64,000 nucleotides of DNA from Guillardia theta CCMP2712 (lineage: Eukaryota > Protista > Cryptophyta). The stretch covers positions 124,001 through 188,000 of the forward strand of contig NW_005434630.1 of the NCBI RefSeq assembly GCF_000315625.1, read 5' to 3'. Made by a program: the position numbers and the translations under genes. Every line of letters begins with the position of its first letter. Within the stretch, counting starts at the first letter, position 1. Positions 1-64,000 of the stretch are shown here, one piece after another. Below the pieces are notes generated by a model, which worked only from the letters and a program-made list of their open reading frames with translations, did not search any database and had not been told where the DNA came from.

Positions 1-107
1 GCTCAGTGATGAAGAACCGGAACGATGGCACTGAAAGAGTGTCGAAGGAAATTGGATCAAAGTTGACAACAAGATCGTGAGAGAGGAGGAAGAAGAGGGG
101 GAGCAAA

Positions 108-282
108 ATGGATGCTCTGCAAGCCCTGAAGGATAAACGGACAATCATCAAGCAGGAATCTGTCGGCTCAGATGACGACTGGACGCCGGTTAAAGTTGAG
201 AGGGGATCTAGCGAGCAATATGATGATGAAGGTAGTGAAGATGACAACGAGGAGGACGAGGACGAGGTCGAGGTCGAGGAGA

Positions 283-323
<41 letters not shown>

Positions 324-2050
324 AAAGCTCTAGATGGGTTCGCTTCCTTTGGCGTATCCTACAAGAGAGCACGCGTCTCTTCAGCGGGGAAGGCTCCTCC
401 TATCCGCTTGCCAGTGGTGAGGGTGGAGGGCAGGCAGAGCAGGTATTCGCGGCTCAAGGGGGAGCTGCTGCATGTGCATCAGGCGATAGGAGGGATGATG
501 TGCGAGGACTGCGGGACGACATGCAGTAAGCGCTGGAAGTTCGTCGTGCTCAACGGGGGGGACACACCCTCTCCTCTCTGTGCAGCCTGTGCTCTGACGC
601 ACGAGAGGCTGAACAGGGGGAGGAATCCTAGGGCCATAGCGGCTGCGTACAGGAAGAGGAGAGAGCAACTGGTAGAGTCTCGACATTCTTCCTGGGGAAA
701 CCTCGACCTCCTTAAGGCCGACCCTCGACTCATCAGCATCCTCCACCCCCTCAGCCGCGCTCCAGTCCACATGGTGTGCACACCGCTGCCGTTAGAGCTT
801 GCCGTGTGCATGTCCACATGCTGGGAGGGGAGCAAGAAGCAGGAGAGGAGCAGAGAGCTGTCGAGAGGCGGGATAGGCCTGTGTATCATGGACTCTCAGG
901 ACCCGGAGACGATAAACCTCCAGCTCCGGAACCTCTGCCTCCTCCTCCGACACGACCTCCTGACCCGTGACTGGGTCGCGGCTAGCGAGAGTCTCCTGGC
1001 ACTGCTGCTGGAGAAGCGAACGGTCCCCGACGTTGTGTTCAAGGCAGGAGCACAGCTGCTGCGAAGCTCGAAGATGCGAGGAGCGCAGCGGGACAGGCAG
1101 CGCTTTCTCCGCTCGCTGGTGGACCAGGCGACGTTCCCTAGAGCCATGCAGATCCACCTGGAGACTGTGCGGTTCCTAATCGAGAGCGGGCAGCTGGCAG
1201 ATGCGAGGAGAGAGCTGGAAGAGAAGCTGGGAAGTGGGCGACCGTACTCGGAGGACAGCCGCTATCATGCCCTCCTCGGGATCACTTCCATCCTGATCCT
1301 ATCGCACTGCAAGGAGACGATGGAGGAGGAGAGCAGCGGGCCGTCGTCGAGCGATGAGAGGATGAAGAGTTCGGTGTACGAGCTGCCTTGGTCGCCATCT
1401 CAGATTCAGAGGAGGAGGATGAGGAGGAAGGAGGAGGAGGGCGACTCTCTGAACGCCTCGGGGCTCTCCATGTTCATGGGGAGGAGCGACATGAGTTTCA
1501 GCAAGGGAGCGTGCGAGCAAGTCAAGTTGATCACGGAGGGAGTTCTCAAAAAGGTGGTTCCCTCCTGCCCGTGGGAGCTTGAAGAGTGTGTGCGCGTCGG
1601 GCTGGGGGACGAGGGGAGGAGGATGAGGGAGGACGAGCTGTACAGGGAGGCGAAGAAGGAGTTGCAGCGGAGCCTGGCCATATCTCGATCGGAGGCCATC
1701 TCCTCCCTCCTCGTCCTACTCCTCTGTCGTGGAGGAGAGCTGGAGGAGGCAGTGGAAGAGCTCAGCTTGCATCATGCGGCCGATCCGAAGAGCGTCAACG
1801 CCACAAGGAGGATGGCGACGCTGCTGATGATCCTTGGGGAGGACGAGGAAGACTTCCTCTCGCAGGCCTTCACGCAGCCCTCGGGTGCTTCCGCAGGCAG
1901 GAGGGTGGACCCCTCCTCCTTCCCCTTGCATAGGCGGCTTGAGCTCGTTCTTAGCTGGCTCGCGCTTGACCCATGCTCGCGTCCTGCCCTTGGATTCCTG
2001 GAGAAGCTCGTAGACCGGGTAGAGCAGAGACCTTCTTCCCTCCTGCTCCT

Positions 2051-2082
<32 letters not shown>

Positions 2083-2668
2083 TCCTGCTCCTGCTCCAGC
2101 TCCTGCTCCAGCTCCAGCTCCAGCTCCAGCTCCAGCTCCAGCTCCTGCTCCTGCTCCTCATCCTCTCGCTTCTTTGCTCTTGCAGATTCTCCTCTACTTT
2201 GTATCAAATTGTTGCGGCTGCTCTGACTCTGTTGCTCTTCTTCCTGCTGCTTTTTTTCTTCAGGGTGAGGCAGATCGTGTCGATCTCATCTCGAGCTTGG
2301 CGTCAGCACTTGACTACCAGAGGTTGTCCCTCCCTCCCTCCCCCCAAACCTCCGCCTTCTCCTCTCCCTGGCCGACTGCTCCTCCTCCATCTACTTCTTG
2401 TCCTGCTGCTGCTGGTGCTGCTGCTCCTCCTCCTCACTTTCCCTCGACTACTGCTCCTCTTCCTCTTCCTCCTCCTCCTCCGATTCTTTCACTCTTGTCT
2501 CTCCTTGTCAACCTCTTCCTCATCGTGTTGTCAGCTGCCCTGAGCTCGCGGATAAGCTTGCGGAGAGCGTCTCGCTGTTTCTGCGGGGAGATGAAGCAGA
2601 GGAGGCGAGGAAGGGAAGGGAACTCGAGCTCGAGACGGTGAGATCCTCGTGTGCATGCTGCTGGTGAC
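108..2668 (+). CDS. TAF1A/Rrn11-like RNA polymerase I initiation factor subunit with N-terminal acidic tract and GATA-like zinc finger (multi-exon; 3' end uncertain)
   Basis: Long first exon from ATG 108 to about 2018. CEDC-x22-CAAC finger at 501-590. The segment LCLLLRHDLLTRDWVAASESL..VPDVVFKAGAQLL..IHLETVRFLIESGQLADARREL resembles the TAF1A/Rrn11 helical N-terminal region as I recall it. The poly-Leu tail of the ORF is intron read-through. Likely further exons are GEADRVDLISSLASALDYQR (~2264-2322) and CPELADKLAESVSLFLRGDE (~2535-2637). Confidence 0.6.
250..320 (+). repeat. (GAGGAC)n coding repeat encoding Glu-Asp tract
   Basis: Tandem gaggac units, in frame with the 108 ORF. Confidence 0.9.
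2041..2158. repeat. Intronic hexamer microsatellite (CTCCTG)n/(CTCCAG)n
   Basis: Directly visible. It produces the spurious PAPAPA, LQLQLQ and SWSWSW ORFs. Confidence 0.9.
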
Positions 2669-3100
2669 GAGGATGCAGAGGGTGTGGGGAGAGAGGAGGC
2701 GCTGGTGGCCCCGGATGCATGGCGACCAGTTCTGTCGGAGGTTCTGGCAGTAGTGGAGGGGAGGAGGCAGGGATGAACGGGAGGGTTGAGGGATGGGGAG
2801 AGGGGGAGTGGAAGGGAGGGGGAGGACGAGGGGGAGGACGAGGGAAACATGGACGAGGAGGAGGAGGAAAAGAACGAGGAGGGAGGAGGAGGAGGAGAAC
2901 GAGGAGGGAGGAGGAGGAGGAGGAAGTGAAAAAGGAGAAGTTCACTATTGCTACTACCACACGATGTCACGTCTAGATTTTATGTTGAATAATAATCATG
3001 CAACAGCCTTCCTCCTTCCTGCCCACGCCGAGCTGCGCTCTTCTTCCCTCCCTCCCTCCCTCCCTCTCTCTCCTTGATTTCCCCCTCCTCCCTGTCCTCG

Positions 3101-6100
3101 CTATTCATCAATGTCGAACATTCTCGTGGGCTTTCTCCGCTCCCCAGTGTTTCGAAAGCGAACGTCTCTCCCTTCCCCGTCAGCCCCATCTCCTCTAGCC
3201 GTCTCACTGCCAATCCTGTCAGTCTCCGCGTCCCCCTTCCTCCTCCTCCTCCCCCTCCTCCCCCGCCTCATCGACCCTCTCCTGCGCCCTCTCCTCTTGC
3301 TGATGCCCCCCCACATCTCCTCTCCCTCTCCCTCTCCCTCTCCCCCTCCCCCTCCCCCTCCTCCTCCTCCTCTTACTGGTGGCATCTCGTCTGTCTTTTC
3401 CACCTTTCTTTTGTTTCTTGCGGAACTGCCAGTAGAAGACAACGAGCATNNNNNNNNNNNNNNNNNNNNNNNNNNNNNNNNNNNNNNNNNNNNNNNNNNN
3501 NNNNNNNNNNNNNNNNNNNNNNNNNNNNNNNNNNNNNNNNNNNNNNNNNTAGGAAGAGATAGGAGCGGGAGGGGAGGGGGGTGGGAAAGGAAGGGAAAGA
3601 TCGTCTGGACATTCACCGGCTGCCGGATGTTCTCTAGCAACGAGATGTCCCATTCATGAGGAGGAGAATTAAACTCGGCAGATCGCATATCGTACAACCA
3701 CAAGTCCTGCTGATTGTTACCGCCCCAGTGGTCTTCCCTCCCTCCCTCCTCTCCCCTCCTCCTCCTCCTCTCCCCTCCTCTTAGTTCTCTTGGTTTACCT
3801 TCTGTCCTCCCATAACTAGGACGGATGATTCCATTCCTGCTACCTGCTCATGGGATCAGATCCGCCCAATCAAACATCTCCTCCTCTCCTCCTCTCCTCC
3901 TCTCCTCCTCTCCCCTCTCCCCTCTCCCCTCTCCCCTCTCCTCTTCTTCTCGGCTCCTCATCATGCTCCTACTCTTTCCTCTGCTCTTGCTCTTCTTCTC
4001 AGCCCCTGTTCATCCTCCCCTCCTCCCTTCCTTTAATCCTTTCCCTTCCTCCTCCCCTTCTCTTTTGTTTCTCTCTTTCCCTCCTCCTTCCCCCCTTGTC
4101 CTCGCCCCATTCGACTGACCTGAAGGCTGGTTTGCCCGACGCTCTTGAGGGGGATGTACTGGACAAGGGGAGGAAGAGAACGAAAGTTTGCGGGTATACG
4201 TGAGATGTTGTAGCTGAGTACCAGAGTCAAATTGTGAAACTAGTCAAGATGTGCAAGACACAGCAGAAGGGAAGGGTCCGAGGTCGAGCACACGTCAACG
4301 TAAAGAGAGCAGCAGATATTTGCCATGGGGTGCGGGAAATCATAATTTTTTGTGACAAGTGGAGAAGTTATTCAAAGAGATTTCAAACATCACTGTGTCA
4401 TCTTGAAATATCTCACATGCTCAGCGACGTTATGGAACTCCCGCTCGCCGCTGCCGCGAGATAGTCTTTCATCTTCCATCCAAAGGTGAGTTTCAGCAAA
4501 CATGCTGATTTCAGAGATTGATAGAAGAACAACTTGTCGGAAGGCGAAAACGCAAACCATATCACCCACAACACTGATATCAAAAAGGCTAGAAAGAAAG
4601 TTTGCACTGAAGGACATAGAAAGAAATATGAATCAGAGAAGAAACAAAACAAACATCGCAGTCTCAACATATTTGAGGCATCGAACTTGCGAGCAGACTC
4701 AACATTGAAGATACCAGAGCGACGTGCACTGGAACGTGCTTGCCCGATGTCTCATCGACGATGTTGATTTCTTGCAGAATCCTGCATTTCACTTGCGCAG
4801 AGTTGGTCTTGGGATCGAAGTCCCGACGAATCTTGAAACGACAAGATCAACAGCAACAAAGACACGTCGCTCTCATCAAATAATGTCATGAACGTTTCCT
4901 CTTGCTCCCAACTGCTCAGACATACTCAGGAATTTTCTCTACCTGTAAGACTAGAGTCTGCCCAGCCTTGGTTCCAACATACATGAGGTGAAATCGAGAC
5001 CGTTTGATCTCAGCGTCCAGCGCCATCGACGCCACCTGGCGTATCAAAACTCAAAGGTTTGTAAAGCAATGTTTCAAGACAATCATTTGAAGACGAAGTG
5101 TCATATCGCATCTGTTGAGCTTGCAACGCATCTAATCCCTTGCATTCCTCTCTCAATATTCATCCTTCGCAACATTCTCTCTCCTTTCTCATCTATCGAG
5201 CAACACAGCCTTCTACCATGTCAATCTCACATAGAAGAAGAAGACAAGGTTCTGCGTGCTTAGTGACATTGGAACAAATTTAAAATAACCTCGAAGTCAA
5301 CCAATCGCGTTTCCGGTTTCTTCTCTCCTCTCGATTTGCCTTGCTTGTCGATCACAAATTTGACGCATTGGACCTGTTACAAGTGAGGTAAATGACGACC
5401 CCCTGACTTGGGAAACCACAAACATCATCTTTTTCATCAACAAATCATCATCATCATCAGCAGCAGCAGCAGCAGCAACTTCATCTTCACCTGCTGCATT
5501 GACGCCTGTCTGATGTCCATGGCGCTCAGGCCTCCACTCCATCCCGCGAGGATCCAGTGGGTGTCAGGGAGGGCAGCGATATCCTCTATCTTGACATCCA
5601 CCGCAGGCTGCAGGCTCTGATCGATATGTCTAGAGGATACTAAAGATCCATTGAGGAGCATCCAAAACATCCTCCCTGCTGCGTCCCCGGCGACGAGGTT
5701 GAGAGATCGGCCCTTCTGAACGAACTGCATTGAAGTGATCTCCTGCAGGGAACGAGGGTTAGTGTGACGACGAGCAACCCTCCTCCTCCTCACCGCAGGA
5801 GCGGATGTATTAGAGACTTCAAAGCTCCTGTCGCTGATTTTGTCGATCCTCTGAGTTCGAGTGGGAAAGAAATCGTGAACGTGGGACAGGACTGGCTTCC
5901 AGCCGTTCCTGCCAATCTTTCGCGCCTGCTTCAACGCGATCCTCGACGACGCAGGACTGATCTCAAACTTGGGAGGAACAGGAAAGGAATGTACACGTAC
6001 TTCGCCATGCTTGCTCCCGGTCGCAATGTAGCAGACGTTCCCTAGAGGAGGAGAGACTGCCAGTGACGTGACGCTCGAGGCATGTCCACAGGGCCAGGAG

Positions 6101-6605
6101 GACAGTACGTGAGCAGCGTTGTCAAGAACATGCAGGAAGCCCTTGGAGTCAACAGCAACCATCAACCTCGTTATTGCTGAATGCGCGTCCATGGTGAAGA
6201 AGGGAAGCCACCGCAACATGGTTGCCTTGCCCTTCAGCTTCAGCTGCGTCTGCATGGTGAGTTTGAGACCATCCTCGTAGGGATCATCGGCGAATCCTCC
6301 AAGGCGGTTCTGTCAGGATGGGGGGGGGGGACAGGGTCAAGTGAAAGCATAGCAATGCAGCAGCGTTCTACCTTATACTTCCTGTCCTGCCTCCGAGCGT
6401 CGCTCTTGCACTCACGATCATCAGGACTGCATTGAGGGACTTGGTCCTTCAACATCTGAACAAGCTTCTCCTGCGCAGCCAGCTCTTCCTGCAGCTCCTT
6501 AAGCTTCTCCCTCGCCTCTACGATCCTGCTGTCATTGCCCCGCGCTCGTACCATGAACATGGTCAAGACGCTGAGGATCAGCAGGAGAGACACTGAACGA
6601 CTCAT
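3101..6605 (-). CDS. Signal peptide + coiled coil + WD40-like beta-propeller + C-terminal TM protein (resembles plant At1g75140-type membrane protein); multi-exon, spans the gap
   Basis: Signal peptide MSRSVSLLLILSVLTMFMVRARG and coiled coil EAREKLKELQEELAAQEKLVQ. Propeller-like blades MVAVDSKGFLHVLD, GHASSVTSLAVSP..IATGSKHGEVRVH, LVAGDAAGRMFW, VLVMGG and DLWLYDMRS. TM end plus basic stop-transfer MLVVFYWQFRKKQKK at ~3380-3448. Joining the exons into one gene is inference. Confidence 0.55.
3450..3549. other. Assembly gap (100 N)
   Basis: Run of n between purine-rich and pyrimidine-rich low-complexity flanks. Confidence 0.99.
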
Positions 6606-6994
6606 CGTCCCTTCCACTCTCGTGTGTCTCCTCCTCCTCTCCTCCTCCTCTTCCTCTCTCGCGCCCTTCCCTTCTGCGTTTTCGCTTCCGCTACCCTCTG
6701 TTTTCGCCTTGGGAATGCTAGGGACCTCGTACCTCTATCTCCCCGACCTACTTCTAATCCATTAATACCTGACTTATGAAATATCCTACCTTAAACCCCC
6801 AACTCACTGCACTCGAAAGGTGAGTCACTGTAGGACGAAAATGCAGAATTCGTAGGAGGAGCGAAAGTAGAGGCGACATTTGGAAAGAGGAAGCGATCTA
6901 GCAGCAGGCTGAAGGGAGCAGGAGACTGAAGGAGGGAGAAGAGGAAGACTAGGAGCTGAAGGCTAAGAAGGAGAGTTTTAGAGGCGTTTCCCCT

Positions 6995-8851
6995 TTACTG
7001 TTGATGACACCATTCTCTTGTAGCTCCTCTGCTGCTTCGCCGCTCGAATCTTTCACCTCCATCTTCCTCTTCTTCACTCGAGTCGTCCTCTTCCTCCTTC
7101 CTTTCTTGCTGGCTGTCTCCATCCGCTTTCTTCTCGGCACCTGCCTCCATCCTCTTCTTCTTCTCCTCTTGCGCGTGCAACTCTGCATGCAGGGTTTCGA
7201 GTTCTTTCTCAAAATCATTCAGTTCGTCGGGCTCCTCAACAGCCCTGCTGGCACTCGTTGCGACGGGCGAGCCAGCGCTCGAGCTTCCGTCGGAATGCTT
7301 CGAGTCCTCCTCGTTGAAGTACCTGGGAGCAGCATCGTACTGCAAGGGCGACCTTCTCTCTGGACTCCTTGACTGTGAGGAAGCCCTCCGCACCCTTGCC
7401 TGCACTTCAACGTCAGAGGAAGGGAGCAGCACCATGCCTAACCACCTTTCCAACATGCGCTAGTCTTCGCATCAAAGGAGGAAACTCGCCCATGATCTCT
7501 TCGAAGTCTACTCTCATCAGTTGAAACAATTCTGCTGGCTCCGTGGAACATTTTCCAGTTGCATCCTGCCCCAACGAGACTACATCTGCAGTCCGCAACT
7601 CCGCAACTGTCAGCGCAACCTCCCCGAAGAAATCGCCTGAAAATATAGTGAGGAGCAAGAGTGAACAGGAGAAGGATTAGAGGGGGTCAAGAATTCGTCC
7701 GAGGGACACCAACAAGTTGCAAGACACAATCCAAGAGCAATTCTAGAGCAACAAAGTCATGAATTACCTGTAGTTAATCTATCCACACGCTCCCCGTCCA
7801 CAAGAATTTCCATCGCTCCCGAGTTGATAAAGTACATGCTGTCCCCTTGGTCGCCGGCATTGATTAAAGCCTCACCCTTTGCCACCCTCACCAGCCGCAA
7901 CTTCCTCGTGATTTTCTCCAACAGCATTGGATCGATGTTGGCAAACAGTGGCAATTTCCTGATCAACAAGAACGCACGATGCGAAGCATGGAGGTTTCCT
8001 GGCCCCGACCCCTCCGACTCTTCAGGTGCCTCGACAATCCATGGATGCTGCTGACATTGACGAGCCGAAAATCTCTGAGATGGATCGACGACCAGCATCT
8101 TCGATATCAAATCTTTGGCATCTGGAGATACTCCGTCCCAATACGGAGAGGGAAAATCATACTGACCTTGGCAAATCTGTTCGAATAAGACAGAAGTCTT
8201 TTGATCAAAGAACGGAGGAAATCCACATAGCATTACGTACATCACAATACCCACTGACCAGATGTCAACCTCTGGTCCATAATAGATGGATTTGCGCTTG
8301 GGATCAATGATCTCCGGTGCCACATAGGTCGGTGTACCACATAGTGTCTTCATGCTTGATTGTTCGGTAGTGATGGAGGATAGTCCAAAGTCTGCAAGCT
8401 TGATTGTATAGTAGTCTGGTGATTCAGGATTGCTAGATGCGTACAATAGATTCTCAGGTTTGATGTCTCTATGGGCAATTGCTATGCTGTGCAGGTATGC
8501 TACAGCACTCAAAACATCAGATATCATCACGATGGCATCCCTTTCCTGGAAATGATCCATCTCAATGATCCTATCCATGACTGTGCCACCAGTCATCAGA
8601 TCCAAGATCAAGTACGTCTTGCTTCTCTCGTGATAGACTCCGTGCAGCCTGACGATGTTGGGATGCGAGACCTTGAGCATGGCGTTGATCTCCTTCTCCA
8701 ATGCCGCGGGCTTGAAAAGAGAAGATCGTTTGTCAATGATCTTGACGGCACAGGTCATTCCTGTGATCTTGTCCTTGGCCTGTTTCACAGTTGCATACGA
8801 CCCCTTCCCGATCGTCTTCCCCAAGACCAGGTGCCGCGGCGGTCTCTGCAT
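6995..8851 (-). CDS. CaMK1-like Ser/Thr kinase fused to C-terminal cyclic-nucleotide-binding domain and acidic/coiled tail
   Basis: Kinase motifs GKGSYATVK, AVKIIDK, HRDIKPENLL, DFG, TLCGTPTYVAPE, DIWSVG and LCGFPPF. CNB domain LPLF..GDQGDSMYFINSG..G|DFFGEVAL..RTADVVS. Introns at 7637-7767 (GTAATT..TTCAG) and ~7401-7445. Confidence 0.9.
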
Positions 8852-9360
8852 CGCGCAACACGGCCTGAGTAAAGACAACCACCCCTACCCCTCGCTTGCG
8901 ACCAGTCACCCGCTGTCGTAACCCCCCTTCTTCTGCGAATCACATAACCACCCCTCCCTCCGAGTGTGTTAAACCTGGTGTTACACGAACCTCAACCACA
9001 GAAAAAGGTACCCCACCCCTAGCTCGAACGCGCATTGCCTCCAACACCCCATGAACTCACCAGGGGGTGGTCCTATCTGTTTGTATCTCCATGAGGTGGT
9101 AGGGGTCAATTCCTCTGGATACCAACAGGGTAGGGTGGTGAGATGGATTGCTGACCTTCGGCTGACATAAAAAGACTTCTATGATGGAAGAAGTCTAAAA
9201 ATGTTATCCTTTCAAGAATTATTTATAATATATATTTTTCAAAAGTTGTACTCTGGAGGCTCCGGAGCTGTCAGCGGAGATCAAAATCCACAAGATCACG
9301 ACTTCTCGCACCCAATACCATCACAACCTCGTGATAACAACATTTTATAGAATGGCTTGT

Positions 9361-9371
9361 AAAACTAAAAA
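9361..9371 (-). terminator. Pol III oligo-T terminator of tRNA-Arg
   Basis: TTTTTAGTTTT on the minus strand about 8 nt after the discriminator base. Confidence 0.7.
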
Positions 9372-9378
9372 GTGAAGA

Positions 9379-9451
9379 CACCTGACCTGGGACTTGAACC
9401 CAGAACCTTTGGATTAGAAGTCCAACGCGCTGTCCATTGCGCCAGCCAAGC
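9379..9451 (-). tRNA. tRNA-Arg (anticodon TCT), intronless
   Basis: Reverse complement folds as GCTTGGC TG GCGC AATGGACA GCGC G TTGGA CTTCTAA TCCAA AGGTT CTGGG TTCAAGT CCCAG GTCAGGT G, a full cloverleaf with A and B boxes. Confidence 0.95.
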
Positions 9452-9944
9452 TCCCCTCACCACCCGCACGTGCCATCAGATATGATATACCAACAAGCCT
9501 CTTCCAAGCCCTGCGGCCACGGCCGGCGGCGCTGTGCATGCCAGATAGTTGAACCGCCGGCCCGACTCACCAGGCTGGCCTACCGTACCGTCAGTACCGT
9601 ACTCGGCTGAGATCCAATTGCTTGCTTGCCGCCTTATACGGTAACGTTGAACCTCGGAACTTCAGTTAAGTTCCGAGTTCCGCGGCGGCCGCCGCGACTG
9701 CAGGAGCGGCGGGCGGCCGCATACGCCCGGCCGGGTCCGCCGCGATAATCGGACAGGCTCACTGCCACTGCCGATTCATCCGAGGTGACTGGCCGCTGGC
9801 CGTCTTGCCAAGCCTTGAAGGAAGCTTGAAGTTGTTCAACTTCAGTTGGCAACGATTCGTGATCGGACGGAAGTGAACGCTCAGTTCACACTTTGAACGA
9901 CAGATCGAATCTAAGCAAGCCTTTCAAGTTCTTGCCCACTTGTT

Positions 9945-10100
9945 TCTCGATTTCAACGTTCTGGCACCGGGCCGCAGCCTGTGGTAGGATGCAAGGACAT
10001 TGGAAAAGCATTCGGTAAGCTCTGTGCTGCATTTGGTAAGCATTCGGTAAGCTCTGTACTTGAGAGTCTCGATTTCAACGTTCTGGCACCGGGCCGCAGC
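9945..10100. repeat. 34-bp exact direct repeat (9945-9978 / 10067-10100) enclosing a 20-bp repeat pair
   Basis: TCTCGATTTCAACGTTCTGGCACCGGGCCGCAGC occurs twice. AAGCATTCGGTAAGCTCTGT occurs at ~10006 and ~10038. Confidence 0.9.
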
Positions 10101-10209
10101 ACGGTACCCGTAGTACCTTGTCGGACCGTGCTGCTACGGTCCCACGGCGGTCACGTTCAGTGTCGGAGTTTCAGTACCATTGTCTGTACGGCGCCGTTCA
10201 AGTCTGTTT

Positions 10210-10434
10210 GATGAGACTGAACCACCACCTTTGCCTTTAATTCAACGAGATGGACAGTATTTTGAAGTCGATCGCGTTTTGGCTCGTCGTGGAAAAGGTA
10301 ATCGTGTGCAGTACTTGGTTCGTTGGGAAGGGTATGACAAGTCGTCGGATGATTCTTGGTTATCTACACGCGAATTTCGGACTCCAGAGTTGAGGAAAAT
10401 GATTCGTGATTTCAATCTTGTGAATGCTCCTTGA
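10210..10434 (+). pseudogene. Chromodomain fragment (retrotransposon integrase-type)
   Basis: Aromatic-cage pattern YFEVDRVL..YLVRWEGY..DSW, lacking an upstream coding frame. Confidence 0.8.
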
Positions 10435-11441
10435 TTATTGGCGTTTGCAGCGAAGTTGGAGCTGAGAAGTGTGTTCTCATCTATCAGCGCTAGGGAGCGA
10501 AACGCTAGGATTTGTTTACTGGTTTTCGTTTTTCTTAAGTACGGTAGATGTCCTAGGCAGTCTCGTTTCTTAGGAAATTAGATTTCTTTCTTTCCTTTAT
10601 TTTTAACGCCAAGTTCGAGTAAAGTACCGTTGGACTGTGTATTGTTTTTGCACACTTGCTCTTTGATTTCTTGACCGTACGGGATCACATCGTGTGACAA
10701 CACTGGATCGAGAGATACTTGTAGGAAGTTTTCCTAACACTCTCCCCTCTCCCTCTCTCTCCTGACTCTGCCGCTGCTCTCTCCTCCCGCCCTCCCCATG
10801 ATGTTTACGCTGTTCAGTTGTCCGGCACTCTAAGTCCTCCTCTGAGATCGCTCCCAGCTGCTGACCTCGACTGGCTCCGACCTCGATGCTACCCGCTCGG
10901 CCCGGCGACCTCTCCTCGGCTCTACCCTCCTCTTCCTGCTGCTCCGCTTTCTCCCCTCCGCTGGGCCGCCCCGACCATGACCGTCACTGGCAGTGCCATT
11001 GCCAACTCCCTCTCCCTCCGATGCCTCTCAGCTCCCCGGGCCCTCCTGTCGATCGACTCGATCACGTCTCCCTTCTGGATGCTTCCCTCCCGAGTCCCTT
11101 GCCGCCGCGCCGCGCCGGCCCCGGCGGCCCCGGGCGGCCTCCTCTTAGGATCAGACTGTGTAAGACCTGCCCCCTCCACTACGGTCAGTCTCTCCCCGTA
11201 GAGTCTGCCACCGCCCGACGTCACCGGTGAGTCAGAGTGAAGCTGAAGTATTGATCCCTCAGTCGGGGCTGGGGATGAGCCTTGTCAGCTCCGGCGCGGC
11301 CGGCCCGGCGGCAAGCTGACTGAGTCGGAGCCGTCACACTGAGTCTAGTAAAAAATAGCGGAAATTTTCAAAAAAGAATAACTACTGTAAAACTACAACC
11401 GGTTACTCAAAGTTAAGTAAAATCAGATCGAGGTGCATGGC

Positions 11442-12390
11442 ATGAGGACTGTCGTTCTCCTCCTGCACTTTGTCGCTGCCTCCTCCTTCCATATCGGATC
11501 GCTACAGGTGTCTTCTCCCTCCCTCCTGTCCCTTGCAGCATCGAGAAGATCCCTCTCCAGTCTCCGCCGGTCAACTTCAACGTCCACTCCATCCTCAATC
11601 ACTTGCTCTTTCAGTGCGATGGGGAGGACAAAGCCGCTTGACCCCCTGGACATCACTCAGAACAAGATGTTTCAGCGGTGCCCACTACGTAGCTCCCCTG
11701 TCGACGAGTCCCTCAGCATTGCTACCTTTGCCCTTGGGTGATTTTGGCATCCAGAGGCTGCTCTTGGAGCGGCCTCTGGTGTGAAGAGGACTAGGGTTGG
11801 CTACTGCGGAGGAAAGCAGAAGGATCCGACCTATCGCAAAGTTTGCTCTGATCCTATCTATGCGGATTGGGCAGAAGCTGTGCAGGTCGAGTTTGATGAA
11901 TCGTCGATAAGCTACGCTGAGCTTGTCGAGCATTTCTTTCGCTCTCATGACGCGTCCTTCGGAAGTGGCAAAAGGCAGTACATGTCAGCAATCTTCTACC
12001 ACTCTGAAGAACAGGAGAAGACTGCGCAACAAGTTCTGAGCAATTTCAATACACAGAAACGTGTGGTGACTGTAATCGAACCGGCGACGGACTTCTACGA
12101 TGCAGAGTTGTATCACCAGAAATGGCTGCTGCAGAGGCGGAGAGACTGGTTTGCAACATTGGAGCTCATGTCGCCTGAAGATCTTGTTGATGGACAAGCT
12201 GCGAGGTAAGACGGAATGAGAAGAGTGAAGAGATATGCTTCTTGTGTCCTCACTCCCAATTCTCCTCAGCGGTTTGAACGCATATGTTGCTGGCCACCTC
12301 TCCCAGAAGGATTTTCGTGATCTTGTTGACGTCTGGGTGAGAGATAAGGTGATCTCCAACGATGTTTGGTCTGCCATCCGCACGAAGTGA
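11442..12390 (+). CDS. msrA: Selenocysteine-containing peptide methionine sulfoxide reductase A with bipartite (signal + transit) presequence
   Basis: One frame runs ATFALG-TGA(11739-11741)-FWHPEAA..GVKRTRVGYCGG..DPTYRKVC..AEAVQVEFD..ISYAELVEHFFRSHD..QYMSAIFYH..FYDAELYHQKW. The TGA sits exactly at the catalytic Cys of the GCFW motif. Intron 12206-12269, stop at 12388-12390. Confidence 0.93.
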
Positions 12391-12396
12391 GACCCC

Positions 12397-12458
12397 TTGA
12401 CTTTGTTGAGGTGAAAACTTGTTCTGATTCTGAGAACAGGCTCGGCTTCGAGTGTGAG
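12397..12458 (+). promoter_or_regulatory. Candidate type-2 SECIS element in msrA 3' UTR
   Basis: TGA(12398)-CTTT-GTTGAG-GTG-AAAA-[CTTGTTCT/AGAACAGG stem]-CTCGGC..GAG-TG-TGA. Unpaired As precede an apical mini-stem, but the core reads UUGA rather than the canonical AUGA. Confidence 0.4.
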
Positions 12459-12763
12459 AATGATGAATGATTTGTCGATCGGTGGTTGTACTAGATGATG
12501 ATGTTTTGCAAGGTGAGACAGATTTAGGATTAAGATGGATTTTGTTTTTTGTTTTGACAAACACTTTTTGCTCAGTTTATTTGTCCAACATGGAGAGCGA
12601 ATGATGCAAGAGAGCAGAAAACCATTACTGGCGGCTTTCTTGCTGACAGATTCTTCATGTACAGTACAGCCTGGCAAGATATCATCAGTCTAGACTATGA
12701 TCCTTGTAATCAGTAAACAACAAAGAGCACTTGTTGTATCACAGCATTGAGCGGTGCCCATTT

Positions 12764-13279
12764 TCAAAAACGCCTTTTTATCAGGTCTTCTGCCAAGACA
12801 TCTTTCACATTCATCTTTGCGAAATCCTGCCACATTCCTCCTCGGCAAAGTCGTTGTGCTGTCAGAATTGCGTTGATTCTTTCAACCGTGCTCGATGTTT
12901 CCATCACCACAGCAGCTTTGGTTTCAACAAGGGAAGCTTTCCGCGCATTGTCGTCTGGGAGATGGAGAGCGTCTATCGCTGCTGCAAGGAGAGGAAGCGC
13001 CATTTCATGTTCATATGGTTGATTTGCATGAAAGCTACCAACAGCTTGCAAGCATGCGAGCTCTTGCTCTTTCCTCTTCAGCACCTCAGTCTCGGCAGCG
13101 ATCAATTTCTCCACAGTTTCTATCATCTCCTCCTCCTCTTCGATCTCCTCCTCGACAAACGCAAACTGTTCAGCACTCTCTTCTTCTAGTTCCTCCATCA
13201 GCTTCTCGGAGTACTCCTTCCCTCCATCTCCCAGCTCCTCGCAGACCCGCCGCCATCGCTCCACAAGCAGCGAGTCCAT
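12764..13279 (-). CDS. Hypothetical 171-aa acidic coiled-coil protein, single exon
   Basis: ATG in CACCATGG context, open frame, helical composition, divergent from cyclin C. Confidence 0.65.
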   Translation of the reverse strand: MDSLLVERWRRVCEELGDGGKEYSEKLMEELEEESAEQFAFVEEEIEEEEEMIETVEKLIAAETEVLKRKEQELACLQAVGSFHANQPYEHEMALPLLAAAIDALHLPDDNARKASLVETKAAVVMETSSTVERINAILTAQRLCRGGMWQDFAKMNVKDVLAEDLIKRRF

Positions 13280-13949
13280 GGTGAGCTTGCCTCGATTAAA
13301 AAAACATATGATTTTTTGAGGACAGCAACTTTCAACTTATCAGTCAACAGTGGTTATCAGAAGTGTACATGCATACTTTCCCGCGTCCCTCGTCCTCTCA
13401 GCCTCCTTGCCCTCCGTGTGCCTTCGCCCTCTCCCTCCCCTTCGCGCCTGCCCCTCTCACCTCCCCTCACCTCCCCTCCCCTCACCTCCCCTCACCTCCC
13501 CTCCCCTCCCCCTCCGCACACAACCTCTCTGTCGAACCCCTCCCACCCAACCCTGCACTCCATTCTGTCTCCTTTCTTTCCTCTCCCGACTTTCGTCTCC
13601 TTCAATTTCCCATCTTTCTTCTCTGCACAGCCTTTCCTTGCCTGCACTTCTCCCCCGAACATCGCCCTCTTCCAGTCTCTGCTATGAGAATTCCTCGTCC
13701 CCATTCTTTGTCTCCCTTCGCCCTTGCCCACATCTACTTTCACTCACTCTGACCAAACGGTCTGGCTCTGTCAATTTAGCTGGTTCTAATTGTTTGTCCC
13801 ACTGTTCGTTGCCTCATCCAAACATCCACAGCAAATGTCTTTTTGTTTGTCGAACTATCCCTCTTTCGAAGTGTTTTACCGATGTATCACTTCCGTCTTG
13901 ATCGATGATTGACCGTTCCACATCCGAAACTGTTCTCATGTCTTCGCAG

Positions 13950-15429
13950 ATGGCGGCAAATTTCTGGCTGTCCTCTCACTGGTATGATTCTTATCGAAAT
14001 GAGATGGTTTTTTATTTCTTGACTTTCGCAAAGCACTGAATGGTTGAAGAATGCAAAGGACGAAGACAACAACCCAGAAGTCAGGGTAATCCGAATGCTC
14101 TTGTGAAACGTGCAGTCACGTCATGGTCAGCAACGGAAGGAGAAGAATCGAGAAATCATGTTGAGCGATGAAGAGATTAAGAAACTAAGAATTCACATGT
14201 CAACTTTTATTAGCCGTCAGTCCCAATCCTCGTCTTGTCGGCTCTTAGTTACTCGATTTGCAGAACTGGGAAGAAATTTGCACGTCAAAGTGCGTCAGAG
14301 GGTCATCAGCACGGCCACGGTTTACCTTGCAAGGTATTTGACTTGTGTGTTACTTTCTTGTTTTAACACAACGCCCAGATTCTACTACCACAACTCCTAC
14401 AAAGATTTTCATCCTCATCTCATCGCAGCTACAGCTCTGTATCTTGCTTCCAAGGTGGAGGAATCGCCGGTGTCGGTGAGGAGGATCAAAAAAGATTCAT
14501 GCTTGTCACGCTTGACAATCGCTGTAAGCCGAAGCACATCGTGTCGGCTTTGAAGGAATTGCATCAGACCAAGTGGCCCAAGGAGGAGAGCTACGACATA
14601 CGGGATATCGTGGATGGTGAAATTCCATGTCTTGTATTTGACTTGCGGCTTACATTCTCTCAGCCGAATATTTCTTGATGGAGGAATTGCGATTTAATCT
14701 CATCGTCTTCCATCCATACAGACAGACTGAACTTTATATGAAAGACGCAAAACTTGAATCTTGCGTTCATACAGCTTGGCAAATCATCAATGACTCGTAA
14801 GCAATCTTTCAGTTTTTTGCACTTTTTCACCTGCTTCATGCCAGATATCGCTTGGACTTGTGCTTGTATTATCCTCCTCACATCATTGCCATTGCGGTCG
14901 TGCAGATGGCTGGCGCTTACCACAACTACGACACAACCGAGTGAGCTGATGTCTTGACTGTTTCTTGACTGTCGTTGGTGGAATTATTATTTCTCTCCTA
15001 TTTTCCTCCTCTTACCTTTTTGTGACTGTCTGGTAGATGGTTGAAGACCCTAAAATTCCGTGATGGACACGAAAAGGCAATCCCGGTAAACGCGGATTTG
15101 GACAAGACGCGATTTCTTGACGCGCACGTTCGATAACAGGAAGTACAAGAGAAGCTCTTGGAGTTGTACGAAGACTACAGGTACATGTTCCCGAGTCAAT
15201 CAGAACTTCATGACATGATGGGCTCACAGCCATCTTGAACATGATGAGATCATGCACATCTTGGACAAGGTCCCACGACATCCTCCTCTCGGTCACTTTC
15301 CAATTGTTTCATCCCCTCACTTTTTCTCATCAAGGTTACAGGGAAGGGGGCGTCTCCCGTCATGAGTCCTCCTCCAGTATCCACCCCAGGATAACACCAG
15401 GAACGCGCGAGCTCCCGGATAATTTTTGA
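13950..15429 (+). CDS. CCNC: Cyclin C (Mediator CDK8-module cyclin), multi-exon
   Basis: MAANFWLSSH start; LGRNLHVKVRQRVISTATVYLARFY; LIAATALYLASKVEE; EYFLMEELRFNLIVFHPYR; AWQIINDSY..DLCLYYPPHIIA. Confidence 0.92.
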
Positions 15430-16730
15430 CAACTTTATCAGTGTCGACCACACTCTACTTATCTTACAATAAATTCTTCTGCTCCTCTCTGTCTCCGCGA
15501 GCCTCACGCGCCTCAAAATTGATTTCCTGCATGAAAGCCGTAGTTGAGCGCACGCATCCTCAGAAAGCCAGAGCCGTGAAACGCGTTTCCTGGACCTCCA
15601 TGCAGAATGTCGTTTCTGAACCTGAACTCTCATCAGCAACGAATAAGTTGTCAAAGCAAACGAGGATCAAGACGATGATGATGAGGAGGAGGAGAAGGGG
15701 GAGGAGGAGGAGGAGGAGGAGGAGGAGGAGGAGTATGGTGATCAAGTTTCACGCATGCTTACTTCGACTTGACGAGTGACAGAATCTTCACGTTCGTGGT
15801 CCCATCATCCAGCGGATGATAGCCTGCAGGTTGAGGAGCTCCTCTGTTCTTCGCCTGCCCATCGAGGCTCAAACAAGCAGAGATGAGATCCGACAAATCA
15901 GCACCTCGAAATGAAGCAAATGTGTGGAGACAGGAAGCATCCCAGCCATCCTGTCAGAAAAGATATAAATGAAATGCATCATCACTAATCAAAATGAAAT
16001 GCATCATCATTATCATCCCATTATCCTGCAGCTCCTGCTCCTGCTCCTGCTCGTCGTTCTCATTTCGCCCCTGACCCTGCTCCTGCTGCTTCTGCTCCTT
16101 GTAATGTTGCTGCTGCTAGTGCAACTGCTACAATTCGCTCTCCATCTCTTTGACCTTGGACTATCATCACACTAAAGATATAATCACGAGAGGAGTCAGA
16201 AGGCTCCCTGAAAGCTCACAAGTGACAAGCTGTGAAGAAAAATCTCAATCGAAGTTGGTTCTCCTAGATTAGCTTTGAAAATGGGAAAAATAACAAGTTG
16301 TGAAAAAAAAGGGAGAGCGGAGAGGAGGAGAGGAGAGGATGAGGAGAGGAGGAGAGGAGAGGAGGCGGAGATGAGGAGAGGGGGTGTAAGAGGAGGCGGA
16401 GAGGAGGAGAGGGGGTGTGAAGAGGAGGCGGAGAGGAGGTGGAAAGCAGCATGGAAGCAACTTGTGTCCTGCCTCTTCCTGCTGCATCGAAATAGAGATC
16501 ACAAAAATGTCCTCGAATCTGGTTGCTATTAGTTCAAATGTTTAAGTACTTTTTGGATTTGTTGAAACCGTTTCGAAATCTGTCAAGCTTGGGAGTCTTC
16601 AACCAAAAAAAACAGGGTTGCCAGGTTTCCTAATAATGAAGCCTGTGGCCGGGGCAGCAAACTATGGCGGATCTCTCGGAAAGAGGCGAAAGATGGCGAG
16701 AAAGAGGGATGAACAGGAACTTAGATGGAA

Positions 16731-16766
16731 TGGGGATGGGGATGGGGATGGGGATGGGGATGGGAT
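16731..16766. repeat. (GGGGAT)n microsatellite
   Basis: Directly visible. Confidence 0.85.
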
Positions 16767-17043
16767 GGTGGGGCGTGGGGAGGGGATAGGATCAAGTAAG
16801 GTGAGATCCGAGTGAGCGGGAAGGAGAAGGGCGGGAGACAACTAACAGAGTGATACCGAGACGAAAAGGAAGGAAATGTCGAGTCGAAGCTCATTAGATT
16901 CAAAGATTAGCATGCAACCAAAGGAGAAACGAGAATCGAAAATTGATCCGAACAACTTGCTTATGATTTCTCGTTTTGCAACCGAGGGTGGTTAATTCTT
17001 CAAGGATCAAATGGATCTGTTATCGACTCATGGGTTTCGGCAG

Positions 17044-18709
17044 ATGTTTAAGAAGTTGTTGCTGCTGGTTTGCCTGTCCTGTTTCTCAACTTTGCATGCG
17101 CTAAACGATGATATCCCGACACTCGGGGTATCCAACTTTGGGCAAAGGATGAAATCCTCTGTCCGAGAAAGGTTCTCCTTGAAAGGGAAACGATGTCTGG
17201 TGACAGGAGGGACCAAGGTGAACATGATAGGCGTGCGCGTCTCTGCTCTTGACTTATGGTTGCAGGGGATAGGGAACGGGATTGTGGGGGAGCTCGCAGC
17301 ACTAGGAGCCAACGTACTTACTTGTTCCAGGACAGAGGCTGATTTGCAGGAGTGTTTGCAAGCATGGCAGAAGCAGGGATTCATTGTGCAAGGAGTTGTT
17401 GCAGACATGTCGAAGGAGGAAGATAGAATCATGTTGATCAAGAAGGCGGAGGAGTTTTTCGAGGGCAAGCTCGACGTGCTGGTGAACAACGTCGGGACGA
17501 ACGTGAGGAAGACGACTGTGGAGTATAGCAGTGAGGTACAGGAGATGAGATTCGAGCAAACATCAACGTTGGATGCAGGAGTTTGATTTCTTGATGAACA
17601 CAAACTTCAAATCATGTAATGAGCAAGTCAATCAGACCGTCCTCCCCTTATGCTGTTCCAGGTTTCCACCTCTGCCAACTCGCTTTCCCGCTTCTCCAGC
17701 GGTCGGAGGGACACGAGGAGAGGAGCTACTCGTCCATCATCAACATCGGCTCTGCATCTTCTATCATCCCTGACAGGCATGCTGATGAATTCAAGCTCCA
17801 CCCCCCACCCCCCCTTTCCTCCTCCTCCTCCTCCTCCTCCTCCCTGCTCTTCCTCGTCCTCGTCCTCTACTACTACTACTACTACTACTCTGACTTCAAA
17901 CTCGTGCAACAGAACAGGATCAATCTATGCAGCGACAAAGGCGGCGATGGACATGCTTACCAAGAATCTTGCTTGCGAATGGGCGAAGAACGGGTGAGGG
18001 TTTGTGTGTTGCGAAACAAAAATTGCGTTCGATCATGAAAGAACAGGATAAGAGTCAACTGTGTATCGCCCTGGTATACCGCGACTCCCCTCGCACTTCA
18101 GGTTGAGGAATGCATGCCGGAGCTTGTTGGCCTGTTATGCTGCAGATGTCACTCTAGTGCCTATGGGTGGTGATTTTGATTTGTTGATGAAGAAGTTGAA
18201 TATGATGATGATTGACGACACCGACGGAACAGCTAACGCCATAGAACATGCAGGTTCTTAAGAATGAAACCTTCAAGAACGAAGTGAGTTGTAAGAACGT
18301 GCATGGAACTTGACTGATATTGGTTCCAGGTGCTTGCTCGCACTCCTATGCGTCGAGTCGCAGAGGTTGAGGAGGTGGCAGGAACGGTAATGATCTCGTT
18401 TTGTTGCACTTTTTGCCTTATTCTTGATTGTTGGACTTCGCCTGCAATTTTATCTTGTTCACTTTCTCTTGGTTTCTCCTGATGATGTTTTCTTTTAGGT
18501 TGCATTCTTGGCAATGTCTGCATCAAACTACATAACAGGCCAGGTTGGCAATCATGTTACATGTTCACATTTTGGTTTCATCTTCATCTTCTCTTGTTGC
18601 AAACGACATATTTACATTCATAACCTTCGACTCAACTTATCTTACACTTTCTTGTTGTTGTCAGGTCATTGTAGTAGACGGAGGGTACACTATCAATGGG
18701 CTTCACTGA
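17044..18709 (+). CDS. Tropinone-reductase-like short-chain dehydrogenase/reductase with N-terminal signal peptide, multi-exon
   Basis: FSLKGKRCLVTGGTK|GIG; LDVLVNNVGTN; GSIYAATKAAMDMLTKNLACEWAK; IRVNCVSPWY; RTPMRRVAEVEEVA; YITGQ|VIVVDGGYTING; stop at 18707-18709. Confidence 0.9.
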
Positions 18710-18844
18710 TCTCGATGCCTCTGCGACCTGTTAACGAAAAATCTTGACAGTGACTTCTGCAAAATGTTTGTGTCAGCATCGCAAACTTTGACAATTGCTT
18801 GTCAAAGCTCATGTACCCCCCCTTCACCAGCCTCCACACCATCA

Positions 18845-19012
18845 CTAGCCTCTCAAACTTGCCTGCTGGGGTCCGTGAAAGGTCGTGAGGATAGGATCAG
18901 GTAGAACGATAGTGTTGGCGTTTCTTGCTGCAGCAGAAATCAGCTCAAAAGAAACAAAAGCAGCAAAACCATGTTAACGTCACAATCACAGACAATAACA
19001 AAACACAAAAGT

Positions 19013-19056
<44 letters not shown>

Positions 19057-22000
19057 TATCATCTCTTGTACCGATTTCATTGGTGCTCTTTCTCCCCAGC
19101 ACATATCGCTTTGCCGCCAGCCTGCACAGAAACTCCACGAACTGCTGGAAGCTGATATGCATGTGCTCGCCTATGACATGTCAGATGTCAGACATGAGGA
19201 CGAAGACGATCGTTAGCCCTGCTGCTTGCCTGATCCAGATGCGAGGATGACTACGATGAAGAGGCTCTTAGCGATGCTGGCGCTTGACAGAAAGTCAGAA
19301 GAGGAGGGGGAGAGCAGGACAAGTGATTGGGAGCGAGGATAGTCATGAAGGGAGGTGGGAAGGAAAAGGGAACGAGAGCGAGGAGGAGGTGGTGGTGGTG
19401 GTGGAGAGAGGGAGAGAGGGAGGGATGAGAAGAAACCTGCAGAGCTTGAACGCGCTACAGAGGTGGGAGAAAGCTCGGAATGTCATTCTCAGGTCTGCAG
19501 AGAGGAAATAAGCCGCGAGCAGATCATCAGCACCCTCACCCCCTAGCTGAGGAGCAGCAGGTTCTAGCGAGCGAGCAGAAGGAGGAGGATCGGAGGGGTT
19601 CACAAACGTCCTGCCCAGACTCTTGCTGTTGCTCAGCTCCCCTTCACCGTCTCCTCTCACCCCCCTGGTCGGGCTCCCCTCTTCCTTCCTCCTCCTCCTT
19701 CCAGTCCTTCCCGTTCCCTCCCCATCCCCCTGCCATCTCGTTAGCTTTGCCCCGCCCTCGCCTCCTCCTACTCGCCTCCTCCCCCGCAAGGCTCTGCAGG
19801 TACTCGAAGCAGCTCCTCTCCAGTCGGTTGCACAACCTCGGAGTGGCCTGCAGCTGGGAAGACAGCTGATGAGCAGCTGCGGAGGAGGGGAGGAACCAAG
19901 ACCTGGGCTCTGCTGGGAGAGGACGTTGCTCCTGTCTCTGCTGGACCCCTGCTCGTCTTGGCTCGCAGAGGCTGATGGGAGGACGGAAAGTCTCCTTCCC
20001 ACTCGTTGACGACCCTGCTGAGGTCCAGCTGGAGATTCGGCAGTCTGAAGCTGGCAGAGGACAGAGGAGTATCGGAGGGGCGGGCAAAGTGACGGAAAAT
20101 CTGCTCGAGCGGCCAGCGAAAGCGATCCTGAGCCAGAGAGTGAGAGGGAGGGAAGAGGAGAGAGGGAGCAAAAGAAAGGGGAGGAGGACGAGAATGGCAA
20201 GAAGCAAAAAGCAAAGGAGCACGGTGAGAGAACAGATCAGTGGAGTGAAGGAAGATGAGGAAGAGGAGAGGAGAGCATGGGGTAGAAGTGTCAGGAAGAG
20301 ACTGACAATGGAGGACAGCAGCGCTGGTCGACGAAAAAATGTGAATACGGGATTCGAGCTGCGGGGAAGGCAAGTCAAGTGAGAACAGAAGAAGAACAAT
20401 GAGGGACAAGAAGAAGGATGAAGTGGAAGAACGAGCCAGGAGAAGACTGGAAGGCAGAGGGGAAAAGGTGAGGAGGTGAAGTCACAATAGGAAGAAGGAG
20501 GAGCAGAATGAGGAGGAGGAGGAGGAGGAGGAGGAGCGCTGAAGAAAGAGAGCCAATTACAATTCTCTCCTAGCCTTGTAGCAAATAATGTCCTTGACGA
20601 ACGAGTCAATCAGGAGGCCTGCGGTCTTGTTATCTTAAGGACGTTTGACATCCAGGCGCAAACTTGGGAAGCAAGCATTCCTCCTCTCAACGCAGAGATC
20701 CCTCCAGCTGGTGCCCAGCATGTGAGTCACATGACAAGCTCTTGAGCAGGAGTCGTACTCGTCGTACTCGACGGCACATTTGAACTCCACGGAGACTCCA
20801 GCTCCTTCACCAGCTTCCGGCAGGCGTTCTAGAGCAGAGCTGGCACTTGAGAACTTATCGGAAGGGTTTGGAGATTACCGTCCATGTCATAGAATTTGTA
20901 TGTGTCACTGATGGAGATTTCAAAGTTTGAAGGGGAAGCTTTAAAATTCAGAACCTGCAGGATGATTTTCGCGATCGCTCTTCAATAACGGGCAAGATGC
21001 CTATCGGAACAGATTGAGGAGTCAATCTCAGCCAATCGGATCATCTTACACATGAACTCCTCTCTGTCAATTATTCCATCTGAGAGAAACAAGAACGTGA
21101 GTGAGATTGAAAGAGGTGAAAAGTAGAATTCATCGCAGTGTCGCACTTGTCAAGGGGGAAAGGAGAGAGGGATCAGGAAACACGACAAGATTCGATGATT
21201 GAAGGACAGATTCTTAAGAATGCCTACCTCCATTTTCATCGAACATCTTCCATATCTTGACCTTGTCCGCCTCTGCACATTGACTGGCTCAGAACTATGA
21301 AAATTCACTCCTTGACAACGTTCAAAACGACGAAAACTATCCATGAATGACATGAACTCCGTAAAACTAGAAAGATATCTCAATTGCAGTAAACGTTTGC
21401 GAGTGAAAGTCACCTGATGAAAGTGTTGCCATCATCATCTGCCTTGTCAAACAGCTGGTAAGAGGCAAGCTGGAGAAAATCATCACAAACGTTGTCAGTA
21501 GAATTCCGTTCAACAACCTGCTGCAGATAGAAATCGTTCAGGTCTCCTAACTTGGAGAGGAAATAAGAATGAGCTGTCATATCCACCTGAAACAATCTTG
21601 GTGAATAGCACGCGGACAGAATCGTTGAGAAACGGAACATGAACGTGATAGGATTTCACGTTTTATGTCTCGTTCGAAATCTTTCTGAACTCACCTGAAT
21701 GTTGCAGTCTTTGAGAAATTTACAATATCCAGCATGCTGCAGTCTATCGGGTCCTGAGTCTTTCCTATACACTCGCTGGCTGTTCTTCCATCAGTCTAGT
21801 CATTCTCCTCCTTACAAACATTTCTTACAATCGAGAGTTGTGCATCTTCGAAGTCCGTTCTTTGAAGGCATATACCTGTGAGTAAGAACAGGTTACTATC
21901 TGTTCACGTGCATAAAGTCATGTATGATCACACTTGCACATAGAATTTGTAGATCTTCTTCATCTCAGTCTCAGCATTCTCTCTCAGTGAGGAAAAAGGG

Positions 22001-22697
22001 AACCCCCAAGCTCCCCGTCGCTCCATCGTCTGCTCCGCACTTCCACCTGATACTCTCTTCTGCAACACAACAGCAGCAAGTCAGTCTCTCATTCCATTTT
22101 CCTCGCATCTTCTACTTTGCGCTTGGTTGTTGTCCTCAATGTCCTGAACGCAAACAATCAGCCCGAACTTGTTCGTCACTCGCTATCCTACCCGGCGGCA
22201 AGAGGACTGAGGAGATGCTTGCTCAGCTTCGGAGGCGCAGCGAGGTCACTGAAGGACAGCTCTACCTCTCCCCATGAGCTGAGAGCTCGTTTGATGTACT
22301 TGGTATCAAGAACGTGGACGTCGTTGTACAACAAAGTCAGGAACGCCTCATTCAGCTCCCGGTGCTGCTCAGCGTTGTCTTGCGCAAACCTGTCCTGCTC
22401 CGGAAACATGTGCTCGTACTCGTCTGTCATCGCAACCAGCGCGCACAAGAACAGCTCCCTGAACGAGCACCATGGCGGCTCCTGTACGCCCCTGCACCAC
22501 ATGACTACCCTCACAAGGATCTCGCTCACGCGCAGGGGGGTCAGGCCCTGTGCTCCCATCTCCTGCCGCAGGAACTCAAAGAGGATCTCCGAGGCTCGGT
22601 CGGTCGGGAGGATCCCGCTGATGCTCCCCCTCTCCTGCTGCTCCATCGCCATCGACCGGCATGCAAGTCGGCGGACCATGGCTGCCGTCCAGGCCAT
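18845..22697 (-). CDS. Multi-exon hypothetical protein with EF-hand-like loops (3' end uncertain)
   Basis: First exon MAWTAAM..LLSPLAA (22697-~22190). Later exons include LFDKADDDGNTFI, DGIIDREEFMCKMI and HISFQQFVEFLCRLA, with splice signals including a GC-AG intron at ~19173-19229. Confidence 0.5.
19013..19061. repeat. (CAT)n intronic microsatellite
   Basis: Directly visible. Confidence 0.9.
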
Positions 22698-23173
22698 CCT
22701 GGCAATCGATCGGATGCGGCCGTTGACAATGGTGGTCAAACTGCCAAATTGATTTTTTTTTTGGCTGCCCCCCATCCTGTTCGCTGCCTCCTTCGTTTCC
22801 TAGTATTTTATTGAGGCGGATTTGTAGGCTTCATTCGTACTGATCTTTAACTTAACTTTGAGTAAAGAAGAGTGCCAACATCAGTTCGCATATTCGGCTC
22901 ATGAGTAAAAACAACCTCGTACTGATTTTAATTAACTTTAAATTTGAGTAAACATTTGAGTTTAAATTTGAGTAAAGTAAAAAAACCATCAGGTCCATGG
23001 CCTTTGACAGAAAGAAGCGGAAAGTTGGACCGCACGACACAATTGTCCTACTTTTAGTATATGAGTTTGTAAAAAACTATATATATAAGTAGACCACATA
23101 CAGTACGTAGGATAATTGGGTGAATATGTCCTGACGAGTCCTACTTCGGGTGCCTTGCCGCACTTTGTGCTGA

Positions 23174-26100
23174 ATGCAGGGAAGGAGCGGAGGAAGGGTG
23201 GGGAGCGGGAGATGGGGAGGGAATGGAGGATGGGTAGGACACCAGTTTGAGCGACAAGAGTATGCACAGACCAGATGGTCGGCGCTGACGAGCATGGGTC
23301 TCTGTGGAGTCTGCAGAAGACCCGTTCTTGCTGGTGTGATGGGTAACCCAGTACAGTGCAAAGGTGAGTTTGCTTCATGTTTGGCCTTGAACAATATTCG
23401 CCATAATCTTAGATGTGAAGATATAGAGATGGTGTCAAGTGATGTGTTGCTGTGATGTTGTTCAGAAACCACGACTTCTTGATGGGTTGATCGGACTTCA
23501 TTGCCAGGTTGTCAGTTTGTGGCATGCCAGGCATGCGCTTCAAACCAGGCAGATTGGGAGTCAAAGTTTTCGTGTTCATCTGCTCAAGCAAGCGTCAAGT
23601 ATCAAGATCTAGAGGTAAACGCCGGGAAGCATGAGCTGTGATGCTCTTGCCGATCTCTACCTGGTGCAGCACAAGTAGCGGCAAACCGTGACTGGTTGGC
23701 AGGTGTACGAAGACAGGATCGATAGAGAGAGAATCCTGCCGCCAAGGGTGAAGGAATTCAGAAAGACATTGATAGGAAGACATGACCAGCTGCTGGACTG
23801 CATAAGGGAGCTGAGAGCCTCTACAGAGCGATACAGGTCGGATGTCGAAAAGACGATCAAACAGTACATGGATGAGACAGACCCGTTGCACCTCAACGGC
23901 TCCTCCAATCGAGAGATGCCGCAGAGGCTGCAGGACATGATGGCTGAGAAGTTGAGCTCGTGCTCAAAGATGCTCGTGGAGCAAGCAAGGGCTGTGTTGA
24001 ACCTGGCGCACCAAATGAGCCCTGAGACAGAACACCTGGCGGAAGAGCCTGTTCTTGTGGACGCACAAATCTGTACGATATGTAGATGTCAGAACAAGTC
24101 TTTTGTTGTCCCAGGAGTGCCGATAGTTGGGGGAGGAGGAATGGCAGAGCAAGACGTGGACGTTACCCGGCTGTTACACAAGATCTACAAGTACCGCGAT
24201 GACCTCGAGATCCAGGAGGGGCTCTGTGCTCGGCTTTCAACTGTCGACCAATCGCAGACTCTCCCGCAAGTCGAGACTCTGCTGCCTGCCTTGACCAACA
24301 TCCTGATCTACAGCGACATCGAGATGGTGTTTCTGATGCGAGAAATGATCCGGCTGTGCATGGCCTCCTCGCACTTTGCCTGCAAGTTCTTGTGGTGTAT
24401 CCGGACGGCCTGGCCCAAGGACCCGAACTTCTTACCTGCACTGCAGTCGGACTTGTGCAAATGTAAATTTCAGAACGAGATTGAGCGGAGGATAGCGAAA
24501 CTCCTGTGATAAACCCTGTGATGTCGCGCATGCACTGACTGGTTTGCTGCTCGCAGGTGGTTGACGACTCTTGCTCTGACCAACACATTCCAAGACAAAC
24601 AAGAGAGATGGAAAACAGAGCATGAGATCTTGTTGATGGCTGTGGAGAATGGGAAGTTGTATTCATTGTACACGGCGGTTGCAAGGGTGTTCAGAGTTGT
24701 TGAAGACGATATCTCGACTCGTTGTGCCTTGATACCAAACGTAACGAGGGTAAGCCCATCATATTTGAGTCTAGTCTTCGAGCATCGCTGCGAACTGTCA
24801 TTGGCTTCCGAGCCTTATCGAGAAAACTTTGTCTTGACCACGGGAAGATATGAAGTGGAGGTGTGCTTCCTGACCCTTCCGAGACAATAGTGAACAATCT
24901 ACTGTCAGGTTGTCAATCTGGACAGCACTGCCAACACGACGCACATCGGCAGAGCAAAGTTCACCCTCGACGTATCTGGGGAGGAGCCTGAAACTTTCCA
25001 GAGAGAGTTTTCGAGGTGCGCGGGCATATTTGAAGTCAGTGGATCACCTGACCATTGCTGGCAGCGGCGAAGCTCTGCTTTTCAACTTCGAAGTTTGCGA
25101 ATCCTCTACGGCAGCAAAGTTGAGTTTGAGTGTCCAGTGGAAAGATGATTATCAGGTGAATATTTCGAAGCCTGTTGGCAGCGCTTGACCTTCAGAGATC
25201 AGCTGGCGTTTCCGATACGGGTGATGCTAAGGGTGGAGCAGCCCGACTTCCCCGGCACGTCAGAGAGGGTGGACGAGCTGAGAAATTCTTTGTCGTCATC
25301 AAACGGTGATGGCGAAGGTGGTATCTAGCTGCTGACTTGGCGTCTCATGCAGCAGATGCAGGCAAACCAGCTGGGAAACTCTCAGCAGAGGAGGAGCTGA
25401 TCCGTCGAGCGATGCAGGAGAGTCTGGAGACTCACAAGCATGAGGTGACCCGCCGTCACCGCGTGCTGGCTCGCTACCAGACATTGACCTGGACACACAA
25501 GGTGGGGATGAGGGTGGGGACGATAGAAGAGAGAGGAGGGAAGGGGAAGGGAAGTGGGAAAAAGAAGGTGCAGTTAGGGGAGGAACAGTGGAAGGAAAGC
25601 ATGGGAGCAGGCGGGTCAGGTGATCGATCACGGCAGAGCTGACGAGGATTAGCAGATCTTTGACGAGCTCATTGAGGTTTCTCGGTATCTCCTCCAGTGT
25701 AGGAGAGAGAATTCGGCACAGTCAAGCGCTTGGAACCGATCGGGGGACTGGGACACAGTGACGTTGCTGAACAAGGAGCTGAGAAAGAGGTTGGGAAACA
25801 TCAACTCTTGCATCTATCCAGGTTTCTTCCTCCCCTTCGGGACCTCAACGGCACTCAACGATGAGATCCTCGCCTTTGTCCCCGAGGAGAGTGTCGTCCT
25901 TCAGACTCCGCACAAGGTCCACTTCCTTGCTGTGGTGGAGGTCAGACGACGGCGATCGGACTGGCAGGAGCAGAGCGACGCTGGGGCCCACCCGGAGGAG
26001 CTGAGGGCGCATGCTCCCTACATTCGAAGCCTCCCCTACGAGGCTCTGGTGCCCTCGTTGACGTCTTCTGCGGACTTGAGGAAGAGAGAGAAGTCCAGCG

Positions 26101-27206
26101 GCAGCACGTTGGCAGAAAGCTTCGTGGTGGTGAAGGAAGACTTTGACTACGAGGATGGCAGGGAGTGCCAGCCCAGCAGCGAGCCTGCTCGAAGTGCCGA
26201 TGCTCTCGGGGAGGAGTGGGTAAGGAAGCGGGAGAGGATAAGGGAGAGTTCGCCCCTTGCCCGGAGGTACCAGGACGAGTGGGACTGTCGCAGCATCATC
26301 GTCAAATCCTATGATGATCTCCGTCAGGACCAGCTCGCTAGCGAGCTTCTCTTCCTCTTCGACCGCTGCTACAAGCTTGAGGGTCTCAACCTACCCCTCC
26401 GCCCGTACGCAGTCGTGGCGACGAGTGAGGATGGTGGGGTGCTGGAGACGCTGACGGACGCAGTCGCCATTGACACTCTCAAGAAGAGGATGGGAAAGGT
26501 GACGCTGGCCGAGTGCTTCGAGAAGCTGTTCGGGGGCAAGGGGAGCATGCGCTACCACAAGGCGCAGGAACTCTTCATTCGATCCATGGCAGGCTATTCA
26601 GTCTTCTGCTACGTCCTGCACGTCAAGGATCGTCACAACGGCAACATCATGCTCTGCCGCGACGGCGCCGTCGCTCATGTCGACTTTGGCATCATGCTGA
26701 ACGTGCGATACGCCAAAGACATGCTGGAGATGAAGATCAAGCTCTCCTCAGAGTTCGTTCAGGTGAGCTGCTAGGTTCCTCCCCCAGCTGGTGCTCACCA
26801 GGAGTCCCGCAGATCATCGGGGACAAGATGGAGAGCTTCGACGACCTCTGCAAGCAGGGGTACCTGGCGATTCGCAGACATGCCAACCAGCTCATGAGGC
26901 TGCTGGAAGTGAACAAGTCTTCGAGCGTTCCAGGTGAGTCTTTCCCTTGCTCCTCCTGCTCCTCCTCTGGCTCTGCTCTTCCCTCGCGCACTGAGCCGCT
27001 TCCTCTCTTCTCCTCATGTTGAGGCAGGCGTAGTGCTTCCTTGCCTCGAGGGCGACGCCGTTGAGGATGTTCGCAAGCGCCTCAAGCTCGAGACCAACGA
27101 TCGGGTGGCAGAGCAGCACATGAGTGCCGAGCTGGGAAAGGCGAAGGAGCACCTCTGCACCGGCATCTTAGATCATATCCACAGCTGGACTCATGCTGGG
27201 GTGTAG
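23174..27206 (+). CDS. Phosphatidylinositol 4-kinase type III-beta-like with N-terminal C1-like zinc finger and UIM
   Basis: Catalytic motifs IIVKSYDDLRQDQLA, LRPYAVVA, FIRSMAGYSVFCYVLHVKDRHNGNIML and HVDFGIML. PIK-helical-like LLPALTNILI..CMASSHFACKFLW. C1-like HQF..CGVC..QCK|GCQFVACQAC..C. UIM EEELIRRAMQESL. Confidence 0.88.
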
Positions 27207-27253
27207 TCAGGTTAAGCCTGTTAGTTGTAAATCTTGTAGCTGGGGTTGTCATG

Positions 27254-29785
27254 TCATGTGAGGCTGTTGAGGGAGGACCTCGCCAGCCTCTTGATGGTCT
27301 CGTTGGAGGTCAGACAAGCTTCCTCTAGAACCGCAGCCGCTCCCATCTTGACGAGATGCATCTTAGTGCTTCTGTCATGCGACAAGGTGGCGATAACAGA
27401 CGCCGCAACCTGACACGAGCTGAGCTGAGAAAGTCCGCAAACTCCCGCTAATCACCTCGACCACAGCTTCAGGGGTGCTGCTCCTCAGAGCGATGAGCTT
27501 GAGGGAGACGCGGGCCAACCCTTCCTCGACTAGCCGGAGGCGAAGCTCCTCAATCTGTCACCGCAATAGTGAGGAGAGGAGAAGCGAAGCGAAGTGAGAA
27601 GGGAGCAGGGTAGAGAGGAAGGGAAGGAGGGAAAGAAGAACGGACGGGGAGACGGACGGAGAGAGACGAGGGGGATGTGGAAGCTGGGTAAAGAGATAAA
27701 GGATGGTGAGTCACTGGAATAACAACAAGAAGAAGATCAGGTTGAGATGATGTTGGGCGAAGAAAACTCGAGAAATTTCACCTCACACAGATTTTGGATG
27801 AGCGAGATGAGTATGAAGCGAGTAGCATCGTTGCCACAGTCTTGAATGTGCTTCGTCACCAACTTACATCCTCCCAACTGAACGAATTTGACGAGGTTGT
27901 GTCTGACGCTGCCAAAGTTAAGCAGAGTACCAGCACAGCCGGTGATCGTCTCTGCAAGCTGTAGGGCAAGGGGAAGTGAGGAGGTAATACAAAGGTGCAG
28001 TCAAACGGACATGAGCTCTTTCGAGGACTCGCACAATCATGGGAAGGCCATCGCGTTCCAGCATCTTCGTTCGAGCGTCCGGCAGCATCGACAAGGAACA
28101 GAGGACCGAGCATGCTCCGCCCACTATCGGCTCTCGCGCCTCCTGTGAGGCCAGCGTCATGAAGAGCTTCATACACCTGGGAGACCATATCACTCCCCAT
28201 ATGGAGCCATGAAAGATGGCAGAAGTCAGGAGGTTGGTTCTTGGGGGATGATGAAGAGGAGGAGCAGGAGCAGGCGGAAAGGGGGAGGGGAGGGGAGGGG
28301 AGAGGGGATCAACCTTGCAGCGAGAGCCCTCTGACGATTCAAGCTTGAGTTTTGCATGCAGTTCGCAAGAGCATGCAAGGTTTCCACAAGCAGAACTTCG
28401 GAGCGCCAGGGAGCCTCCAGCATCTTTTCTACCAGCCCTGTCAAGGTCTCTATCACCCCACTTGACCCGAGCTGGTTCTGCATCTCCTCATTCCCAATGC
28501 TCAAGTTCCTCACTGCTGAGATCGCTTCCACCAGCAGCCTCCTCGCGTGCTCGGGGAACCGCTCAGTCTCAGCTGGGCAGAGCTGCTTTACAAACTTGCC
28601 TACTACCACCCCCAAGTTCGACTTTCTCAGCTCCTCCCGATGCTTCCCCTGAGTGGCATGCACAGACACGTTCCTGATGAACTCCATGAGTGCCTCTAGC
28701 GCCCTGCTCTCCTCCTCCCCGATCACTGCTGGCCTCCATTCCATGGACATCTTCAAGTACTCCAGCAGCACCGCTGTCTGCATGATTGCGCCGGTTCCAT
28801 ACAACATCCCGTCAACCTTGGGGAGCTGGGCCAGGCCCTTCAGAGCCCCTCCTACAGCGCAGATCATGGAGAGAGACGGAGGAGCGAGCTCTGACACCCC
28901 CGTCCGAGCATTCTTCCTCTTCACGACCTCCAGCTGCTGCACGAGCACAGGGACGCCCTTCCTTTCCAGCACGGCAAGCCTCGCACGCTCGCCTCCCGCC
29001 GTCAGGTTGGCTATGCAGGCAGCTGCTCTCTCTTGCACGAGCTCGTCCGACGAGTTGCTGAGCAGGGAGAGGAGGACGTCAAGAGCGCCGCTGTCTATCA
29101 ACGGGTCCTCGTAGCCAGCAGTCAGGGAGATGTTCTGAAGGGCCCCACAAGCACTGCGGGCAACAGCAGGAGGACACGGCTTCTGCCTCAGGAGGGAGAT
29201 CAGCGATGAGATCCCTCCTGCCATGACGATTTCTTTCCGCGCTTCTTCCTCTCGCGCCAGATTCAGCAACGCTCCTGCTCCTGCCGTCTGCATGGCTGGG
29301 CTGTGCGATGTTGAGCACGCATGAATCAGGGCAGGCACAACTCCAGCAGGCAGGAGGAGCCGCAGAGAAAATTTGGGTTCCTCGAGGAAAAGAGCATTGA
29401 GAGCATCTGCAGCAGCCGAACCGATATCGTCCAAGACTTCCACATTTTTCACAGCCCCAGTTCCGCCCACTCTAGAGCACCAAAGACAGAGTGTTTCGAC
29501 GGCGATCGGACCTAGATTATCTAGATATGCTCTGGAACCCATAGCTGCTCGTGAATCCTCTCCTCCGGCCTCTGAGTCTCTTCTTCTTCTCACTAGGCTC
29601 TTTCTTGCCCTCATCATGGCTGCAGCGAATTCTTTGAAGCTCCTGACCATGGCCAATGCTATCCCTGTCTCTCCGCTTCTCTCGACCTCAACGCCCCTCG
29701 CATCTCCTCCCTCTTCGTCCTCATGCACTGATCGCCTCCTGCTCTCGTCCTCGCTCCTCCCCTTCTTCCCTTCGCCTCCCACCAT
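27254..29785 (-). CDS. Armadillo-repeat protein, multi-exon
   Basis: Repeated ARM units such as AGVVPALIHAC..AGAGALLNLA, AGGISSLISLL..ACGALQNIS, SGALDVLLSLL..AAACIANLT and ISAVRNLS. The last exon ends ..LARSSLNSLT*. Confidence 0.85.
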
Positions 29786-29918
29786 GGCAACGAAAAAATG
29801 ATGGAATGAGGGGGATGAGCTCTGGGATGAGCTTCAGAATCTGTTCAGAATGATGGGAGAGGGGTTTAGCGGGGATGAGGGTACGTCGGTTTGACATCCG
29901 GCCTAGTCGGTCGGCGTC

Positions 29919-31700
29919 ATGGCGGGTCGGCCGCGCGCAAACTCCAAGGCTGCAGCTGGAGTCCTACTGGACATTGACAATCTCCTGAGCCCCAAGTCGA
30001 GCGCATCTGACTGGTCGACCGGGCCCTTGTCGGTTGACATCCTGCTCAACGACAGAAACGGGCTGCTGAAACCCAATGGAAGGAACAAGGTGAGAGGCAG
30101 AGACAACGTCGATAAAGTTTGCATGAAGACAGCTCAGTCCATGCGATATTGTGACTCTTAACAATCAGACCGCTAAGAAACCAAGGAAGGATCAGTTCCT
30201 CGTCAACGATCGCAGGGCCGCCACTGCTCTTGACAAGGTGAAGGTTTGAAAGTCGATGCGTGAGGCTGGTGGTGACAGTTTTACTTGACCTTCTATCACT
30301 TGCCAATAGAGCTATGATGAAGATGTGTCAGCGAACAGTGAGCCTCTTCCTCCCGCATGACATGGACTGACCGATCTTACTAATCAGGACATGACGGAGG
30401 TAACACTCAAATCAGACAGCTCCAGGTCAGTGCTGTGTGCACATGGCACATATCGCACAAAATCTTATTGGCAACAGTAAGTTTGAGAGTGATTGCATCA
30501 GGTCAGGGCTTCTCAGAACTCAAAGAAAGCTTCTACCCGCAAGGATCAAGAAGGGTCTGAGCCCAGATCACGGTCTGCCTTAGGGAATCTGCTCTGGCAC
30601 ATGAACGGGAGTAGTTCAGTAGTCGAGTATCGTTTTCCTGCGAGACCATTCTTGGGAGGACGGACTCAAGATGCAACGAAAGGTGAATCCTTATCATTCA
30701 TCTCACTTTTGATGCTTAGATTGCAACAGACGATGCACAGGAGAAGGAACAAAAACACGAGAACACCGGTGACGACTTGCAAAGGCGATGATGTTCAAAT
30801 AAGTGTTTCTTACAGGCAATCGCAAACGTTTCCCCATCCCCGGGATCCACACTCAGCAAGTCAAACTGAACACAAACAACATGGCTAAGCATAGCCCAGC
30901 GGAATACTTTCTCGCCAAATATCTCTGTCGTCCCAGATCAGCCCCGATCATTCGGATCCCCACAGTGCACTTTCAGTCAGAAAACGTTAAAGTTTATCAT
31001 GGGGAAAGACATCAAACTGGCCCTGCAGGTCTATTTCTCGTCCTCTTGCTCCCTTCCTTCTACTCGACTTCATTCCTTCCGCCCAATTCTCCTGACGGGC
31101 TCACTAGCTTCTAGCAGCTTACCTAATCTTACTTGGTCTCCTGCACTTCCCCTCGTCTCCTGACTCTCTTTGGCAGAGCCTTCCAAGGAGCTTTCTGTCT
31201 CGTCCATGCGCCTTTCATCGGAGCACTCAGACGACATTGAGTGTGATGACACCCCGAGCCCGTCCGAGCGCGCTGACTCCCTTGAGCCACTCGCTTCTGA
31301 TCTCCCGGATTTCATCATCGTCGACCGTGGAGAGGATGATATTGATGAGCTTCCGCCAGCTACCAGGACGGGCTCCGCTCCCAGCTGCCTCAGAAGTTTC
31401 CAGCTGGACTCTGTAGATAAGCAGGCGGAAGCGGCAAGAGTAGAGAGTTCGATGGAGCTGGGAAGAGGGGAGGAGGGTGAGGGTGAGATTCTTGCACCAG
31501 AAGCTGGTAGTGAGAGGAAAAGTCCTCACTGCAAGCAAGGAGAGCACAGAAGGATAAAACCGTTTGCTTGCAAGTACCACAACAGATCCCCAATATCCTT
31601 TCGTAGTCAGAAGGCTCCTTCGCCATCCACACCTCTGGTGCAGGTGAAATCACTGACTGCAGAGATGAGGAGAGGCAGTGGATATCACGTTGAAATGTAA
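29919..31700 (+). CDS. Hypothetical low-complexity multi-exon protein
   Basis: ATG 29919 followed by a chain of short GT-AG-bounded exons (..NGRNK|TAKKPRKDQ..DK|SYDEDV..) and a final long exon 31170-31700. Confidence 0.5.
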
Positions 31701-33030
31701 AGTAGCATGGTTCTCGACCAATACAAGATATTGTAAATTGTGTTCAAATGTCAAGAGAATCAACATGGTCGACGTCTCATGGTCGACGTCAATCTCACTG
31801 CTACTGCAGCGGCAACCCATGACTTGCTCCCAACATTCGATGACCATGGTGGCTCTACGCTCATTTTGGCGCACCGATCGTATACAAGGCCTCATAAGAT
31901 TTTTCTTCTCAACGTCAGGGTCACACAAAGGCAGCAGGAGGGGCGAACCGTTTCCACTCTCGTAGGCGAGTTTCAACGCCGTGAGATTCCCTCTGCAACA
32001 ATAGACTCAACGCGAGGCGGGGAAAGACCAAGGCTTCACTCACTGCTCTCGGATCCCAAGGTTCGCACCGAGATCAGCAAGACAGCGACTGCAAGTCGCC
32101 TCGTCAAGATTGTGCTCCCTCGGACTTGACAACACATACCACATCTCCGGAAGATTCCTTGCGGCAGCAAGGTGCAGAGGAGTTTCTCCAAAGTCGTTTT
32201 GGGCGTTCACATCAGCCTGTTGAAGAAAGCAGTTGACAACAGAGAACACATGTTTAGATTCACCAACCCCGTGTGAACAGACTAATACACATCCGTCTGT
32301 GTTGTTCCTGAACGCCTGTAACATAATGTCATATATGATGGCATCAGGTGAAAACATTACTAGAAAGTGAAGGGCTGTGTTGCCCTCACAATTTCTTCAT
32401 CGCTGTCAGTCTTTCACGAGGAGAGTTAGTGAGATGCATCACCGATCGCCAAAGTTGACATCTGCTCCTCGCTGTAAAGCATCTTCAACTCCCAGCAAGT
32501 TGTCGTCTTCTGCAGCTTGAAAAAGAATTTCATTCAAGTCTTCTTCACTCCCCGCTGCATGGTCAGACTGGCCTGACAGCTGGATGAATTGTCAGCTGAT
32601 GAGTGCCGAGAGCTATCATGGAGATACCATATCACCCTTTGCATAGCTCTCTTCGTCCTTGTCTTGTCGCTGCATTTTTCTTGGCCTCGACTGCGTGGGG
32701 TCTTGTTTCTCGTTGGTGTCCGTCTCATTCGTCTTGTTCAACACAGCAAGAATTTTGTTCATGAGCTGTCAGCATGCAATCAGAGAGCACCAACAGTCTC
32801 TTGTACTTCACCTGCTCCTTAAAATTAAGCTTCATATTTCGCTCCCGCTCTTCATCATAGGTGAATGTTGAGCCTGCCCCCCTGAGACGAAGAGCGATTG
32901 GCGAGCGGACCAAGAATGAGCATCGTGACATTGCGTTGGACTCCCTCTGAGAGTAAAGAAAGGATTCTGACAGGCACGAAGTGCAAACACGGATCACCGC
33001 GCATACGAACTGGAAAGTGTTCGATCTCAT
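31650..33030 (-). CDS. Ankyrin-repeat protein with N-terminal presequence containing LRLRGA motif
   Basis: LFQAAEDDNLLGVEDALQRGADVN, NCEGNTALHF, ADVNAQNDFGETPLHLAAARNLPEM and LADLGANL. Confidence 0.75.
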
Positions 33031-33739
33031 TGCCGTCTTGATGAGTTCCGATCAGTCACTGACCATAGCAAAGCATTCACGCATTGTGGAGTTGTGTCTG
33101 TCCTCTGAAAGAAACATTCCTAGGTGCTCCTGCTCTCTTTCCTTCTGCTATTCGTGCTGCTTACCCCTCCTCTGAATCCGCCCGGCCATGAAATTCAGGT
33201 CAACTTGTGCCCCCCATGCAAGTTTGAGACTTTGAACTTCTTACATTGAGAAACTTTGAGACTTTCACGTCCAACTTTTGAAGTTTGACACCTTTAACCA
33301 GAGAAATCTAGAACGTAGAGGAAACACTGCTTCATGCACCTTCCCGTGACGATCCCTGTAAACGTGACCATGACAAGTAAGCTCAGTCCCAAAACACTAC
33401 TTTTCGTGTCACAAAAATTGATCAGGGGTTCTTTACAACTTGATCTTTACTATGGTCTAAAAAAGATATATATCTGCTATAAAAGATATCTCAAAATAGT
33501 CATTTGGCTCTGAAGGATTGTATTATGGAAACGTTTGGAATACCCGCTGACAGATCATATTACCAAGATCACATGCATCCTGTCAGGAATCCCTGCAGGC
33601 ATCCAGTTGTAAATTTTGGAGAGGTTTCTAGTCAACCTTTCTGTGTTAGTTTCAAATAGAAGGCATTGCTTGAATAATTTGACGATATGGATGAAAATCT
33701 CAAGATTGAGAAGGCTTCAATGTACCAATGCGCAATGAG

Positions 33740-34330
33740 AGTTGTACCCCCCTTTCTGTCTAAGGAGTACCCCTACCAAAATAAAACCATTCTACCGAAG
33801 TCAGCGATATTTCCCCAATCAGTCATCAAGTACCCCTACCCCCTCCACAGATTACCCCACTAATATTGGGGAACTGCATCTTTGCTTACCACCCTACCAT
33901 CATCACGAAACAACCCCTCAAATTACCGTATCCTGAACTTATTTCAAATTTTATTTTTAGTTTTGAAACTATAACAGTCACATCTAGTAATGTAAATTCT
34001 TTTCACTTCTCCCCAAGGCAATATTTGTTCGCAAGTCCGTACCCCACCCCCGACGACCCAACTAGCTTCCAACGACCCACCTACCTGTAGATCCCCGATA
34101 GACTAGAAGGTGTATGTACGTAGGAAGTGACATGTCACAGGGGGTGGAGGTAATCCATGGATGGGTATGCATTGGAGGGAGGGGTACATGGTGAAATCAG
34201 TACCCATACATATCCTGTGAAACATCGTTGCATTGGTGGGTACGATTTTTCACCTACCGGTGCTGTACAACTGACACTGGAAACAGCATGGGTAGGGTGT
34301 ACCGTATTTATGGACAGGGGGTAGTGCGAG
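33740..34330. repeat. GTACCCC-rich dispersed intergenic block (related blocks ~8880-9140 and ~37800-38200)
   Basis: GTACCCCTACCCCC at 33830-33843 equals the reverse complement of 37948-37961. GTACCCCACCCC occurs at 9008-9019 and 34039-34050. Confidence 0.6.
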
Positions 34331-34531
34331 ACTTCGTCGCGCAAGAAGTTCTTGCGAGCTCTCCCCGCTTCCCGCAGCCTCTTGAGCACTCGTTGCTCTC
34401 GTCGCTCTCCTCCCCCGCCTCCTCGTTCCCAATCCCTTCCTCTTCCTACTCTCTTCCTCTCTCTTCTCTTCCTCACATCTTGTCTCTCTTCCTCTTCCAT
34501 CTAAAATTTGGTGGCTCGAAAGTGTGCTATC

Positions 34532-35206
34532 ATGCAGACGATTTCTCCATGCTTGAAGAGAAAGTTGCCGACGCCTGATGAAGTCCGCCCTGGCTTGATC
34601 CCTGCAGGACCCACTTTCGAAAATGATGAATCGTCAGGAAGAGCAAAGAAACTTTGTGCTGGCCCAAGAGTAGCATTCAAGGAGGAGGCGAAAGTTCGTT
34701 GCCACTCAGTGGATGAGGAAGAGGACATTCCTGCATCTAGGAGTGATGGAGACGAATGGCAGGAGTTCGTCATCCGGACCAAGGATCACGATGGCATTTC
34801 GAGGGATGCAGCTGTTGTTTGGAGACTACTGCTCAGTGTCTTTAATCCGTGTCAGGGAACTCTTGTCGACCGTCTCTTGGAGCTTTATTACACTAACCAG
34901 GTTCAGCTTCTCCTCGACGCTCATGCACGAGTCCTCAAGATGATTGAATCGATCCACAGGACAGGAAAGACTGGAATTGTCTGTGCTTCTTGCATTCTGG
35001 ATGGAGCGGCTCTTCCTGTTCTTAACTTGATCGCCAAGATGATATTGCAAACTTGTGCGACGATGTTGGCGACAAACGCTGGGATGATCAATGGCTTGAT
35101 GGTTGCCTTGGATGGTTCGATGATCAATCAGAACAGCTGTGCATTGATGGCGAACTCCATGACCAACATGATTTCTTTGTCTTCTACACAAACCAAGTTC
35201 TTTTAA
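34532..35206 (+). CDS. Hypothetical 224-aa single-exon protein
   Basis: Clean ORF from ATG 34532, with an NLS-like LKRK, an RVAF motif and a helical C-terminal half. Confidence 0.7.
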   Translation: MQTISPCLKRKLPTPDEVRPGLIPAGPTFENDESSGRAKKLCAGPRVAFKEEAKVRCHSVDEEEDIPASRSDGDEWQEFVIRTKDHDGISRDAAVVWRLLLSVFNPCQGTLVDRLLELYYTNQVQLLLDAHARVLKMIESIHRTGKTGIVCASCILDGAALPVLNLIAKMILQTCATMLATNAGMINGLMVALDGSMINQNSCALMANSMTNMISLSSTQTKFF

Positions 35207-35440
35207 CGAGCAGCCAGTTGATAGTTGTTTTGATTAGAAAATGTGATCGCCGCCTGCGAAGCTTGAGGCAACCGGACAATGTGCATTATTCATTCCAGAA
35301 CACTTTTTCCCACTTCTGATTCCTTTTTGATTTCTTTCATTAAAGATTTTACACCATCTCTCTGCTGCGCTGTTGGCTCGTTGGAAAACAGTCACATGAT
35401 CTCGTCCTATCGAACACTGTCGAGTAGACCATGACTACAT

Positions 35441-37136
35441 TCACGATGGCAACCACACTACAAGGATAGAGATATCATCATGCACCTGCAAAATACATGA
35501 AGATTTCAGTACTAGAGCTTGTTGGAGAAGCAACCCCTCCAGGGACAGCACACCTGCCTCCTCTTTGAACCTGGTTCGAGGTCCATCACATAATCTACTC
35601 CGTAACTGTGTGACCGCATTAAAATATGGCAGCACACTTGATTCAGCGGTACCGTTTCGAAACAGGGTTTGCACTCAGAGCTCCCCACAATAGTTTACAT
35701 GCTGCGTTCCTTGATTCATTCTCCATCTGAACCATTGTAAGAATCTAAAAGCAAGCAGGTGTACTTGCAAGCTTCAATAACCTGCTGAATCAACTGGTGA
35801 TTATGACCAGAAAAAAAATCGTGTTCACCACTGTAGAAACAGTTAAAGGAGCTAGATGATGTTTTCATCTTGTAGGGTTGATACCTTGCAGAGACCTCTG
35901 CTGGACTATAAGACGTTTTCTTGCTTTGGGCAAGGATACACCTGAAATAAGAAAAACTTTTAGAACAAAGATAATCAACAAGCAATGCAACATCACTTGT
36001 CTAGGATCTTCGCGCATTCGTCATTGGTCAACTCATCCCAGAGACCGTCAGATGCTGTGAATGAAAGCATTAGGAAGTGGCTGATCAAAGCAAAACTGGG
36101 AAAAAGCATTGATCGAAAAATCTTACCCAAAACAAGCATCTTTTCTTTCTTCGTGATTGGAATTTCAAAAAAATCTGGCGAAACAGAAACGTATGGAGGA
36201 GACTTCAACTCTCCACCAACGTACGGGCGTACGTGGTCAGGGAGCGCTTTGTTAAATTCGTAATCCTGTTTCAAATCCGATGAGAAATACACGACTTGGT
36301 AAAACACATGCACCTTCAAGAATAAATCTCCAATGGCCCTGGATACCTGCTCGATGAGTCAGGAGTGTTGCACAGCACTCATCTTTAACAAACTATCACA
36401 CCTGCAGAGTGCCCTTCACATACCAAGAGCCCGACTTTTGTACGAATTGCACAGCATCCACCTCGTCAGGATGCTCACGCAAGATCTTTTCACGTTCGAT
36501 AGCGTTCGATGCATTGTGCTCTCTGGTGACTTGGATAGCAGTATGCTTCCCATCCTCACCCTCGCTGATTAGGATCGCCCTACAGTCGCCGAGATTTCCA
36601 ACTACAACCTTTTCTCTCGTCACGTGTGCAACAAGTGCACAGGAACCCTCAAGAGATGCTGACCAATCGCCCCTTCGAATCAAAATTCTTGAATGATCTA
36701 TCCAACCATTCTCAAAGAGCTGAAACAGTCTTCGCACTATGCTCTGTGACGCCGTAAGCCCTTCAGAAGCTTGTGCTAAGAGCGATGGGGTGTTGGCTCG
36801 ACAGAATTCAGAGGCCCGAGGCCCGTAATGACCATCAAACACTCCATACACCACTCCTTCGCCATTCTTTACAATCACCATCCGATCTTCAGACTCCTGA
36901 TTTGCCCCGATGCATGCCCAATCAGCCCGAACAGAGTTCACTTGCTCAGTGCCCCACTCAGGAACCTTTCCTGTTGCGCCCAGTAAGGAAGACCTCTGTC
37001 CGCCCTTTCCACCAGGGTCTCGCAGGTTGTTGCAAAGAGCGAAGGTGGTAAAGCCCGTTGTTGTAGCGGCTATAACGACGGCTCTCTTTGAGAGAGTTCT
37101 GGCGGCTGATGGCATAGTTCTTTTCCAGAACCACAT
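35441..37136 (-). CDS. PP2C/PPM protein phosphatase (PDP / plant clade-D-like), probable mitochondrial presequence
   Basis: SEDRMVI; YGVFDGHYG; GSCALVA; VGNLGDCRAIL; TREHNA; VKGTLQ|VSRAIGD; PPYVSVSPD; ASDGLWD; HDDISILVV. N-terminus is Arg/Ala/Thr-rich. Confidence 0.92.
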
Positions 37137-38682
37137 CCTGAAGAATTAATTATAAGGGGAGGGAGAGATCAAAAGTGTCGAGACACAAACACAGGAACAG
37201 ATGACGGAAATCCAACATTCGGGTGTCTCAGCAAATACAAGGGGATGCAACTCTTTGTTGTATCTAACAAACATAACAACTCTTACTGCTGCATAAAATT
37301 GATACATTTTTGCTTATACCACAACCATCATTCTAAGAACAGCACTTATACAGTTTTCAACTCATCGTCCAAAGCATGGTCAAAGTGCTCAATAGACTAA
37401 AAAATTCGAAAACTGACACGTCCTCAATTCGAACATCAAGTTGGCTTTCTCAAAGAAAGCTTCTACTAGAAATTATCTTTTTCATGTCATCAGCTATCAG
37501 AACGGCGGGCTTGGTCCCATTCGTTGCTTTGCTCAAGCTAAATGTACCCTGATTTCCAGTTCGTTCTTGCTCCAAAAAAATCTAGACCTAATCATTCACC
37601 CTCAACGATCGCATGACTGATCTGTTTCTTTTGTCAAGTATAACATCAAGCATGCCGATACTAGCTTTCTTGACCTTCCCCTCCATTTTCCTGCAAGATC
37701 CTCCGCGTCGATTATTGCTTCTTTGAAGAACCAAACTTTCACCGCACTGTATCTCTGCAGAACCATATCAATCCATCTACACTCGGACGGTGTCAACTAT
37801 TCCCCTGTGCACATCGCACCATGAAATTTTCGTGGTTGTCCGAGCTTCGCCTCTCCATTCATTATCCTTCCCTTCCCATTCCCCTCTTGCAGAGTTGCTG
37901 TATGCAGGCCATTGCGCTGCGAGGGGCGACTTGGGGTCCCACGCCTAGGGGGTAGGGGTACAAAAATTCTTGGTCGAATGGGTGGGTACTGAAGACATCG
38001 TAGGTTGGTAGAGACAGCACCGGTAAATATATATCGCAAATCCTTTTCATACGGTGGGTACTACGAGGAGATGGTTACTTCAAAGGGGGTACTCATATTG
38101 AGCAAGGGGTGATGCTGAAACAGGGGGGTAACCCCCGGGGTAGTGAGAAGCCGAGGAGTTGTGGAGCGCAGAGTACAATTATCACAGGGGGTTAGTTTGA
38201 GTGAGAATTTGGAATAACGACATTACAAAATTTCATTATTTATCAAATGGATTGGAGTTATTTTCAAAAAGTAAAATAGTATCAAAAAGTTGTGGTGTTT
38301 TTTGGAATCTCAGGGTGGTACATCTGTTTTCCAATCAATCTGTACTGCTATTGAACCTCAGTAATTTTTATTTACTCAATATTCAATTCTAGTACCGATT
38401 AATTTACTCTCTATGCAGTTTCACGGGTAAACAGACTAAGAGACGCATCGAAGAGAGCGAACCGTTGCGCTCTCATGTCTAGCCTCGTCAGTGTCCGCTT
38501 AACTTTGAGTAAAGTCCGGTTGCACGCGGGGGCCGGGCGGGCTAAGGTAGTTCGGCCGAGCCGGGATCGGATCATCGTCGGATGATCGGCCGTAGGAGGT
38601 CGCTACCGTACCGTAGCCTCGGCGAGTTTACCATGGTACAGTGACTCCATCGAGGCTCATTCTGCAACGTTCGTTTTCAAAG

Positions 38683-40700
38683 TCACTTGCAAGACAACAG
38701 GCAATGTACAGCTTTTTGCGTCTCTGACCGTATGCTTCGAAGGTGAGAAATCATGAATTGTTTCTCGTCTTCTGTGGGAGATTTCTGCTCCCGTTGCCTT
38801 CTGATATGAAAATTGAGAAAGCATTGTGTTTGTGATAACTTACAAAGATATTGGTCGTGGACGGGCATGATTGACAAGCCTGGTGCAATGTGAGCAGCAC
38901 GACGAAAGGACGAGAGTTGCTCACGAGAAAGTCTGCATGCCGTGGATGTTCCCGTGTTCTTCACACACTTGTCAAGACAGACACATTCGACCGAAAAATG
39001 CTTGACCTTCATCAGTGAGAAGATTGTTTGGAGAGACGTGCTTTCCGCTCTCGACTCTCCTATCTGAACGCGAAGTACGCGGACTAGTTCATCCAGAAAA
39101 TTGTCAGCATCAAGGAGCAAGGCAGCAGCAAAAATTCCTCAAACCTCTCGTAAGAAGGCCTTTTCACTAACGATCCCTTTGGATCCTAAATGGCGCCAGT
39201 CAGAAGACAAATTCATGATGCAAGGATAGAAGTTTACAAGTTTCCCATACTGAAACCGAGGGGATGAAGAGACAAATGACGAAGACTGACGCGAACGATC
39301 GCGCACTTGGATGGCTGTGTTTGAAATGATTAGAAACGACAAGATTCCCAGAAAGCAGGAGCTGCCATTCAGGAGATGAGATTTTGTCGTTTCTTCACTG
39401 GTAGATAGTTTCAAATCATCATGATTGCAATCTATCAAATCACTCACGTCCGTGGGATGCCGGCAAGATGGAGCTTCTTGAGCTGTCTCTGCAATTCGAA
39501 TTCCTGATCACCATCATTACATCAGCAACTACTGATTTTCATATCATTCATGACGAAGTACTTGATCGCCTTCTTCCTCGGGCTCAATGTCCGAGTCCGG
39601 AATAGTAGTATTGTACAAAAGCTGTTGAACCCCAGAGGGAGAGGATCAGATCAGCTATTTGCAGATACACAACACCGGGTGATGCTTTGCGAGGCCATGT
39701 CGTGGTTCTGAGGGAGCAAACAACAATCAGAACGCACGCATTCTTCGAGGGAGCCTCGGTCTGCTCACGTTGGGTCATGAAGGCTTGGGATACTGCTGTC
39801 CCACCGTTCGCTCCTGTTGGGTCCGTCACTGATTTGTTCACTATCCACCTCAAGAAAATGTCCATCACGTGCGATCTTGAAAGGAGGTACGTATCTCTTC
39901 GCTTCAAGGTCGTACGATTCCTGAGACAGAAAACCTTCACTCATCAACCTGACGAGGCGCGCAAAGGACTGAACCTGAGTGGATACCATCGGAAGACATG
40001 TAAGCCTCGTAGCAACATTCCTTGTCTCGATGTTTGCAAACCTGACCATTGAGCCGTGGTTATCATGAATGCTGCCTTTGAAACCTGGCATTTCTACATT
40101 GAGAGTGGAGCTGTTGAATACCGATCATGAGAATAAAGTCTTGGGATTGCATTCTATGACCCAGAAGCAATGTCACAAGCTACGAGTTATCTCGATGAGG
40201 AACAAACCTTTTTCCTCATTTTCTCGTCGTTCTCGAGGGTAGAGTAACATCCTATCCTGTTGAGATTTCACTCAGATCACGGGTTTCAATGTGATTATCA
40301 TCAAAGACCTCCCATCAGTAGACACCCTACTGTACAACGTTAGTCAACTTGAAAATCGCATTTAAGCATAGTATGCATTAAGCTTTACCCGATGTTTGTT
40401 TCTCGAAATGGTTTGTACTCGATTTGCTGGGAATTATCTCGGTAGCCTCGAAAGCCTCTCATGAACCACAGGCTCAATATCCTTGCGGAAATTTCAATCG
40501 TCAAGTTCGGATGTGTTGCATTTTCATTCCTGAGAATTCAAAAGGAGACGTTTCTTACCAAAGACGAATTCTGTAGGCTTTCAATGTGCAAATTTGAGAA
40601 TCGAGCACTGCGGCAGCAGAATACTTCACTTTCTGAGCAGCTACCTCAACACCATGAGACTCGGAGGGTTTCCGCCTTCATTGCAATGTTTTCTGACAGC
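38683..40700 (-). CDS. Hypothetical multi-exon protein
   Basis: Series of minus-strand open segments (38683-39120, 39139-39447, 39584-40091) with splice-like boundaries. No recognisable domain. Confidence 0.4.
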
Positions 40701-40727
40701 ATTTTGACTAGCGGTTGAAACTGTTCT

Positions 40728-40761
40728 TTTACTCAAAGTTAAGTTAAAAATCAGTACGAGG
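40728..40761 (+). promoter_or_regulatory. Recurrent intergenic motif TTTACTCAAAGTTAAGTTAAAAATCAGTACGAGG (other copies 11403-11432 +, 22835-22866 -, 22915-22952 -, 38483-38514 -)
   Basis: The 15-nt core TTACTCAAAGTTAAG is identical in four copies and a variant forms the fifth. Function is inferred. Confidence 0.55.
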
Positions 40762-40871
40762 ACATACGGTAGTACGGCTCAGTGTCACACAGCGGCCGCG
40801 ATGAGAGAGAGCCCGGTGCCCGAGCCTGCCTCAGTGAGCTACAACTTGTCTTGTTATCCTAGTGTGGAGGC

Positions 40872-43800
40872 ATGGTGCAGCCCGCACAGTTAAAGTTCAG
40901 ACCTTTGCTGCCTGTTTGCTGCTACCGGCCGACAGTTCGTGTGAAGCAGCGGGGCCCCGAGATGGCGCGAGAGGAGCCATGGTTCCGAGGGAGCATGGGG
41001 CGTCGCAGGAACAGAAACCTTTCCCTCATGCTCTTTGGTGTCACCCTGGTGAGCATGTTAGATATCAGAAAGAATTCGAGGAGCAAAGGAGTACTTGCAC
41101 AAACATGCAACGTGAGCGAAATTTGTCAGTGTTTTGGACATGGACAATGCAAATGTTCCATGGATCCAGTTGCAAGTACTCGATGTCAATGCGATCTCGG
41201 TTGGGATCCAAAGACAAATTGTTCAACTCTCCTTCCTTGCAAATCCACAAAAGGTACTGTGCCTGATCTGGATTCGTCCATTGATACATGTCCGCAGACT
41301 GCAATGGACATGGGATTTGTTTAAGCAACGGAAAATGCGAGTGTGATGTTGGATTTGCGGATGTATTTTGCGATAAAATTTTATGTAAGAAAATTCCACT
41401 TGACCTATTGATTTCTCATGTGAATTTGAACAGGTCCCAGGAATTGCAGCGGAAATGGATTTTGCGATCTCCTTTCTGGGCTGTGTTCCTGTGATTTGGG
41501 GTGGGAAGGATCTTCTTGTTCAAGCAAGACTTGTATTTGGAATTGCACCAATGGACAGTGTGTTGATGGGCAATGTGAATGTGATACCGGGTAAGTGCCT
41601 TCCACATTGACTTCTTTCCTCATTGTTTGAGATAGATATTCGGGAGTGGACTGTAGTATTTTTTCTTGTCCGAGCAAATGTTCAGGTCATGGAATCTGTG
41701 ATGTTGGATTCAAGAGATGTCAATGCACTGCATGGTAATCTTGCTTCAGATTGATGTGTTTCTTGACTAGTCTCAGGTACACGGGTCCTGATTGTTCGAT
41801 AGCTCTTTGTCCTTTCGACTGCTGGGGTCATGGTGTATGTCTAGACGGAAAATGTATTTGCGATCAATCATGGACTGGTTTTGATTGCTCACTGCCAAAC
41901 TGTCCTAATGGCTGTTCTGGAAGAGGAATTTGTCAGGTGACAACATATCACTTGTGCTGCAAAATTGTGAAGTGCTTCGTAGGGCAATGGAATATGTCAG
42001 TGTCAGCAGGGATTCTTTGGACCGTCTTGTGATCAAAGGTCTTGCTTAGTGCCTGACTGTAGTGGACATGGATTTTGCATGAACGGGACGTGTGTATGTG
42101 ATCCTAGTTGGATCGGCATCGGCTGCGAAAGCAAGGTAATTTGACTTTCATTGCTTTTTGTGCTTGATGTTGTTGACCATGGTTCAACAGATTGGAAATC
42201 TGAGCTGTCCGAGCCATTGCAGCGGTCATGGAGTGTGTCAACAAGGCCTTTGTATCTGTGACATAGGCTGGAGTGGGGAGGACTGTTCTAATGCTGTTCA
42301 ATGTCCAGCCAATTGCATGAACCATGGAGCTTGTATCAACGGGACTTGCGCGTGCACTTTGGGATGGACAGGCATCGATTGTTCTGTGCCGAGCATCAAC
42401 TCATCCTTAATCTGTGACTGCAAGAGTGCCTGGAATGATCCTCTCTGCAATTGTACAACTCCCACAATGGTCACGAATTCCAAAAGTATTCCGTCGTCGA
42501 CATGTCCGTCAAATTGTAGCGGACATGGTCTTTGTAGTCAAGGGAAATGCGTGTGTGACCCTGGTTTCTCTGGGCAAAGCTGTCAATATTTGACCGCTAC
42601 GTCATCTTCAGTTCAGTGTGTGAACAATTGCTCAGGACATGGTACTTGTTCACCATTTGGATGTGTTTGTGACAGTACGTGGTTCTTTGTAGATTGTTCA
42701 ATGCAAGTCGTACCGCAGTCGATTTGTAAATGGAATTGCTCCGGGCGGGGAATCTGTTCAAATGGAATTTGCCAGTGTGATCCGGGATATCACGGGGTCG
42801 GCTGCGAATCCGCATATTCCATCTCTTGGGTATCAAATTGTATCAACAATTGTTCATCGCATGGTGTTTGCACGAATGGAACATGTTTATGTGATCAAGG
42901 ATACATGGGCGATGACTGTCATTCCATAATTCAAACATGGCATCCACTTAGAATCTCAAATAATACGATATCACGTATACCCCTCATCCCTTCGTGCGAA
43001 TTTTTCGGGTGCTCAGGACATGGAAGTTGTGCCAACGGTGTTTGCGTATGTGATCCCTACTACTATGGTTGGCGTTGCGAAAATTTCATAACAATGCCAT
43101 GCCCTAATGATTGCTCTCTGCATGGAAATTGTATGAATGGAACATGTATTTGTGATTTGCACTGGGGTGGAAAGGATTGTTCAATTTTCGAATCATGTGA
43201 TCCTTTTTCTTCAACGCCGCCTTGTTCAGGCCGGGGAAATTGCCTCAATGGTACTTGCACTTGTAATGAAGGCTGGAGAGGTTATGATTGCTCAATCCCA
43301 ACTTGTGCTAAAGGATGCTCGGGTCATGGTTTTTGTGCAAACAGTACCTGCATTTGTGATTATGGTTGGGCTGGAGTCGAATGTAGCGAGCTTCAATGCA
43401 TAAATGATTGCTCCGGACATGGCGTTTGTGTGCTTCAAGAAAAGCCAACCTGTGCCTGTGTGGAAGGATGGGCAGGAGCAGACTGCTCTTTCAAACAATG
43501 TCCTACCAGCGCAGCCTTTCTAGTGCCATATGAACCATGTTCTGGTCATGGAGCATGTTTGCAGAATGGAACTTGTGAATGTTACACAAACTATCGCGGA
43601 CTAGATTGCGCGATCTTGTACGACTGCTCTGGAGCCGGCAAGAGGGTTTGTGGGAAATGTATCTGTGATGAAGGATTCAAGGGCATTGATTGTTCGATTG
43701 ATATGTGCAAAGACAGCAGAATAATGAATCCATTGTTTCCTGGGATCTACTCCAAGTCGACAGTATGCTCTGGTAATGGCACATGCACCACCAGCAAGGG

Positions 43801-46800
43801 CTGTGTCTGCAATTTCGGTGCTGGAGTGAACTGTTCATCTCCAGCATTCTGTCCGTCAAGGTGCAGCGGACATGGGAGATGTGTGGGTTTGAACGGGTTG
43901 GCAAATGATAAAGGAAGTTGTATATGCGACAACTACACCATCCAGGATAGTCCGTTCCCCACTCCGATGTACATTGGAACATTTTGTGAAACATTGGTGT
44001 GTCCCGGTTATGATGTCAACACACAAACGCAGTGCTCAGGGCATGGCATCTGTCAGAGTAATTACAGATGCTTTTGCTCTTCGTATGGACCCAATCAGCA
44101 AAGCACCTATGAGGGAGCAGACTGCGGTCTATTGCAGTTCGGGGCATTCAGTGTGGACTCAATCAGCCCAGCGGTGGGACCACTGCAAGGAGATACTATA
44201 GTAACGATGAGGGGTGTTGGGCTAGATCGCATCATCAACTCGTATGGTGGTCGGGTGTATTGTGACTTTGCAGTCGGTACGTTAACGATTGCAGAGTATG
44301 GCGATTACCGTGACATGATACTCTGCCCAAGTCCTCCAACTCTTTCTCAGCAGACAATCGTTATCAAGCTTCTCAATTCGCAAAGAGCTATCATCACCAA
44401 ATTTACCAACAACTTTCAGTTTGAGTATTACCCAGAACCTTCAATCCTTCAGCTAATCCCCTCATTTCTTCCTTTGCGCCCTTTAATTGCAAACCAAACG
44501 TACACTACGGCGAACTTTGCAAATGTCATCACAGTTGTTGGCTCGTACTTTCCAAGGGATGGGATTTATCAAGTTAAATTTGAAGATTGCACTTCACAGC
44601 CTGGAACTTACTTGAGCGAGACTTCAATTCAGATCTACGTTCCCCAGCTGCCCACAGGTGGAAAATATTTCCTGCAGGTTACAGCCAATGGACAACAATA
44701 TACCACTCCCTCTGAATCATTTCCAAAGCTTACAGTCTATGAAATCACAAAAATTTTCCCTCCATGTGTCGCATCGCAAGGAACGGATGTCGTTACCGTG
44801 ATAGGTAAATATCTGGTCGATCCGTCAGACTCTACTAGGGTCAACGCAAATCCCTACTGCCGATTTGGTACAGTCACCTTTCAAGGGCAGACCATAGCAT
44901 ATGGAGCCTCAAAAACAGATCCAGACTTTAGGTATTTCGCGTTTCACTCTCCGGCGTATGAAAGTACCACGTTACCTGGTGCGCTCGAATGCAACGCTCC
45001 TGATGCACCTGTCATGGACAATTCCTTCGCCCTCTCGTTGAATGCTGATAAATTTACTCCTTACGAATTTACTCCTCGCCAGCTTGATCCCTTCTATCTG
45101 GGTCAATACGATTACACGCCTTCTATTCAAGTTCAAACCTTCTACTTGCCCGTACTGAACATGTCACAGGGACCGATCACTCCTTCCATCGGACCTATCA
45201 ATGGTGGAACTATCATCACGGTTGTAGGCAATGGCTTCAATTACAGCAAATACAACCCACTGACAGGTGCAACAATACAAAGCAAGCAAATATTTGATTA
45301 TAAGCCCTACTGCAATCCTTTCCCGGTACCGCAATGTTCGTTTGGGTCTATGAGAACTTCAAGCTTAACCATCATCTCCGACACCAAACTGACTTGTGTA
45401 TCGCCGAAGATGACGGACTTCCTCACAACACCTCGACCTTATTCTTTCAGCATAGGCCTGGATGGTCAATCGTTCACTACTGCAAACATTCACTTTCAAT
45501 ATTTTCCAAACTTACAGATCCACAGAGTTTCTCCTTCAAGTGGCCCGGTGAATGGTGGAACTCGGCTCACGGTTTTTGGGAGCGGGTTTGTGAATCCAGG
45601 AAGCTTTCAAAACATCTGGTACCTTTATTGTGTGTTCACGACGAGCAGCTTTCCGAGGATCAGGTATCAAACCATAGCAAGTTATACCAACACGAGCGTT
45701 GTGCAATGCTTGTCGCCTTTGAATCTTGGCTCTCCTGTGAATTTAAAAGTAGATGTCTCTCTTAATGGAGAGTTTCGTGATGATCAACTCTCTGGCAGCT
45801 CAGTAACCTTTGCGGTTTATTTCAACCCCTTCATCCGTCTCCTGCAAAATTCGTTTAGCTCTGTAAAAGGAAACGAAGTCATCACGATTTTAGGGAATAA
45901 CTTTCTGAACTATGATACTCTTTCCTGTCGATTTGGCTCTGATTCAAACATCGTTCGTGCAAAGTTTGTCACGAGCAGTCAAATTTCCTGCCTGACTCCG
46001 ATACAAAACAATCCCCTTACAGTTCCATTTCAAGTTTCCTTGAACCAGAAAGATTTCAGCAGCAATGTCGTTCCATTCTATTTCTTTGCATTTGGATCAA
46101 TCACACCTTCAGACGCTTACCTTCGAGAGGAGACTCGATTGAACCTGACATTGAAATTTGATTCAAGCAATGAGACTAAGAGGGATTTGATCGAAAAAAC
46201 AGGGTCTGACTATTTTAATTTCCTGCTGAAATTTGACTCAAATATGTATGCCTTAAGCGCTGTAAGCTCTAGTTTCGATCCATCAAGCTCATCACTGATT
46301 GCAAACTTCGATGTTTCGATGGGTGAATGGTGCTCAAAATACATATCCACTTGTACTCCACAGAGCTTCTCAGTTTTATTTTCAATTACCCCGATTCCAG
46401 CGTTCGCCAATTCAAATGTCTTCAATTTTACTCTCACAGTCTTTTCCCTTGTTCTTCAAGGTGTGATTCCTCCAAACTTCACCAAGTCAAATGTGATTTT
46501 CTTGAAAGATGGTCGTTCGTATCCGATCACTTTCATTTACGGAGCTTCATACTTTTCTTCAAACCTTACATGTTATTTTCTGCCTTGCAATCGAACTTGT
46601 CCTGAGAATATTTCGAGCAACAGCATTTCATTTCTCAACAAGGCTGCAGCAAGAGTGAATGTGTCCACCTCACAAATCAGTTGTATTGCACCCAGTGTGA
46701 ATTCAAGTAGCTCGATCAATTCTTACTTATCTACAGTTGGCAACGCTCATACATTGTCAAATCAAACGTTTCGTATTGATTACATTTCTCCTCCCAAGAT

Positions 46801-49800
46801 TAACTTCACAACAATTGCAATCTTTTCCACTAGGACCAAAGTTTCCTTCCGATTGGAATGGTTTGACACCACACACGTTGATCTGAACAGACTCTCTTGC
46901 GTGTTCTTTTCCATCTCATCGCAGGCATTGAAATTCACCCGTGCGACATTCTACGCTGACAATAACATGATAGACTGTGATCTCCCGAACCTCCCTGGAC
47001 CTCAAAACTGGGATCCAATTTATGGCGTTGACAAGTACATTCTAGCGATCAGTCTGAATGAACGCGATCCTTGCATCGATTGCTCCAAGTTGAACACCAA
47101 ACAAGCTGTCATCAGCAATGCTAACTCTGGCACTAATAAGTTTGGGTTTAACTCCCAGACGAACAGTTACTGCGGATCGAACCCAGCGGATTTCAATACA
47201 GCTTTCTGCATTGAATCTCAAAATGGTGACTTTGCGCATTTGTACGTGGTTCAGGAGCCAACAAAGATCTACATATCACCTCCTGCACTGCTTCTAAGCG
47301 ATCAAGGATCGTCGAATGCCATTGTATTTCTCTCAGGACCAAATCTGCAATATCTGAATTGGAGGAATTGGCCGTCGTCATGGCCTTGGAATCCAAAGGA
47401 GAATTGCACAAGCTTTCCCAAACTTGGGAGAGATGTTGCTTGCAAGGTCATTTATTCCGGTACAACCAAGACAGTGCAAGGCTACTTTGACTTCTGCACA
47501 CAAAAGCTTGCTATCAACATTTCTGCAGTTTTGAAGGATATATCATCATCTCAGACATCGTCAAGTGTTTCTGTTATTTTTCAGCTGAATTTGCTTGATA
47601 GTACAGATTACTATCAAGTAGGTACAAATTTGGTAGTTTACACGAATTCCATTTGTCTACAACTTGATGGTATTGAGTGCGGCTACGGAACGTGTGTCAA
47701 GAGTCAGAACAACAATCAGTGTAAATGCTACAACAACACTTTCAAGACTGCAGCTTGGGATCTTGGATGTTTCGTCAGCCCGACCATCGACAGCATATCT
47801 CCTGCTCTGGCACCAGCGTCAGTGAGAGCGCGTGTCACGCAAGTTGTGTTGAACATGACTCTGTGGCAAACCACTTACTTCTCAACGACTTCAAACCCAT
47901 GGAATGTGTACGAGAACTGGCCGTTTGTATGCATATTTGGAAATGCGTCCAAGACTACTTCAGTGCAGTTGCTTCCTGTGGACAATGCGAAATCGATTCA
48001 CCGAAGTTTCTCTTGTCCGGTCCCCTCATACGATTTCTCTCCGGGAATCATAAATTTCTCTGTAGCTCCAATATACAACGACTCTATCTCATATCCATCT
48101 ATCTCATATCCATTTGGTACTTTCGAGTTTGAGTTCTATCGGCAACCTACCATTTTGTTTGCAACCATTTCCCGCAACGCTTCACTCTGGTATAATTTGA
48201 CCTTTCCTACCTGTTCTTCTCCTGTGTTACAACAGTGTGACTCAACTGTGTTTGTTGTCCAAGTTTTCGGCTACAATTTCTCCGATTTTCCTCCAGCTAC
48301 TTGTAAATTTGAAAGTTCATCGGGATCAAGTTCTCAGAGTGTGAAATTGGAATACATCTCAAGCTCGCTGATAAATTGCCCTCTACCATCTCTGTCATTC
48401 CCGGGACAATACGCCCTGTCTGTGTCAATGAACGGTCAAGAGTACATTGAGAAATCTTTTGACGTTCACTTCTATGAGCAGCCGTCAGTTTTCATCAATG
48501 ATACAACAAACTTGGGAGGTCTGATAGTCAATCAAGAGAATTCCATCAATCAGCTAAAGCAAGTTTATGGCACCGATGCTTCGTTTATTTCTTCTATTTC
48601 TTTCAATTCGAGGGTGACGGGAGCTCCCATACATGGGGGCACACCTTTGATTCTTTACCTTTCGACACAGTGCTCTCATTGCCAAGAGAACCTTCTTCAG
48701 TTCAGGAATGACTTGAGCATCAGGTTTGTTCCGTGCCCTTCGAGCACCAGCGATTGTTCATGCTTCTCCCCGAACGCTTACGAGGCTTTGAACCTCAGCC
48801 TGGGAATGTTCTCTCAGAATTATGCTGAATTGCAGATGTTCTCTCCAAGCATCAGAAGCTCCGACAGTGGAAACTTTCGTGTTTGTTTCGCTCTTGATGG
48901 CATACACTTCCTCCCGTTACAAACTTGCTCAATCTTGTCGCCAGATTGTGCTCGACGATATTTTGATTTTCAGTTCTATCCTCCTCCGATCATCACCAGG
49001 GTTGCAAGCCACTATTACCCTATAGATCTACCAGACAATCGTCAAGTTCAAGTAAAACTGTTTGGATCGCATTTCTTTCAACACTATCTGAGCTATCAGA
49101 GCCTGGTTTTGATTCTCGGCAATCAAGAAAGTGTATTAGCTCAAATCGATCAATCACTCATCATATTCAATCAAAATGGCGACGAGCTTCAGTTTCCCCT
49201 CCCACCACTGAATCTGAACTCGAATCTGAGAGTGAACATCACCATCTCCCTTAACGGCCATGACTATTTAGCGTTGAATTCTCGGTTGAGTGAAATCTTC
49301 ATTTACAAGTATCCATTACTCGATCACATCACGCCAAGACTCGGTCCTAACAACTTCGCGACAAACATTACAATTTATGGAAGCTACTTCAGCAAACTAC
49401 CACAAATGATGTGTAAACTCTCTTCTTTATGTCCCGACGACTCTTGTTCATGTTCAAATCAAGACTTCTACAGGTACGTGAACGCATTTTTTATCTCCGA
49501 CAAGAGCGTCGTCTGTCCGCAGAAAGAAGTGATCAATTCCACAAGCGGAAAGATCATCAATTCCACCTGTATCGCTTTTACACCTGATGCGAGCGATAAC
49601 TTTCAACTGATGTATCCTTCAGTTGCCCCATACTTGCTTCAGTCTCCAAAGGAATCCAAGTTTCGGATGATTAATCCAACTCTACCCCTGAATATTTCCA
49701 GCCGGGCTCTGACTTTACAAGCATCAAATTTCACTCTTGCGATGAGAAAATCTTTCCCCACATTGTCGGAAGCGAAGAGCAATTGTTACAACTTATCAGA

Positions 49801-52800
49801 CTTGTATCCTGAGAAAGAGTTTGCAATCTCATTGGTTCCCAGCTTACCGCAGTACATGTTACCATTCGATCCAACTTCAATACAATTTGCATGGAGTGTG
49901 AAATCTGATTTGTATTCTGAAGTTTCGTCATCAAGTTGTGTCAATTATATTGAAGTATACAACATCTCTGTGAGCTTTTGCATGAAAGTTGACATTCAAT
50001 TCAGCTTCAATGGAGGTCAATCCTACGACAGTCAGCTCCTGGAGGTTCTTTTCTTCAACAGCGTGCAGCCAAACCAAATCTACACCCTTCCGCTCAGAGC
50101 AAGCTTAAACAATTTACCAAGGCCTGACGTGGATTTTAAGATCTTGATCAATTTGCTTTCAAGCATCACACAAACCTTGAGCGCACCTGTGATATTGTCA
50201 ATGTTCTCCCGAGCCGTTGGTTGTGACACGTCCATGATCTATTTCTGTGAGCCTGGACAGAAACTCTGCCAGGGGGAAGGTTGCTGTGATCCGTCGAAGA
50301 TCTACGTCTGCCCCATTGGTCCCTCGTGTGTGTTTGCTTATGAAGCCTACGGCACAAGCGCTGTGGTCTCCGGTAGCTTCTTGATAAAGAAGGACTATCA
50401 CGTGAGCTGCCAAGCACCCATCGTTCCCAATGACAGATATGCAAATGTAAGTATCTTAATTCATGGCTCCTGGGTAGTCAAGAACCTTGGACCATTCCAC
50501 TTCTTCAAACAGCCGCAAGTTTACAACGCTTACCCATCAGCTGTCAGCTTCGACATGCCTACAAATCTTGCTGTCAATGGTTCTTTCTTCATAAAGAACA
50601 ATAATCAGCAATGGCAAATTTTTTGTGTCTTTGACTTCAACAACAACACTCCAGCCACCAACAACTGGCTGGTCCCCCGGAAGTTCTCTAAGGCAACGTT
50701 TCTGAACTCAACAGCACTCACTTGTGACTCTCCGCCTATCACCGGTGGGAGGACCACAAACCCGATATACCCGGTAGCTCGAGTCGGCGTGATCATGGAC
50801 GGTATTTGTAATCCATCAATTGATAACTGTCAGACCATTCGTAATTTGGATCAGGCGCTGTGGACCAATGCTTTTATCATTTACATTCCTACACCTGAAA
50901 TCTACCAGATCATGCCAACAAATGCCTTCCCAGTCAGTCCTCTGGACAGAATATTGCAAATTACAATATATGGAGCGAACTTCTATCGATATTACACCAT
51001 CGGAACTCTCACAGACCAACCGTACAGCCAAATACGAGCAACATTTCAGAGATTGGAAAACACTTCCTTTTACAACTCAACAGTCAAATTCGGATGGACG
51101 TGTAGATTTGGCGACATTGTCCAAAACATTTCAAGCCTGATTCCAACATCTTCTTGCGGACTTGCAGGTGTAAATCCAGTCTCTTGTGGATACTTTGTTT
51201 GTTCGATCCCTTGGACTAATTACACTGAGACAACCCCAGTTCAATTCTCTGTGTCTTTCAATGATGTCTCAGGACAATATTCTCAAAGTACAATTTTCAT
51301 ATATGCTGCTCCAAACATTGAAAAACTGACACCATCGTACGGGGATTTGAAAGGAGGGTACCAGATAACAGTGGAAGGAAGTCAATTCTTGAACGTACCT
51401 TCTCTCAGGTGTAAGTTCTCGCTCTGCGTCTTTCGAGATGGCCAATGTGTTCCAACACGAGTCGACACATTCCCTCCAGTCATACTTGACGGCTTCTATT
51501 TGAACCACACGAAAGTTCAATGTCCTACTCCCGGAGGATTCTTTTGGAACTTGACGCTAAACCCTGAACAATGCAATTTTCCAAGTGCCGACCGCTGCTA
51601 TGGTCTGTTGAATGTGCAGATAAGCAACAATGCTCTGGAATACTCGAACATAACCCGCCAGTCCGTCTTCCTGTACAACACCAATGTCGCCTTCAACGGC
51701 TTCTTCCCGATAAGCGGACCACGCAGCGGAGGAACAAACATCACTGTATCTGGATCCAACTTTGACACCGTAAAGAACATTTCATGCAAGTTTGGATCTC
51801 AAACCTCAGTCAAGGCGTTGATCTTGACCGCTTCTACCATCGTTTGTCGCACACCAAACTTCACTTCTGCCATTCCATATGGCGGTGTCACCTTAGGGTT
51901 CTCCACGAACTTGATTTCATTCTGTTTTCTGTTCCCATTGACTGGATCAAACACACTGGTGTGCAATTTCACAACCTCTCTTTCAAAATCTGTCAAGTTC
52001 TATTATCATGACGATTACAAGATCTCCTCTATATTCCCTGTTGCAGGAGACTTTTCGGGAAACACAGTGGTCAATCTTACTGGAATCGGTTTCACCAATT
52101 ACAGTCAGCCGATATATTGTATTTTTGCAGTAGTGCACGTCCCTGCTGTGATTGACAGTTCTACCCGCGTACGTTGTTTGTCTCCAGCTCTGCCTCCTAA
52201 CCCGCGAGACTGCTCGCCATGTCCCTACTTCCTCGACAAGGGATACCCTCTGTACCTGTCGAGTAATTTATACGACAAGAGCGCTGGGATCAATTTCTCT
52301 TGGATTGCTACTCCAGAGATCTCAAGTTTAAGTCCACTCACAAGGAGCTACTATTTGACTCTGCCTGCAACCATGTATTCGCCGCTGAAGACGATGATTG
52401 GGGTTAGCAACAGTCTACCCCAAGGGAGTGTGAATGGAGGAACAATAATTACCGTGGTCGGAGTGAATTTCACAAGCTTGAGTAGACCAGACTTGTTCGA
52501 TCCAACCGATCCTCAGCTTCGATGTGACTTTCCTTTCAAAATACCGAGATCTACCATAGTAGAATATTCTTACAATTGTACAACAAAGAATTCCGTGAAA
52601 ACATCTAATGGGGTTCCTCAACCGTATTGTGTTGCGACTGATGGGAAAGAATACCAATGTAGATTCACCAATTCCTCGTGGTACAATGTAGCAGGTCAGA
52701 AGGTCACAGATTTGAAGTGCAGATTTGGTGAGAGCTCAACAAGAGCAACTGTCTTGGACACCAGTACAATCTTATGTGCTGCTCCGCCCCATCCCACCGG

Positions 52801-55800
52801 AACCATTGTACCACTCACGGTGACGATGAATGACATCGAATACTCCCAATTGAAACCAAACACCTACTTTCAGTACGTCAGTCAGCAACCACAAGTCGTG
52901 CAGTCATCTTTGACTAATGATGGCTCTCAGATCATAGTGCGCTTCAGTGAATCAACTAATTTGTTTGCAGACCCTTCGTTGTATCAGAAGGAATTCCCAT
53001 GCTCTCGGATCTTTGAAGCAATCACTGCAAACTCATTCGGAACTTCAAGCTCGTGTACTTGGGATGCTCTCAATCAGACGATCACTGTTCTGATTGGATC
53101 TAACTCAAACTTTCAATTGAATGATAATCTCGTGTTTTTGTCGACCTTGCAGAATCTAATGATCAATCCTTTTCCTACAGCAACTTGTCAATATTTCACC
53201 GTGTCAACAGCTTGTAGGACAAGAGAAAGCGTCAGCCTTCAAGCGAATGCAAGGCCTTGGTGTGGAAGTTGCCTGCCGCTCATCACGATCTTGACGCTGT
53301 CCATGACTCCAATACCGTTTGTTCAAGTCTCTGACCTTCTCAACCTCTCCGACAGCTCCTCTGGCGCTGTTATCGGGAGACCTTCCAACCCTCTCAACCC
53401 GACTCCTGTAATCAATGGGCCGAACATGATCAACGGCTGCTCCAAGTACTGTATCGGCGGGGTGAATGATGGCATTCAATGTTCCACGTCGTCAGACTGT
53501 CTTGACGCAGAGTGCAAAGCAATCCTAGCGAAGCTAGATGGAACAGCGTCGACCGGAGCAATCAAACGAAATTTCCCTGTAATACAATGGAGTCTAATTA
53601 GCAGTCATGTAAATCTTTCGGATTCAACCATGAAGTCAGATGTAAGCATGAACTTAAAGTCTTTGAATGGGAATCTGACAGTTTACATAACTCAAGACCT
53701 TCTTCCATATCAAAATATAGCTTCTGCGCAATTCTGTTTCTCTTTGTATCTAGAAAATTGGATTGGAGGAAAGGGGGGGACCGCAACTTGTAAAGCTGTT
53801 CAGTTCATCAATCAATCAATACCAACATTTAGTATCAACAGGCCTTCATCGAACTCTCGCTTAATCTCGGAGGGCTTTTCGATTTCCATCACCGGGTCCT
53901 TTGGATCGTGCGGAGTGCCTGTTTCTCTCAGCAATGTGAACTATGCCTGGAGCATCTCCCCCACCGATCTTATTGGCTTGGACTCCATACCCAAGACTGA
54001 TTCTGAGTTGGTGATCCCTCCGTTCTCTGCTGATCCAAGTAAGGATCAGAACAGTCTCACGTACACCATAACTGTTTCTATCAATGTACATGTGCAAAAG
54101 ATCATTACATTGCAATTTTCGGTTCAAGTTGAATTCAAAAAGTCTCCCCCACTTGCGATTCTCCTTGGAGGCAACAAGTCGATAGGTAATGGAGAGACCC
54201 TCGTTTTGAATGGTTCAACTTCCTACGATCCAGATCTTGCAGGGAACAACACACACTTGGTCTACTGCTGGAGCTCTTCACCTGCTGGAGGAGGTCTTGT
54301 CATCCCTGAAAACAACATCAGTGTCTGGATGGTGGAAGCGCTGCAAGCCTCCACAACTTACACCTTCACACTGACAGTCTATCGACCGCAGCCCGAGCCC
54401 TTCAACTGTTCAGAAGCAGCGTCTAGAGGATACGTGTCGTCCTCAGCATCAGCCAGCGTTTCAGTCATAGGATTGTCAAACGTCCCCCTTGTGCAAATCC
54501 AACCGCTCTCAAGTTACGTCTTGAACGTGAAGCAATACAACAGAATCTCTGCTCTTCTTCAGCAGCAAAGTTGCCAGATGAGTTCCCCGTCCAGTTGCAT
54601 TCTGCAATACTCATGGAGCGTGACGCCATTTGTGCCCATGACCTTCACTCTCACGAGGGGTTATGGTATTGTGTCGTTGACCTTCACTCCCGATACCTTC
54701 TCAACAGTCTCTTCTGCAACATACACCATTAGCATCAGCACAGTGTACGAGTTTCAACCCATCACTTCGACTATACAAATTACCACTAACGTGGGACCTT
54801 ACGGAGGAAAATTCGCCGTCCTTCCATCGAAAGGGGTTGCTTTTGCAACCTCTTTCTCACTCAAGGCTAGCCAGTGGAATGCTGAATACCTGCCACTTCA
54901 ATACTCGTTTTCTTATTCATGTTACAGTGCAGGGCTTTCACTCACTGTCGACCTCTCGGGATTTCAAGATTTGAACAGCTATTCGACTGACCTGCCGACG
55001 ACGAGCTTGCAGTCTGATTACAGCATGATGATATTGTTGCAGATACGAGATTCAATGGGAGCAATCGCACAAACTTCTTCCATTGCCATTGTGCAAAAGC
55101 CTTCTTCACTCGAGAATCTTGTCATCAACTTTCAGAGGAACATGACAGACAGGCTCTTGTTCAAGGATGTATACGGGGCCTCGCTGCAGCTTGCCAACTA
55201 CGGCATGCTTGTGGATCCCTTGTGCTCTAGCTCGAACTCGATGTGCGAGACTCTGATCGGAGCGTTGGCGCAATCGGCCTTCTCATTGATGGGTTACTCG
55301 TCGACCACCAGCGCTCGTAGGCTGCTGAGCATTCAGGAGACTCAAGCTCTCAACAGTCTAGACACAGCTCTAAACTCCTTGTCATTCCTGTCAGTAGCAG
55401 GCCCATCGAATCTGAATGCCAGCATCTGCGAAACTTCGATATCAATTCTGAAGACAATGCTAGAGAATCAACTGACTATTGGCGACACTTACGAAGCAAA
55501 GAGATCTCGGGCACAAAGACTTCTTCCGATGGTTGCGAACTGTCAAGAATATCTGAAGTCTGGAACGTTCTTTGATGACATGCTCTCAGTACTGAAATAC
55601 GTTGGTATCTTGGTAATGAAAGGTACAGTGGCAGGAGATTCACAGGCGTTCGATATCAACAATAAGACCGACACTTATCGACTGAGCGTCATGTACGGAC
55701 GTTACAGTACGACCATGATTGAAAGTCAGGTTGTGAACCTTACCTCTGGAACTCAACAGCTGCTTTCCTTCACTCTGCCTCCATTGAAAGATAGTGCTGT

Positions 55801-57541
55801 TTTCAAAACCAGCTCATTTGACTTGCAAACGGTACTCCTTGGCACAACCATTCCATATGGTGACGCTAATCTATACACTCGATTGCTGGAGTTCATAGCC
55901 TTGGATACCCTAGCGAGCACAGACACTACTCTACCTGGCCAAGTGGCGAATGTCACTCTTGATAACTTCACGGGCACTGTCTCAATGAAGCTATCGAACA
56001 TGTACACGCTGTGCACGAATAGTCAAGGTTGCAATCGGGATCCAAGCAATGGGGTGTCTTCGGGCATCGTGTGCGGTTACTACAATGAGAGCTTTCAACG
56101 GTGGATACAATACGGAGTGAATTATCAAGTGTATCCAGGAACGATCTCATGTCTGGGGAACAACTCACTGCATAGGTTTTACTCGCTGATCGCTGGGACT
56201 GTAGGTTGTGACTTGGTTGCTTCCGTGACTCCGAAGCCGTTGAACCCATGCTTATCCTGCAGTACCCTGCAGATCCCAAGGCAAGGAATCTGCGATTGGA
56301 TAGGGAGGGTGTGCTTTGGAACACTGGACAAATGTTACGTTTGCAATGGGCGCAACCGATCCTTCACCTCTTCTGTCTTCACCAACGAATCGGGTGTTTG
56401 CGATTACCTCGGACGAGTGTGTGCGGATGGTGAGGTGGTTTCAGTTTGCGGGTTGTGCGGGCCCCCCAGCCAGGCGAAGAGCGCAGTCTCTGACGTGGGG
56501 GTGTGCGACCATTGCGGGGTGCCCGAAGGAAAGAACAGCACCATGGACCAGTGCGGCGTCAACCCCTCCATCCCTACCCCCTACGTCTGCCACCCCAAGG
56601 GTATCACTGCCGCAGGGTCGGCGTGGAATGCAGCATGTACGGGATGTGACGGGGTCGTGCGGCCTGACTTGCCCTGGAACCCCCAGACGGGTGGAGGAGT
56701 GCAGTTGGACGTCTGTGGCGTCTGTGGGGGCAACGGCTCTACCTGTGCGGGTTGCGATGGCATTCCAAACTCGGGCAAGGTGTATGATATCTGCGGGATC
56801 TGCGGAGGAACCAACAGCCTCTGTAAGGGCTGCAACGGGAAGGCCTCGCGAGATCCGACCCAGTTCGACAACTGTCGGATCTGTGGTGGAAATTTCTTCG
56901 GAGCCTGCAAGTTTGACACCAGCCCGATTCAAAGGTGCGACACAAAGACCTTCCTTCCCAGGTCGGTCTGCCAGCAGGGCTGCGATGGAGTTGAGAACTC
57001 CGGCAAGACTTACAACAAATGTGGGAAGTGTGGAGCCCCTGACAGCGAGTGCTTGTTGTGCAACAGCACCGACACAAAGACAGGGTCCTGCCTTTCGATC
57101 TACACGTGGACCAATGTCACCAAATGCTACTTCGGCACGTATGTGGACAAGTGCGGGCGGTGTGGAGGAAACAGCACAGACTGTCAGGGGTGCGATGGCA
57201 TTCCTTTCTCGGGAAAAGTTCCAGACATCTGTGGAGTTTGCGATGGGCCGGGAACGAGCTGCATGGGCTGCGATGGAGTCCCGAACTCAGGCAAGGTGCT
57301 GGACTCCTGCGGCGTCTGCAACGGAAACAATGACAAGGACGCTTGCGGGGTGTGCTTGACCAAACTGGTGGGCCCGCCCAACGAAAGTTGCATGGGGTGC
57401 GATGGAAGTTTGTACAGCGGCAGGGCCGTGGACGCGTGTGGGGAGTGCGGAGGATCGAATCTCTGCATGTGGAGAGATGGGCAACTGCCAGCGAATGACC
57501 CCAGCGGACTTGCAGTGAACGTGACGGTCTTTGTAAACTAG
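40872..57541 (+). CDS. Giant secreted glycoprotein (~5,500 aa): tenascin-type EGF repeats, IPT/TIG repeats, REJ module, degenerate GPS/GAIN, C-terminal GCDG..DxCGVCGG repeats
   Basis: Several small EGF exons at 41100-42135, then one exon ~42192-57541. CSGHGxC..GxCxCD..WxGxDC repeats run to ~44130. SISPxxGPxxGGTxITVxG IPT repeats span 44150-52880. REJ-like motifs LDGTAS, LVLNGSTSYDPD and PYGGKFAVLPSKG..TSFSLKASQW lie at ~53400-55100. CGYYNESFQRW..ISC at ~56070-56190. Cys repeats 56200-57480. No C-terminal TM. Confidence 0.9.
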
Positions 57542-57797
57542 TGGGATGAAGGGCATGTAGAGGTAAATCAGATGGTGTTGAAGCCAAGTCTGCCTCCCTT
57601 TCCGTCTTCTTATCTGTCTGTCTGCCTATCGGTCTGTCTGTCTGTCTGTGTTGCTGACTGCTGTAATTACAATCAAAGCGTCTCACGCGTGCTACGCATA
57701 AGGGCTAGTCGTCAATAAATTTGCTAAGTTTAAGGGTGAACTTGTCGGAGAAGTGATAAATGCGATTGAAACGCATCCTCTCCTAGAGCCGTGAGAC

Positions 57798-59191
57798 TCA
57801 TCGGGTGAAGCCTCGAGCTCTGCCTACAGATTCGATTGCTGTCACCAAAGACGAGTAGGGCACCGATCCTGGTCTGCTTGCTGACTCGAAGCCGAAGAAA
57901 AGCTCATCAATCTGCCCACGCAAGTCATTTCATCTCAACTTCTTCGACTGACCTACTTGCTCCTCGTCCGCCGCAACTCCATACAGAGACAGAAATCTCT
58001 GAAAATCTTGTATGTTCATACGTCCTGACTGGTCAGTATCGAAAGAGGCTAAAGCCTGTGCGTAACTCCTGACTCCATGTTCATCAAGCTTGTCAGCTAT
58101 AAGGCAGAGCAGTCTGCGTTCGTCATCATCTCCTCAACTTCATACGATGTGATGAGACCTGTCTCTCAAGTCTGAGAACGCCTGGCCAACAAGCGGATCA
58201 TAGGTTTGATTGTTGTGCATCCGACGGCTGGGGTGAAGGAAGTCAGGGAGAAGCTTCGAGTCTCTCATGGTCTGGTTGATGGTGCGCTCAGAGGCTCCGC
58301 GAAACCTCGACCGGTCGATGCTGAAAGGTGTACATCGCTCCATGTGACGGGTGACTCTCTCTGCCACCCCTGCGCTCCTTCACCCCTCCATCCCCAAGCA
58401 CGGCCAACCCTCACCGTCCTCGTCCTTCGGGGGAGGCCATGGAAAGTCTCTGTAGCTGGGAAACGCCCCGAGCTGCTCCTTCCTCCATGGCACTGCGACC
58501 ATCGAGAATGAAAGAAGCCAAAGCACAACGATGGCCTACCCGAGCGGTTCTGAAAGTTTCCCTTCCAAAAGTTCTTGACAGGTTTTATGGGTTTGACCTG
58601 CTCAGGACTTCAGTCAAACTCCAACCTCACTCGTCGCTGCCTTGTCAGTCGCTCGCAGCTGTTTTGACCAGAATTTGCTCCACCACGCAAACTGCATTTC
58701 CTCCAAGTCTTCGACTGCCTCGACAACAACGCTGTTTGATCGGAGGCTGTCTATCTTTTCATCTGGCAAACGTCACAGTCATGGAGGGTTCTTTCTCTCT
58801 GCTACCTTGATCGACTGTCTGCGTCTCATCCTCTTCTATCACCTGATGCGTGTGAGGTTCAAAACATAGTTTGCGCCATGACACCTTGTCAACACCGAAG
58901 GGAGGGTTCAAGCGAGAGACTCTGGCAGCAAGCGCAGGACTCTCTCTTCCCACAGACTTCGCCTGTTGCAAACTCCTGCTGTCATGTTTCCCTGTCTATC
59001 TCGACACATCAGAAAGTAACACACTCAGAAACATTCTCTGCTCACATTGTGAGTCGCGGAACTCGACGAGAGAGTTTGCTGCGATTCAAGTGAGTCAGGC
59101 AGGGCAACAAGAGTCAAAGACATACTTCAATGTGCTTCTGAGCTGTCAGAGGGTTGCGAGACTGATTCCCCGCCCTCTTCCTTCTCTCCAT
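57798..59191 (-). CDS. Multi-exon protein with C-terminal EF-hand pair
   Basis: Exon SYAQALASFDTDQSGRMNIQDFQRFLSLYGVAADEEQ (~57957-58070) joins IDELFFGFES..VPYSSLVTAIE..FTR*. ATG at 59191. Confidence 0.65.
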
Positions 59192-59376
59192 CCCTCCTCA
59201 ACTCATGGCCCGATCGGAGCAGTAGGGCCTGCTGGTTGTCTCGCCTATGCCACCTGTGACTTCACTTGCTGTCCTGATATTTTGACTAATATCAGGCTGA
59301 GGTGAGCCTGGTGTGCGACAAACTGGTCAACCTACAAACTTCACGAAGATTTACATTTATCTTGCTTTATATCAAC

Positions 59377-62300
59377 TTAACTTGAATAGAAAAATTGTCG
59401 TTTACATGCTTCACTTGTCGCGTGCAGCTGTGTCTTCCATTCCCTCCTCTTCCATTTTCTGCTTCCTGTATGCCGCAATCTCATCTGCACAGGGATCAGC
59501 AGGAGAGAACAACAATCTTGCTGCGACCTTTCATATCGGCCACAGTTGCGTCCAAGCAACCCAACACCGTCTCACGGTCCCAGAGGTCGGGAGGAGGATC
59601 GAAGTTGTTCTTCTCCCACTTGTCCACCCCTCCCATGAACGTGTCGAGCCATTCGATATGGAGTGGGTTCAGCCGCTACCGGTCACTGTCATCGACTAGA
59701 AACAGACCCAACACTCGTACATGCTCTTCCCCAAAGAACTTGACAGGAATGCCTTCATGCTCCAAGAGATCGCACAACTGTTCCATGTCACACGCCCCGT
59801 CCTCACAAGTGACGTCATCAGACCTCTTGCACCTCGTCCTGGCACTCTTGCAAGCCCTCCATGTCATAGTTGTACACCTCCTCCTCTTGGGGATTCTGCG
59901 ATTGTTCAGAGGTCAGAGCAGGATCAGAAGCTGCTCACAGTGAAGTTGAGCGGAGCTGCCCTCAACTCTTCGATGGCAGCCTCTGTCGAGTTGTCAGACA
60001 ATGAAAGCCTTCATGTTGTCGCGTCACTTTTCTCTTCCGCCTCGGCGAAGTCAAACGGCGTTATGCACCAGAAGTGCTGGGCAATGGAGCAGAGCCGAAC
60101 GATTGGGGTTGAGGTGGACGCGTCGTCGTCAGCAGGGAGGAAACTTGCGGAGGCTGTCAAGACTGATCATCGAGACATGCAGATTCACCTGTGGATTTTT
60201 ACACCGGACGGTGTGACTTCAAACATTTCGATCTTAACCTCGAAGAGATCAGCAGCCGCCTGCAAGCACTTCACTGCTGAGCAAACGCCTCGCAGGATTC
60301 ACATGACCTGCACTTGACGTATGGTCACTCCATCCTCGATCCTCTCAATGACCCGTGTGAGCTCTTGAAACGTGTCTAGCCCCTGGCGCTTTGACTCTGT
60401 TTCCACATCGAGGTGCATCTGAACGAGCGAAGCAACTATCACTCCAGCCTTGAGCTCGTCCCATGCGCCCTGCCGTCAGAGTGTCGGGTTGGTACCAAAC
60501 AATAAGAATCGACCTCTTCAAGCTCAACTCCCCCTCCCAACTTCGCTCCCACGTCCTGTCATGCCCTCAGCAAAACCCTGGCTGGAACGTTGATGACAAT
60601 TACAAGGTAATCGGAGAAATTTGCTTGTTTCAGCTCTTGCTCAACCGGATCCAGCTCTCTCCTCTCGATCTTCCTTGTCAACCTTGACATCCACACATGC
60701 AAGTTTCCTCCTCCTTCGATTGTGCTCCACCAGCCTCCTTGGACTGTCTGATTGAATTTTCTCTCCTCTTCTGAGCTGTTTGCATACCTTGAAAGCAAAG
60801 AGTGAGAGGTAAAAAGCAGATATTGCTTCCCCACATTCGTTCTCTCCTAATGAGAAGGTGACGCTGATAAGGATCAAGGTCTTGTGCTGTTCGTATTTCA
60901 TCGACCGAAGTCTCGTTTCTCAGCCACCACATCACTCCACATCTCCATAGTTGCCTAGCCAATGCTCGGTAGAAGCTTGACCCAGTCCATTTGATGGAGG
61001 AGAACAGAGGTGAGGAGCAGGAGGAGGAGGAGAACTCCACTTCTCCATTGAGAGGACCAACCCACTCATGCCACAGGCCTGCAGGCCAATAAGGGATCAA
61101 GACCATATCAGGGATCAAGACAATATCACAGCTAAAGATGAAATAAAACCCCTCCACCTTCATCTTCACCTTTACCTCCATCTCTCCTTCTTTTCCTATT
61201 CCTTTTCCTTTTCCTCGACCGCCACTTCATCCTCCATCAATTCTTCCTCTCATCATCTCACCGGCATATCTCAGGTAATGATTCAACGGTTCCATTCTCT
61301 TGCAGTAGCTGGAATCCAGTCATCGCTCAGAAAGGAAGTGCTGCAAAACCTTTTCGTCTCCGAGCTGAAGAAGATGAGATCGATGTTATCGTACGTGCAA
61401 AGAGTCAATATGAAAAGAGAAACCTGATCTGTTGACGAAGATATCAGATATATACAACAGCATAAATCTGCTGCTCACCACGACATTTGAAATTCTGAAG
61501 TTGCCGGAAATAAATCTGCTCTTTGTCTCTCCTTGCAGTGTATTTGAAGTCTTTATACAATTCGTCCTCATTGACAAAGTCGATCGTATTCCTGCAATCC
61601 GATCCTTCGTTCCCCGTGCTCCTCAGATCAACTTTCTTATCGAGCTTGAAGAACTTCTCCTTTCCCTCTCTCTCCACTACGATCTTCGACACTCCTCTTC
61701 TCAAAGACACATTCATGATGAATTCTTCGAGACTGATCAGTCATGTTTCACAAAACTTACTCTTCACACCTCTAGCTCTCTTCATCACTGGGTGCTCTTG
61801 ACGATTCTCCTCTTCTTCTTCCAACGCAAGGCCGAGTTCTGTTGACAAGTCATTAACCATTGGACATGTCCGAAGTTCTCACGTCTCGTGAGCGTTGTCA
61901 AACGCGTCACACATTTTTTACTTTGCAAATCTGTCAAGTTGTACCATGGAAGGTGAAGGAACTGCGATGCGACAGTCATGGCGGATCAGTTGATGGAAGA
62001 CAGCAAGTGTAGGAGAGGAAGATTGGGAGATTACAGGGCCTCACCGGAGGCAGAGCGGCAGACGATAAAGGGAACAGTCGCCTGTTTTGCTCAAGAGCCT
62101 TTTGAACTTGTTGCACCTGTCACCATGTCATGTTTACAGCAGATCACAACAAGGTGACCGACATTCTCATGCATCACTATCCATCTCCACCCAATGGCCG
62201 CCTGATATCTCAGCTTATCAACTTCTGCTCACAAACATTCTCTATTGCAATCACCAACAAGTGTAAGAACCAAGAGACTTCCTTATCGTTTCTCATCGCG

Positions 62301-64000
62301 CATGATAACTTGATGATATCATACTCTGTGGCCCTCCATAACCTATGACAGAATTATATTATCATATTTGCGAAATCTTGCTTCTCGCTTCATGAAAGGC
62401 ATACCTGTAAAAGGCTTCCTGTTTGCAGAGTAACTCAGCCTGACCTGCTTCACAACTGTGGATCTTGATCATGGAAATGAATTGAAAGTACACTCAAAAC
62501 TCAACATAGACTCCTCCTAATCTCAATAACTTCTAAACAACAATCTCCCTCATTCATTGCATGTTGTGTTCACCATTGCAAAAAATTGATTCGTTGGCTC
62601 ATCAAAGGTTCTCCAAGTGAACTTTGTTCTTCCAGTTGACCCCAAAAGTTCTCACTGAATTTCTGGTGAGACTGAAGTCACGAGATTCTCATCACAATCT
62701 TAGATCGCTCACCAGCGTCAAGTTGTTCGAAGGAAATGCGAAGTTGTACACGTCATCGTATAGGCATGCGTCTCGCATCTCTGGCGGCTCATCTTCGAGT
62801 TGTCTGATGCAGACAACAACATCACAAAGGAAGCACGAAGGGTGGGATTGCATGCTTGTATACTTCTCCAGCAGCTGATAGGTAGCACACGTATTTCGCT
62901 CGTCATCCGTAAGATTCAAAGCAGGCAAAGCTGTCTTGGGAAGATTCAAAATCATGGTCGACATGTCCTCCATCCACTACACGATCGACTGCTATCAGGA
63001 CAATCGAGACAGAATTGACATGTTCTCACTTTGTCGAAGCAATAGTCGATGGTGTCCTCGCCCTGCTTTCCTTCGATGTTCAGCTCTTCAAAGTCGTTGG
63101 GGATCTTGAAATCCAGAAGAACTTGGTCAACATTGTTTGGCTTCAAAGAACTCCAATCCCATTTCTGCATGTGCGTTGACAAAGTTTTGAAGTAGAATTT
63201 GATGTCCTGCAGATCACAAGAAAGACAACAAGTCAGATTAGTAGCTTGCGAGGTCAGGGAAACCACCCCCTTCCCTCCCCGCGAAATAGACATGGAAGGA
63301 AAATCGAGAGGGTAGCAACAACTAGGAAAGAAAAGAAAGCTCAACCTCACCTTCCAAATTTCTCGCTGTCTCATGTCCTTCAACCTTTTTCTGATCACGA
63401 CGAATCATAAATAATTGGCAACAATGGAAACAACCTATTGCGGCTGTGGATGTCTGTATAGAGATCTTGTATGGCCGCTTCGAGTTTATCCATTTCATCG
63501 TCGTCTTTCATACCATCTTCCACGTAATCGGTTATCTGTTGGGGCTCAAAACGATCTTCACGATGGTCCAGCGATTCTCTCATGCTTTCATCGTCATGGT
63601 CATGATCCTCGTTCATCCTAAAGATTCAAACACAATGAGCTTGAAACTCCAACCCCCATCCCTACCACTTCCAACTTTCTTGATTCAAACGTAGGTCCTC
63701 AATCTGGAAAACGGGATCACACTTGGAATGGCAGACTGACAATCTTATCTCACAAGGTCAACAATCTCTTGTCTCTTCTTCGTTGAGATCCGTTCGCCAA
63801 TCATCATCTGTATATTCCCAAACAAAACTCTCATCTCATTCGAACAGTTGAGTCCACTCTGCTCATTTCACTTTCAGATGTTGAACAGCTATCAGTAAAC
63901 ATTCCCCACATTCAGGAATTCTTCTACGCTATCTGTCTCATCCTCTTCTTCTTGCGCAATGGATCGTAGACGAAGGTACTTTCCAAAGTTAGCACCCCAA
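59377..64000 (-). CDS. Large multi-exon protein (5' end probably outside window) with degenerate OTU-like domain; may be more than one gene
   Basis: KWTGSSFYRALARQLW..RHLLIRRE (60850-60995), VTIRQVQ|AAADLFEVKIEMF and PIVRLCSIAQHFWCI (60061-60110) follow the OTU motif order. Further open minus-strand exons continue to the window end. Confidence 0.5.

What the first reader, a model, noticed from the sequence alone, without database searches (positions are those of the whole stretch)
6995..8851. CaMK1-type kinase with a C-terminal cyclic-nucleotide-binding domain: a candidate novel cNMP-gated kinase
Seen: a complete CaMK-family kinase domain followed about 25 aa later by an intact CNB domain with the phosphate-binding cassette FGEVAL..RTADV. 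Known: PKA and PKG are AGC kinases with CNB domains N-terminal or on a separate subunit. CaMK1 has an autoinhibitory/CaM-binding tail at this position, and Thr after the cassette Arg is associated with cGMP preference in PKG. Inference: an independently evolved cNMP-regulated kinase in which the CNB domain replaces Ca/CaM control.
Basis: partly seen in the sequence, partly recalled or inferred. Interest (0 to 1): 0.7.

Follow-up and report, generated by a model that had tools for sequence, protein, structure and literature searches.

The report
CaMK-type kinase with cyclic-nucleotide sensor
A gene of the cryptophyte alga Guillardia theta encodes a calmodulin-kinase-type enzyme whose calmodulin-docking segment is replaced by an intact cyclic-nucleotide-binding domain; it belongs to a conserved but untested cryptophyte gene family that is probably a separate way of putting a kinase under cAMP/cGMP control.

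Summary
On the minus strand, 8851..6995, lies a three-exon gene of Guillardia theta CCMP2712, the front part of public model GUITHDRAFT_140187. It encodes a complete, catalytically intact CaMK1-like kinase domain (aa 10-272). A short CaMK1-like junction follows, then one canonical cyclic-nucleotide-binding (CNB) domain (aa ~289-425) split by a 131-nt intron.

The phosphate-binding cassette (FGEVAL..RTA) is invariant at its Gly, Glu, Arg and Ala in 39 homologues. After the CNB come a conserved basic motif (ARVRRAS), a disordered tail and a CaaX-like end (CHQQ).

Transcript-derived proteins of at least eight cryptophyte genera have the same kinase-then-CNB order. G. theta itself has at least six to eight paralogous loci. 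An AlphaFold model puts the first CNB helix where the autoinhibitory helix sits in autoinhibited CaMKII, DAPK and CASK.

Most likely this is a membrane-tethered CaMK-type kinase released from autoinhibition by cAMP or cGMP. Ligand, specificity and activation are untested. The Thr in RTA is weak evidence for cGMP.

The public 971-aa model wrongly merges a downstream gene. The sequences are public and auto-named "cGMP-dependent protein kinase". This scan had already reported two paralogues elsewhere in this genome. RNA reads could not be obtained.

The parts
7768..8851 (-). Exon 1 (1084 nt): start ATG 8851, kinase domain, junction and the first half of the CNB domain. It ends ...RLTT G|.
   Evidence: ORF list and sequence. 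P0121 and P0001 map here at 99.7% and 92%. Splice-site letters checked.
7637..7767 (-). Intron 1, 131 nt, GT..AG, phase 1, inside the CNB beta-barrel.
   Evidence: It is spliced out in Hanusia P0001 and in the family transcripts. The same split position occurs in paralogous loci on C32, C13 and C28 (two loci).
7446..7636 (-). Exon 2 (191 nt): second half of the CNB domain (phosphate-binding cassette, B and C helices). It ends ...AHVGK.
7400..7445 (-). Intron 2, 46 nt, GT..AG.
   Evidence: About 40 homologues read ...IGQ|ARVKRAA with no insert. Several genomic gene calls read through an intron at the same spot (IGQ|VL...). Hanusia P0001 retains it in frame. The public model P0121 splices it.
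6995..7399 (-). Exon 3 (405 nt): ARVRRAS motif, disordered Ser-rich and acidic tail, CHQQ end, stop TAA 6997..6995. The unfused product is 559 aa.
   Evidence: ORF 6995..7456.
8036..8824 (-). Protein kinase domain, aa 10-272. Residues present: G15xG17, K37, E54, H127-R-D129, N134, D154-F-G, activation-loop T169, A178-P-E.
   Evidence: Pfam Pkinase 245.7 bits. CaMK1D and CaMKI at 1e-74. Catalytic residues invariant or nearly so in 39 sequences. Fold match Z about 35 to CaMKII, DAPK and CASK.
8345..8347 (-). Codon of activation-loop Thr169. It is aligned with the Thr of M-S-T-A-C-G-T-P in CaMK1D, the site phosphorylated by CaMKK in CaMKI (this last point is established knowledge).
   Evidence: Invariant in 39 sequences; alignment to CaMK1D.
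7931..8035 (-). Junction, aa 273-307: a remnant of the start of the CaMK1 regulatory segment, then the first CNB helix (aa 289-299, SHRAFLLIRKL). This helix is the candidate autoinhibitory helix.
   Evidence: The CaMK1D alignment runs to ...KKMHSSHRA / ...KNIHESVSA. Model residues 1..306/307 overlay autoinhibited CaMKII, DAPK and CASK including their regulatory helix. F294, L296 and I297 are invariant.
7446..7987 (-). CNB domain, aa ~289-425, interrupted by intron 1.
   Evidence: Pfam cNMP_binding 50 bits, above the 27.5 cut-off. Plasmodium PKG CNB-D is the best solved relative, 2e-25 for the whole chain. CNB-only model pLDDT 83.9. Foldseek probability 1.00 to HCN, CNG, MloK1 and PfPKA-R CNB domains; TM by target 0.81 and rmsd 2.5 to MloK1.
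7581..7628 (-). Phosphate-binding cassette F365-G-E-V-A-L-T-V-A-E-L-R376-T-A-D-V380.
   Evidence: Sequence. F365, G366, E367, L370, R376 and A378 are invariant in 39 sequences.
7379..7399 (-). Conserved basic motif A426-R-V-R-R-A-S432, directly after the CNB C-helix. It is a candidate (pseudo)substrate or regulatory site.
   Evidence: The motif [AS]RV[KR]RA[AS] recurs in most subfamilies. Its function is inferred only.
6998..7009 (-). C-terminal CHQQ: Cys at position -4, a CaaX-like lipid-anchor signal.
   Evidence: 21 of 91 family sequences, from several subfamilies, end in a polybasic run plus C-x-Q-[QS]; one ends ...ACHQQ.

Best explanation
This is a nuclear gene of Guillardia theta for a 559-aa, probably membrane-tethered Ser/Thr kinase. 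It has a CaMK1-type catalytic domain and one C-terminal cyclic-nucleotide-binding domain.

Shown:
- The gene structure.
- An active-looking CaMK1-like kinase.
- A canonical CNB fold with all ligand-contacting cassette residues conserved.
- The same architecture across cryptophytes and in several G. theta paralogues.
- The CNB begins where the CaM-binding helix of CaMK1 would be.
- In the AlphaFold model, the first CNB helix lies where the autoinhibitory helix lies in autoinhibited CaMKII, DAPK and CASK.

Inferred:
- Without ligand, that helix blocks the substrate groove, possibly helped by the conserved RV[KR]RA[A/S] pseudosubstrate-like motif after the CNB C-helix.
- Binding of cAMP or cGMP to the cassette reorients the N-terminal helices and the B/C helices of the CNB domain, as it does in PKA-R, PKG and Epac. 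This releases the kinase.
- Full activity may also need phosphorylation of the invariant activation-loop Thr169.
- The CHQQ end suggests lipid anchoring.

Which nucleotide binds cannot be read from the sequence.
For: - Organism and gene: P0121 (= XP_005830713.1, GUITHDRAFT_140187) maps at about 100% identity.
- Domains.
- CaMK1 affinity.
- CNB relatives and fold.
- Invariant G366, E367, R376 and A378, and invariant T169 and catalytic residues, in 39 sequences.
- Splice joins confirmed by orthologous and paralogous transcripts.
- All 104 proteins with both domains are kinase-then-CNB.
- CNB-bearing kinases fall in one clade (SH-aLRT 99) nested among CNB-less CaMK1-like kinases.
- Full-length model pLDDT 82.8 and pTM 0.78; residues 1..306/307 overlay autoinhibited CaMKII (2vz6, 2bdw), DAPK1/2 and CASK with their regulatory helix, Z about 35.
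- At least six to eight paralogous loci in the genome.
- 78 cyclase-domain matches in the genome, so cNMP synthesis is plentiful.
- CaaX-like end shared across subfamilies.
Against: - No ligand binding or activity data exist.
- The autoinhibitory placement of the helix rests on an AlphaFold model with a shallow 39-sequence alignment and only middling confidence there (pLDDT about 55-76 for aa 281-300). It may echo autoinhibited CaMK structures in AlphaFold's training data.
- Thr377 is Ile or Val in some paralogues, and the window's own junction (VEAPEESEGSGPGNL) is less CaMK1-like than the family consensus.
- C-x-Q-Q is not a classical CaaX box, because its a2 position is not aliphatic.
Confidence: 0.6

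Rival explanations
1. The CNB domain is a ligand-independent module, a pseudo-receptor. It would serve only as a fixed autoinhibitory, dimerisation or docking domain, or bind a different small molecule. Precedents are the degenerate CNB-C of Plasmodium PKG, the CNB-homology domains of KCNH channels, and bacterial CRP/FNR relatives that sense other ligands.
For: CNB folds without cNMP binding are well known (established knowledge). The zELK CNB-homology domain appears among the fold matches (rank 41). No binding data exist.
Against: The residues that such pseudo-receptors typically lose are invariant in 39 sequences spanning several subfamilies: cassette Gly366, Glu367, Arg376 and Ala378. The cassette length is canonical. 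The best sequence match is the cGMP-binding CNB-D of Plasmodium PKG.
Confidence: 0.17
2. The kinase is still switched by Ca2+/calmodulin, and the CNB domain adds a second input, making it a coincidence detector. The basic amphipathic stretch HRAFLLIRKLPLF would still bind calmodulin.
For: The kinase and the first ~15 aa of the regulatory segment are CaMK1-like. The stretch is basic and hydrophobic, with F294 and F303 ten residues apart (sequence).
Against: Sequence similarity to CaMK1D ends before its CaM-binding helix. The stretch aligns with, and is modelled as, the regular N-terminal helix of the CNB fold, and it contains a Pro. The family alignment shows no separate CaM-binding segment.
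Confidence: 0.12
3. The public 971-aa model is right. The kinase-CNB would be only the N-terminal half of a larger protein that continues, through further introns, into a WD40-like region.
For: That is how the genome is annotated (GUITHDRAFT_140187). In Hanusia phi the two coding regions carry the same contig or gene prefix (768743), so they are neighbours there too.
Against: - The window has an in-frame stop at 6995 directly after a CHQQ end that other family members share.
- Family transcripts are 474-560 aa and are marked complete.
- Hanusia has two separate ORFs: P0001, ending in a stop, and P0368, with its own Met and signal peptide. P0368 is matched by the window ORF 6617..6240, MEGTMSRSVSLLLILSVLTMFMVRARG.
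- The public model skips that signal peptide.
Confidence: 0.05

Closest known systems
CaMKI / CaMK1D (Ca2+/calmodulin-dependent protein kinase I, CaMK group)
   Same: Closest kinase domain by sequence (1e-74 to 1e-82) and by fold. The activation-loop Thr is conserved. The first ~15 aa after HPWI resemble the start of the CaMK1 regulatory segment.
   Different: The CaM-binding helix is absent. A CNB domain starts at that point. The protein has a CaaX-like C-terminus.
PKG (cGMP-dependent protein kinase, AGC group), including Plasmodium PKG
   Same: A single chain holds both a CNB domain and a Ser/Thr kinase. The CNB cassette is of the R-T-A type and is most similar to PfPKG CNB-D. Public databases auto-name the protein PKG.
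   Different: The kinase is CaMK-type, not AGC-type: 26-34% identity to PKG-architecture kinases against 45-48% to CaMK1-like ones. It has one CNB, C-terminal to the kinase, instead of two to four N-terminal ones. It has no N-terminal dimerisation or autoinhibitory segment, and no AGC tail was seen.
CDPK (calcium-dependent protein kinases of plants, apicomplexans and ciliates)
   Same: Same evolutionary logic. A CaMK-type kinase is followed by a short autoinhibitory junction and a sensor domain fused in cis at the C-terminus. The first helix of the sensor region acts as the inhibitor (established knowledge for CDPKs; inferred here).
   Different: The sensor is a CNB domain, not an EF-hand calmodulin-like domain. 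The presumed signal is cAMP or cGMP, not Ca2+.
PKA regulatory subunits RI / RII
   Same: A CNB domain lies next to a basic inhibitor motif whose P0 residue alternates between Ala (pseudosubstrate) and Ser (substrate). Here that is RVKRAA in most members and RVRRAS in the window gene.
   Different: The motif lies C-terminal to the CNB, not N-terminal. It is in cis with a CaMK-type kinase. Its inhibitor role is only my inference.
CAMK-group kinases with a cNMP-binding domain, listed in the Phytophthora infestans kinome (Judelson & Ah-Fong 2010, PMC3019232, Table 2)
   Same: That table lists the cNMP-binding accessory domain on AGC and CAMK kinases.
   Different: The paper does not describe the CAMK case. 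I could not find the entry in its supplement, so the domain order and any homology to the cryptophyte family are unknown.

Membership tests
Eukaryotic protein kinase, CaMK group, CaMK1-like | Complete catalytic domain with the Gly loop, VAIK Lys, alphaC Glu, HRD, DFG and APE. | tested here: met
   Pfam Pkinase 245.7 bits over profile positions 3-263 of 263. K37, E54, H127-R-D129, N134, D154-F-G and A178-P-E are read in the sequence and are (nearly) invariant in 39 homologues.
Eukaryotic protein kinase, CaMK group, CaMK1-like | Closest similarity to CaMK-group kinases rather than AGC or other groups. | tested here: met
   The top 60 solved relatives are all CaMK-group (CaMK1D, CaMKI, CaMKIV, DCLK1, CaMKII, CDPK, CHK2). 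Identity is 45-48% to CaMK1-like kinases against 26-34% to PKG-type kinases. Fold match Z about 35.
Eukaryotic protein kinase, CaMK group, CaMK1-like | Activation-loop Thr equivalent to the CaMKK site of CaMKI. | tested here: met
   T169 is invariant. It aligns with the Thr in the MSTACGTPGY stretch of CaMK1D. Phosphorylation itself was not tested.
Eukaryotic protein kinase, CaMK group, CaMK1-like | C-terminal autoinhibitory segment that includes a Ca2+/calmodulin-binding helix. | tested here: not met
   The alignment with CaMK1D ends about 15 aa after HPWI. From aa 289 the sequence is a CNB domain. It is therefore CaMK1-like in its catalytic domain only, not a calmodulin-dependent kinase by architecture.
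PKG (cGMP-dependent protein kinase, AGC) | AGC-type catalytic domain. | tested here: not met
   no AGC kinase among the best 60 solved relatives, and 87-132 bits to PKG-architecture proteins against 250-275 bits to CaMK1-like ones.
PKG (cGMP-dependent protein kinase, AGC) | Tandem CNB domains N-terminal to the kinase, preceded by an autoinhibitory or dimerisation segment. | tested here: not met
   There is a single CNB, C-terminal to the kinase. The kinase starts at aa 10.
PKG (cGMP-dependent protein kinase, AGC) | Activation by cGMP. | not testable with these tools
   This needs a biochemical assay. The R-T-A cassette is compatible with cGMP but not diagnostic.
Cyclic-nucleotide-binding domain (Pfam PF00027, CAP/PKA-R/PKG/HCN type) | Profile match above the curated threshold. 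| tested here: met
   50.0 bits against a cut-off of 27.5 on the spliced product. Homologues score 48-53 bits.
Cyclic-nucleotide-binding domain (Pfam PF00027, CAP/PKA-R/PKG/HCN type) | Eight-stranded beta-barrel with the cassette helix, flanked by N-terminal helices and B/C helices. | tested here: met
   The CNB-only model has pLDDT 83.9 and the expected order of strands and helices. Foldseek probability is 1.00 to HCN, CNG, MloK1, SthK and PfPKA-R CNB domains.
Cyclic-nucleotide-binding domain (Pfam PF00027, CAP/PKA-R/PKG/HCN type) | Cassette residues that hold the ribose phosphate: G-E ... R-[ST/A]-A with canonical spacing. | tested here: met
   F365-G-E-V-A-L-(5 aa)-R376-T-A. G366, E367, R376 and A378 are invariant in 39 sequences.
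Cyclic-nucleotide-binding domain (Pfam PF00027, CAP/PKA-R/PKG/HCN type) | Actual binding of cAMP or cGMP. | not testable with these tools
   ITC or fluorescence binding on recombinant protein is required.
CDPK-type sensor-fused CaMK (considered as an analogue only) | EF-hand calmodulin-like domain after the junction. | tested here: not met
   Pfam finds no EF-hand match in any family member scanned.

The most novel reading that the evidence does not exclude
Cryptophytes would have invented a third, independent class of cyclic-nucleotide-dependent protein kinase. It is a lipid-anchored CaMK1-type kinase in which a single C-terminal CNB domain has replaced the calmodulin-binding helix. The first helix of the CNB doubles as the CaMK autoinhibitory helix, so cAMP or cGMP directly does the job that Ca2+/calmodulin does in CaMKI. 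Paralogues with Thr, Ile or Val after the cassette Arg would differ in nucleotide preference.
Probability: 0.45. Interest if true: 0.65.

Novelty: new variant of a known kind. Interest (0 to 1): 0.5.

Why it matters
All biochemically understood cNMP-dependent protein kinases (PKA, PKG) use AGC catalytic domains, with the CNB domains N-terminal or on a separate subunit.

A conserved family that joins an intact CNB domain to the regulatory junction of a CaMK1-type kinase would show that cNMP control of kinases evolved more than once. It would also show that the CNB module can replace calmodulin as the releaser of a CaMK autoinhibitory helix.

It would give cryptophyte cell biology a concrete cNMP effector. 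The genome has dozens of cyclase domains, and cryptophytes show light-driven behaviour.

It would also give protein engineers a compact, single-chain, cNMP-switchable CaMK scaffold.

The practical by-product is a corrected gene model: the public 971-aa protein is two genes.

Tried and rejected

2. Joined product. The spliced product was always referred to through the public protein P0121, whose first 540 aa equal exons 1-3 up to the annotated extra donor. The full 559-aa unfused product was never assembled or searched.

3. Exhaustive profile search with the junction+CNB profile, to find the architecture outside cryptophytes. The best 150 were swamped by proteins with 3-15 CNB repeats. Only family members and one 811-aa kinase-then-3xCNB protein (P0303, unnamed source) had the kinase first. 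Absence elsewhere is therefore not shown.

4. ESM Atlas. Clusters with Pkinase + cNMP_binding are labelled mostly Chlorophyta or Ciliophora, but domain order and kinase group are not given, so this neither extends nor limits the family.

5. Looking for the P. infestans CAMK+cNMP entry in the paper's supplement. Not found within a reasonable number of look-ups.

6. Mapping a G. theta MMETSP paralogue transcript (P0135) to a locus, as within-species evidence. The match was only partial, so I dropped it.

7. The careful tree search did not finish in 300 s. Only the quick IQ-TREE tree with SH-aLRT support is reported. I left out rows with under 240 kinase-profile positions, exact duplicates, and most proteins numbered above P0135.

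8. Coordinates of the AlphaFold models are not exposed, so contacts between the kinase, helix 289-299 and the RVRRAS motif could not be measured.

9. Rejected: reading Thr377 as proof of cGMP specificity.

10. Rejected: the 971-aa fused model.
Full report
**What is in the sequence**

The finding lies on the minus strand. A 373-aa open frame (8878..7757) holds a kinase domain and the first half of a CNB domain. An 81-aa frame (7658..7413) holds the rest of the CNB, with GDFFGEVALTVAELRTADV. A 153-aa frame (7456..6995) holds a Ser-rich and acidic tail.

Reading the DNA gives the following gene structure:
- Exon 1, 8851..7768.
- Intron 1, 7767..7637 (131 nt, GT..AG, phase 1).
- Exon 2, 7636..7446.
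- Intron 2, 7445..7400 (46 nt, GT..AG).
- Exon 3, 7399..6995, ending in TAA.

The product is 559 aa.

The spliced product was handled by reference through a public protein (see below). The full 559-aa product was never assembled or searched.

**Organism and public record**

Exon 1 finds a 92% identical protein of Hanusia phi (P0001, 530 aa) and dozens of 50-63% identical proteins from cryptophyte transcriptomes. Nearly all of these carry Pkinase plus cNMP_binding.

The 90% cluster of P0001 also holds XP_005830713.1, which is GUITHDRAFT_140187 of Guillardia theta CCMP2712. It is 971 aa and UniRef names it 'cGMP-dependent protein kinase'. It maps to the window at about 100% identity and uses exactly the two introns above. 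The window is therefore G. theta nuclear DNA.

**Are the joins real?**

- Intron 1. The Hanusia transcript-derived protein reads ...VDRLTTGDFFGEVAL... straight across it. About 40 homologues do the same.
- Intron 2. Nearly all homologues read ...LAQIGQ|ARVKRAA... with no insert. Hanusia P0001 retains the intron in frame. Several prokaryote-style gene calls on environmental DNA run on into an intron at the same place (IGQ|VL...).
- The split inside the CNB lies at the same position in paralogous G. theta loci on contigs C32, C13 and C28 (two loci).

RNA reads of this gene itself could not be examined.

**The 3' end, and an annotation error**

The public 971-aa model avoids the stop at 6995 through further introns and continues into a WD40-like region at 6828..4416. 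Three results argue against this.

1. The window product ends ...REWCHQQ*. Of 91 family sequences, 21 from several subfamilies end in a polybasic run plus C-x-Q-[QS], for example KKKKACSQQ, KSKACHQQ, KSKMCVQS and KGWCSHQ. So 6995 is the family's normal C-terminus.
2. Complete family transcripts are 474-560 aa.
3. In Hanusia the downstream region is a separate ORF (P0368, 369 aa) with its own Met and signal peptide. It is matched in the window by the ORF 6617..6240, which begins MEGTMSRSVSLLLILSVLTMFMVRARG. The public model skips this start.

I conclude that the public model merges two genes.

**The kinase**

Pfam Pkinase scores 245.7 bits over the full profile. All catalytic motifs are present, and they are invariant or nearly so in 39 homologues.

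The best solved relatives are CaMK1D and CaMKI (1e-74), followed by CaMKIV, DCLK1, CaMKII, CDPKs and CHK2. No AGC kinase appears among the best 60.

By BLASTP, the domain is 45-48% identical (250-275 bits) to CNB-less CaMK1-like kinases. It is 26-34% identical (87-132 bits) to the kinase domains of thirteen PKG-architecture proteins, which have 3-4 N-terminal CNBs.

With a consensus-like family member, similarity to CaMK1D continues about 15 aa past HPWI...AGEASAKKMHSSHRA against ...AGDTALNKNIHESVSA. That is, it runs into the start of the CaMK1 regulatory segment and then stops. The activation-loop Thr (T169) is invariant.

**The CNB domain**

On the spliced product, cNMP_binding scores 50 bits against a cut-off of 27.5.

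The best solved relatives are the CNB domains of Plasmodium PKG. CNB-D, with FGERALLYDEPRTAS, is the best-aligned one. PKA-R, HCN and PKG I follow.

A CNB-only AlphaFold model (pLDDT 83.9) has the canonical helices, eight-stranded barrel and cassette helix. It matches HCN, CNG, MloK1, SthK and PfPKA-R CNB domains with Foldseek probability 1.00. Against MloK1, TM by target is 0.81 and rmsd is 2.5 A.

In two alignments of 39 sequences, G362, F365, G366, E367, L370, R376 and A378 are invariant. Those are the residues that hold the ribose phosphate in known CNB domains, so a ligand-blind pseudo-domain is unlikely.

The residue after the Arg is Thr in most members, but Ile or Val in some subfamilies. 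Thr or Ser at this place also occurs in cAMP-responsive CNBs (HCN, CAP; textbook knowledge). The nucleotide preference is therefore open.

**Family and distribution**

Every named member is a cryptophyte: Guillardia, Hanusia, Hemiselmis, Rhodomonas, Cryptomonas, Geminigera, Teleaulax and Baffinella. Two 'Siedleckia' entries cluster at over 90% with Teleaulax and look like contamination.

All 104 fetched proteins that hold both domains have the kinase first.

In a quick maximum-likelihood tree of 105 kinase domains, all 33 CNB-bearing rows fall in one clade (SH-aLRT 99) nested among CNB-less CaMK1-like kinases. The ten CNB-less rows inside that clade are mostly short fragments or truncated gene models. 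The careful search did not finish, and the rows left out are listed under Tried and rejected. This fits one origin of the fusion but does not prove it.

G. theta itself has further kinase-then-CNB loci on C32, C13, C28 (a tandem pair), C11, C24 and C40. It also has 78 matches to the nucleotide-cyclase domain.

Whether the architecture exists outside cryptophytes is not settled:
- An exhaustive profile search was swamped by multi-CNB proteins.
- The ESM Atlas lists Pkinase+cNMP clusters labelled Chlorophyta and Ciliophora, without domain order.
- The P. infestans kinome paper tabulates cNMP-binding domains on AGC and CAMK kinases without description (PMC3019232).
- A 2005 kinome paper still called the cNMP domain 'restricted to AGC kinases' apart from a trypanosomatid STE kinase (PMC1266030).
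- I found no paper that describes or tests the cryptophyte family.

**How it most likely works**

The full-length AlphaFold model (aa 1-450, 39-sequence alignment) has pLDDT 82.8 and pTM 0.78. Structural alignment overlays model residues 1..306/307 on autoinhibited CaMKII (2vz6, 2bdw), DAPK1/2 and CASK, right through their regulatory helix. Z is about 35, with 288-295 residues aligned at rmsd about 2.5 A.

So the first helix of the CNB domain (aa 289-299, SHRAFLLIRKL; F294, L296 and I297 invariant) is modelled where the CaMK autoinhibitory helix lies. In known CNB domains, the N-terminal helices and the B/C helices move relative to the barrel when the cassette binds ligand (established for PKA-R, PKG and Epac).

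The simplest mechanism is therefore that cNMP binding pulls this helix off the kinase. This is the same logic as Ca2+/CaM acting on CaMKI, or Ca2+ acting on the fused sensor of CDPKs.

A second conserved element may contribute. It is [AS]RV[KR]RA[AS], directly after the CNB C-helix: RVKRAA in most members and RVRRAS here. It looks like a basophilic pseudosubstrate or substrate pair, as in PKA RI and RII.

The C-x-Q-Q end, and MGILSKG at the N-terminus of the main clade (not in this gene), suggest lipid anchoring.

All of this paragraph beyond the model overlay is inference. Confidence in the model around aa 281-300 is only middling, and I could not inspect contacts.

**Verdict**

The independent CaMK-type origin and the replacement of the CaM-binding segment hold. 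The cGMP preference and the degree of novelty were overstated.
- It is a new variant of a known kind: CNB-regulated protein kinases. It is publicly deposited but uncharacterised.
- This scan had already reported two paralogues on other pieces of the same genome with the same reading. One of those notes led me to check the lipid-anchor end.

Noticed in passing
window 4416-6617 (minus strand): The public model GUITHDRAFT_140187 (971 aa) merges the kinase-CNB gene with a downstream gene. That gene has its own Met and signal peptide (ORF 6617..6240, MEGTMSRSVSLLLILSVLTMFMVRARG), then a coiled-coil-like stretch and a weakly WD40-like region. Hanusia phi has it as a separate 369-aa ORF (P0368).
   Followed up: yes
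window 10180-10434 (+): An 84-aa ORF with a chromodomain (Pfam Chromo, 33.8 bits). It may be part of a chromodomain protein or of a chromovirus-type retroelement.
   Followed up: partly
L028 (G000:C46:254302-257475) and L030 (G000:C6:886465-889674): G. theta ORFs that join an N-terminal CNB domain to a Cdc14-like dual-specificity phosphatase (DSPn + DSPc). This would be a cNMP-sensor-phosphatase fusion.
   Followed up: partly
L029 (G000:C99:218562-221732): An ORF of at least 832 aa, cut by the end of the locus, with a CNB domain followed by MORN repeats.
   Followed up: no
L006/L016 and L008/L011 (G000:C28:645743-653362): Two kinase-then-CNB paralogues sit in tandem about 4 kb apart on the same strand. 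Their Hanusia counterparts (P0015, P0023) share one contig or gene prefix, so the tandem arrangement seems conserved.
   Followed up: partly
P0303 (environmental protein, 811 aa): A distant, non-CaMK-like kinase domain (aa 87-345) followed by three CNB domains. This is another kinase-first CNB architecture, of unknown origin.
   Followed up: no
P0187-P0191 (about 650 aa, Logan/ENA assemblies): Outside the family, the nearest relatives of this CNB domain in the word-based search are TPR-repeat proteins with a CNB domain (31-37% identity).
   Followed up: no
Family members P0002-P0016, P0029, P0031 (N-termini): The main clade starts MGILSKG or MGIFxKG, a myristoylation-like MGxxxS/K start. Many of these also end in polybasic + CxQ[QS], suggesting dual lipidation. 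The window gene has only the C-terminal signal.
   Followed up: partly
P0001, P0018, P0025 (Hanusia and environmental transcripts): Several transcript-derived family proteins carry in-frame inserts exactly at the two intron positions. These are retained introns, so database lengths of family members are unreliable.
   Followed up: partly

What the first reader, a model, noticed from the sequence alone, without database searches (positions are those of the whole stretch)
40872..57541. Giant membrane-anchor-less polycystin-1-like mosaic: EGF array + IPT array + REJ + degenerate GPS + Cys-repeat tail
Seen: about 5,500 aa with a long run of tenascin-like EGF repeats, multiple IPT/TIG repeats, a REJ-like module and a GPS-like segment (VCGYYNESFQRW..ISCLGNNSLHRF) lacking the H-L-T/S autoproteolysis motif. 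Where TM helices would normally follow, there is a tandem GCDGxPNSGKxxDxCGVCGG array and then the stop codon. Known: REJ plus GAIN normally precede the TM region of PKD1-family receptors. Inference: a secreted, non-self-cleaving structural filament or surface-coat protein (for example flagellar hair, scale or periplast component), or a soluble partner of a polycystin-like channel. An RRLL motif (~55315) could be a subtilase processing site.
Basis: partly seen in the sequence, partly recalled or inferred. Interest (0 to 1): 0.75.

Follow-up and report, generated by a model that had tools for sequence, protein, structure and literature searches.

The report
Anchor-less giant REJ-GAIN secreted protein
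This alga gene encodes a roughly 5,400-residue secreted surface or matrix protein that reuses the outer part of the kidney-disease protein polycystin-1, with its self-cutting site disabled and no membrane anchor; the same layout is kept in other cryptophyte algae, but its job is untested.

Summary
Window 40872-57541 (+) is one expressed gene, with a 15.3-kb last exon and six inferred short 5' introns. It lies in an 87-Mb protist genome, Guillardia theta according to earlier notes.

Domain order:
- signal-peptide-like start
- about 25 tenascin/teneurin-type EGF repeats
- at least 18 IPT/TIG domains
- REJ (110 bits)
- a GAIN fold (Z 16.3 to BAI3) whose cleavage tripeptide reads Ser-Leu-His, where seven paralogues have His-Leu-Thr/Ser
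- about 12 four-cysteine modules like the GCDG...CGVCGG piece of ADAMTS cysteine-rich domains
- then the stop codon

A transcript contig from the same organism runs unspliced through the stop. A convergent gene begins about 257 nt downstream. The Hanusia and Teleaulax transcript proteins end at the same position. Baffinella-like relatives and in-genome paralogues carry a C-terminal hydrophobic tail, so the anchor-less state is specific to part of the family.

The most likely function is a secreted, uncleaved extracellular scaffold, coat or adhesion protein. Its location (periplast, flagellar hair, channel partner) is untested.

This scan has already reported other REJ-GAIN giants on other DNA of this genome, including an anchor-less one that ends in LysM domains.

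The parts
40872..41253 (+). Exon 1. Candidate ATGs at 40872, 40962 and 40995. Signal-peptide-like MGRRRNRN-LSLMLFGVTLVSML (hydrophobic core 41019-41060), then the first EGF-like cysteine pattern.
   Evidence: Start and signal peptide are inferred; no transcript was found for the 5' end.
41298..42135 (+). Exons 2-6 (41298-41384, 41434-41590, 41636-41734, 41777-41936, 41983-42135). They encode about 8 further EGF repeats and are separated by GT-AG introns of 42-49 nt.
   Evidence: Inferred from frame continuity and EGF periodicity. Intron sizes match the transcript-verified 37-50 nt introns of the neighbouring gene.
42191..57541 (+). Exon 7, 15,351 nt, 5,116 codons plus the TAG stop. It is preceded by a 55-nt intron (42136-42190).
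42191..44125 (+). Tenascin/teneurin-type EGF array in exon 7: 12 canonical six-Cys units plus degenerate ones.
   Evidence: EGF_TEN 264 bits, EGF_Teneurin 246 bits, EGF_Tenascin 128 bits
44168..52822 (+). IPT/TIG array. At least 18 copies are detectable, and there is room for about 30 Ig-like domains.
   Evidence: TIG up to 1.7e-24 per piece; self-profile, 18 hits
52823..53929 (+). Linker region between the last TIG and the REJ profile match. No family hit.
   Evidence: 30-32% identical to distant family members
53930..55141 (+). REJ domain.
   Evidence: 109.8 bits, model 12-429 of 452
55142..56200 (+). GAIN domain: helical subdomain A followed by beta-sandwich subdomain B.
   Evidence: pLDDT 72, pTM 0.77; top 10 PDB matches are all GAIN, E 8e-7 to 6e-4; Z 16.3-11.5 to GAIN domains; the next unrelated row scores 7.0
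55316..55327 (+). RRLL. The Arg-Arg pair is conserved in the family (GGRRRR, GRRLL, ARRLL) and lies in a loop with pLDDT below 50 in GAIN subdomain A.
   Evidence: (R59 invariant)
56069..56203 (+). GPS-like segment VCGYYNESFQRW...ISCLGNNSLHRFYSLIAG. The tripeptide Ser-Leu-His at 56165-56173 replaces His-Leu-Thr/Ser.
   Evidence: no Pfam GPS hit
56201..57466 (+). Cysteine-rich tail of about 12 four-Cys modules. Seven are canonical GCDGxPNSGKxxDxCGxCGG units like the ADAMTS cysteine-rich motif.
   Evidence: (ADAMTS5 chain 9rwm_A, E 7e-4); (50-54% identity to distant family members, nearly all Cys invariant)
57467..57541 (+). Last 24 residues (MWRDGQLPANDPSGLAVNVTVFVN) and the TAG stop. No hydrophobic tail.
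   Evidence: orthologues end here
57542..57797 (+). 3' untranslated spacer. It includes a (TCTG)n-like low-complexity run at about 57586-57660 that reads as hydrophobic peptide in all three frames.
   Evidence: colinear and unspliced in transcript contig L035
57798..59219 (-). Convergent neighbouring gene (not part of the finding). It has nine spliced introns of 37-50 nt and a weak EF-hand match, and it bounds the 3' end of the giant gene.

Best explanation
This is a real, expressed gene for a secreted extracellular protein of about 5,400 residues. It is rich in cysteine (5.3%) and carries 100 N-x-S/T sequons.

What is shown: the domain order, the missing anchor and the replaced GPS residues. 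The domain order is a signal peptide, about 25 tenascin-type EGF repeats, at least 18 IPT/TIG domains, a REJ module, a GAIN domain with a dead cleavage site (Ser-Leu-His for His-Leu-Thr/Ser), and about 12 ADAMTS-cysteine-rich-like modules. It ends with no transmembrane helix and no GPI-type tail.

What is inferred: it enters the ER through the N-terminal signal and stays as one chain at the GPS, because both the base and the nucleophile are replaced. It is released outside the cell as a long multidomain rod. There it acts as a structural, coat or adhesion component. It would be held at the surface non-covalently, by self-assembly or by binding membrane-anchored relatives through its two best-conserved ends, the EGF array and the Cys tail.

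It is the Guillardia orthologue of a family that is colinear end to end in several cryptophyte genera. Some members are anchor-less and others keep a C-terminal hydrophobic tail.
For: - Domains.
- GAIN fold.
- Dead GPS: seven paralogues keep C.C.HL(T/S).F. The whole orthologous group lacks His at P-2, and Guillardia and Hanusia also lack Ser/Thr at P+1. The catalytic tripeptide definition is from PMC13197933.
- No anchor in the ORF: Kyte-Doolittle hydropathy scan.
- No anchor in the mRNA: transcript contig L035 is colinear with window 54256-57915, with one mismatch. It retains the TAG, while nine introns of the convergent neighbour have been removed from the same contig.
- No anchor in orthologues: the Hanusia phi transcript protein (72% identical) and the Teleaulax amphioxeia 'complete' ORF end at the homologous residue.
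- Constraint: the protein is colinear with relatives over its full length. The EGF array is 49-53% identical and the Cys tail 52-53%, against 24-27% for REJ and GAIN.
- Extracellular nature: 100 sequons, disulfide-type modules and a signal-like N-terminus.
Against: - The N-terminal exons and the signal peptide are inferred only. No 5' transcript was found, and no SignalP or DeepTMHMM was available.
- An uncleaved signal anchor cannot be excluded. Its hydrophobic core is only 14 residues, which argues against it.
- Close relatives (the Baffinella-like P0007/P0054, the P0004 cluster, and Guillardia paralogues on C7, C24 and C35) do carry a C-terminal hydrophobic tail.
- The 3' UTR has a low-complexity run that could encode such a tail if a 56-nt intron were removed. 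The one transcript contig does not remove it.
- Location and binding partners are untested.
- The AF2 model of the tail was unusable.
Confidence: 0.72

Rival explanations
1. It is a soluble outer partner of a membrane protein. It would dock on one of the many PKD2-type channels or on single-pass REJ-GAIN paralogues, as a tether or hair. The precedent is Chlamydomonas mastigonemes, which are held on cilia by PKD2. This is a special case of the secreted reading, not a contradiction of it.
For: - The genome has at least 60 PKD_channel matches and at least 40 REJ loci.
- PKD2 anchors extracellular glycoprotein polymers in Chlamydomonas (PMC7265326).
- Tubular-hair proteins of stramenopiles carry tenascin-like EGF repeats (PMC5756292).
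Against: - No channel gene lies in the window.
- There is no sequence link to MST1 or to stramenopile hair proteins; this was not tested.
- Nothing here bears on localisation.
Confidence: 0.15
2. It is membrane-tethered after all. This could be through an uncleaved N-terminal signal anchor, or through a minor mRNA isoform or stop-codon read-through that adds the hydrophobic stretch encoded at about 57589-57657.
For: - Anchored relatives exist.
- A GT...AG interval at 57533-57588 would join ...NVTVF to SASLSVFLSVCLPIGLSVCLCC-stop. The in-frame read-through also gives a spacer followed by a hydrophobic run.
- The c-region after the signal core is long and charged.
Against: - The transcript contig keeps this interval unspliced.
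- Three genera end at the same residue in transcript-derived proteins.
- The hydrophobic run comes from a (TCTG)n-like repeat that is hydrophobic in every frame, so chance explains it.
- The signal core has only 14 hydrophobic residues.
Confidence: 0.1
3. It is a decaying paralogue that lost its anchor through a premature stop and has no function of its own.
For: In-genome paralogues with the same REJ-GAIN-Cys-repeat order keep a hydrophobic tail and an intact HL-S site.
Against: - The reading frame of 5,116 codons in exon 7 is intact.
- The gene is expressed.
- The same end is conserved in Hanusia and Teleaulax.
- The tail is 80% identical to Hanusia and 52% identical to distant members, with nearly every Cys invariant.
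Confidence: 0.03

Closest known systems
Polycystin-1 / PKD1 family, including sea-urchin suREJ proteins and PKDREJ
   Same: The REJ module is followed directly by a GAIN domain. The GPS is of the two-cysteine C.Y(F/Y).E....W ... C....L..F type. The ectodomain is very large and mosaic. suREJ proteins also combine EGF with REJ (from my own knowledge).
   Different: - No transmembrane helix after the GPS, no PLAT domain and no 11-TM or channel-like region.
- The cleavage tripeptide is dead.
- A 446-residue cysteine-rich array follows the GAIN domain.
GAIN domains of adhesion GPCRs (BAI3 4dlo, BAI2 8oek, latrophilin 4dlq, GPR126 6v55)
   Same: The fold matches over about 250-260 residues at Z 13-16. 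A helical subdomain A is followed by a beta-sandwich subdomain B, and the last strand is in place. Uncleaved GAIN domains are known (8oek is described as uncleaved).
   Different: - There is no 7TM.
- Arac et al. 2012 state that all GAIN domains they analysed immediately precede the first TM helix (PMC3321182). Here the last strand is followed after three residues by a Cys-rich array and then the stop.
Fibrocystin (PKHD1) and PKHD1L1
   Same: Giant extracellular proteins built mainly from a long IPT/TIG array (from my own knowledge).
   Different: No G8 or PbH1 hits. REJ-GAIN and EGF arrays are present instead. There is no TM helix.
ADAMTS cysteine-rich domain (Pfam ADAMTS_CR_3, PF19236; ADAMTS5 chain 9rwm_A)
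   Same: The unit GCDGxxxSxxxxDxCGVCGGxNSxC matches the C-terminal roughly 25-45 residues of that domain. The match to ADAMTS5 has E 7e-4. Relative P0002 shows 34 matched stretches to PF19236, the best at profile positions 90-115.
   Different: Only this sub-motif is shared. Here it is a free-standing tandem repeat, while ADAMTS proteins have one copy inside a larger domain. This protein itself scores only E 8.3 against PF19236.
Tenascin/teneurin EGF arrays; stramenopile tubular-hair (retroneme) proteins
   Same: Tandem short six-Cys EGF units of the C..CSGHG.C..G.C.C..G..G..C type, far above the Pfam cut-offs. Retroneme proteins are said to carry tenascin-like EGF domains (PMC5756292).
   Different: No fibronectin-III or fibrinogen domains, and no teneurin core. 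Any relation to hair proteins was not tested.
Other Guillardia REJ-GAIN giants noted by this scan (LysM-ended secreted form; ZU5/zinc-ribbon single-pass form)
   Same: Same genome-wide expansion of REJ-GAIN proteins. One reported form also lacks a membrane anchor.
   Different: Different loci and different C-terminal modules: a Cys-repeat array here, LysM or ZU5 there. I did not examine those loci.

Membership tests
Polycystin-1 (PKD1/PKD1L/PKDREJ) family | REJ domain | tested here: met
   PF02010, 109.8 bits, model 12-429 of 452
Polycystin-1 (PKD1/PKD1L/PKDREJ) family | GAIN domain with a GPS His-Leu-Thr/Ser cleavage site | tested here: not met
   The GAIN fold is present, but the tripeptide is Ser-Leu-His and the Pfam GPS model gives no hit.
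Polycystin-1 (PKD1/PKD1L/PKDREJ) family | Transmembrane region directly after the GPS (1 or 11 helices) | tested here: not met
   No hydrophobic segment of 1.7 or more in the ORF. The stop is retained in the transcript, and a convergent gene lies 257 nt downstream.
Polycystin-1 (PKD1/PKD1L/PKDREJ) family | PLAT domain and PKD-channel-like C-terminal half | tested here: not met
   No PF01477 or PF08016 match in the window.
GAIN-domain proteins (adhesion GPCR type) | GAIN fold: about 6 helices followed by a beta-sandwich ending in the GPS strands | tested here: met
   AF2 pLDDT 72, pTM 0.77. Z 16.3 to 4dlo_A with 263 residues aligned, and the top 12 matches are nearly all GAIN.
GAIN-domain proteins (adhesion GPCR type) | GAIN domain immediately precedes the first TM helix (Arac 2012) | tested here: not met
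   The GAIN domain is followed by a 446-residue Cys-rich array and a stop. The rule is quoted from PMC3321182.
Fibrocystin/PKHD1 family | IPT/TIG array plus G8 and PbH1 repeats plus a single TM | tested here: not met
   Only TIG is found. There are no G8 or PbH1 hits at E <= 0.01 and no TM.
ADAMTS cysteine-rich domain (PF19236) | Full 115-position domain above the Pfam cut-off | tested here: not met
   E 8.3, 6.9 bits, positions 70-115 only. The local match to ADAMTS5 has E 7e-4 over 43 residues.
Tenascin/teneurin-type EGF array | Tandem EGF_TEN / EGF_Teneurin / EGF_Tenascin units above cut-off | tested here: met
   264, 246 and 128 bits against cut-offs of 65, 24 and 25.
Cryptophyte EGF-TIG-REJ-GAIN-Cys-tail family (unnamed) | Full-length colinearity with the Hanusia, Teleaulax and Baffinella-like proteins | tested here: met
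GPI-anchored or tail-anchored surface protein | C-terminal hydrophobic stretch of about 15-20 residues | tested here: not met
   The protein ends ...PSGLAVNVTVFVN. Relatives P0004, P0007 and P0054 do have such a stretch. No GPI predictor was available.

The most novel reading that the evidence does not exclude
This cryptophyte-wide family may be the so far unidentified 'secreted high-molecular-mass polypeptide' that self-assembles into the surface periplast component (Perasso, Ludwig and Wetherbee 1997, known to me only from its title as cited in PMC12223506 and PMC6212826). In that case a polycystin-type REJ-GAIN module with a silenced cleavage site has been turned into a building block of a protist cell covering. 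Members that keep the hydrophobic tail would serve as membrane attachment points.
Probability: 0.12. Interest if true: 0.75.

Novelty: new variant of a known kind. Interest (0 to 1): 0.5.

Why it matters
The REJ-GAIN pair is studied almost entirely as the membrane-proximal switch of polycystin-1 and adhesion GPCRs. The founding structural paper states that every GAIN domain its authors analysed sits directly before a TM helix.

Here the GAIN domain is expressed and conserved across cryptophyte genera. It is catalytically silent, sits away from the membrane and belongs to a fully secreted protein. This suggests the fold can also serve a purely structural or binding role.

The gene also gives a concrete, testable candidate for the unknown giant glycoproteins of the cryptophyte cell covering or flagellar hairs. 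In addition, it shows the ADAMTS 'GCDG...CGVCGG' piece working as a free-standing tandem repeat in protists.

If the protein is just one more extracellular adhesion mosaic, the result is a corrected gene model and domain map for a hypothetical protein.

Tried and rejected
- **Downstream TM or GPI exon: rejected.** I found a possible 56-nt intron (57533-57588) that would add a hydrophobic tail. Transcript contig L035 keeps that stretch unspliced, although nine neighbouring introns are removed from the same contig.
- **Pfam on the tail and the GAIN region at E up to 10:** this gave only a trace of ADAMTS_CR_3.
- **Pfam GPS, PLAT and PKD_channel:** none hits this gene.
- **ESM Atlas on the tail:** it returned only unnamed clusters at scores of 0.84-0.85, which is no lead.
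- **AF2 of the tail:** mean pLDDT was 41.8, so the model was unusable and no fold search was run.
- **Transcript for the 5' exons:** two exact-pattern scans of metagenome contigs found nothing.
- **Kexin/furin-type convertase:** no P domain was found in the genome, so the RRLL cleavage idea stays weak.
- **Literature:** searches found no paper on REJ or GAIN proteins of cryptophytes.
- **Searches not run:** I did not run the large HMMER search, because no claim here rests on the absence of relatives.
- **Spliced model:** I did not hand a joined spliced protein to any tool. Exons were read one by one. The only joins were short flanks inside a script, made to test frame continuity.


Full report
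**What is there**

The window is G000:C44:124001-188000 of an 87.1-Mb, 669-contig genome. Earlier notes of this scan name it Guillardia theta.

On the + strand a single open frame runs 42158-57541, 5,127 codons with no stop. Upstream of it, EGF-like cysteine patterns continue in short islands in shifting frames back to an ATG-bearing ORF at 40872. Pairwise tests of GT-AG intervals give one sensible join for each pair of islands. Each join restores the EGF spacing. The introns are 41254-41297, 41385-41433, 41591-41635, 41735-41776, 41937-41982 and 42136-42190, 42-55 nt long.

The CDS therefore has seven exons and 5,421-5,462 codons, depending on the ATG used. The 5' model is inferred. Two exact-pattern scans found no transcript for it. 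Exon peptides were read separately.

**Domain map**

- **Signal-like start.** Exon 1 encodes MGRRRNRN-LSLMLFGVTLVSML-DIRKNSRSKGVLA-QT. This looks like a signal peptide with a 14-residue hydrophobic core.
- **EGF array.** Pfam gives EGF_TEN 1.3e-78, EGF_Teneurin 2.1e-74, EGF_2 4e-54 and EGF_Tenascin 9e-38 in the first 513 residues of the big ORF. Exon 7 holds 12 canonical six-Cys units plus degenerate ones. With about 8 in exons 1-6, the total is about 25.
- **IPT/TIG array.** TIG is hit in six of the ten 513-residue pieces. A profile built from the protein's own copies finds 18 between ORF residues 671 and 3555, with gaps that could hold more diverged Ig-like domains.
- **REJ.** It scores 109.8 bits over model positions 12-429 of 452, at window 53930-55141.
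- **Not present.** There is no PLAT, PKD_channel or GPS profile match in this gene.
- **Composition.** The protein has 5.3% Cys, 11.9% Ser and 100 N-x-S/T sequons.

**The 'degenerate GPS' is the end of a true GAIN domain**

I aligned residues 4329-4690 with five relatives and predicted the structure. The model has mean pLDDT 72 and pTM 0.77, with a helical half followed by a beta-sandwich.

Foldseek's ten best PDB matches are all GAIN domains: BAI3, BAI2, latrophilin-1 and -3, GPR126, CELSR1, GPR110, GPR56 and CD97, with E from 8e-7 to 6e-4. The second-look aligner gives Z 16.3 to BAI3 (263 residues aligned, rmsd 4.9). GAIN domains score Z 15.1-11.5, and the first unrelated row scores 7.0.

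In seven Guillardia paralogues the Pfam-positive GPS reads C.C.(F/N/R)HL(T/S).F. Here the aligned residues are ...SCLGNN-S-L-H-RFYSLI. So His(P-2) is Ser and the Thr/Ser nucleophile (P+1) is His. The defining tripeptide, His-Leu/Ile-Ser/Thr, is taken from PMC13197933.

All members of the orthologous group lack the His. The more distant ones keep a Ser at P+1. Autoproteolysis is therefore very unlikely in this protein. That is an inference from the replaced residues, not a test.

**The cysteine tail**

Three residues after the last GAIN strand the chain enters 446 residues with 54 Cys. These form seven canonical GCDGxPNSGKxxDxCGxCGG(x)nC units and about five looser ones.

No Pfam family covers it. 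One unit aligns to the ADAMTS5 chain 9rwm_A ([25 protein letters not shown]) at E 7e-4. In a relative with about 80 such units, Pfam ADAMTS_CR_3 matches 34 stretches, the best at profile positions 90-115. The unit therefore looks like the C-terminal piece of the ADAMTS cysteine-rich domain, used as a free-standing tandem repeat.

Together with the EGF array, the tail is the best-conserved part of the protein. It is 52-53% identical to distant family members, against 24-27% for REJ and GAIN, and nearly every Cys is invariant. An AF2 model of the tail was unusable (pLDDT 42), and the ESM Atlas gave no lead.

**Is it really anchor-less?**

No 19-residue window in the ORF exceeds 1.66 on the Kyte-Doolittle hydropathy scale. 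Paralogues show clear helices of 2.0-3.0 after their GPS.

I took the rival seriously for two reasons. First, relatives with the same Cys tail end in a hydrophobic segment. These are the Guillardia paralogues on C7, C24 and C35 and family members P0004, P0007 and P0054. Second, a GT...AG interval at 57533-57588 would splice ...NVTVF onto SASLSVFLSVCLPIGLSVCLCC-stop.

The test came from protein P0024, a 1,094-residue exact fragment of this ORF carried on JGI record Ga0186123_100412. That 4,557-nt contig is a transcript:
- It is colinear and ungapped with window 54256-57915, with one mismatch.
- It then matches the genome in nine further blocks separated by gaps of 37-50 nt. I checked the first gap against the genome sequence. 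It begins CT and ends AC on the + strand, which marks an intron of a minus-strand gene.
- The TAG at 57539-57541 and the candidate intron are therefore present in mRNA, in a contig where real introns have been removed.
- A convergent gene (weak EF-hand match) has its 3' end about 257 nt after the stop.

The hydrophobic reading comes from a (TCTG)n-like run that gives Leu/Ser/Val/Cys in every frame, so chance explains it.

Independent support comes from two transcript-derived proteins. The Hanusia phi protein ends ...GLAVNVTVIVQ, where this one ends ...GLAVNVTVFVN. The Teleaulax amphioxeia ORF, labelled 'complete' and 6,056 aa long, ends ...DAVVMEVPLGPV at the homologous position.

The Baffinella-like proteins (P0007, P0054) and the P0004 cluster continue for about 40-70 more residues, into a hydrophobic stretch followed by a few terminal residues, some of them basic. 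The family therefore exists in anchored and anchor-less forms, and Guillardia has the anchor-less one. That the tail was lost rather than gained is suggested by the anchored paralogues. I did not test this with a rooted tree.

**Context**

The genome holds at least 40 REJ loci, eight Pfam-positive GPS sites that all lie next to a REJ domain, at least 60 PKD_channel matches and only seven PLAT matches. Most REJ paralogues have one strong TM helix after the GPS. A few have several. Six other loci combine REJ with the same Cys repeat. The one on C35 has an intact HL-S site followed directly by Cys repeats and a hydrophobic end.

Neighbours in the window are unrelated: a PP2C gene upstream and the EF-hand-like gene downstream. 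This scan has already reported other REJ-GAIN giants on other pieces of this genome. They include a secreted one ending in LysM domains and single-pass ones with ZU5 or zinc-ribbon ends. I did not examine those loci.

**How it probably works**

Shown: the domain order, the dead GPS residues, the lack of an anchor in the mRNA, expression, and conservation across genera.

Inferred: the protein is exported through the ER, stays as one chain, and acts outside the cell as a long modular rod. The two most constrained ends, the EGF array and the Cys tail, are the likely contact surfaces, either for self-assembly or for docking on membrane-bound relatives.

Three more specific ideas are open and untested:
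- **Surface periplast.** Perasso et al. [quoted passage not shown] I could read only the citation.
- **Flagellar hairs.** Tenascin-like EGF domains are reported in stramenopile hair proteins (PMC5756292).
- **Channel tether.** The protein could be held by a PKD2-type channel, as Chlamydomonas mastigonemes are (PMC7265326).

On the RRLL motif: the Arg-Arg pair is invariant or extended to RRRR(R) in the family, and it lies in a loop with pLDDT below 50 in GAIN subdomain A. This is compatible with a dibasic processing site. However, no kexin/furin P domain was found in the genome. Ordinary S8 subtilases are present.

**Comparison and novelty**

The protein shares only the REJ-GAIN module with polycystin-1 and suREJ proteins. 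It fails the family's other defining features: a TM region, a PLAT domain, a channel half and a cleavable GPS. It has a true GAIN fold, but it breaks the stated rule that GAIN domains immediately precede the first TM helix (PMC3321182).

I rate it a new variant of a known kind. The modules are known. What is new is the order of the modules and a secreted, non-cleaving REJ-GAIN protein, conserved in a cryptophyte family that I could not find described in the literature. Interest is moderate, because the function is unknown.

Noticed in passing
window 57798-59219 (-), and L035:3543-4529: A convergent neighbouring gene has nine transcript-verified introns of only 37-50 nt and a weak EF-hand match. 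Its 3' end comes so close to the giant gene's 3' UTR that both mRNAs were assembled into one transcript contig.
   Followed up: partly
window 57586-57660: A (TCTG)n-like low-complexity run in the 3' UTR reads as a hydrophobic Leu/Ser/Val/Cys peptide in all three frames. In the main frame it follows the stop after a spacer of about 23 codons. This mimics the spacer-plus-hydrophobic-tail layout of anchored relatives. It is most likely chance, but a decayed remnant or rare read-through is not excluded.
   Followed up: partly
G000:C35:588147-588608 (L032): This paralogue has an intact GPS (TCASRHL-SIFSV) followed directly by GCDG...CGVCGG repeats and a hydrophobic C-terminus. It is a potentially cleavable GAIN domain that is not next to the membrane.
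   Followed up: partly
whole genome G000: Large expansions: at least 40 REJ loci and at least 60 PKD_channel matches, but only 7 PLAT matches. Only one REJ-channel pair lies within about 7 kb (C40:521599 and C40:528755).
   Followed up: no
P0002 (Logan/ENA, 4,128 aa): A protein from an unidentified organism has a signal-like start, about 80 CGxCxG motifs with 34 ADAMTS_CR_3 matches, and one strong TM helix near the C-terminus. The repeat is therefore used on its own as a giant stalk elsewhere.
   Followed up: no
window 36396-37136 (-): An exon-sized ORF with a PP2C phosphatase match (1.1e-15) lies upstream of the giant gene.
   Followed up: no
whole genome G000: No proprotein-convertase P domain (PF01483) appeared in the six-frame search, although at least 15 loci match Peptidase_S8.
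   Followed up: no
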